A DNA stretch of 64,000 bases from Zootoca vivipara (Eukaryota), in contig NC_083278.1 of NCBI RefSeq assembly GCF_963506605.1, positions 104,904,001 through 104,968,000 of the forward strand. Direction: 5' to 3'. This document shows, in pieces, positions 1-64,000 of the stretch. The position numbers were made by a program, and so were the translations under genes. Position 1 is the first letter of the stretch. Each line of letters starts with the position of its first letter. Under the pieces are notes generated by a model. The model saw only the letters and a program-made list of their open reading frames with translations, searched no databases and had not been told where the DNA came from.

Positions 1-16100: not shown

Positions 16101-19100
16101 GCCAGCTTCCCTGGAAATCTGTAAACACTACCTCCAAGGAGATTGCAGGTTTGGATCAAGATGCAAGTTCAGGCATGAAACTCGAAACAAGCAAAAAGGC
16201 CTTCCGAGCGTCAAGGAAGATGCTCATCTCAGAGTTAATGCTCCTGTTTATGAACTTGAAATAAGATTTCCTGAGGATAACAAATACCCTTATCAGCCGC
16301 CCCTTGTGGCATTCTATACTACTAATGAGAAGCTGCCATTGGCTTGCCGGTTGCACATTGCTGAATTCCTTTATGAAAAGGCCATAATATCGTCGGAGTC
16401 TAACGAACCTGTTGTTTATGCTTTTATAACAAGCCTAGAGGATGAAGCTGAAGTAACAAAATTGCTTAGTAAGACTTCTCACAGATACAGTGCTCCTCCT
16501 TTGCCTCTGGGAACACCCTTGTCAAGTACAGATGTTCATAAGCAAGAGATGCCTAGCAGCTCTCATGTTCCTTCCCGGATTTCAGAAGGTATATACTACT
16601 TCATAAGTCCTTATTGAAACTAGTGCAGATATTAAGAAACAGGCTGTGTACGCAGTTTTGAGGGTGTAGGTTCTGCTCCCAATCAATATTTCTAGAGCAC
16701 AGCATGTATTTCACACAAGTAGGTGTGTGAAAATGAATAAAAACTGTTACAAAAAAAGATAATAATTAAAAAGTAATTAACCACAAATAGAATTAATAGA
16801 TTTTTAATTCTATTAAAACTACAAATAATAACAAAAATAAAAATATCACAGTACCAGCCCTTTTAAACTTTAAAACTATGTCTTTGAGTTAGTGGAATCA
16901 TTGCAATAAAGATTTCAATGTCATGTAAAATGAAACCACAAAATACCAGTCACAGAATTTCATTATTCTCCAGTTGGGATACAATACTAGGTTAAAATAC
17001 TTTAAGAGAATAATCTCTGGATAAATGAAATCCTATCATATATACTAATAGTAAGCACATGCTCTAGGTGTCTGTCCTTATGTAGCACCACTCACAAACT
17101 TGAGGAACCCTAAATCTTTGGGGAGGGAAAAGTGAGGGAGCAATAAAACTTCAAATAGCTCAGCCAATGATGACTAAGCATAATCTGGGGGAAGAGAGAG
17201 CTGTCTTGGGGGTGGGGGGGTGGGGTGGGCAGGGCTGAATGGAGAAGCCAGGAGAATAGAGTACTGTACCCTGGAAGAAGTTGGGCTGGAATCCTGAACA
17301 GGAGCAATACAACACTGCCACATTTTGTTGTGGGTCACACTTGAAGCCTGCTATAAATATTTCTAACTTTTTAAAATCTAACTTGGTACAATTTTATAAA
17401 AGATACCTTTGATATTTGGGGGAGATTTTTGCACATGCATGCACGCACACACACACACACAGAGTGTATATATGAATAAAGAAATAATAGGCAGATATTT
17501 AGTCAGGAAGATAATACTGTACAGGTGGGGACAACAATTGAGAGCTGTGAAAATAGGATTGTTTTCCTTTATAGCAAATATATGGGTCAGTTGGCGAATG
17601 AAGAAAGCTGCAAGGCCTGGAGTGGGGGTGAGGAGCCTTGGAAATGAATAAATTATATTGTAAGATGAAAAGCCTAATTAAAAACGAATCTCTCTCTCTA
17701 TATATATATTTCTATTTACATTAATGAAGGAGACCGCTTCAGATGAGTTGTCCTCTCCAACTTAATGGAAAATTCTTGCCAGTAAGAGATTTGTGTGTCA
17801 GTGAGAGAGTGTTTATTTTTAGCTCAGAACATAAATCCATACTGAAGCATAATAGATGGGCAAAGAAAAATGCCCATAAAAACTATAGATGAAGCAGCAC
17901 ATAAGCAGCGAGTTAAAAAAATAGCAGCTAAAACCAGTTAAAAGATTCTATGCTCCACTTGAAGTCCGTGAGTACAAGAAGGATTCTGTGCAGTACCGTA
18001 CCTTTGTTAACTACTGTACAACACTTGCCTAAATTTGCCTGCCTTGTGTCCATTATTGGCTGTTTCCTGTTATACTATATTTGCTCACAACACTGTGGCA
18101 CAAGTGAAGCAAATTTTAAAACAGTTGGCCTGATACAAAATGAAAGGGTGTGGGAAATGCTGCTGTGGGAAACTTTTACAACAAAAGGAAACAATACTAG
18201 GATGTTTTGAAAATGCAGGTGAATTCAGAAGGGAGTGACTTGGACAGCTGCAGTACACAGTTGTAGGGGGAGAGTGTGAGAAAACAGAATAGTGGTATCT
18301 TACAGTGAAATGTTATTCTTGTCAGGAATTTTGCTCTGTGAAGGCTTGTAGCTTAGTGGCAAATAACATATTTTGTGTGGACAAAGATTTAATTTCTCGC
18401 ATCTCCCAATAAGGCTGGAAAAGACTGTTGTCTGAAACTCTGGAAAGTTACTGCCAGTTATTGTAGACACTTCTGGGCTTGGTGGTCCAAGGCAACTTTC
18501 CAGGTTCCAGAGGTCAACTCATTACTAAGCCAGTAAAGACCTCATTCTAGCCTCTAGAATTGGCACTCCTGTGGCGAGTGGCCTGCCCAGTGACTATATT
18601 GTTTAGTTCAAGTCCTCATGTGAGTCCTTTATAACATATTGTCAGTTTCCTTGTCCCCAATCCATGTATGTGGTGACCCCTTGCAAGGGCAATGCATCAT
18701 GGGCAGAATTCACCATGGGAGATTTCCCAAAGAAAAGTGCCGCAGGTGATGGAGAACTCTGTTGCCAATGCATGCCAGTCCCTGTGATGAGGACAGCACA
18801 CTGGTTGGGAGCTCTGGTCCTCCAGACTTCAGCTCCCATCATCCGTTGCCAGCGTGGCCAATAGTCTGGGATTATGGGAGTTGCAGTACAGCAGCAACTG
18901 GAAGGCCACAGATATCTTCTCCTTGATCTAGTGAAATGTTATGTTATTAAAAAAAAACCCACCCCTGAAGACTGGTCAGTTAATGTTTCAGAATGGTGTT
19001 TGTTAAGATGTTTTCTGTTTTTAAGCAACTAAGGAGTTGGTGACTGAAGAGGAGGAGGACGAGGAGGACGAAGAGCTGCAGACAGTTCACATAGAGAAAG

Positions 19101-22100
19101 AGAGTTATGTGAATCTCAGGAAAAAGAAGTACCGCACATCAGCAGAGCCAACTTGCAAAGAAAATTATAAAATTTGCCGTCAGTTCAGGATAAAGAAGGT
19201 ACATATGTAACCCTCGGAAGATAAGTGGCAGAGTTACATTTATAACATATTTTCAGCTACTCTTTTTTTAAAAAAAAAACTATTTCCGTGTGTACATATA
19301 ATAGCTGTGGGGAGAAATTGATAGCAAAATCCAGGAGAGAATATTGAAGTTCTGGATATGCAGCATAGATCATAGAATCATAGAGTTGGAAGAGACCACA
19401 AGGGCCATCCAGTCCAACCCCCTGCCAGAACCCCAGGAAACACCAGAACCCTTAATATCTATATTTTCTTTTGTATTTAACACCATTTTATCTCAGAGTT
19501 GCTTCCTATGCTAGAATTTCTTGTATCTTGAAAAAAGATCTGTACAGTGGTACCTCGGGTTAAGAACTTAATTTGTTCCGGAGGTCCGTTCTTAACCTGA
19601 AACAGTTCTTAACCTGAGACACCACTTTAGCTAATGGGGCCTCCCACTGCCGCTGCGCCGCTGGAGCACAATTTCTGTTCTCATCCTGAAGCAAAGTTCT
19701 TAACCCAAGGTACTATTTCTGAGTTAGTGGAGTCTGTAACCTGAAGCGTATGTAACCCGAGCAGTTACATCTGTTTTCCTGGAAAGACTTGTATCTACAG
19801 AATTAATGGAAGACAGTCTAGAAACGTGTGCCTTCTCTGGGTGTGTGTGGACTACAGTATAGTAAACAAAGAAAGAAGTTCATGTAATTGTGGATCATAA
19901 ATTGAGCACTAACAGGCATCTACTGACCATCCACTTACATTTGTCAGTCTTCTAGACACTACCAGTCCCTATTGCAAGAACGACAGAAACTTCCTGCATG
20001 GGAAGAGAGAGAAACCATTCTTAACTTGCTGAACAAATATCAGGTCCTGGTTGTGAGCGGTATGACTGGGTAAGATATAAAACTGTCTGCACACTTGAAC
20101 ACCATGTTAATACTTACTATGTGAAAAGCAGTTTGTCTCTGCCTACAAAACTCAAAAGGGACCTTCAGGCAAGAAAAATGAGAGGGTTTGAAGTCAATAG
20201 TTGAAGTCAATAGTTACAGCAAAGTTTATCCTCCTGTTTATATCTGGCTTTCTGTCTCATCTAGGCTAAACTCTCCTCTCCCTCCCAACGGCTAGAGCAG
20301 ATGAGTTGAGATTAGGCAGAGAGAGAGAAAATAGTTGAAGGAGAAAAAAACCCAGGCAGTGTGCCTTCTTTCTTATAAGTGTTGAATTCAAGCTGTCTCG
20401 CATTTTATTGCCTGTAGAACAGGAATCTTCAGGGTTCTGAACTGGCAGAACTGGCATGCTCTGTATATAGAAGGTGCAGCATTTGCCCAGTTCTTAAGGA
20501 TGCATTCAAGACAACATGAACACTACAGAATACTAGTTACAGGTAGGTAGCCGTGTTGGTCTGAGTCGAAGCAAAATAAAAAAAAATTCCTTCAGTAGCA
20601 CCTTAAAGACCAACTAAGTTTATATTTTGGTATGAGCTTTCGTGTGCATGCACACTGTGCATCTGAAGAAGTGTGCATGCACACGAAAGCTCATACCAAA
20701 ATATAAACTTAGTTGGTCTTTAAGGTGCTACTGAAGGAATTTTTTTATTTTACTACAGAATACTGTTTGGAAACAGGGCTCAGCCTAAAGAACAAAGTGA
20801 AGTATGAGAGGTCTGGATGGTTCCATTCCTTCCCCTACTACATCCCCAATAAAATATTTATCAATTATCATTATTTAAGTTTGTATGCCACCTTTAACTT
20901 GAAGAGCCCAGGGCGGTTCACAGCAGAAAAACACAAAATGAGAATGCAAAATAAAAAACCAATAACTCTCCCTCCCACAAACACATTTAAAAAGCCATAG
21001 AATGTTAATCAGCCAAACGCCATAACAGCAAAAATCTATACATGTATACTCCAGAGTACCCCCCACTGAGAAAGTGGGATTTCCTCTCAGGTAGGCATGT
21101 ATAGGACTGCAACCTAAAGCTGATATACACAGTTCACGTGGAGAAAGATTAAGTCATCCAATTTCTATTATAGTTAATGACCATTTTACGCAGGGGTTCC
21201 ATTCCTGGCCTCCGTGTGTCTCAGCGGGGCACGTATAAGCACGCCCCGCCCCCGTTCCACCCTTTAAGTGACTTTTTATGTTTTTGGTCACTTCCAGGTT
21301 CAACATGCTTGCACATCTTTTGGATGTGTGCTAATCAGTCATTTCTTGTATGTTCTGTCGAAATTATAATTGTAAACACACATGAATGTAAAAGTCAAGT
21401 GAACAATGTGGTTCATTGATTTTGGACCTGATACCTTTAGAGCAGTGGCAGGGGAGTCACTTCCTGCCTGGGGTTGGATTCAAAGTTGTCCAACTTTGCA
21501 GGGGGCTGTAATGGTAAACATTACCAGCAGCAAAAGGGACGGGCTAAAATGGGCAAGGCAAAGAGAATGGCATCTTTTTACATACTTTATTTTATGTTCA
21601 TTGTACATAAAATACGTAAAATGTATGCAAGCTATGTAAAAGGTCAATCTAACACAGGGATCCCCAAACTTATCCGGCTTCGGGCCGGTTCCTCTGGTGC
21701 CAATCACGCGGCGGGCTGGAGGGCAGGGGAATGCGCTCCCATACGCGCGTGCACTTGTTTTTTCCAGTGCCGCGCCGGAAATGGCTTCTGCACATGCGCA
21801 GACGTCATTTTTGGTGCACCTCCGGGTCGGCACAGCACTAGAAATAGCTCGTGCGCATGCGTATGGGAGCACGTTCCTCCAGCCGCACGTGTGCACAAGC
21901 TGTTTATGGCACCACGCCAACCCATAGATGGGCAACCGCACCACGGCGCGCTGATAAGAGCGGCTGACAGCGGGGGCCACACAATTGGCTCGCGCGGGCC
22001 GCATCTGGCCCCCGGGGCCTTAGGTTGGGTACCCCTGATCTAACCCTAGGAAAGCTATGGGAGGTGGCAGGAGAAATTTATATATTTAATTGCAACATTC

Positions 22101-25100
22101 CACGTATAAGATGACCCCCAATTTTAAACGTAAAAAAGTTGGGGGGAAACACAGAAAAATATAGTATTTTTCTGTATTATACACAGAAAAATACAGTATT
22201 TACAAGTGATATCACATGATTGGTGGGAGAATGGAGTTGGGCAGAAATGTCATTGGTGGCCATTTGGAGGGACTGGGCAGGCCAAATTAGGCCTGGAGGT
22301 CAGAGAGTCTCCATCAAACCCAAGGTCTGACAAGTCCAATGTTTCATGGTCTCTGCCATGCCTTCAGCAAACTCATGCAAAGAAAATCTGAAAGATCTTG
22401 CAGGAGGCATTGTGGTTTGCCTACTGGAAGAGACCATATTCAACAAAACTTGACTCTTGGAATGAAATAAGATTTTGCTCCAATTTGGAGTCAGAAGAGT
22501 ATTTCTATACGGCTTGTCTACATTTCAGGTTTGGAATAAATAGTGCAGAAAATAATAGCTCCTGGCTTGAGCCGGTTTGTACAACTGCAATCTTTATTAG
22601 ACAATATTGTACAAAGATTGCTCCTTTTGATTTCTGTTATGTTAACAAGAGTTCTTCATTGGTGTTAGTCAGTGGGCAGATTCAATTTTACATTTATTTA
22701 AATGAATGAATATATAAATAGGAGACAGGAAGGTTTTTCCTTCAGGGTGAAATATAGCCCACCTTTTATTATAGTTTTTTTCATTTTATTGCCATTGTAT
22801 TCTATTGATTTGTTATTATATGAGATAGTCAGGCTGTCTCCTGCAACACCCCATAACATGTTGCTTGAGGGAGAGGAGAATTTTCTTTTTTATTTCATTC
22901 CTCTCCTTCATGCAGATGTGGAAAGACCACTCAGATTCCTCAGTTTATCTTGGATGCCTCCCTAGAAGGTCCTCCCAGTAATTTAGCCAACATCATCTGC
23001 ACCCAGCCTCGCAGGATCTCGGCCATTTCTGTGGCTGAACGTGTAGCCAAGGAGCGAACGGAGAGAGTTGGGGTCACAGTCGGATACCAAATTCGGCTAG
23101 AAAGCGTTATGGTTTGTTTGTTTTTACTTTGTTTTTATTCCAGTGACGGCACGGGTGCAAGCCAATAGACACTCACATCTATTTTTTTTCCCATTTCCCC
23201 CCTAGCAGTGAATTCCCACTGTTGTTGTTATTGTTTTATTAGTCCAAAGGGTAGACTTTTTTTTTCTAGCTGTGCTGGTGGGGAGAGTTGAGGGATAGTA
23301 TCAAGGGGCTATGCAAGAGCACTGGAGTGTTGCGCAGCTTCTGTTAATGTTTTTAAAAGAAACATGTTTTTAAAAAGAGAACAAACAAAGGCTGAACATC
23401 TCAGAAAGCTGACTTCTGTTCCGGGTACCAAAATCCATGAGTGTGCAGTATGTTGTAGGTATAGAATACTTGGAATCCTGGTAACACAAAGTGGCACAAG
23501 CTGAATTCAAAGCTAGTTTCTGAGAGAGTGACTGCTGCCAGAAATAGTCTCCGCTTTTAAATAACTTCTTTGTAAAAAGAAGAAGCTTGCTATTTCATTG
23601 TGATATTTGCTATGGGTCTCTGCCCCCCCCACCCAACTTTCCTGCTGAGAGGTAAGTGGATGGCTAATCAGTGACAAGGCCACCTTTGCTGTGGCACCCA
23701 GACTCTGGATTTCTCACCCTGGCACAGAGCTGATCTTTAAGCCCCAGTCAAAAGCTCTTCCGTTTGCCAAGTTGTTGGTGGCACTCAGTTGGTGATTAAT
23801 CTTTGTTTTGTTTTGAGCTGCTACATCTGCTTGTCGTTTTAGTGTCATTAGATTGTTTTACTGCTTGTTGTGCACAGGGCCGGCTCTAGGTATAGTCCCA
23901 GTGGCGCGGGGTGCCAGAGTGCCGGGCCGGTAGGCCGGGCACTGTGCGGCAAAGCCGCATGGAAGCCATGCTGTGCACTGCGAGGGCGGGGGCTCTGGAG
24001 CGATCTCCGCGCCTCAGCGCCAGGGCACCCGACCTGCTCGAGACTGCCCTGGTTGTGCACTGCTTTTCTGCACAAGAGAGGAGGAAGATGTGTCTGCTCA
24101 TTCCTAGTTCCCTCTACTATATTTGAAGGGATTGCAACATTATCTATGCACTGGCCCTTGATGTTTGCTGAACATGCTTTTCCAGGCAGTGACCAAACTA
24201 CAGCAAGGAATTTTAATCTGCTAATTTCCCATACAGTATTTTTACTTCTGCTATTCATAGGAAGGAACAACACACTTTTCTGGACAATATCCATGGAAAT
24301 CTGAATAAGGCACTAGAGTGTAATCTAAGCAGTGACAGTGATAGGATTAAATATGGGGAAGAAACTGATTTAGTTGGCGATCTTACTGTCAATTTCTATC
24401 TTCTTTCAAGTCTTCAGCTACCCGGTTGTTGTACTGTACTACTGGAGTGCTTCTGAGGAGGCTTGAAGGGGACATGAGTTTAAAAGGAGTCACCCATATT
24501 ATCGTTGATGAGGTTCATGAGAGAACAGAAGAAAGGTAACACAGCCTGTTGGTTTCACTTCTACTATTCATGTATTTCATATTTCCTCTCCTGCTCTTCT
24601 TACTCAAGTGTGGAATGCGAGTGGTTAAGAGTGTCTGAATAGGACCTGGGAGACCCAAGTTCAAATCTTAGCTTGCCATGGAACTTAGAGAGTGACTTTG
24701 GGCCACTCAGCCTAGCCTACCGCACAAGGGTAGTGGTGAGGATAAAGTGAAGAGGAAGGAAAGCCATGTTTGCCACCTTGAGCTACTTGGAGAGCAGGTG
24801 GGATATATATGTAATATATATTCTACAAAGTAAATACATGATTTACCCCTCTTCATCCATGCCATAACTCTGTAAAGTGAATTAGGCTGAGGGGTAGCAG
24901 TTTGTCAAATGTTTAGTCAGTGAGCTTTGCGGCAGAGTGGGGATTTGAACTCAGGTCTCCCCAGTCCTAGTCTGACACACTAATCCATCCTTCCCCAACC
25001 TGGTGCCCTCCAGATGTTGGTCTGCAACTGTCATCGGCTCTAGCCAGAACGGCCAGTGTGAACGGTTTTGGTAAATACCATATATTGCCTGAGAAACAGT

Positions 25101-28100
25101 ATGTTTGTTGGAACGGTAATAGATAAATGATGGTGGAAGTTGTAACCCATAATAACCCAGAGAGCATCTGCTTGGAAGAAGGCTGCGGTTAATTACAAAT
25201 CCACACTGATGACCATAATCTTGCTTGTTTTTGAATATATGGTGACATTACTTTAAAAATCCTTATATAGTGGTACCTTGGTTCTCGAACTTAATCTGTT
25301 TCAGGAGTCCATTTGACTCCCGAAACCGCTCAAAAACCAAGGTGCGGATTCCAGTTGGCTGCAGGAGCTTCCTGCACTCAAGCGGAAGCCGTGTCAGAAA
25401 TTCAGCTTCCGAAAAACATTTGCAAACCAGAACACTTACTTCAGAGTTTGCGGTGTTTGGGAGCCGATTTGTTTGACAACTAAGCCGTTCAGGAACCCAA
25501 GTACCACTGTAGGTCAGTAGTATCACTTCCAAATTGGCAGCTGACTTGAGGGCATATTTGAACTTTTACCTCCTCTACACTAGCTTCAGTGACCCATGAA
25601 CAATAATGTATCATTATTATACAATAATGCAGTAGTTATGAAAGAGAAACAAGTAGCCTGCTAAAGCTTCACCCCTAGATTTGGATATCCCATTAAAATA
25701 TCTGAAGCAGAAAATGCAGTAAATGCTGTGCGCCTAGTCCTTCATCCATAAATTCTAAGCTGATTAAATGTTTTGGTGGCTGTGATTTTATGCTGCAGAT
25801 ATGTGCTTTGAGAACATACCAGCATGTGTTGTAAAATTAACACACTCCAAAATACATCTGTTTGGTTGCATAGAGCTAGGATGTTGTTTCTCTCCCTCCA
25901 CTTCCACATTATGCAGATGAAGCTCGTTTGCCAGAGAGACAGAACTGAGCATTGTATTTTTGTCCCTCCCTGTGATTGTTGTTGTTTTTAATGAGGATAC
26001 ATGTGCTCATTTTTGTTTGTTATAAGAGAAAACTTAAAATAATAGTCTTGGGTTGCTCCCAGGACAGTAGTGGAGCTACAGGGAATTGCAGATGAACAGT
26101 GAAGAGCTTCAAATGTCTTTTCTTTATTTTCTCCAGTGACTTCTTGCTGCTGATTTTGAAAGATATAATGTCTCGGAGGCCAGACCTGCGCATTATAATG
26201 ATGAGTGCTACCCTGAATGCAGAGCTCTTTTCTCAGTACTTTAACTCCTGTCCTGTTGTTAGCATACCAGGTGAAAACCAGTGTCTCATTATTTTCATTA
26301 TCCATCTCTTTAGCCTCTCCAGATGTTATTGGACTCAACTTCCATCAGCCCCAGCTGGCACTGGAATCAGCTGGTAACATCTGGAAGGCCACAGGTCCCC
26401 CTACTCTGCTTCACAAGTTGCTTTTTATTGGTTAGCATTTTCTCCGTTCTAACCATTCTTAAACGGTTGATAATATTATCTCAGCAACATAGTTACTTAC
26501 TAAAAAATGTCTGAGTTCAGGAAAGTAAATTTTCAGAATGTAATTAGAGCCCTGTTGCACCAGGTCAAACTCCATTTAGTGATTGTTTCCCATGGTAGCC
26601 AGCTGCTGGGAAGTTCCCAAGCAGAACACAAAGGCATTATAAATACTTGCTTGTTGTTTGTTTTATTATACATTAGCTGCTGGTGCCTACTGGACACATA
26701 CATTTTTGTATCCTTACATTTAGCTATCTTGATTAGTCAACTGACAGTAACTCTACCTTCTTGGGTGGCTGGGTGGGAATCTGATTCATTTAACGAGTCG
26801 TCTCAGCTAAATCGCTCCAAAGATGTTAATATAAAAACTAAATAAGGCAGCCAAACATATAAGAATTATGTTATAAATAACAATATTTTGCATCATGTTC
26901 TGTCTTACATTCTGTCTCATATATAACATGCAACCTAAATACTATAAATGTGCTCTGTTTTTAGATTCAGTAGAGTACTGCTGAGGTGAAAATACCCCTC
27001 GGGACAGGTCAGATCAGATCAGAATAGGGTAATACTGAACTTCTTGTACAGCCGTTTTAGTGGCTCAAAGCACTTCATGTGCATTGTGTAGAGCAACAAA
27101 TTTGAGATGGTTTTTATTATACAATTTTGTATTGTTTTTATTTGAATGTGATCTGCCCTGAAATGAAGGGCAGGATAGACATCTTATAAATAAATAACTG
27201 TAACCCTTACTGACTTACTAAAACAACTGAGGTTGTTTCTTCATGTTGAAACATACCTCCACCCATTCCAGGCCTAAATCAAAAGCTTTGGTGCCCAAGC
27301 TGGAAAATCAATTTCCCTCTCCCTCTCACACATGCATACAGCTATGTGATTTTTAAAAGACATATGGGAAAGTTTTAGTGTTTGATGTTGTATTGTGATT
27401 TTACTATTTTTTTGTTGAGAGCCACCCTGAGTAGCTGGGGCAACCCAGTCAGATGGGTGGCATATAAATAATAATAATAATACATGTGAAGTACAATTCA
27501 CCTTTAAATTGCTGGGCTGTTCCCCATGGCTCAGATCTTGCCCTTTCCTCATACTGCTGTCCTTAATGTTGCCCAATCCTGCCACCTGAGGCAGCTGTCT
27601 CACTCTTCCTTGTGGTGTAGGTTGAAATATTGTTAAAACACAACCAACTTTTTTAGCTAATACAAGTAGGAATAGTGTATGGGTAGAAATGGAGGCGGTT
27701 CCATTCCTCTTACTCCAGTTTTGATGAAGTAATTTGCCTCTTCCTATATTACTGTGTTTCTCATCTCTTTTAGGTAGGACGTTCCCTGTTGATCAGTTTT
27801 TTATAGAAGACGCTATTGCAGTGACTCGGTAAGCTAGGAACCTCCAATGTCTATGGACACTTAGCATGCCTTATACATAAATTTGTACGACTGCTGTGTA
27901 TTCAGACATTTAAAAAAATTTCTTTGGGTTCTACCTTATTTAGGGCATAAGTGGCTTATAGAATAATGCTTTTATAGTGTAGTCTACTCTAATAGTCATC
28001 AGCAACAAACCATAGCGGGCTATTGTGTATGAGCTGAGAAAATGACGACTTGTGGAATCTAGGTATGCAAGCCTCAATTTGAACCGATTTGCTGCAAAAT

Positions 28101-30011
28101 CAGGAGAGAAACCAAGCACACAAACAGAGGAGAATGTCTCTGAGCAGAAGACTCATCCATGTGTAGCACCAAAGCATGGTTTGGCATTGCTTCTGTTGGA
28201 ATTCTGTCCTGTCGTGGAGCTTTACCACATGCCTTGAGAGTTGATGGCGCTCTTCAGCTCGTCAAGGGAGGGTCATCGAGCTCTTCCAAGACAGGCAGAG
28301 TCTGGATACTGTTGGTTGCTTTGTCAGAGACCATGTTGTACAGTTCTTTATAGTTCTCTGCCCATTGCTTCATCTGCTTGCTGTGGTCTGCGATGATCTC
28401 TCCTGACAAGGTTTCCAGCGGTGCAGTTTTCCTGACTGTTGGCCCAAAGGCTTCCTTCGTACCAAGATTTGTTCCTTGGGCAGTAGAATTGCAAGATGCG
28501 TAGAATATATACAGCCTCACCTAAAGTGAAGCTGCCTTATACATCGAGCTCAGTGATATATCTATATAGGCTGGCAATGGCTCTGCAGAGTTTCAGCCAG
28601 GAATCTTTCCCAGCCCTACCTGCAGATGCCAGGGATTGAACGTGGGATCTTTTTTCATGTTAAGCATGTGTGCTACCACTGAGCTAGAGCCCCTCCCCAA
28701 ATGCTCTGTGGGTATTAAGTGTGTCAGCCCACAAGGTCTAAGCAACTGCTTAGAGCAGTCAGCCTTCTAGAAAGCAAGGTTTGCAGATGGATTTCCCCCA
28801 TACCCTATTTCTCTGTTTACATTCAGGTATGTCTTGGAGCATGGCAGTCCATATATACGTCGAACAAAGCAAAGTGTGGACAAGAAAGCAAGACACCTGA
28901 GGACTGCTGCAGAGGAAGTAGAGGACGACCTAAGGCGTTCTGGCCTGGTGCAAAGTACAGTGGCTGTGGCTGCCAAAGATTCACTTCCAGACCAGCAACT
29001 AACATTCCAGCAGTTACTGATCCGCTACAAAGGTAATATTTATTTAATGTCCATTGCTCCCAATAATTTTTAAGAGTTTATTACAGTATTGGTAAACATA
29101 TTGTACATATGAATAGAAAGGCATTTTCAAACCTAGAAAGTTTGTGAGTTACATTTCACAACCTCAGGCATATAGCTCTAGTGCAGGGGTCCCCAGACTT
29201 ACTGGCGTTTGGGCCGGTTCCCACCGCGCCGATCGCGCGGCGGGCTGGAGGACAGGGGAGCGTGCGCCTGTGCGGGCCGGCGGGCGGGGGAGTGCGCGCC
29301 CGGCGCTTACTGGCGCGGCGGCGCGCTTCCAGGGTGGAAAAAGCGCCGAAAATCCGTTGTGCGCATGCGTATGGGCCTCCCCCGACCCGGAAGTGCACCA
29401 GAAATGACCTCTTCCGGGTCGGGAGAGGCCCATACGCATGTGCACAAAGGATTTTCGGCGCTTTTTTCCCGACCCGGAAGAGCGCTGCCGCGCTGCGTGC
29501 CGTAAGAGCGGGCGGCGGGGGTCGTCGCGGGCCGGATTGGCAGGCCAATTGGGCCGCATCCGGCCCCCGGGCCGTAGTTTGGGGACCCCTGCTCTAGTGC
29601 AAAGGTCTTGAGACCTGTATGTTGAGAGGTTTTCTGTTCTCTTGTCAGACAGACAGATAGATGCTCGATGCTCTTGTGAGAATTTATCATTGCACATGTT
29701 ACGAAGAATTTCTCATTGCACATGCTTACGAAGCATTCGTAAGGAGGGCGGTACGTAACACGAGGTTCCACTGTAATATAATGATGAATAGAAGCAATGA
29801 CCACACATACACTCAGTTTAAAAAGCCATAGATTGTTAAATTAGCCAAACGCCTCAGAGAAAAGGGTTGGTTTTGCCTGGTGCCTAAAGAAATGTAGCAA
29901 AGGGGCCAGGCGAGCCTCCAGAATGGGAAATTCCTCTAGTGTATGTGATTTTTCCTGTGTGCAGCTGGAGGTACTGAATCATGGCCAAAATGTTTTTCTT
30001 TGGAGGGAATG

Positions 30012-30087
<76 letters not shown>

Positions 30088-33000
30088 TCACCCCCCAAAA
30101 ATATCCAATATCCAAATATGTATAAGGCAACATCAGACTTTGACCTTGAGAAAATACACTATTTGAGTGAATAGAAAGAAGGTATTAGACCAAATGAAAT
30201 AAATGAGGAAGGCGATATCACCAGCTGATGGAAACTGCAGGAGGGGAGAGTGTTGCTACGCTTGCAGGCTTCCTATAGGCATCTAGTTTGCACTGTGAGA
30301 ACAGGATGCCGGACTAGAGGGTCCAATGGCCTGATCTAACAGGCTTTTCTTATGTTCTTACCATGAAGCTGCCACAGCTGGACCTCCACTTTCCATCAAA
30401 GGTTTGATTCATTTGGAAGTGACTGTAGTTTGAGTTGCTTACAAAATTCATGATCTTAACAGGGCTTTTCCTTTTTGTTATGATGCTCATTTTCTCTTTC
30501 AGGGGTTAGCAAATCAGTATTAAAAACAATGGAGAAAATGGATTTAGACAAAGTTAATCTTGAATTAATTGAGGCCTTACTGGAGTGGATCGTCAGTGGC
30601 GGACATTCGTATCCACCAGGTAACATGATGAGAAACAATGACCTATTTTACAAGCCTATGCAGCTCAGTTGCACCAAGAAGACCGTTTCCTGTTATCTTT
30701 TGTTGAAGTTCTACTCTGCTCTCCCTCTTTCTGAAAGAAAACTAGCTTTTTGACATAGGGTTTTGAAGCATAATAGGACTTTTCCCAGAATTAGGGTCCT
30801 CAGGAGGAAAAAATTCTTACTTACGCTGATGCTGAATTGAATCTTACCATAACATGTAATGCTGTATAAGGAGAAAAATCAATAAATTGTGGTTGCCTTC
30901 AGGAGCAAAAATGAAGAATATATATTGAGTTCTAGAAGACATTTCTATTAATTCTACCATTTTTATATACTCATATCTAGGTGCAGTACTGATTTTTTTG
31001 CCAGGCATGGAAGAAATTAAAACACTGTATAAGCAGTTGCAATCTAATCCACTCTTCAATAACCGGCGCAGCAATCGGTAAATTAAGAATATCCCTAAAT
31101 ATTTTAAAATGAAAATAAATTAATTAAAACTGACATTTTAATCAACTTTTACATCACTTTAAGTTGCTTATTTAAGAGTATGTGAACATTTTTCTTTCTT
31201 GCAGCATCTTTTATCTCTTCCCCCTCCCCAGTATAATTCTTAACTAGTGCATGGAAGATAATATTCTGTACTTCCAAGTAGAACTTGAAAAATAATACTC
31301 TTTAGCTGGGTGCTGCAGAAACATTGGGTTCTACATTGGTTTTAGACTCCTTGAGCTTATTAGATGTAAACCAGTTTATCCCTTAGTTCTTTGGCTTGAT
31401 ACCCTATTGTGTATCAGGTTACTGCCAGTCAAGAAAATGTATTGGGTCAGTTCAGAAGCAGTGCCAAACCATGCTTTGGAGCTACACATGGATGCGTCTT
31501 CTGCTCAGAGACTTTCTCCTCTGTTTGTGTGCTTTGGTTTCTCTCCTTCTGATTTTGCGGCAAATCTGGGGTGGGGGAGCTGTAGTGGGGCAGAGAGGAA
31601 GGGAAGTCCTGTTGTACCATGATCAGTCCATTCTTCTTGTATACAGACACAATTGATGTGACCCTTGGTTCTCCAGCTCTGACTACTATTTAAAATAAGT
31701 GATATATAAATGGAAAACAAAACCTCACTAAAAGCCCTCTAAACCTGTCCTCTGATCTTTTTCTCATAGCTGTGTTGTTTATCCACTTCATTCCTCACTT
31801 TCAAGTGAGGAGCAGCAATCTGTGTTCCTTAAGCCTCCTGTAGGGGTCACCAAGATCATCATATCTACAAACATTGCAGAAACCTCCATTACCATCGATG
31901 ATGTGGTCTACGTGATTGATTCAGGGAAGATGAAAGAAAAAAGGTACCTAGATAATAAGCAAATGCACCATGTACAATTTTTTTAAAAAAAACAACAACA
32001 AGCTTTGCTAAAATGGGGCCTATACGTCTGTGCACAGTGAGATTTCTACCTGATGGATTTCCTTGTTCCATGTCTCTTGAGCTGGAATACATTACAAAAC
32101 AGAAGCCCCAAATCTGCTGTTTCTCACCCTTCCTTTTTTTCCTCTTCCAGTTCCCCAATGACCAGAACTATTTCTGTTACTGTCTGTCACAGTTATTACT
32201 TCTCCCTTTAAGACCTATCCTTTTCACTCACTCATTTTTCTCAACCCATATTTTTCTGCTTTAATTTTTACAGGTGAAAAATGGGAAACATGTAGCAATG
32301 TTAGTTCACAGTGTTCTATAGTGGTGGTATCCTTCCCCCACCCCCCAGCATTTGTCAAATTGACTCTGTAAGCTTTCAGGCAGTAACTAAGGATAATCAA
32401 GATTTTAAAACAGTATTGAGATGGGTCTCTGGGAATCTAGGAGGTACAAGCATTTGGATGCTGGATACTTCTGCATGACTAATATTTGCAATAGGGGTAA
32501 AAATACAATAACAGAATCACATAGGCATGTTAAAAACATAATCAGAATATGAACATCCAATAATTGGTGTTGCCCAAGTGCCAAGGAAAATACAAAAGTA
32601 TTTGCCTGGCAGTGAAATTATGATAAAGTTGATGCCAGGCAGGTGTCCTTGGAGAAAGCATTTCATAGATGGGGAGCTACTATAGAGAAGGCTGTCCTCT
32701 CATCGCCAGAGAACCTCCATAGGAAGTGGCATGCAGAGAAGAGCCTCAGATGATGATTTCACAGTCCAGGCAGGAACATATACAGATAACTGTCCTTTTG
32801 GCATTCGGATCCTAAGCTGTAAAAGGCTTAAAGATCAAAACTAGCACTTTGAATTGAGCCCAGAAACAAATTGGCAGCTATCAGAGTCAGGCAAGAACTG
32901 GTGTTTATATGTTCACACACATCTTCTTGTCCCTGTTAATCATTTAGTTGCTACATTCTGCACTCGCTAGTTTCCATACAGTCTTCAAATGCAGCCCCAA

Positions 33001-36000
33001 GTACAATGCCTTGCAGTAGCATAACCTGCAAGCATCCAGTTTCCTAATTTTTGTACCTCCCTAGATTCCATGGGGTCACGAAGAGTCTGACACGACTAAA
33101 TGACTAAACAACAACAACAACAAGATTCCCAAAGGCCTATCAGAATATTGCAAACACTGTTCCATATCTTCCTCCTTGCAGGTTTGATCCAAGCAAAGGC
33201 ATGGAAAGCCTGGAGGATACATTTGTGTCCAAAGCCAATGCCTTGCAAAGGAAAGGACGAGCAGGCCGGGTAGCCTCTGGGGTCTGTTTTCATCTCTTCA
33301 GTAGCCATCATTACAATCATCACCTTTTGAAGCAGCAGTTACCTGAAATACAAAGAGTGCCTTTGGAACAGCTCTGTCTCAGGTAAGGCTTTCACTGGCA
33401 GCCAGAGCATCCCTGAAACAACCTTTACAGATCTTGCTGATTGGCACATCTTACACATACTGATTTGCCCCCGCTCCCATTCTCAAATTCCTCTTCCTCC
33501 AATTCCTCTTCATCCTTATTCTTCCTTAGGGCAAATAATTTTCCGTAGTCCTTACTCTACTTCTTGAAAATGTGTGTGTTAGCTTTTATGAATGCCCAGG
33601 CTCGGTACTTTGTTGGACTGCTTTTAAGAGAGAAACAGGTGGAGCTTAGGAATTACTGTACAAAACTGCCTCCTCTTTTTTTATTGTATACTGTGTGCAA
33701 CTCGAGATTTAACGCAGGTAGGTACAACATAATGGCTAGGGTTTGTAAATCGAATGGACTTGTTCCAGTTACTTCACTGACAGAGAGAAGGAACTGGTGT
33801 GGCCAGTGTCTGCAGTTTGCAAGCTTGCCCACGGACCCAAAATGGTTGGTGAACCCTACTACAGTGGTACCTCAACATCCGAATGCCTCAACTTCCGAAG
33901 GTTTTGACTTACGAAATCGGCAAACCCGGAAGTCTTTACGCCGCGCGCACGTTCTGCGCCTGCGCAGAAGCAGCACGCACAGTCGGCGCATGCGCAGAAG
34001 CACAAAATTGCACTTCGCGCATGCGCAAAATGGACACTTCGACAACCGAAGGTTTCAACTTACGAAGAGCGCCGCGGAATGGATCGCCTTCGTAAGTCGA
34101 GGTACCACTGTACATCCTGTTTGATACGGGATGCGGGTGACGCTGTGGTTCTTTACCTTTCCCTTTTTCCTTACCCTGTTTGATTCTGACTTCTTATGTT
34201 TTTCTGAGTCTGCCATTGCCCATCCAGAAAGCAAGACATTGATAGAAAGTTCTCAGTGGAGGCCTGCTAACATATTTGTATATTATATATTTATGTAGCT
34301 GAAGCTAACGTATCCAACTCTGACCAAATGATTGTATTTTCCTCTTTCTTCCAGAATTAAGATTTTGGACATGTTCTCCACACAAAGCCTTCATTCAGTT
34401 CTCATGCGGCTGATTGAGCCACCAACAGCCGAATCTCTACGTTCCTCAAAGCAACGACTGCAGGATGTTGGAGCCTTAACTTCAGATGAGAAGCTCACGC
34501 CCTTGGGGTATCATTTGGCTTCCTTGCCTGTTGATGTCAGTATTGGGAAGCTAATGCTGTTTGGCACCATTTTCCGCTGTCTGGATCCAGCACTGACAAT
34601 TGCAGCAAGCAGAGCCCACAAGTCTCCCTTTGTAAGTGCTGTTGTTTCAAGATATGTCCACGTGTGCAAAGAAATCTTTCCTAAACTCTTAAAATGGAAC
34701 CTTTTAAACCTATTATATGATTGAAAGTGGTTTGGGAGAGGTTTCACTTCCCATAGCAGTTGGGAGGGGGGGGATAAATGGGATAGTTCTGTACATCTTG
34801 TAGAATGCAATGTACAAAATTTTCATATACCCAGAATACACTGTGTAAATCTGAACTCTGTAGGCTGTATTTTAATTTTACATCTGCCAGTTGTGTAATG
34901 GTGTGCTTTCCATAGTTCAGCTATGGAACTCGCTCCCATAGGAAGTTGTGATGGCCACCAACCTAGATGGCTTTAAAATAGAATTGGACAAATACATTGA
35001 GGACTATCAATAGCTTCTAGCTATGATGGCTGTGCTCTGCCTCCAAGGAGGCAGCAAGTCTTCTGAATACCAGGTGCTGGAAACCAAAGGTTGGGAGTAT
35101 GCTCTTGTCCTGAAATCCCGCTTGTGGGTTTCCCAAAGGCATCTGCTTGGCCAGTGTGAGAACAGGTTGCATTTATGTTTTAAAAGGTTTCTCCATGGGA
35201 CAAAAGAGAGGAGGCATTCAAGAAAAAGCTGGAATTTGCAATAGGAAACAGTGATTATCTTGCTCTTCTCCAAGCATATAAGGTGAGAAATAAAAGCATG
35301 CCCTGTACTTGATTTTCAGAGTTATTGTAGCCATAGAGCCTCCTAACTGTGAGAGATGAGATGGCAGGCTATAACAGCTTACATTTTCACTATTTAGGGA
35401 TGGCGTACAGCTTCAAAGGACGGCTTTCAAGCAAGTTACACGTTTTGTAGACAAAATTTCTTATCAGAAAGCGTTTTTCTGGTAAGTTAGCATTCTTGTT
35501 CACAGTTTTGAGTTTTAAAAGTGTATATTGAACCTCGTGTCAGATTGTTATGTTCTGCCTTCCTGTTGTGCAATCTTATAATGAAAACGTTTATAGGTTT
35601 CAGCTTTGCATTTATCAGAAAACTCAGTACATGCAAGACATTTTCTAGGCCCATTTAATGTTTTATCTCACTGCATTTCACTATGTTACTTGCAGATTAT
35701 CTTCAAGATGTGGTACCCAGCAGTGCTATTCAACTAAATTTTACTCAGACCCATTGAAATTAATGGACCTCACGTAGTCATGTTGATTAATTTCAGTAGG
35801 TTTCCTCTGAGTAAAATTTGGTTGACTACTACCTCAGGCTTAACAGTGTGATATATCTGTGTTTATCCTTGGTAGGCAGGCAATGGAAGAGGGGGGAACT
35901 GGGTGCATCATAAGATTGGGTTGGTTTTTTAAAAAAAATATGCTGCCTTTTTAGATAACTTCAGCTTTTCCAGAAAAGTTGAGGATAATCTCTGATGGAT

Positions 36001-39000
36001 GACAGGATTTAGTGAAATGGATCAACTACTATACCATATAATATTTAATTCCTTAGCTGCTGGGACTGAATTATAAATGTTGACACTATGGTTGTCAACC
36101 ACTGAATTAAATCACCCTAGCTGAAAGGTAAAGTGTGTGGATCAGCTGTAAATAAATTCCTCACTGGACTCCTCACACACACATAAACGCACACAGGCCT
36201 CTCTCCACAACAACACACCAAAGAAGATGCATATTTTTATTTATGACAGGGACCACAGCTGAGTGGGATCCAAAATGCAGCCACTGGCATCTCTCCAGTC
36301 TACAAAAATATATAGATAGAACCTGATGGGGAAAAGATCTCTACCGCAGATTCCAGAGAGTCACAATCCAGTACTGGGCCTTAGACAAATAGACTTCCTA
36401 AAAAGCATTTTCCTATGTGCTTAACTACAGTATTGGCCCGAATATAAGTTGCACCTGCAAAATTGGAGGGGGAAAAAGAAAAAATACCCAAATATAAGCC
36501 GCTCCATTCCTCGCAGCTCCTGGCTGCATACTGGGGGGGGGGGCATGCTGCGTTGCTGGCGGCCTTTCCCCTTCCTCACTCACTTTCTTTCCAGCCTTGG
36601 GGGAGAGGACAGAGGACTACGGGTGCCGCTTTGCCGCACTCCTGGCACTGGCTGAATACTGTATGGTCACGAATATAACCCACACTTTAACTTTTCACGG
36701 TCAGAATTTGGGGGAAAAGTGAGGCTTATATTCAGGCTAATTCTTCTTCTTTCTTTGGCGATCACTCGTAGCCGAGTAAGATTGTCTTCCATAAACATGG
36801 TTTTAACAATGAGTCCATAAGTGAGGCCAATTCTGGATCCACACGTCCTTCCACAGTGGGGACATAGGTTTCCGGCCGGGAGTTGATTACGGTGAGAGTT
36901 TGCCAAGCATGCCTTCCTCTTAGCACGTTTCTCCCTTGCATCCTGTGTTTGAGTGTCTTCAAAACCCAATGACACTTTGGTAAAGGCTGTTTTCCAACTG
37001 GAACGCTTGCAGGCCAGTGTTTTCCAGTTGTCAGTGTTTATACTACATTTTTTTTAATTGGTCTTTAAACCTCTTTTGTTGATCTTATTCAAAGGTGTTC
37101 TTTCTCTCTCCTCCCTCATAGCAAATGGCCAGTTTAAAAAGGCAGTTCACGGAACTGTTGTCTGACATTGGATTTGTGAAAGAGGGACTCAGAGCCAAGG
37201 ATATTGAGAGGAGGTGGTCTCAGGGAGGAGACGGCGTTCTGGAAGCAACTGGAGAAGAGGTGACATTATCTCATTAATCCATTATCTTTCTTGTGGTGTT
37301 CTTCCTCTCATTCTCTGTCACTTTCCTCATCTGTCCAAATAATGACATTCATTTTTCCCTCCCATCCATTCTGACTATTTCTACTCTCCCCTTCTCGTCA
37401 TGATTTAATGGAACCAAAATAATAGCTGGAACCTTGGACAGTGTTTTTGTTCAGTGATTTGGAGCTTCCTGCTCAAGTGAAAACCCTTTGCTTTCCAGCT
37501 GATTTTAAAAAGTCCAGGGGTGCCCCCCCTTTTTTAGGGAGGGACATATAGGGCCCAGAGCTTCTACCACTTAAAAATAGATGCATTCATATTTTCTAAA
37601 AAAAATCTCTGTAACTGTAGGGTCTGGAAGCTTACCTTTACATGAAAGCTGGAATTCTCAAGGTCATGTCCTTATTCCCTAACTTGTAGGTACCCTTTTG
37701 TTTTCATCACAGGCAAATGCTAATGCGGACAACGTCAAGTTAATATCAGCCATGTTATGTGCTGCTCTGTATCCCAATGTGGTTCAGGTAAGAGGCCAGT
37801 GCTTTTTCATTTCTCTGTTTCTGTCCATATTGCACACGTGCCATTAGTTTTATGCTGCATGCTTGAAAGCTGAGCTACTTGATAATAGCAATTCCTTAAA
37901 AGGGAATCTATGTCTTTTTCTTTCTCATGCTTCTGTTGGGTTTAGAGACCTGTCAGTATTTCCAGTGCTTTCAAGAAACATCTCCTTCTGTACAACCCTA
38001 CTGAATGGAAGTTGCTTATGAGTATTTCTATCACTGTTCCCTGTTTTTTTTACTGTTTTAGGTGAAAATGCCAGAAGGGAAGTATCAGAAGACCAGTACA
38101 GGAGCTGTTAAAATGAAGCCAAAAGCTGCAGAGCTGAAGTTTGTTACTAAGAAGGAGGGCTCTGTTCACATTCATCCATCCTCTGTAAACTACCAGGTGA
38201 TTTTCCCAGCCCCAGTCATTCTGTAGCTCAGGTCAGCAACCTTTTTCAGCCGTGGGCCGGTCCACCGTCCCTCAGACCATGTAGTGGGCTGGACTATATT
38301 TGGGGTGTGTGTGAACGAATTCCTATGCCCCACAAATAACCCAGAGATGCATTTTAAATAAAAGCTCACATTCTACTCATGTACGAATCAGCAGTCCATA
38401 GTGCAATTCCTTGCATTTACACATCTATAATGCGGGTGGCGCTGTGGTCTAAACCACTGAGCCTAGGGCTTGCCGATCGGAAGGTCGGTGGTTCGCTCCT
38501 GTAGTTCGGTCCTAGCTCCTGCCAACCTAGCAGTTTGAGAGCACATTAAAATGCAAGTACAGTAGATAAATAGGTACCACTCTGGCAGGAAGGTAAATGG
38601 TGTTTCCGTGTGCTGCTCTGGTTTCGCCAGAAGCGGCTTTCGCCGCAACCCCAGAATCGTTCACGACTGGACTTAACTGTCAGGGGTCCTTTCCTTTACC
38701 TTTTTAAGCCACATTGTAATCTGTTGGACTTGTATCTATGCACAGATGCATAAGATAAGAAGCAAGCTAATCTTAGTTTAACTTAGTTCACATTGGAATC
38801 AGTGGGACTTAATATATGACCAACTTGTCCCAATTGATTTTCAGCCAATACTGTAGTAGGTTATTTTCCTTTCTCCTTCAGCTTACACACCCATGTGAAA
38901 TTTGTGTAAATATTTCAGACTTCTGCCCCTGCTGCCTGGCAAATGGTATGCTGGCATTGGACAACCTTTTCCCAGCAAAACCAATGGCCTGTGTCATATA

Positions 39001-40464
39001 TTGTATAGTGATAGGTATGGAACCGGTTGTTGTTGTTGTTGTTGAAGTTTCACCAGTTTTTTTGGGTTCCTTGTTTCAGACAAGGCACTTTGATAGCCCT
39101 TACTTAGTGTATCACGAGATGATAAAAACCAGCCGGGTGTTTATTCGAGACTGCAGCATGGTGTCTGTGTACCCACTGATCTTGTTTGGAGGCGGCCGTG
39201 TTAATGTGCATCTTCAGAAGGGAGAGTTTGTTGTTTCCTTGGACGATGGGTGGATTCGTTTTGTTGCAGCCTCACACCAGGTAAGAAAATGAGCAACTCA
39301 TCACATTGCACCTAATTGCTTATGATGGGGAAATTATTTTCATTGTACCAAGGGGAGAGAGGGGAACAGCTCATTCTACTTTGTACTGGCATGCAGGAAA
39401 TGGCTTATGACCCTTAACCAAATTTCCTCTTGAGACATTAAGTCCACTGGGCTAAAATGGATATAAAACACTAATTCCAATAGAATTATAGAATAGCATG
39501 GGCAGCATCTGGTCCAACAAGTGTGTTTACTTTCCTAAGTTGAAAGGTCAGGTTGTTCTTTATGTCTGCATGACCAGCTATTTAAGAACCAAAGATCTTT
39601 CAGAAATTTAGACAGATGTCCTCATCTCTTGGGTATCAACTCTGCGGTTTATGGTTAAAATACCCGGAAGTACAATTTGCATAGGCACTTTCATGAGCAC
39701 AACAAACCCCAGGCTGTAGACGGCAGAACAAATTGTATCAGCACCGCTAAAAGCTAAATTTGCCTCTCGGGTCTTTGTCTGGACAAAAGCAACAGAGTAT
39801 TGTGGCACCTTAGACTAACAAATTTCTTTCGGCATTATGACACTGTTGGATGCACGATGCTATATCATCGGTGGATATACAAGAAGAAAAGGCATAAAAA
39901 GTTTAAAAGGTCCAACTGTACTGTGCAGAGCATTAATGAACACAAAATCCAGTCAAATGAGAAAAATTCCAAGTGGTGTAGGTATGACCTGTGCAGCTTG
40001 AAAAAATGCAGTGCCTTTCATCTTCTATTTGTTGAGATTCTTAAGGACATTATTGTCATCATAGTTTTCAAGCAATGCCCCAGTTGGGCCTCTTTTATGC
40101 AAGCACAAATGTTAAGCATAAAAAGTGCAGCCGGTCTTTCATGCAATATCAGAGGGAGGACCAGGGCCTTCAGAAGTAACTTCTAATGTAGTGTGAGGAA
40201 CCTCAGGTTTTGCTGGACTCCCAGCCAGCATGGCCTAATGGTCAGAGATGATGGGGGCTTGTGATCTGGCCTGGACTACCCCTAAGCAGTTTAACTCATA
40301 AGAATATTTGTGTTTTTCAGGTAGCCGAACTAGTGAAAGAACTTCGCTGTGAGCTTGACCAGCTACTCCAGGATAAAGTAAAAAACCCCAGCATAGATCT
40401 TTGTACCTGCCCTCGAGGGTCTCGTATCATTAGCATGATCGTTAAACTTGTGACCACACAATAA
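10163..40464 (+). CDS. DHX57: DExH-box RNA helicase DHX57, 23 coding exons, 1374 aa
   Basis: Exons: 10163-10395, 11977-12129, 13670-13843, 15774-16588, 19026-19198, 19948-20069, 22916-23111, 24411-24535, 26137-26270, 27774-27828, 28827-29032, 30503-30619, 30981-31077, 31770-31943, 33182-33382, 34355-34631, 35187-35282, 35398-35481, 37122-37259, 37713-37787, 38062-38196, 39080-39280, 40321-40464 (4125 nt, all GT-AG, phases consistent). Motifs: RGG-rich N-terminus, UBA-like region, CCCH finger [22 protein letters not shown]-like region, Walker [46 protein letters not shown], and C-terminus ...IVKLVTTQ*. Confidence 0.97.
10505..10708 (+). mobile_element. tRNA-derived squamate SINE (Squam2-like), diverged
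   Basis: GGGGCTGTAGCTC... head and ...CTTCCTGTGTTCCT tail. Other copies at about 18341-18510, 28527-28697 (-), 36245-36420 and 61520-61857. Confidence 0.6.
10736..10921. mobile_element. hAT-type MITE
   Basis: CAGGGGTTGGGAACCT...AGGTTGACTACCCCTG imperfect terminal inverted repeats (TIRs); TSD not clearly preserved. Confidence 0.6.
11308..11533. mobile_element. Tc1/mariner-type MITE
   Basis: TIR CAGTGGTACCTC...GAGGTACCACTG flanked by TA; an inverted relative is at 19545-19761. Confidence 0.88.
12377..13134 (-). mobile_element. Putative solo LTR
   Basis: About 760-bp CpG-rich block in an AT-rich intron, with TG...CA-like ends and a minus-strand AATAAA (12471-12476). TSD not identified, so boundaries are approximate. 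Confidence 0.45.
13997..14191. mobile_element. Tc1/mariner-type MITE
   Basis: TIR CAGTGGTACCTCGA...TCGAGGTACCACTG; an inverted relative is at 33862-34110. Confidence 0.85.
14621..15284. mobile_element. Non-autonomous hAT (Charlie-like) element, 664 bp
   Basis: TIR CAGTGTTTCTCAACC...GGTTGAGAAACGCTG; perfect 8-bp TSD CCCTAGGG; internal hairpin at about 15010-15073. Confidence 0.9.
19545..19761. mobile_element. Tc1/mariner-type MITE (one end truncated)
   Basis: Reverse-complement match to 11308-11533. Confidence 0.85.
20535..20751. mobile_element. Penelope-like retroelement fold-back remnant
   Basis: Near-perfect inverted arms of about 80 bp; 13-bp TSD ACTACAGAATACT (20522-20534, 20752-20764); contains a hammerhead-type core. 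Confidence 0.8.
20659..20696 (+). ncRNA. Minimal type I hammerhead ribozyme motif (Penelope-associated)
   Basis: gcat-CUGAAGA-a-GUGUG caug CACAC-GAAA-gc-UC-auac: conserved core boxes, stem II, very short stem III, and stem I with one mismatch. Confidence 0.65.
21655..22037. mobile_element. GC-rich non-autonomous hAT element
   Basis: CAGGGA/G...CCCCTG termini; TSD ATCTAACA/ATCTAACC; same family as 29184-29591. Confidence 0.82.
23875..24051. mobile_element. GC-rich hAT MITE
   Basis: CAGGGC...GCCCTG termini; perfect 8-bp TSD GTTGTGCA. Confidence 0.85.
25268..25509. mobile_element. Tc1/mariner-type MITE
   Basis: (T/C)AGTGGTACCTTGG...CCAAGTACCACTG with TA flanks. Confidence 0.82.
28200..28465 (-). 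mobile_element. Degenerate internal fragment of an RTE-type LINE
   Basis: Translation [14 protein letters not shown]...[23 protein letters not shown]...[11 protein letters not shown] resembles the region N-terminal to the RT domain in RTE LINEs. Confidence 0.6.
29184..29591. mobile_element. Young GC-rich non-autonomous hAT element with long internal hairpin
   Basis: TIR CAGGGGTCCCCAGACT...AGTTTGGGGACCCCTG; perfect 8-bp TSD CTCTAGTG; inverted arms at about 29338-29466. Confidence 0.9.
30016..30088. repeat. Compound (CT)n(GT)n microsatellite
   Basis: Direct observation. Confidence 0.98.
32520..33030 (-). mobile_element. Old L2-like LINE fragment
   Basis: Degenerate reverse-complement similarity to 2671-3072 (the ..YCKALYLGL.. 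and TGCCAATTTGTTTCTGGGCTCAATTCAAAGTGCTAG segments). Confidence 0.6.
33070..33122 (+). mobile_element. 5'-truncated BovB 3' tip
   Basis: ATGGGGTCACGAAGAGTCTGACACGACTAAATGACTAAAC(AAC)n, with AGATTCC duplicated on both sides. Confidence 0.85.
33862..34110. mobile_element. Tc1/mariner-type MITE
   Basis: TA-CAGTGGTACCTC...GAGGTACCACTG-TA. Confidence 0.88.
34126..34174 (+). mobile_element. Collapsed Sauria SINE (head joined directly to tail)
   Basis: GGGATGCGGGTGACGCTGTGGTT followed by CTTTACCTTT...; 10-bp TSD CCTGTTTGAT. Confidence 0.75.
34905..35166 (+). mobile_element. CR1-type LINE 3' fragment
   Basis: TGGAACTCGCTCCCA...GTGATGGCCACCAACCTAGATGGCTTTAAAA..GAATTGGACAAAT is the typical CR1 ORF2 end and 3' UTR. 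Confidence 0.65.
36428..36738. mobile_element. Tc1/Tigger-like MITE, right end abutting an RTE insertion
   Basis: TA-CAGTATTGGCCCGAATATAAG ... CTTATATTCAGGC inverted ends and repeated GAATATAA subterminal motifs. Confidence 0.65.
36741..37082 (-). mobile_element. RTE-clade LINE 3' fragment
   Basis: Encodes ...[17 protein letters not shown]; (GAA)n tail; homologous to 3073-3575. Confidence 0.82.
38229..38385. mobile_element. Truncated hAT (Charlie-group) MITE
   Basis: CAGGTCAGCAACCTTTTT...GTCCCTCAGACC...GGACTATA...AATTCCTATGC. Confidence 0.55.
38431..38703 (+). mobile_element. Sauria SINE with internal deletions
   Basis: GCGGGTGGCGCTGTGG head, CCTGCCAACCTAGCAGTT core, and CAGGGGTCCTTTCCTTTACCTTT tail. 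Confidence 0.9.
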
Positions 40465-41913
40465 CACTGAACATTTGGTATAAAGACTTATCAGCAGAAC
40501 AATGGCAATAGAGATGCAAACATCACGGATGCCAGGAAGCCTAATGGCAAAGTGGCAATCAAAGAAACCACTATATTTGGAGAAACAAGGATGGTGGGTT
40601 TTTTCACCCAAATCATGAAAAGTTGGCATATTTTAAGGGAAACGCAAGTGTTTCCGGGGGCAATATGTGAAGTATAGAGTGAGAGACTACAGTATTGTTA
40701 TTTATGCCAATGAAAACTCAAAGAAATCAAAAAACATTCAATTCTAATGTGTTTTTCTTGTCACTGTTTTTGTCCAATTAAGGATTAACTCTTTTTGCTA
40801 CAAAATGACGATCTATTGACTTTGCTCTTCTCCTTAAGGCAGGACTTGATGTTTACTACAGCAACTGCTTGTATTTTCCTAAATTCTAAAATGGATTTCC
40901 CTGTAAGCTTTCCCTAAAACCTTTCCTAATCTGATCAATTAATCATTGTCGGTTGCCAGAAATTTTAATGAAAGATAAATGGTCTTTAGTATAAAAACGA
41001 ACTAGGCTCTATGAGCTGGTGTGTGTGTGTGTGTGTGTGTAAGCACACAGGGCTCAAATTACAGCTTGCCAAAGGGTGTGGAAGTTGTCTTGCTCCTTCT
41101 CAAAGGGTTATTCTAGAGAAGAAAGTTAATTACTCTTTTACACTGCCTGAAGTAAACTTAGCTTCCTTGACAAGACAGCACTTATGAACGCAGTAAGTGT
41201 GAAGTGTGCCAAGTTTTGCAAAAGCAAGACATGAAGATAATGCTGTTACATCCTAGTTCTGAACACCGATGGCTCCTGAAACCAGATCTTTCACAGGCCA
41301 GAAGAAATGGTTGAGGAATGCAAGTACAAAAGAGGCTTATTTCAGTACAGTTCATTATGTCTTGTGGACTCGCATCAGCCTAGCAACTTCTTATTAACAA
41401 GGAGCACAATCCTGCAGAAATTAAGCTCCCAAAAAGGTGCATTTAAGGATTTTTAAAAACAGTAAACCAACATTGGGGCAGGAGTGGAGAATGCACAAGT
41501 GCTATGGCGATAGAAACGAGCCCGCTGGTGGTTAAAAATAAAAATAAAACTGTATAGTAACTTTATGTATGTCACCTTAGGTGGTCATTGGTTGGAGTAA
41601 TGGTGATCAACAAGCTCTATAAATAAACAGGAACTTGTTCATTAGATTCATAATGTATTTTGATGTTTCTTTTTTGCAAGAAATTGTATACAGGTAACTT
41701 TCCACTTGCGCGGGGGTTACGTTCCAGTCCCGCACATGCATAAGTGAAATTGCGTAGTGAGGAACACCTTCTAAACACTCTTTAAACACCTTCTGTTGCA
41801 CTCTCTTCAATCCAGCCAATGTGAGTTTTGTAGTCCATGTAGAAGGCATCAGGTTGGGGAAGGTTAGCATAGGGTTTGCAAGTAGGTAACTTCATCACAA
41901 TTCTTCAACTCTG

Positions 41914-43773
41914 TCATTGCTGAAGGCCAAGATAACTTTGTATCAACCCTTGAACTCGAGACAAAATTATTTCATTGGAACTATTGCAATCCTCTGGTCC
42001 ATACGGTGGGTCAATAGTCAACACCCCTGCAACACAGAGTGTTGTTTGTGACTCTCCTTGCTCCCTTACAGGAATATGGTTTTTCTCCAACCAGTTCTTC
42101 AAGCTGCTTTTCTTGTCCTCTAGCTCCTCTTGACTGTAGGTTTGGCTTTCTCCAGGCATGAATAGGTGGGCAAGTTTCTCTTTCATAGCATCAGATGCTT
42201 CGGACAATATCTTCACGTCTTGCACTGCATGCCCCAAGATGCCTGAAATAGACACTTTTCCATTCTCAAGTGGATTTGCCAGGAGAATGCTGTCAAGAAA
42301 AGGAGTTCACATAAAGTTTTGCAACTCAGCAAAAAAGGCCTACAGAAATCTTACATGCTAAACGCTATCAAGTTTATACTCAAAATGTTGGAGTTGCAAT
42401 ACCATCCCAGGCTGATCCCATTACATCACACCAACAAAAAGTGCAAGTTGTTATGCCAACATTAGCTATCGTTACCAGCAGTCTTATTGTCTGAAAATGT
42501 TGTTACTAGGGTCAGTTCACCTACATACAAAATCCTTAAAAATATTTCAGCTAGCCAGTGCCTATTGTACAATAAGCAATGCATGCCAGGTGTCATTGTT
42601 CATAGGACTTTTCCCCACTGTTGCACATTTTTCAAGCACTAAAATACAAATCTATATAAAGAAATGCGTTCCCTCAAAGTAACACCCTCCCAAACCAGTG
42701 ACATTTACCATAGTTCAATAGCATCCATGTATTCAGCCACTGAAAATTGAAAGGTCCAACTCAGCCCTTATAGCAATTGGGATGCAGAAATACTAAAACC
42801 ATTTCTTTTTGGAAGAACAGAGGTTTCAGTTGGTGTATCACAGTAATTCCTAGTTGCTAAACTTTTTCCCCTCTGTGGTATATACAAAACCTCAAGCTAA
42901 TGAAGAATCTCATTAAACTGAAGTGGCAAGTACTGTAAATAAAACCAATCTATTGTAGGTGCATTTGGTCTTATAAACCAACCCCAATTCTTTTAACCTT
43001 GCCCATCCCTAACATTTTTTAGACCATGCACCATTTTAAAATGGCTAATATTAACTAGGACTATTATGGAAGAAAAATGTTTCAAGGCATATACAGTAGA
43101 GTGAGTTGCTACCCACATCTTTAAAAAAAAGAGATTTGTTAACAAACATACTGTACAAAAAAGTGCAAACATAGGAACGAAAACAAAAAATCAAAGATCC
43201 CACATTCTTAGGCAACTGTGGAATACCACTGCTAAACCTTAACACTAATGATCATACTGCCTCAATTTTACCAGTGCAGAAAACTTATATGATGCTACCT
43301 CAAACATTTCCCACTTTTCCCCTTCTACTTGTTCAGCTGTCCTATTTATGAGAATATCAGTGTAAAGAATTAATTGCTGGGCAAAGTTTCTAGTTGTTGG
43401 TGTGAACAGAAATTCTGAAGTGTGAAGGCAGACAACATCAGGCAGCAGCAACAACAGGCTAACCGCATGCTAAGTAGAAAGTAAATTTTACATATATTTT
43501 AAAGATTTTTTTTTCTACTAATGGTTGTGCTTCCCCCTTCCCCTCCCAATTCTTGTTCTGATTCATGGTTTTGAAAATAAAATAAATTTTGATACATCTC
43601 TCTCTCTGGGTATCACAGTTCCATTCATACCAAACTCCTGCTTACTTGGCAGACACTGGATCGACTGTTAAAACCCATCCTTTATACTTCTGTTTCTCAG
43701 CAGCCAGAACTTCAATTTCTTTATTCACATAAGACAGCCATTCCAAAGGTGTCTTCCTCTGCCACTCAGTCAT
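41914..43773 (-). CDS. GEMIN6: Gem-associated protein 6 (SMN complex, Sm-like fold); exons 43773-43646 and 42289-41914, 167 aa
   Basis: Translation MTEWQRKTPLEWLSYVNKEIEV...YKGWVLTVDPVSAN/ILL...LCVAGVLTIDPPYGPEDCNSSNEIILSRVQGLIQ... with a phase-2 GT-AG intron. It converges on DHX57 as in mammals. A candidate non-coding first-exon donor (G|GTGAGT, minus strand) lies near 44605. Confidence 0.96.
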
Positions 43774-45410
43774 ATTTCCTATTTGCTGAACTTAATGAGA
43801 AAACAAAAAACATACTGATCTACAAAAGTTGATAAAGCTGTCTGTTAAAACAATGTCTAGATATCCCGCTCATATTTAGAAGTTAGGAACAACAGCACAA
43901 TCCTAGATATGTTTATTTTATTTTTCATTTACTAATTTTGTATACTGTTCTTCCTTCAAAGATCATAGGGCTGTTCACAACATAAAAAATGAGAACACAA
44001 AATACATATTAACCGAAAACCAATAACCTCCTTCCCACAAAAAAACATTTATAAGGCCATAGAATGTTAAACAGCCAAAAGTAAGAAGCAAAATTTAAAA
44101 AATAAGGTTTACAATCTAACATAATTAAGCTTTATATTGACGTTAGAGAAATAATAATAATAATAATAATAATATATTTATACCCCGCCCATCTGGCTGG
44201 GTTTTCCCAGCCACTCTAGGCAGCTTCCAGGAGGATACTGTATTAAAATACAATAATCTATTAAGCATTAAAAGCTTCCCTAAACAGGACTGCCTTCAGA
44301 TGTGAAGATGTCAAGAAATGCAGTAAGGGCACTAAGTATCACAGCTAAACATATCTTCCACCCACTCTTTTTATACTCGAGATCAGGGCATGTTTCTCCA
44401 AAGAATAATCTTACTGTGCAATAATAAAGTGTTATTCAACCCGAAGCGAGAGCATGTTTTGGAAAGACTTGCACTTGCAGCGCAGAAGTTTATTTGGAAT
44501 CTAGAGCTCCCGCGTTCATCCACACAGTTCTTGCTTCTTCTCTGCCTTAATGCCCATAAAAGAGGCACGGAGCCGGATCAACAACATTTTTACATCGCAC
44601 TCACCGCTAAAGATGAAATGTGGGTTTCCTTGTAATCCAGCCGGTAAAGAAGGAGAGGCATTCAGGTGAAAAGCATGCAATGTTTCGCTCCCGTCGTCAT
44701 TGCTTGGGCCCAGAATGCATCGGGTTGTAGTTTCAAGTTCTTCCTCTGCGAAAAAGCAATATCCGGAAACAGCTGCTTACGGGCAGCCCCTTCATTCATG
44801 GCATGTTCACTCCCATCTCACACCCTAAGAATAACCGCGCTCAGCAAGCAGCCCCGCAAAATGAGCTGGCAGAGCTCGGGAGTTTAAGCAATCGGGTAGC
44901 AAGTGATATTTACCCTATTTAGCTTACTTCTCCCCCTCTCGTTGCCTAAGGTTAAAAAGAAAATTAAAAGCCGATTCAGAGTGCAAATCCTAATACTGTA
45001 GATGACTAATCAGACGCAACTCCTGTTAAATTTAGTGGGTACGTGTTATTAGTTTTCCAGAGTGCGAATGCAAAATAAATTTGTTCGGATTGTCGCCCTT
45101 AATCCAGCGAGTAAGCCTAGAATTGCAGCTTCAAGGGACTTTTTTAAAGGCACGATTTAAAAAAGCTTTTGTAATAGTCCCAGGATGAGGGTCACAATAT
45201 TTTAAAGCAAGGAGGGTGTTTGTTTATGTTACTGTAGAATAGTAGCATTTTCCTACTATTATATAATAATAATAATAATATTTTTATTACATTTGTTAGT
45301 CGCTTTATTTTACCCAAGGCAACTCAGAGCGACTTACAACCAATCTAGCCAGTTTGCATTGCATGAAGTAGCCCAAAACAGTGGGCCAGGTTTCAATCCT
45401 ATATAGTCTT

Positions 45411-45660
45411 AAAGGTAAAAGTAAAGGGACCACTGACCATTAGGTCCAGTCGCGAATGACTCTTGGGTTGCGCCGCTCATCTCGCTTTACTGGCCAAGGG
45501 AGCCAGCGTACAACTTCCGGGTCACGTGCATAGCTGCCAAGTTTTCCCTTTTCTCGCGAGGAAGCCTATTCAGCATAAGGGAAAATCCCTGTAAAAAAGG
45601 GATAACTTGGCAGCTATGGTCACGTGGCCAGCATGACTTCTGATCGGCAAGCCCTAGGCT
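45411..45660 (-). mobile_element. Sauria SINE fragment interrupted by a 90-bp hAT MITE
   Basis: Matches the 58628-58981 copy on both sides of the insert. Confidence 0.88.
45529..45618. mobile_element. 90-bp hAT-type MITE
   Basis: Perfect 15-bp TIR CATAGCTGCCAAGTT/AACTTGGCAGCTATG; 8-bp TSD GTCACGTG. Confidence 0.92.
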
Positions 45661-46094
45661 ACAAATCCCATCATCCCTAGTTAACAGGACCAGCGGTCAG
45701 GGATTATGGGAACTGTAGTCTAAAAATAGCTAGAGACCAGAGTTTGGGAGGCCCTGGTTTAATTGAACTTGGGTTAGCTTCTGACATAAACATGCATAGA
45801 AATAGAGCATTACACTGACTCTCGAGTCAGCTCTATTGAACGTAGTGAGAATGACACCTGAGAAAACCGACAGCGGAGTGCACCATTAATGTTCTGCCTT
45901 TTGCATACTAGTGTTACGAGGAATCTCTTTCCTCCTCAGAAAATGAAGTTCAGTTTAGAGGAAGCTGAGGAAATCCCCTCAAGCCCCACGAATGCACGGT
46001 CGCACTTAAGTAACACTAAACGAATGCCATTATTTTCCGACAGGCTCTTTAATCTGGTGTGATGCCTGGAGTGAAGAAAACTGACAGATGTTCT

Positions 46095-46896
46095 AGTTAC
46101 AGGTAGGTAGCTGTGTTGGTCTGAGTCGAAGCAAAATAAAAAATTTCCTTCAGTAGCACCTTAAAGACCAACTAAGTTTTTTTTTGGTATGGGCTTTTGT
46201 GTGTGTTAGGGAATTTTATGGGGGGGGGGAATCAAGATTGGCACAAATGCCCTCAAGGGGACCCTGTCTGATCCTACAACACCACTCTAGTATCGCACCA
46301 ACATGAACCCCTCAAGATCAAGCCCTGTGTAATAAAGGCTCCCTTTCCTACCCTTTCTCTGTTGCCTGAGACTCTATGTAACCATATTTCTTTATGAATG
46401 AATACTGTGTATTTGCGACTCTGGCCAAGGGCTCTCAGGGATGCAGGGAACAGCCATAATCCTTTAAGCGAGAGGTCACGTAGCCAGGGTGGTGCTCCTC
46501 TGCATATCCATAATCCATTCAGGTACCATCTCCGGCCATTCCCCACCCTCCGAAGCCAGAGGCAATACACACACCTGGACCCATTGTTCCCCCCCCCCAG
46601 GTACTCAAGGATCCCCTCCCAGATACTTACTGGTACTTGCTTATCAATGTCCTGGGACATCGCACATTGTTACCTTATGTTAATCCTGTTTACCTCCTGT
46701 TTACCTGTATGCTAATGCCCCTTGCACCTTCCCCTTTTCTGACATTTTACCCTGTCACAAGTTATGTATGCATGATGCTTTCGATTCTCGCACTCAGAAT
46801 TTTGCCCTAACAGTGTGCATGCACACGAAAGCTCATAACAAAATAAAAACTTAGTTGGTCTTTAAGGTGCCACTGAAGGATTTTTTTTTATTTTGC
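46095..46896. mobile_element. Penelope-like fold-back remnant interrupted by a solo LTR
   Basis: Arms nearly identical to 20535-20751; 10-bp TSD CAGATGTTCT. Confidence 0.8.
46204..46812. mobile_element. Solo LTR, 609 bp
   Basis: TGTTAGGG...CCCTAACA termini (TG...CA with short inverted ends) and a 5-bp TSD GTGTG. Confidence 0.82.
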
Positions 46897-47099
46897 CAGA
46901 TGTTCTGTTATTGTTCATTTTATTCAGAAGGCTCTCACGTTCTTATTCGCTGTTGGCTTGAGGTCCTTGGGCGCAGTGTAAAAAATAAACCACCTTTTAA
47001 AAAGTTAACAGCCATCGATTTCCCAATGGACAACATAGAAATATTGATTTACCAGGAGGTGGTAGCAGAATTTGAGGGCGCCCCTGAACCCTTCACTCG

Positions 47100-47293
47100 T
47101 CCTTGAGCAACCCCCTAAAAAAAATTCAGTGCGGACCAAACTTCCCGAACGCGCAAATATATTAAAATCCACTTCCACCCCGGGAAGCCACCCTTGGAAA
47201 TCTGAGTGAAATGTTGCTGAGCGGCGTCCGGTGGGGCGCTCGAAACTTAGCCAGAAGGGCGGGGTATAAATATAAATATAATAATAATTATAT

Positions 47294-47347
<54 letters not shown>

Positions 47348-48400
47348 CCCGAGTAAACGGCACGTGTTTTCAAACGGGCAAATTACACCCGCAGGCAATA
47401 CTGTAACCGCATTCTCAAAATGGAGACTGGCTCAGCCTCCGCTCCCTCCCTCCCTCCTTCCAGCCTGGCGTTGCTACGGAAACCAAAAGCTGACTCTCTT
47501 CCCGCCTCGCCGGCCCGCGGCGACCTGGCGATTGTTACGCGCATGCGCTCCAACGGCACGTCCTATATAAGGCCCCGCGAGCCCGCATGCGCGTGGAGTC
47601 GGTTGGGCTTTCCCCCCCTGTTCGGGCGAAGATGTCGCGGTATGGCCGTTACGGTGGAGGTGAGTGGCGCGAGCTGGGAGAAGCGGGTGGAGAAGAGACC
47701 GCAGCGACGCCTCTCTTTGCCTCTTCTCGAGGCCCCGCTTAGCTAAATCCGCGGTGCTCAGGCCGTATTCCGTGTCGGCTGCGGCTGCGGCGGCGAAGAA
47801 GCCCGTTAAGCGGCAAAGTGCCGCCGACGCCGCCATTTTGCACAGGCATGGTCGCCGGCTGCGCTGAGGAGAAAGCGGCCCCCAGGTTAGGCGCTGTGTC
47901 GTTTCGGACGTTGGAACTGCGTCGCTGGCTGGTGTGAGGGGACGACTCCCCTCGGAGTAACGGCGGACGGGGCTTGTGGCCGGACCTGGCGGGGTTTGTT
48001 TTTCCTCCCTTCGGCGCTACTGACGCTGCGCGGGCAAAATGGAGGCGGCGCCAAAGATGGCGGCGCCCAGGGCTGCTCCACTCGCCTTTGGCAGCGAGGA
48101 GGAAATGGGCGGGCTGGCTGGGGGAAGAAGCCGCGAGGGCGGCACCGCGGCGGTACGTTTGGCGGAGCCGTCGGCGGAGAGTGGGCGGCGCGAGGGCGGA
48201 GAAGCGGCGCCGGAGGGCGCGAAGGGCAGTTGCCGCTGCTGGCGCTTCCTCTGCCGGTTGCCTGATCGTTGGCGCGCTTTCCAGGAGCCTCTAATAAAGG
48301 GAGTGGCGGCCCTATTGAGCTCCGCAACTTCTGCCGTGTTCCCCTTTCTCCTTGAACACGCGCCTGCTTAAACTTTCGTGCCCCGAAGTATGTGAAATGC
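47100..48400 (+). promoter_or_regulatory. SRSF7 CpG-island promoter and intron 1: X-box-like 47470-47483, NRF1 47539-47548, TATA 47564-47570, YY1 sites 47829-47840, 48035-48046, 48054-48065
   Basis: GTTGCTACGGAAAC, GCGCATGCGC, TATATAA about 65 nt before the ATG, GCCGCCATTTTG, CAAAATGGAGGC and AAGATGGCGGCG, all in very CpG-rich DNA. Confidence 0.8.
47295..47345. repeat. (AAT)n microsatellite upstream of SRSF7
   Basis: Direct observation; similar arrays at about 44150-44173, 59620-59663 and 63849-63893. Confidence 0.97.
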
Positions 48401-51400
48401 GCTTCTATGCGGGTTTTTTTAAATTAATTGCTTTGAGTATCTCGAGTATAACACCCAATTAGATGGACGGGAAAACTTGGAGAAATCTTGTGCGTTTGAT
48501 ACAGGGTGTCGGTATAATAGTATTTTTCTCCTTGCTGTCGCTTTGGCGTGGGCCCTTCCCCTCCCCCTCTATAAGCTGCCAGCATAGATACCTGCGTTTA
48601 TGATGGTTGCAACCCTGCTTTTGCGGTTCAGTGGGAGTGCAGTTTGGCAAGTGAAGTGAACATGAATACATAGATAGCAGTGAAATTGGCTTAAGACTAT
48701 TTTCTTTTAACTTTCTAAAAAAATTCTTTTTTCTTTTGTGTGTGTAGAAACCAAAGTATATGTTGGTAATCTAGGAACTGGTGCTGGTAAAGGTGAACTT
48801 GAGAGAGCTTTCAGCTACTACGGACCATTACGCACAGTGTGGATTGCGCGAAATCCTCCAGGATTTGCATTTGTTGAGTTTGAAGACCCAAGAGATGCTG
48901 AAGATGCAGTTCGTGGGCTAGATGGAAAGTATGTGCAAGTGCTAACTGGTTATCTACAAAGGAACTAAAACTGAATTCTGAGTCCATAGTTGGATTATTA
49001 AATATGTGTTTCTGTTGCAGAGTGATCTGTGGCTCTAGGGTTAGAGTGGAGTTATCAACCGGTATGCCACGCAGGTCTCGCTATGATAGACCCCCAGCAC
49101 GCCGGCCATTTGATCCTAATGATAGATGTTATGAGTGTGGCGAGAAAGGTCATTATGCTTATGACTGTCATCGCTACAGTCGTCGGAGAAGAAGCAGGTA
49201 TGCGTAGATATAAGCAGATTAGTTTTCAGCAGTTAATCATAGTTTTTATTGGCAAAGAAGGTAATGATACACCATTTTAAAAGTAAATGTTATAATTATG
49301 TGGGTATATTACAGTTGTTTATATTTTGTGTTNNNNNNNNNNNNNNNNNNNNNNNNNNNNNNNNNNNNNNNNNNNNNNNNNNNNNNNNNNNNNNNNNNNN
49401 NNNNNNNNNNNNNNNNNNNNNNNNNNNNNNNNNNNNNNNNNNNNNNNNNNNNNNNNNNNNNNNNNNNNNNNNNNNNNNNNNNNNNNNNNNNNNNNNNNNN
49501 NNNNNNNNNNNNNNNNNNNNNNNNNNNNNNNNNNNNNNNNNNNNNNNNNNNNNNNNNNNNNNNNNNNNNNNNNNNNNNNNNNNNNNNNNNNNNNNNNNNN
49601 NNNNNNNNCCTNNNNNNNNNNNNNNNNNNNNNNNNNNNNNNNNNNNNNNNNNNNNNNNNNNNNNNNNNNNNNNNNNNNNNNNNNNNNNNNNNNNNNNNNN
49701 NNNNNNNNNNNNNNNNNNNNNNNNNNNNNNNNNNNNNNNNNNNNNNNNNNNNNNNNNNNNNNNNNNNNNNNNNNNNNNNNNNNNNNNNNNNNNNNNNNNN
49801 NNNNNNNNNNNNNNNNNNNNNNNNNNNNNNNNNNNNNNNNNNNNNNNNNNNNNNNNNNNNNNNNNNNNNNNCTAAAATGTTATTCAGTTTAACATCTTTT
49901 TTAGGTAGTAAAAATACTCAAGACATAGGCCCTGATTTTTTTCAACGTACAAGACACTAATTTTTAATTATCTGATATTTTGGCTTTGGCAAAGGCTCAC
50001 ATGTTAACTGTTAAACTTGTGGTCTAATACTTCTCTTATCTAACCTAAAACTAGGTCACGGTCTCGATCTCATTCAAGGTCCAGAGGAAGGAGATATTCT
50101 CGCTCACGTAGCCGAAGTCGTGGCCGGAGGTGAGTATCAAAATTGAAACAAGGTGCTTTAGTTTAAAAATCAGAATGACATATTTGTAACAGCCACCTCT
50201 CTTTTAGATCCAGGTCTGTCTCTGCTCGGAGATCCAGATCACTCTCCCCTCGGAGATCCAGATCTGTCTCGCCACGCAGATCCCGTTCAGGATCTTTAAA
50301 AAGATCAAGGTAATTTTGCGAATAAGCTTAATGTTCATGGAGTCAATTTAATTATCCTTAGTATCTTAATACTTTTGCCCGATATTCAAAGCAGCTTACA
50401 AAAGAAAAAGGAAATGTAGGCAATATTTTTTTAAAAAAAACCTATAAATAAATGCAACAATGATAGAATCATACATATATCTCTGAAGAAAAGAACATCT
50501 GGGCATCATATGTTCTAAGTTTCCTCCAGAATGAATAGAATTAATGAACTTTGTATATTGCTGTGACTGCATGCCGACAACCTTGTTTCATGACAGCTTT
50601 CATTCACCTGCATAGATGTGTTAAGAGCTTGGAATTGAGTGCCTTCTCTTTAAAACCTAGGTCTCGGTCAAGGTCAAGATCCAGGTCCAGGTCCGTTTCA
50701 CGACCCAGAAGCAGGTAAACTTCGATGCTTTGTAAAATAGTAATTAGTAATTAGCTGGATTATGTGAAATGGGCATTTTTCTAAATGGTAATCACTTTCA
50801 AATGCCTCTTGCAATGCTTTAATCGAAAACATCAATGTCTACTATACACACAGGCTTATGCTTTGAATGCAGGTTCATTTAGCCTACTCTATGCATTTAA
50901 GTAGTTTAGAAGCAATCTTTGTGGCTCTCAAGTATTCAGCATCAAAATAACCAATTGCAAGGTGTTACCAGCTTCTTTCATGCTTTTATTTTAAAACCGA
51001 TAAATCATGGCTATACATCAGGGGTAGTTAACCTGTGGCCTTCCAGCTATTGTTGGACTCCAACTCCCATCAGTCTCAGTCAGCATAGGCAGTGGTCAGG
51101 GATGATGGGAGTTGTATTCCAGTAACATCTGTAGGTCCACTGGTTTCCCTCCCTGGCTGTAGATACTGGATCAGTCTAGTGTTTGCTAATGTGATGTAAT
51201 TGATGCTGTTTTAACAGCCGTTCCAAATCAAGATCACCATCTTTAAAGAGAAGGTAAGCTAAGCCTCTGAAGGAGACATATATTGCATTTTACGCAGATA
51301 ACAATCGAAATAAAGTTTATAACAGTGTTGCATATCCTGGATTCACAGTTCTACATTTAAAACATTAAAATAATGTTACTAAATGTTAAAATTCCTACAA

Positions 51401-52326
51401 TGTTTGAAATGTAGAGCTGTGATTTGTTTACAGCTCATAATAGTTTTTAGGGTATTTTTAAAAGTGAAATAATGGGAGATCATCCATGAAATAGGGTAAA
51501 AGCACAAAAACTGGCATCTGTTGGGAAAGTGAGTGATTACTATTCACCCGGGGGTCTGAGGAACTGTGGCAGGCCACTTAAGTGTAATAAATATTTTCTC
51601 TTAAGCAAATTTAAGATTTAACCAAAGTCCAGAACCATTCTCAAAAAGAGTGTTTAATACTACTACTACTACTAATAATAATAATAATACAGCATATTAA
51701 TAATGATGGAGCATATTACCTGGCTATGTTAATGGACAATAAATGTAAATGGCTCAAAGGTTAAACCGAGAAGGTTTATAGTTGTGACTGAAACCTTCAG
51801 GAAATTGGCAGGACAATCTCTAGACATTGAACAGCAGCTAGCTGTTACTTAATAGTAGACTGTGTCAGAATTTAGTTCCTCATGAGTATATGTGTTTAAA
51901 AGCATTTTTACTTGATTTAATATTCAGTCTTGCTTTTTCAGTTTTGATATGAGCCATTTATATCCATTCTCCATTAACTCGGGGTAAGTATGCTTCTTGA
52001 ACACTGCAAGAGAGCTTGGTAATACTTCCTGTGGGAATGGGGGTGCATGCAAACTTTTAAGTTTGCTTCAGTATTTAACATTAAGAGCTTGTAGCCTTCA
52101 ATTCCAACTAACATCCTCTTCTAAAGCAGCATCCAAATAGGTGCTAGGGTTAAAATTACTAATGTGCAGGTAGCATGGATCCCCTTTTAAGAACACTAAT
52201 TATTAATTTCCATTTTTTACTAATTTTAACATTGAGTAACCTAGTGACTTCGTTTTTCCCTTTATTTTTAGTCGTTCGCCATCAGGAAGCCCTCGAAGGA
52301 GTGTGAGTCCTGAAAGACTGGATTAG
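47632..52326 (+). CDS. SRSF7: Serine/arginine-rich splicing factor 7 (9G8), 8 coding exons, 235 aa
   Basis: Exons 47632-47659, 48748-48928, 49021-49197, 50055-50129, 50208-50309, 50661-50714, 51218-51253, 52272-52326. Protein: [22 protein letters not shown] (RNP1 PGFAFVEF), zinc knuckle [14 protein letters not shown], and an RS domain ending SPERLD*. Confidence 0.98.
49333..49871. other. Two N blocks (49333-49608 and 49612-49871) separated by CCT, inside SRSF7 intron 3
   Basis: Seen directly. The position matches the highly conserved, poison-exon-containing intron of vertebrate SRSF7. Confidence 0.95.
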
Positions 52327-52557
52327 AATTGCAAAGAACATGATAGGAAGAATTTTGTTTACGTTATTTTAAGGGATTTCTTTGTTATTGACAAATGTAA
52401 GGATTTAGTTGATTGAAAACCTTTTCTAGGGCTAACGCAGCAAGGATCTTGATCTTCTAGTAAAATCTGTAAAAGCTGCTACATTAGACTAGTGCACAAT
52501 TTCTGTATGTAATAACATCCTGTGATCTGAAAAGTGGGTCTTTTTATGGGCACATGA

Positions 52558-53508
52558 AATAAAATGTGTGTTTCTAACTTTGCTGTAATGCTATTTGCTT
52601 CTGTTAATATTTCAAGTGCATGTTAAAAGCAGATTACAGATAATTTAGAGTTGTACACAAATACTGTGCAAGGGTATTGGCTAAAAATACCCAGGCGGGC
52701 ATCAAGCTTAAGTGTGACATTTAATTTGGTGCTTCAGGCTTTCTGGGGTGTTATGACTTGCAAGGGTATTTTTAAGGAAGCTGCTTGTCCATCTGATTCT
52801 GTAATGGTATTTACACAAGTGTTGGAGTTTGACCTGTTAACTTGTAAAATCAAGTTGGCTTGCTTAGCAGAATACTCTTATGACATATCACCACAGGAAC
52901 AATTATCTTAAATGAGGCACCCATAAGTTTTATTCAAATTGCCATTTTGTTGGAGTTCCATCTGGGATACCAAGAAAGTAGTGTAAGCAACGGGCTTTTC
53001 CCAAGGTATTTTGGATACAAGGTAACAGTGAATTCAAAGCAGAATCTGATCTTGTGAAAGTAGTTTCTATCTCCCTGGTTCACTTACTCTTTCTCCCTTA
53101 ATGAAAACAGGATGCTAGCTTGAAGACTGTATCTTCACTGACAGCTTAAATTGCATCTTAGCAGCTCCCTTAGCAGGGCAAAATTTAGCTATAATTGAGC
53201 TGTATCACAATGGCAAACAGAAATGCTGAAATCAAACATACACCTTTATCAAAGATATGTCTCATCTGGAAATGCCTGCTGCTTAACTGCAATTCCAGTA
53301 TTGTAGAAGTTAGCTTCTAATCTAAAATCTGTGGCTAAATCTAACATACTAAACCTAAGGTTGAACAGAGAGTAACATCTGCTTAACTTCTATGACAGAA
53401 CACCTAGATGGGACTTGAGTGACAAAGTAACTTCAGTTTTTGTTTTAAACTGTCTTGACATGGCTATATTTATGATACTAAATGAATATGCTGTTTCTGA
53501 TAAATAAA
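52558..53508 (+). terminator. Two candidate SRSF7 polyadenylation signals (AATAAA 52558-52563 and 53503-53508)
   Basis: Canonical hexamers downstream of the stop codon; the first is followed by GT/T-rich sequence. Confidence 0.55.
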
Positions 53509-55439
53509 AATGCTTAACATTTTCTAATCAAGGAAGTTGCATGCTCACTTTCACAATTGGCAATCCTTGTGAGTCAGTTCATCTCAATTTTGAATTACTG
53601 TAAAATATTTTACAAAAAAATTGTATAATCTTGCTAATTTACGTAGATTGTTTCATTGATGTATCCTCTACTAACCTTGAATTGGTTGTCTGAATATTTC
53701 CTGCACAGAAGATAGTTTCAGTTACATACTGTTTTCACTAAGTTTAGAATTTTGGAATAATAATTGTCTAAAAATCAAGGTGGGCAAAGATTATAAGATC
53801 AGTTAAAAATGTTGGTTGCCTAGTGCAGTACCAAACACCATCCTTAAATACAACCAATTTTCTTGTAAATTTTAACAGTGGTCCTACTCTGAGTAAACTC
53901 ATGGACCTGACTAACTTAGGATAATTAGAGTTTACTGTGAATAGGACTGAGTTGAATACAACCCAATGGGCAGGATTCAACTAACCTGCCCCCCCCCCCT
54001 TGAGGGTCAGGAGAACACACAGGGAGCAGCGGGAAGATTGTTCTACCTGGCAAGCAAAAATGCTTGTGATATTTTTATTTTCAGCCAAAAGGCAAGCAAC
54101 AGTTGACAGACAAATCTGTATTCTCAATGCCAGAACAAAATACCTTCTCACAGTTTGTGGACGAGGTCACAGATGTTTTTACTTTTGAAGTGGGGGAGAC
54201 ATAGATAGAAAGTGGTCTTTTCTATTGTAACCCTTCCTGTTTAGTGTTCTTACCTTAAAAAGCAAAACAAAAAACCCACATTTGTCCTTGTATGAGTATA
54301 GAAAGGGCTGTGGGTGAGAGTGGCTTATGACAGGCTATGATTTATCTCAAGCTTGCCAGTGATGTTCATTAGGGGTTGGGCCAAAGGTCAGTCTACTGAA
54401 GTTGCCTCTTCCCATGCCAAATCAAGCACTCCACTAGATGCATAAGCTTAAGGTACACTAGTTTTACTTTGAAATGTTTAAAAAGTTTGCAAATGAAAGC
54501 AGACTTGTATTAGAGCGGGGAGTCCCCCCCCCACGCACACACACACTTCAGGTGTGTGCCAGGGATCTACAGCACAGTATTTTATAGCAGGACCCCACCT
54601 GTATATAGTAAGTCTCCAATTTTTAGGTAGCCAAAATAGTAACATGCATGTAGAAAAGGGGTAACAGCCTTGCTGGCTGATGGGAAACCCATCAGTTACC
54701 TGGAAACTTAATGGGAAGCACCCCACCAACATACTAACAGCAAACTTAGGTACTGAATTAAGCCTATTTAGCATCACAAATGGCTACTGAGAAATCAGCA
54801 ATAGAGGCATGTTTAGAGATACTTCTAGGTATGCAGAAGAAAATGGGAGCAGGATCTTCAGTACAGCTCACTGAGGACAATATGTGCCAGGCATCCCCAA
54901 ACTGTGGCCCTCCAGATGTTTTGGCCTACAACTCCCATGATCCCTAGCTAACAGGACCAGGGGTCGGGGAAGATGGGAATTATAGTTTGTCCTGTGGTGG
55001 AATAGAGAATCCAGAAAGGACATGTTGGCTGTACTGAACCAGCAGCAGTTAACATTTTTTTTACCAGTGCCACTTGTCTATTTGTTAATGATTCAAAGCA
55101 CTTCATATGCATTCTCATTAATCCTTGCTACATTACTGAATTCCAAACCAATATAAGCTTTTAAACAGCTCTTCACAGCTCTTGCATTTAGAGTCTATTT
55201 TAGACCCAATGCAAATATTACATTTCCACCTGCCTTTGAACCAGTAAGCGCTCAAGGGGGCGGTGGGAGAGAGAGAAGGTTGCCTGTAGAAAATCTTAAA
55301 TCTGCAGGATGGTGTCAAGTAGACTTCTTGAGTACATGGATACATGACACATTTGATCCTAAAACAAACAGTCTGGAATCTTTGAAAACTACCTTGTTAC
55401 AGATTGCTACAAAAAAAAAATCTTGCTGCAGGTCTTTGC

Positions 55440-58400
55440 TTAAGCTACAGAGAACTTGAAGCAAGTTGTGGTCTTGTATTCCTCTCCTGGGTGCAGCAGG
55501 CTATCTGGGAAATTAGGCTGTAAGAATTAAAAAAAAGTAAAACTCAACATTTGTGCACTTTTAGAAGAAAAATTACTTGCATCTAGGGTTTTGTTTTGGT
55601 CAGGGGTCCCTTTAACTTTCAGGGTTTTGTTTTATCTCATTTGGAACAAACCATTACAAAATTGGGAGTCAAATCCTTGCCAAATCTACTGCAAATCATT
55701 CATATATACTAGCAGAACCTGATCTACCTTTGGCATGCTACACAAACAGCTGTAAGAACATATAACCACAAGCTTTCTACACATATACATAGTATTCTTG
55801 AATTGGTTCACATTTGGTTAATCAACTTTTGGTGTTTTGAGCTGCAATCCTGTACATACTTAACTGAGTGTAAAGTTATATTAAGCTCAGTGGGTTTTAC
55901 TGTGAGCAGTTATGCCTAGGAATGCACTGTTAAGTCTGAGAATGCAGAGAAACTGCAAAGGAGCTGTGCCGTTTTAGAGTGGCGGGGGAATCGCCTAACT
56001 GATTTTTTTATTGATCTAAAAAAAACTTCCTGTGCACAGAAAAGCAGCCTTGCGCTGCATACCAAAATGTGATCTACCTGCAGTCAGAAATGAGATAATC
56101 ACGGAATAGCTGTACCATGTGATTTCAATGCTTATGCACATCCACCCATTACTGGTTTCTATGTTCTTTTGAGTATCCTCAAAATGAAATCTGCAATAAC
56201 CCACTGAAGCTGAGCCCCAAGACAGTTTTGTGTAGCTTCTATTCTGTGTGGCCCCGTGGTCATATATAACTTAAGAATGTACCTGGTTCACTGCATTTGG
56301 CCAGTTCTGTGTTTCCAGGCAGAAGCCAGAATGCTTGGGATACACACAGCCTCCTTTTCCCTTTAGAGTGCCATCTAAAGAATTCCCAGTGTAAAATTGA
56401 ACTCCAGGCTGAGTTGTATAAACTTCTATCACTCTGCCACTAGGGGGGTGATGGGCTCTGTAAAAAGAAAGTATCTGTTAATTACATTTCCAGGAGTCTC
56501 TACTCAGAGAAAAGAAAAGGCCCTTGGTACTCTGCATTCAGTTATGTGTAGTGGTAGCCAGCAGCTCTTAATAATAGATGCATGGGAAACGGCACTTGAG
56601 TGCAAGGAAGGGGCTGTGCAAATTTTAAAAGAAGTCACTTGGTCACATCCTAAGATGCATTTGCCTTTTAGCTGCCTTTCTTTCCATAAATACATGATAA
56701 TGCATCACATGAGAATTCCAAGAGGCAACAAAATACTTATCTCCCTGATTAAGTTGTAGCCAGAGAGAACAGACTGTGGCTTTGGATCACATCCGTGCCA
56801 TATCAAAAGACACATTTAGCCAGTTCAGTGGGTCCAGGCAGGGTGAGCATCATGTTGCCAAAGCTCACTGCCTGTGCTGGCTCAAGTTACTTACGTGTTA
56901 TCACAGTACACAAGGTAGATTAAGAGCATCCTGCAATACCAGCCTTCCACAAGTGAAATTCGCAAGACATCTGTGAAAACCTGAGCATGGTTAAAAGCAA
57001 AATACTGTAGCTTATTGTTAACACTTTCCCCAAATCTCGGGTGGGAAGTTATGGAAGTGTAAATTATATAAATCATGCACTTTCCTCCACATTGCACACT
57101 TTTGGTCTTCCTATCAGAATGGAACTTGGAGGACATTATCATTTTAATTATGTAAGTGATTTGTCTAATCACATCCATGGGTATCTATACTTCCAATCCT
57201 TGTCATTTATTAATTTATTTACTGTTTATTGCCAAAATAGGCTTCTAAGCAATTTGCAAGTATGGAAATCAATTGCACAAGCAATCTATACTGTATACTA
57301 AAATCAACCTTAAACTGGACCTGAGCATTTTCTGTAGTAGCCTCAATGCTGTGGAGGGTCACATCGGGTATCTGCTTGCTTTCTGCTAACTGGTAAAATT
57401 ATCCCAGTTGACCTTTGAAAACTGAAACTGAGGACTGCTTCCCATGTTTTACGGTGATTTTGTTGCCTTTTCTTTTGTGGGGTATGGTTTTAATTAAACG
57501 GTTTCGATGTTTTTATTGCTTTATTTTAAATCTGTAAAGCCCTATGATATATTTTATTAACAGCAGTGTACAAATACTCTTAAATAAACTGGGAGAAGGA
57601 AGAGCATGAAACAAAATGTTTTGGTCAATATGCTGTCAAACAAAGGTGACAAACCAAACGTGTACCTCGCACAGAAGCGTGTTTCTTTCGTCTGCGGCAG
57701 GCAGAAATTGTGGTCAAACCCTCCGAGCTTAAACTTCTGTAGGTGTTTTCCAAATTCCACTGGCTTTCTCAGATCAAAACCTGTGTCCTGCACTGAAGCA
57801 ATTTCTCCTAATGGAGAAACAACAAAGAAAGAGGCAAAGGAACTCTACACATTTAGCAACCTTCCACAGCAATTCTTAAAAATGTGGTGGATAGAACAAA
57901 GACGGACATCTGGAAACAGCAAGCTCCACCAAAAAGTCCACCACAGCAACAAACCACACACAGAACAATTTAGTGTGGGATTCCCAAACCACAGGTGGTC
58001 TGAAAGGACATACCTAACATTGCCACCATTCCCACTTAAACCAAGAATGGGGAACCTGTAGCTCTCCAAATGTCAATCCTGGACCACTATGTCCTACCAT
58101 TAGGCAGAGTCAGGCAGTTGCCTTAGGCAGTTCATATGGGGGGGGGGGGAGACTGGACAGCTGTGAGTGTTATGTCATGTTCTCCTTTCGACGTCTTAAG
58201 ATTTAACCTCCATCTAAGAACATAAGCAGTGCACTGCTGGGTTAGTCTAGCAGCGCATATAATTCAGCATCCTGTTTTCACCGTGACCACCCACCCTGTG
58301 TTTTTATGGCATTGTTCCAGTTTTAGAAAACCAAACTGATTGACCACAGATTTGAACTCAGGGCTAGCACCCTGCACTGAGGCCAGTTCTGCACAGTTGG

Positions 58401-59617
58401 CCATGGCAGCTCCCTAGATAACATCTGTAGATTCAAGAGCATTCATCTTAAAAAGCAACCAACCTGTGGGGATCTGGGTTTCATCCACTGGCAGGTAAGA
58501 ATCTGCCTGTATGGTAAATTCATGGTCGTAGATAGTGGGTGATCCCTGAAATATGAAGAGGGGGGGGGAACCCTAATATCAGAAAATAGAAGGAATTTTG
58601 CACCACCTTTGTTGTAAACGCAGAGCTGTAAAGGTAAAGGGACCCCTGACCATTAGGTCCAGTCGTGACCGACTCTGGGGTTGCGGCGCTCATCTCACAT
58701 TATTGGCCGAGGGAGCCGGCGTACAGCTTCCAGGTCATGTGGCCAGCATGACTAAGCCGCTTCTGGCGAACCAGAGCGGCACATGGAAACGCTGTTTACC
58801 TTCCCACTTGGAGTGGTACCTATTTATCTACTTGCACTTTGACGTGCTTTCGAACTGCTAGGTTGGCAGGAACTGGAACCGAGCAACGGGAGCTCACCCC
58901 ATCGCAGGGATTCGAACCGCCAACCTTCTGATCAGCAAGCCCTGGGCTCTGTGGTTTAACCCACAGCGCCACCTGCGTCCCTCCAAATCACGTTAATCAC
59001 TTTACTGAATCAAGGTCAAATGCCAATGAAGACCAAGATCAATTGATCTGGCATTTGGTCTCCAATAGTAACAACCCAGACTCAGAAGAAGCATATAAAT
59101 GGGGTGGGGAGGAAGCAATGGAGTATCCTGGGAAAAGGTATGACTGCCTGGAATCCTGAACACGGGCACATTCTGAGTGCCTCCAAACTCTCCATATTTT
59201 GTAGGATTCAAGTATGTAGTGGAAGTTTAGGTTTGTGCATTTAAAGTAGATTAAAGTCTTCTGTTCCCCTAGCCTAGTGCAACAAATTCCCTTTTTTAAA
59301 ACAAAATTTGTGGTTTTGACAATGACAGGGAAATGCATTGCAAAGTGGAATCAACACGTGACAAATGGGAAGATGTGTAAACAACACACAAACAAATCAG
59401 AATGAATGATCACTAAAGGCTGAGCAGTGTAAAAAGTAAAGTATCATAGTTGCCACACACTGCTGAGATATTCCAAAAATGAGGGGTGCTAAAAAGTAAC
59501 ATGACATGGGGATTCAAAGATATTTTGGTTAAATTAATATAATTTCATTTCACTTACAAAGTAAAATGTGTGTTAAATTGCATAGTGATCATTAAAAATG
59601 ACTGCCATGTACTTGCA

Positions 59618-59665
<48 letters not shown>

Positions 59666-60467
59666 TATTACTTAACCATACCTGACAATTCATAACCTAA
59701 AATTAAAATTCTCTGATTTTCTGAAAGCAGTTTATGTGCTTCTTCACCAAATGTAGATTTACTCAGCTACATGTTGTACAAGCACAAAAATAATAGCAGA
59801 TTTTAATTCCTCACATACAAAAAAAACTATTTTAAAAACTCCTCACTGAATAAATTTGCAAAAATTAACTTTTGCCCCCTAAAATGGCATGCCCTAAACT
59901 AAGAAGTACAGAAACAGTCTTAAATAAAGTAAATAATAAAGTTATGGGGTGCCTTCTCCCAAATGTTCCTATCCATTGTTCAAGTTCAGGGGACTGAAGC
60001 CTCGCACCCTGTTCCATTACTTAGAGAAGTACAGTACAGCCAACTTGGCAAGAAGGGATTATAATCAGGCAAGATGAGAACTAATAACCCTATGGAGTGG
60101 AGACCCTGTGGGGCTCCAGATGTCATTGGGCTGCAATTCCTATCAGCCCCCAGGCAGCATGACCAATTAGCGGGGAGTTGTAGTCCAACATCATCTGAAG
60201 GAACACAATCCTGTTCTACAGGATGTTACAGAATGGAAGAGCCAAATAGAGGTGCCTTACCTGGCCTGCAAGATTGAAGTACGCATGGTTTGTCAGATTG
60301 ACTGGTGTGGTCTTACTGCTTTGAGCTCTGTAACTGATGGTTAGCTCCCCATCCTTGAGAGTATACGTCACCCAGACTTTCAGCTCACCAGGATATCCCT
60401 CTTCGCCATCTGGACTTGCTCTGAAAAACCGTACGCCATCTGGCAGCACTTCAGGTTCCCAGATAGC
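55440..60467 (-). CDS. GALM: Galactose mutarotase (aldose 1-epimerase), last five coding exons; 5' exons lie beyond the right edge of the window
   Basis: Exons 60467-60261, 58545-58464, 57807-57666, 56457-56283, 55517-55440. Motifs [21 protein letters not shown] (catalytic His), [39 protein letters not shown] (catalytic Glu), ending FKFSVA*. Confidence 0.96.
58628..58981 (-). mobile_element. Full-length Sauria SINE
   Basis: Minus strand: GGGACGCAGGTGGCGCTGTGGGTTAAACC (A box), GGTTCGAATCC (B box), BovB-related 3' part and (ACCTTT) tail. Confidence 0.93.
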
Positions 60468-60626
60468 CTGCAATACAATTTCATTATTGTTTGTTTTTTT
60501 AAAAAAAAAAATCACATTGGCTAGAGTCCAGCTACTAGACTGATGTACCTAGATGAGCACGTGTGCCAAAAGATTACACGTGACAACCATGGATCACTTC
60601 CAGGATTCAAAATACTGTATTTAAAT

Positions 60627-60762
60627 CTGTGTTTCCCAAGCTTGGGCCTCCAGCTGTTTTCGGACTACAATTCCCATCATCCCTGACCACAGGTCTTGCT
60701 AGCTAGGGATGGTGGGAGTTGAAGTCCAAAACCAGCTGGAGACCCAAGCTTGGGAAACACTG
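60627..60762. mobile_element. 136-bp palindromic hAT MITE
   Basis: Inverted arms; 8-bp TSD ATTTAAAT. Confidence 0.88.
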
Positions 60763-61519
60763 ATTTAAATGAACTTTAATCTGCAACGATGAGGACTAGA
60801 GACAGTCCTCTATTAAATCACCAGAAAGATGCTTCACAGAGCAGTTTGGTAAACCATTCTTCAAAGTGCTTCCCACCCTCCTGCTGTTAAAACAGCTCAC
60901 CTGGGCCACCGGTCACCCATGCTGTCTGCTTGCTTGCCTGCTGTTCCATTGTCATGCTACCATTGGGACTGCAGCATGATGATAGCCTTACATTTTTATG
61001 TATATAGGAAGATATACACACATGTAATGCACGCTATATAGTAAGCTTGGTGAGAGACGGTGATTCACACATAAAACAGCCTTCCTCAAACTTATGCCTT
61101 CCACATGTTTTGGACTACATAAGATGGCCAGCATTAGATGAGGATTATAGCCCAAAACAGCTGGCACACACCAGGTTGTAGAAGGCTGCTGTAAAATTTC
61201 TTAAGCCTCAGCACCTGGGAAAGGATTATTCCAAACAAAAGCATGTGTTTCATGTGTTGGTTAACTGGCGGCATGAATGGGCAGTCTATCATAAAAAATC
61301 TAGCTGTTCCAACACGATGCCAACACTGAGCAGGCCACAAAAATAAGGTAAGACTACAGCACAGATCTTCACAGCTCAAACCCATTTAATTCTGTAAGGT
61401 GGTAATTCTGGCCGGTTGGTGTCCATCAGAGATGGGAACACAGGTGGGCAAAAATGATTGGGAAAATGTGTTCCTGTACTGAATCAGCCAAAGATCTATT
61501 CTCAAGTTTGTTCTTAAAA

Positions 61520-61857
61520 GGAAGGATGGCAGCTCAGTGGTAGAACATCTGCCCTGCACATAGAAGTCTGCAGGTTCAATCCTTGGCAACTCTTGTTAGG
61601 GCTGAGAAAGGAGTCTTGTCTGAAACCCTGGAGAGCCACTCCCAGTCAGTGTCAACAGTATTGAGTTAGGACAGGCATCCCCAAACTGCGGCCCTCCAAA
61701 TGTTTTGACCTACAACTCCCATGATCCCTAGCTAACAGGACCAGTGGTCGGGGAAGATGGGAATTGTAGTCCAAAACATCTGGAGGGCCAAAGTTTGGGG
61801 ATGCCTGAGTTAGGAGGACCAGTTATCTGTCTCAGTGTAAGGCAGCTTCCTAAGTTT
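61520..61857 (+). mobile_element. Squam2-like SINE interrupted by a hAT MITE (61672-61807)
   Basis: tRNA-like head AGCTCAGTGGTAGA...GGTTCAATCC. The MITE CAGGCATCCCCAAACT...AGTTTGGGGATGCCTG has an 8-bp TSD AGTTAGGA. Confidence 0.82.
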
Positions 61858-62237
61858 TCACTAGGCAATCTGTTTTCATTTAGGATTGTCATATTTCAAA
61901 AAACCAGGACAACCTGAAAGTTGAGATTTTTTTTTTAAGGAAACCACCATAATGGTTGAGCTCCTTTTAAGAAAACCAGAAAATTGTTGAACTTTTCTTT
62001 TTACAAAAGCGTGAGTTTTTGATTGAAGATCCAAGACAAAGCGCCACCTTTTGGAAATCCCCCCCCAGATGTCAATTCCACCTTTTAAATCCCAGTTATG
62101 TCAGACATATGCCAGCCCAAATTAATTATTTTTGTTGCTGGCATCCGACTATCTTGAGAGACAATGGAGTGTGCCTCTGGGGGGGGGGGGGACCAAACCG
62201 TTCCATTAGCACCACACAACAGTACCCCCCTCAGCTG

Positions 62238-62487
62238 AAGAAGAAGAAGAGTTTGGATTTGATATCCCGCTTTATAACTACCCGAAGGAGTCTCAAAGCG
62301 GCTAACAATCTCCTTTCCCTTCCTCCCCCACAACAAACACTCTGTGAGGTAGGTGGGGCTGAGAGACTTCAAAGAAGTGTGACTAGGCCAAGGTCACCCA
62401 GCAGCTGCATGTGGAGGAGCGGAGACGCGAACCCAGTTCCCCAAATTATGAGTCTACCGCTCTTAACCACTACACCACACTGGCACA
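62238..62487 (-). mobile_element. Full-length Squam3-type SINE
   Basis: Minus strand GCCAGTGTGGTGTAGTGGTTAAGAGC head, GGGTTCGCG B-box-like motif and (CTT)n tail; TSD TCAGCTG. Confidence 0.85.
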
Positions 62488-63843
62488 TCAGCTGCACTGA
62501 TGTGGCCCCAAGGAAAGCAGAGCAATAGGTATGGCACCGGCTTGGCTGCAGGAGTTGCCCGAAAGAGGCGTACAAGGTGCCATCCAACTGTCTTAGGGAC
62601 TACACTCTGGATTTGTGTAGGCTTTGCTCCTTAGCCTGTTCTCCCAGAGATCAGAGTTTTCCTTCTCACAGATGGGCTACCTTCCCAAGGGGATGAGCCC
62701 CATCAGCCCCCTCTACAGCTTCTTGACCACTGGACCCACTCTTGGTCTCATCCGCTCAGTCTGCCAGAGCACTCTCCTTGCATGCAAGGAAAGTCCTTAA
62801 CTCACCAAGGACTTGAGACCACCAGAGGTATTACCCCTCCCCTAACGCCCCATACACCCCAAATTAATGACACTCATATCTGTTTTTAAAGAATAGAAAG
62901 CTTTGACTGGAACTGGAATAAATAAAGCAAGCAAAGATAACCAAGCAGCCAAACCAAGTGTGAAGAAGGAAGCAAAACCTGTGCCTGGAAACAGCAAAGA
63001 GATATGATCGCCGCCATCAGTATGCATGCAAACAAATTGGGTGGATCCTTATGTCAGCCAGCCGTAGTTCTATAAAAAGCTAAAACCACCACTGAGTTTA
63101 GAAGCATAGCTATATCTATAGCTTTGCTTCCTGCAGAACTCAGGCCAATGCTGGGTCTCCTCATCAGAATAGACGCAAATTACACAGGAAATAGTTATAG
63201 CTGACAAGACATCCAGCCTCAAATCGGTCAAACAGAAAAACTCACATGTTGATTTCATTACTTCTCTATGTATTTTTCTGTTCAGATATAATTACTATTC
63301 TGTATACTAATCCTGCTATTTACACTAGAAGATGGATGAGGAATCTGTGGCCCTGGAGATATTGTTAGACTACTAACTGCTCCCACCATGCTAGTGGTCC
63401 CTTCCAGCTCTGATTCTCTGCCTGACCATTGGTCATGCTGGCCTGGGGTTGATGGGAGTTGGAGTTCAACAACATCTGGAGGGTCGCAGGTTCCCCATCG
63501 CAGCACTAAAGTGTGCTATAACTTGCCCAGTTTTTGCCTTTCTCTGGGAGCGACTCTTTCCCTCTTCCATTCCGGTTACAATCACAGGAGTCTTTTAACA
63601 TCAGTAAAGAAGGATCCTTTCTCCTTCCCTTTCAGGAAGACTCTGAGAAAGATCCAAGCTTGGCTTCAGAGGAAGAAAAGAAAGAATTGGGAGTTCACAG
63701 AAGTGTCTGCACGCTGAAGTGAACTTCCCAGAAGTCTCTGGTTGGCCACTGAGAGAAGAGAATGCCGGTCTAGCTGGCCCTTTGTTTTTATCCAGCAACT
63801 TAATGTTCTTACCTCGCTTGAATATGTCACCATGTCACCTGAT

Positions 63844-63895
<52 letters not shown>

Positions 63896-64000
63896 TTTGT
63901 ACCCCACCCATCCGGCTGGGTCTCCCCAGCCACTCTGGGCAGCTTCCAGCAAAGATTAAAACACAATAAAATGTCACAAATTAAAAACTTCCCTAAACAG

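What the first reader, a model, noticed from the sequence alone, without database searches (positions are those of the whole stretch)
20659..20696. Minimal hammerhead ribozyme motif in a Penelope-like remnant, sense to the DHX57 pre-mRNA
Seen: gcat CUGAAGA a GUGUG-caug-CACAC GAAA gc UC auac. This has both invariant hammerhead boxes (CUGANGA, GAAA), a 5-bp stem II, a tiny stem III and a UH triplet (UC, predicted cut after 20692). Stem I is GCAU/AUAC; the sister copy at 6391-6420 shows the fully pairing GUAU 5' arm. Known: Penelope-like elements carry minimal type I hammerheads that often work as dimers. Inference: the motif is on the transcribed strand of the intron after DHX57 coding exon 6, so the nascent RNA may hold a latent self-cleaving site. 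The 14-nt self-complementary GUGUGCAUGCACAC could support dimer formation, while the surrounding fold-back would compete with ribozyme folding.
Basis: partly seen in the sequence, partly recalled or inferred. Interest (0 to 1): 0.7.

Follow-up and report, generated by a model that had tools for sequence, protein, structure and literature searches.

The report
Penelope retrotransposon hammerhead trapped in hairpin
This is a small self-cleaving-RNA (hammerhead) motif of a known kind, carried by one of more than 17,000 scattered scraps of a lizard jumping gene; here it sits in an intron but is predicted to be locked inside a long hairpin and likely harmless, while the copies as a group likely record where the element's capped RNA starts.

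Summary
The motif is real and lies on the sense strand of DHX57 intron 6. It is the minimal type I hammerhead of a Neptune-type Penelope-like element (PLE), a published class. The 33-nt core occurs 17,441 times exactly in this genome; intact 3,030-bp parents encode RT plus GIY-YIG. This copy is a 217-bp, TSD-flanked hairpin insertion. Its antisense arm is transcribed first and pairs the 3' half of the ribozyme (predicted stem II probability below 1e-6). Stem I has a private mismatch, and no partner core for the needed dimer lies in the pre-mRNA. A latent cut in DHX57 RNA is therefore unlikely. The family is more informative: copy 5' ends pile up at the first bases of stem I (29 of 128 arms), none at the cut site. 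4,765 of 16,884 copies have a non-T base just before stem I, G in 68 of 100 (control 11 of 100), about 30 nt below a TATA-like box. Likely reading: the capped PLE RNA starts on the ribozyme, and internally primed, uncut RNA yields run-off cDNAs. The scan noted this same reading before on other DNA of this genome (e1-9556134); I tested it here independently.

The parts
20522..20534 (.). Left target-site duplication, 13 bp
   Evidence: identical to 20752-20764; corrects the coordinates in notebook entry 1
20535..20574 (-). PLE 'tail': about 40 nt present on one arm only; its outer end is the distal end point (about +128 from C3, a few nt before the ORF start codon in full-length units)
   Evidence: tail concept from PMC8557442 and PMC11167929
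20575..20656 (-). Antisense arm of the hairpin: element positions +88 down to +7, broken off inside the hammerhead; pairs with 20670-20751
   Evidence: 82 nt, 98% complementary
20657..20751 (+). Sense arm: element positions -6 to +88, holding the whole hammerhead
   Evidence: 97.9% to subfamily member L228
20659..20696 (+). Minimal type I hammerhead motif (stem I 20659-62/20693-96 with private C20660 mismatch; CUGAAGA 20663-69; extra A 20670; stem II 20671-84; GAAA 20685-88; loopless palindromic stem III AGCU 20688-91; predicted cut after C20692)
20752..20764 (.). Right target-site duplication, 13 bp
19948..20069 (+). DHX57 coding exon 6 (upstream of the insertion)
20070..22915 (+). DHX57 intron after coding exon 6, host of the insertion
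   Evidence: (GT..AG joint in contig of run X1)
6390..6534 (.). Sister hairpin insertion of a related subfamily, upstream of the DHX57 coding start; minus-strand core truncated after GAAAG, with a G just before stem I; 13-bp duplication 6378-6390/6535-6547 read by eye
46095..46896 (.). Third family copy, beyond the last DHX57 coding exon: hairpin centred on the 14-nt stem II palindrome, no CUGAAGA box, split by a 609-bp insert
   Evidence: read by eye

Best explanation
This is a passenger copy of the minimal hammerhead found in the leader of a Neptune-type Penelope-like retrotransposon; it sits in a 217-bp hairpin insertion in DHX57 intron 6 and is predicted not to fold or cut there. How the insertion likely arose: (1) shown: intact 3,030-bp head-to-tail parents exist, with a TATA-like box, then the hammerhead, then about 100 nt, then an RT plus GIY-YIG ORF; (2) inferred: the capped transcript starts at or next to the first base of stem I; (3) inferred, by analogy to the anole PLE in vitro: the protein nicks both target strands 13 bp apart, and each end primes reverse transcription internally, at about +128 and +88; (4) inferred: the cDNAs run off or stop near the RNA 5' end and are joined end to end, giving the hairpin with a one-sided tail; (5) shown: the copies contain both sides of the cut site, so the template was uncut; (6) predicted: in the DHX57 pre-mRNA the antisense arm is made first and captures the ribozyme's 3' half in an 82-bp duplex.
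For: Family size 17,441 exact cores. Parent with 925-codon open frame, RVT_1 E=5.5e-12, GIY-YIG E=6e-5 and a C-x4-C-x2-C linker. TSD and tail. In 90 tail-anchored loci the inverted arms start at +81..+96 in 35 of 38 and main arms end at +121..+140 in 89 of 90; 5' ends fall at -6..-3 in 14 of 90 main arms and 15 of 38 inverted arms, and in 0 of 128 at +29..+31. Non-T before stem I: 4,765 against 12,119 with T; G in 68 of the first 100 listed against 11 of 100 at a control T four bases on, where only 719 non-T copies exist (Fisher p=4e-17). 56 of 60 such loci have flank or the other arm upstream, not element sequence. Extra G marks capped 5' ends in L1 insertions (PMC11702581). Folding: -147.3 kcal/mol, z=-20; stem II probability below 1e-6 in three contexts. 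DHX57 is spliced across the intron.
Against: This copy's own junction has no extra G and runs two bases beyond stem I (to -6, matching its subfamily); such ends are common (2,531 copies with non-A at -7) and I could not explain them fully. 7 of the 38 G cases among 60 loci follow TTCA and could be antisense element sequence, and a TSD could be called for only 14 of 60 (one is spurious; of the 10 flush ones 9 have G, 5 of which match the next target base). Reverse transcriptases can add bases at any run-off end, so the G shows an RNA end more firmly than a cap. The samples are the first hits on contig C1, not random. Equilibrium folding is not a cleavage assay. No start-site data were available.
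Confidence: 0.8

Rival explanations
1. The copy is a latent, functional intronic ribozyme that sometimes cuts DHX57 pre-mRNA, helped by proteins or by pairing in trans with one of the many other copies, like the domesticated intronic hammerheads of RECK or DTNB.
For: All invariant core bases are intact and on the transcribed strand. Family RNA is abundant in three RNA-seq runs, so trans partners exist. PLE protein switches on the anole hammerhead in vitro. The insertion appears present without an empty-site branch in 3 of 4 DNA runs.
Against: 82-bp fold-back made first, stem II probability below 1e-6; private stem I mismatch while 335 of 345 family reads in one run have T; no cis partner; near-identity to thousands of young copies; none of the tertiary-contact anatomy of canonical intronic hammerheads; DHX57 is spliced across the site.
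Confidence: 0.05
2. The pile-up of copy ends at stem I comes from something other than a capped start: a splice acceptor (as in Drosophila virilis Penelope, where the intron ends at helix I), an RT stop at a folded structure, or microhomology joins on TG repeats.
For: Some subfamilies have a pyrimidine tract plus AG ending at -6; PMC4209133 reports the intron end at helix I in D. virilis. Ends at -5/-6 with TG are frequent (38 of 100).
Against: Position -6 is C, G or A across subfamilies (27, 28, 13 of 68), so the AG is not kept; a spliced template would give one constant upstream exon, but upstream sequences are all different; RT meets a structure from its 3' side, near +33, where no pile-up is seen; neither route explains G specifically at -5.
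Confidence: 0.15
3. The 217-bp hairpin is itself a non-autonomous mobile unit (MITE- or SINE-like) that copies as a whole.
For: 40 of 40 scored hits match nearly the whole 211-bp query at 92-100%.
Against: Junctions and outer ends differ from copy to copy, arm lengths form a continuum up to full length, and the hairpin lacks the TATA-like box; the hits were ranked by likeness to the query.
Confidence: 0.08

Closest known systems
Minimal hammerheads (min-HHR) of metazoan Penelope-like elements, Cervera and de la Pena 2014 (PMC4209133)
   Same: Type I core, short 4-bp helix I, unpaired base between A9 and G10.1, G10.1-C11.1 pair, palindromic loopless helix III, location in the pLTR, thousands of solitary genomic copies, reported in Neptune elements and in reptiles.
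   Different: Helix II is 5 bp with a fully palindromic stem-loop; this copy is fused to its own antisense arm. The paper parts I read do not report a start site or an extra G at helix I.
PAc, Poseidon element of Anolis carolinensis, Frangieh et al. 2024 (PMC11167929)
   Same: Hammerhead near the ORF start, two internal RT start sites that define the tail, both target strands extended, uncut RNA used as template.
   Different: Here the element has the Neptune/Nematis-type linker zinc motif, the hammerhead lies about 130 nt upstream of the ATG instead of overlapping it, and the evidence is genomic, not biochemical.
Typical EN+ PLE insertions with inverted pLTR, tail and TSD (PMC3846280, PMC8557442)
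   Same: Inverted truncated arm, 30-40 nt one-sided tail, TSD, TATA box within the pLTR.
   Different: This insertion has no ORF sequence at all; PMC3846280 explains the inverted junctions by self-priming on an antisense template, whereas the extra G seen here points to a sense, likely capped template.
Conserved intronic hammerheads of amniotes (RECK, CTCL, DTNB; review PMC6155905)
   Same: Type I hammerhead, sense in an intron of an amniote gene.
   Different: Those are canonical, single-copy and conserved over long times; this is minimal, one of over 17,000 near-identical young copies, and sequestered.
Non-LTR retrozymes (bioRxiv 10.64898/2026.07.22.740005)
   Same: PLE-derived non-coding sequence with a type I hammerhead.
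   Different: Retrozymes are head-to-tail tandem arrays with two or more motifs; this is a single inverted insertion with one.

Membership tests
PLE minimal type I hammerhead | Invariant boxes CUGANGA, GAAA and UH triplet | tested here: met
PLE minimal type I hammerhead | Helix II with G10.1-C11.1 and an unpaired base 5' of it | tested here: met
PLE minimal type I hammerhead | Helix I of 4-5 bp | tested here: inconclusive
   4 of 4 pairs in the family form (L121), 3 of 4 in this copy
PLE minimal type I hammerhead | Palindromic 15.2/16.2 allowing a dimeric helix III | tested here: met
   AGCU self-pairs, -2.5 kcal/mol; kept in 97 of 98 arms per position
PLE minimal type I hammerhead | Core kept better than flanks across copies, N7 free | tested here: met
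   core 11 of 1078 changed, +34..+72 136 of 3798, N7 15 of 98; copies are not independent and +46..+72 alone is 53 of 2622
PLE minimal type I hammerhead | Self-cleavage as dimer or with element protein | not testable with these tools
   needs an in vitro assay
EN+ Penelope-like element | Single ORF with RT and C-terminal GIY-YIG | tested here: met
   in parent copies L121, L122, L124, L125; absent from this short copy
EN+ Penelope-like element | Tandem or partial-tandem units forming pLTRs, inverted arm, one-sided tail, TSD | tested here: met
Neptune clade | CX2-5CxxC zinc motif between RT and EN, CxxC between GIY and YIG | tested here: met
   definition from PMC8557442; Nematis shares the linker
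Neptune clade | RT phylogeny groups with named Neptune elements | not tested
   no named reference set was on hand; best hits are unnamed turtle proteins at 61-70%
Domesticated intronic hammerhead (RECK/DTNB type) | Able to fold in its pre-mRNA context | tested here: not met
   predicted stem II probability below 1e-6
Domesticated intronic hammerhead (RECK/DTNB type) | Canonical helix I of 6 bp or more with loop contacts, monomeric helix III | tested here: not met
   no Rfam hammerhead hit
Domesticated intronic hammerhead (RECK/DTNB type) | Conserved at the orthologous site across species | not testable with these tools
   no related genomes held; DNA runs are of one species label
Non-LTR retrozyme | Head-to-tail tandem with two or more hammerheads | tested here: not met
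   one sense core at this locus

The most novel reading that the evidence does not exclude
The lizard genome holds thousands of 'fossil 5'-RACE' products showing that the capped Penelope mRNA begins on the first base of the hammerhead. Internal priming near the RNA's 5' end, on one or both target strands, would then be the main in vivo reaction of this element and the source of most copies, including this hairpin. The ribozyme would be a 5'-terminal switch whose cut removes a 34-nt capped fragment (self-decapping that ends translation or limits the element), not the tool that releases unit-length RNA for integration.
Probability: 0.5. Interest if true: 0.6.

Novelty: new member of a known kind. 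Interest (0 to 1): 0.33.

Why it matters
For DHX57 it probably does not matter: it is one ordinary insertion among tens of thousands. For PLE biology the family is a large natural data set on an open question, the role of the hammerhead and the path of reverse transcription. It agrees with the in vitro internal-priming result for the anole element, places the likely capped start on stem I, and shows that cut RNA is rarely if ever the template. That makes a self-decapping role directly testable with the intact parents found here.

Tried and rejected
Rfam scan: no hammerhead family up to E=10; the mir-559, mir-466 and mir-297 hits over 20589-20737 are below gathering score and reflect the long hairpin. 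Loose core pattern: chance level. Isolated 38-mer folding: z=+0.42, no support from stability alone. Stem II palindrome as main joining point: only 292 perfect hairpins centred on it, a minor class. Compensatory change at stem II position 4: the 321 variants are mostly single mutants of the main family; about 7 of the first 100 are other stems, and the pattern fixed the core, so this is no test of conservation. Capped start at -7: G in only 10 of 100 at -8, most hits being a subfamily with A. RNA reads: three raw RNA-seq runs showed no pile of ends at 20692/20693, but reads on the repeat come from the whole family, about 6% of each run was read, unique intron depth was near zero and fragmented libraries would blur such ends, so this is uninformative. 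No holder was on record as RNA. Polymorphism: left-flank contigs run into the element in X15, X17, X18; X19 is too shallow; no empty-site joint among those listed, with 313 joints not shown. The second half (linking the -6 base to tail type) printed nothing. Supplements of PMC4209133 and PMC11167929 were not read and may list this family or read-end data.

Full report
Observation. Numbering below sets C3 of the hammerhead (window 20663) to 0. Both boxes, a 5-bp stem II, the extra A and the UC triplet are present; stem I has a C-A mismatch at 20660. The loose two-box pattern is at chance level in the window (6 seen, mean 5.5) and Rfam found no hammerhead among 30 matches up to E=10. The exact 33-mer 20663-20695, however, occurs 8,682 + 8,759 = 17,441 times in the genome, reversed control 0.

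Host gene. The large exon at 15769-16608 is 96% identical to Podarcis muralis DHX57, so the genome is likely a lacertid lizard. tblastn places 23 coding blocks on the + strand from 10163 to 40461, the sixth at 19939-20070. A 5,301-nt contig from run X1 (RNA by guess) joins 19196 to 19946 and 20068 to 22915 with GT..AG ends. The motif is thus sense in intron 6.

The insertion. It spans 20535-20751 between 13-bp duplications at 20522-20534 and 20752-20764. Arms 20575-20656 and 20670-20751 are 98% complementary over 82 nt. The left arm is antisense, from about +128 down to +7, and includes a 40-nt tail with no partner; the right arm is sense, -6 to +88. It differs from long subfamily member L228 by 1 substitution (20660) and 2 one-base gaps in homopolymer runs. 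Left-flank contigs continue into the element in 3 of 4 DNA runs; the fourth is too shallow, and one run may be the assembly's source.

The parent. Walking upstream from copies gave 3,030-bp head-to-tail units with 925-codon open frames in 4 of 6 regions fetched (L121, L122, L124, L125); L123 is frameshifted and L126 is a short array. Pfam: RVT_1 E=5.5e-12, GIY-YIG E=6.2e-5. A C-x4-C-x2-C linker and a CxxC inside the nuclease fit the Neptune/Nematis description in PMC8557442 (passages). Best named relatives are turtle proteins at 61-70%. In each unit the order is TATA-like box, hammerhead, about 100 nt, tail end, ATG.

Is the ribozyme under selection? In 98 distinct arms from 90 tail-anchored loci, the 11 invariant positions changed in 11 of 1,078 cells (6 of them G12>A at a CpG), positions +34..+72 in 136 of 3,798, and N7 in 15 of 98 (p=2e-6, but copies share ancestry, and +46..+72 alone is 53 of 2,622). 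In RNA reads N7 (20667) was the only listed variable core position, with 13 rows not shown. This fits selection in source elements, not at this locus.

Can it cut here? Window 20520-20770 folds into one long hairpin, -147.3 kcal/mol, z=-20. In three contexts the fold-back pairs have probability 0.9997-0.9999 and stems I and II below 1e-6. The antisense arm is transcribed first, so it is waiting when the ribozyme emerges (inference). Of 6 two-box matches in the window, only this one is on the + strand between the first and last DHX57 coding exons; the sister at 6391-6420 is on the other strand, upstream and truncated, and the copy at 46095-46896 has no CUGAAGA. PMC4209133 (parts 1-2 of 4 read) found no cleavage by a single minimal motif and low activity for dimers; PMC11167929 (parts 1-2 of 4 read) found cleavage only with element protein, no need of it for insertion, and no RNA-seq reads ending at the cut. 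Two copies of the 38-mer are predicted to pair through the 14-nt palindrome (-25.2 kcal/mol against -8.2 for two hairpins), which dismantles stem II as a hairpin; the AGCU stem III that defines the active dimer gives -2.5. I infer the palindrome competes with the active dimer.

What the family records. I took 90 of the first 100 listed matches to a 24-nt tail pattern (15,816 matches in all; 10 left out: 5 in one tandem array, 2 in a full-length tandem, the last 3 of the list). All 90 had a main arm and 38 an adjacent inverted arm. Inverted arms start at +81..+96 in 35 of 38; main arms end at +121..+140 in 89 of 90. 5' ends lie at -6..-3 in 14 of 90 main arms and 15 of 38 inverted arms; another 14 of 90 main arms end at +3..+13, as the left arm here does; none of 128 ends at +29..+31. 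Genome-wide, the base before stem I is T (templated) in 12,119 copies and not T in 4,765. By my hand count of the first 100 listed it is G 68, A 19, C 13; at a control T four bases downstream there are 719 non-T copies, G 11, A 31, C 58 (Fisher p=4e-17). Of the first 60 such loci, 56 have flank or the opposite arm upstream and 4 have element sequence, so the G is not a subfamily variant; 7 of 38 G cases follow TTCA and may be antisense sequence. A TSD was found for 14 of 60; among the 10 genuine flush ones, 9 have G, 4 not explained by the target and 5 matching the next target base. TATATA(A) lies about 30 nt upstream of G(-4). An extra G at 5' junctions is the published sign of capped templates for L1 (PMC11702581, passage). 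A start at -7 has no such support. This copy ends at -6 without an extra G; ends at -5/-6 are common and remain partly unexplained.

Mechanism. Likely: capped RNA starting at stem I; double nicking 13 bp apart; internal priming at +128 from one target end and +88 from the other; run-off near the RNA 5' end; end joining after loss of about 13 nt from one cDNA. The parts, positions and counts are shown; the start site, the priming and the joining are inferred.

Literature and novelty. The motif class, its place in PLE pLTRs, inverted arms and tails are published (PMC4209133; PMC8557442 and PMC3846280, passages). Conserved intronic hammerheads are a different kind (PMC6155905, passages). Retrozymes need tandem arrays (bioRxiv 10.64898/2026.07.22.740005, part 1 of 5 and passages). 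Searches listed no paper that, from title, abstract or the passages I read, reports a capped start on stem I of a PLE hammerhead; most listed papers were seen only as listings, and subscription journals and supplements were not searched. After forming this reading (note, tests) I found that an earlier agent reached the same one on another copy in this genome (e1-9556134); that is not independent support.

Verdict. A real, ordinary PLE hammerhead, likely inert at this locus; the family-level start-site signature is the part worth following. Interest 0.33.

Noticed in passing
window 46204-46812: 609-bp insert with 8-bp terminal inverted repeats (TG...CA ends) and a 5-bp duplication, landed in the centre of a PLE hairpin; looks like a solo LTR (label from my own knowledge, not tested).
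   Followed up: no
L126:1320-3742 (G000:C1 about 2.777-2.780 Mb): Array of four 598-bp units, 99.8-100% identical, each joining the ORF start to the ORF end of the PLE and each holding an intact hammerhead: a retrozyme-like, internally deleted tandem where a dimer could form.
   Followed up: partly
L132, L133, L145, L153 and other hits: A few hammerhead-like matches with quite different stem II sequences, probably older or other PLE families in the same genome.
   Followed up: no
L251:340-430: A copy starting G + stem I is joined directly behind tail plus ORF-start sequence of another unit, suggesting a template jump between two RNAs.
   Followed up: no
window 9331-9478, 60619-60770 and six further copies: Another abundant short palindromic repeat family that hits Rfam mir-5408 below gathering score; likely a MITE-type element.
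   Followed up: no
window 19369-19427: Intronic 60-nt stretch with very high RNA depth and many loose ends, i.e. another highly transcribed repeat.
   Followed up: no
G000, 292 sites: Perfect hairpin insertions centred exactly on the 14-nt stem II palindrome, consistent with two cDNAs annealing through it.
   Followed up: partly
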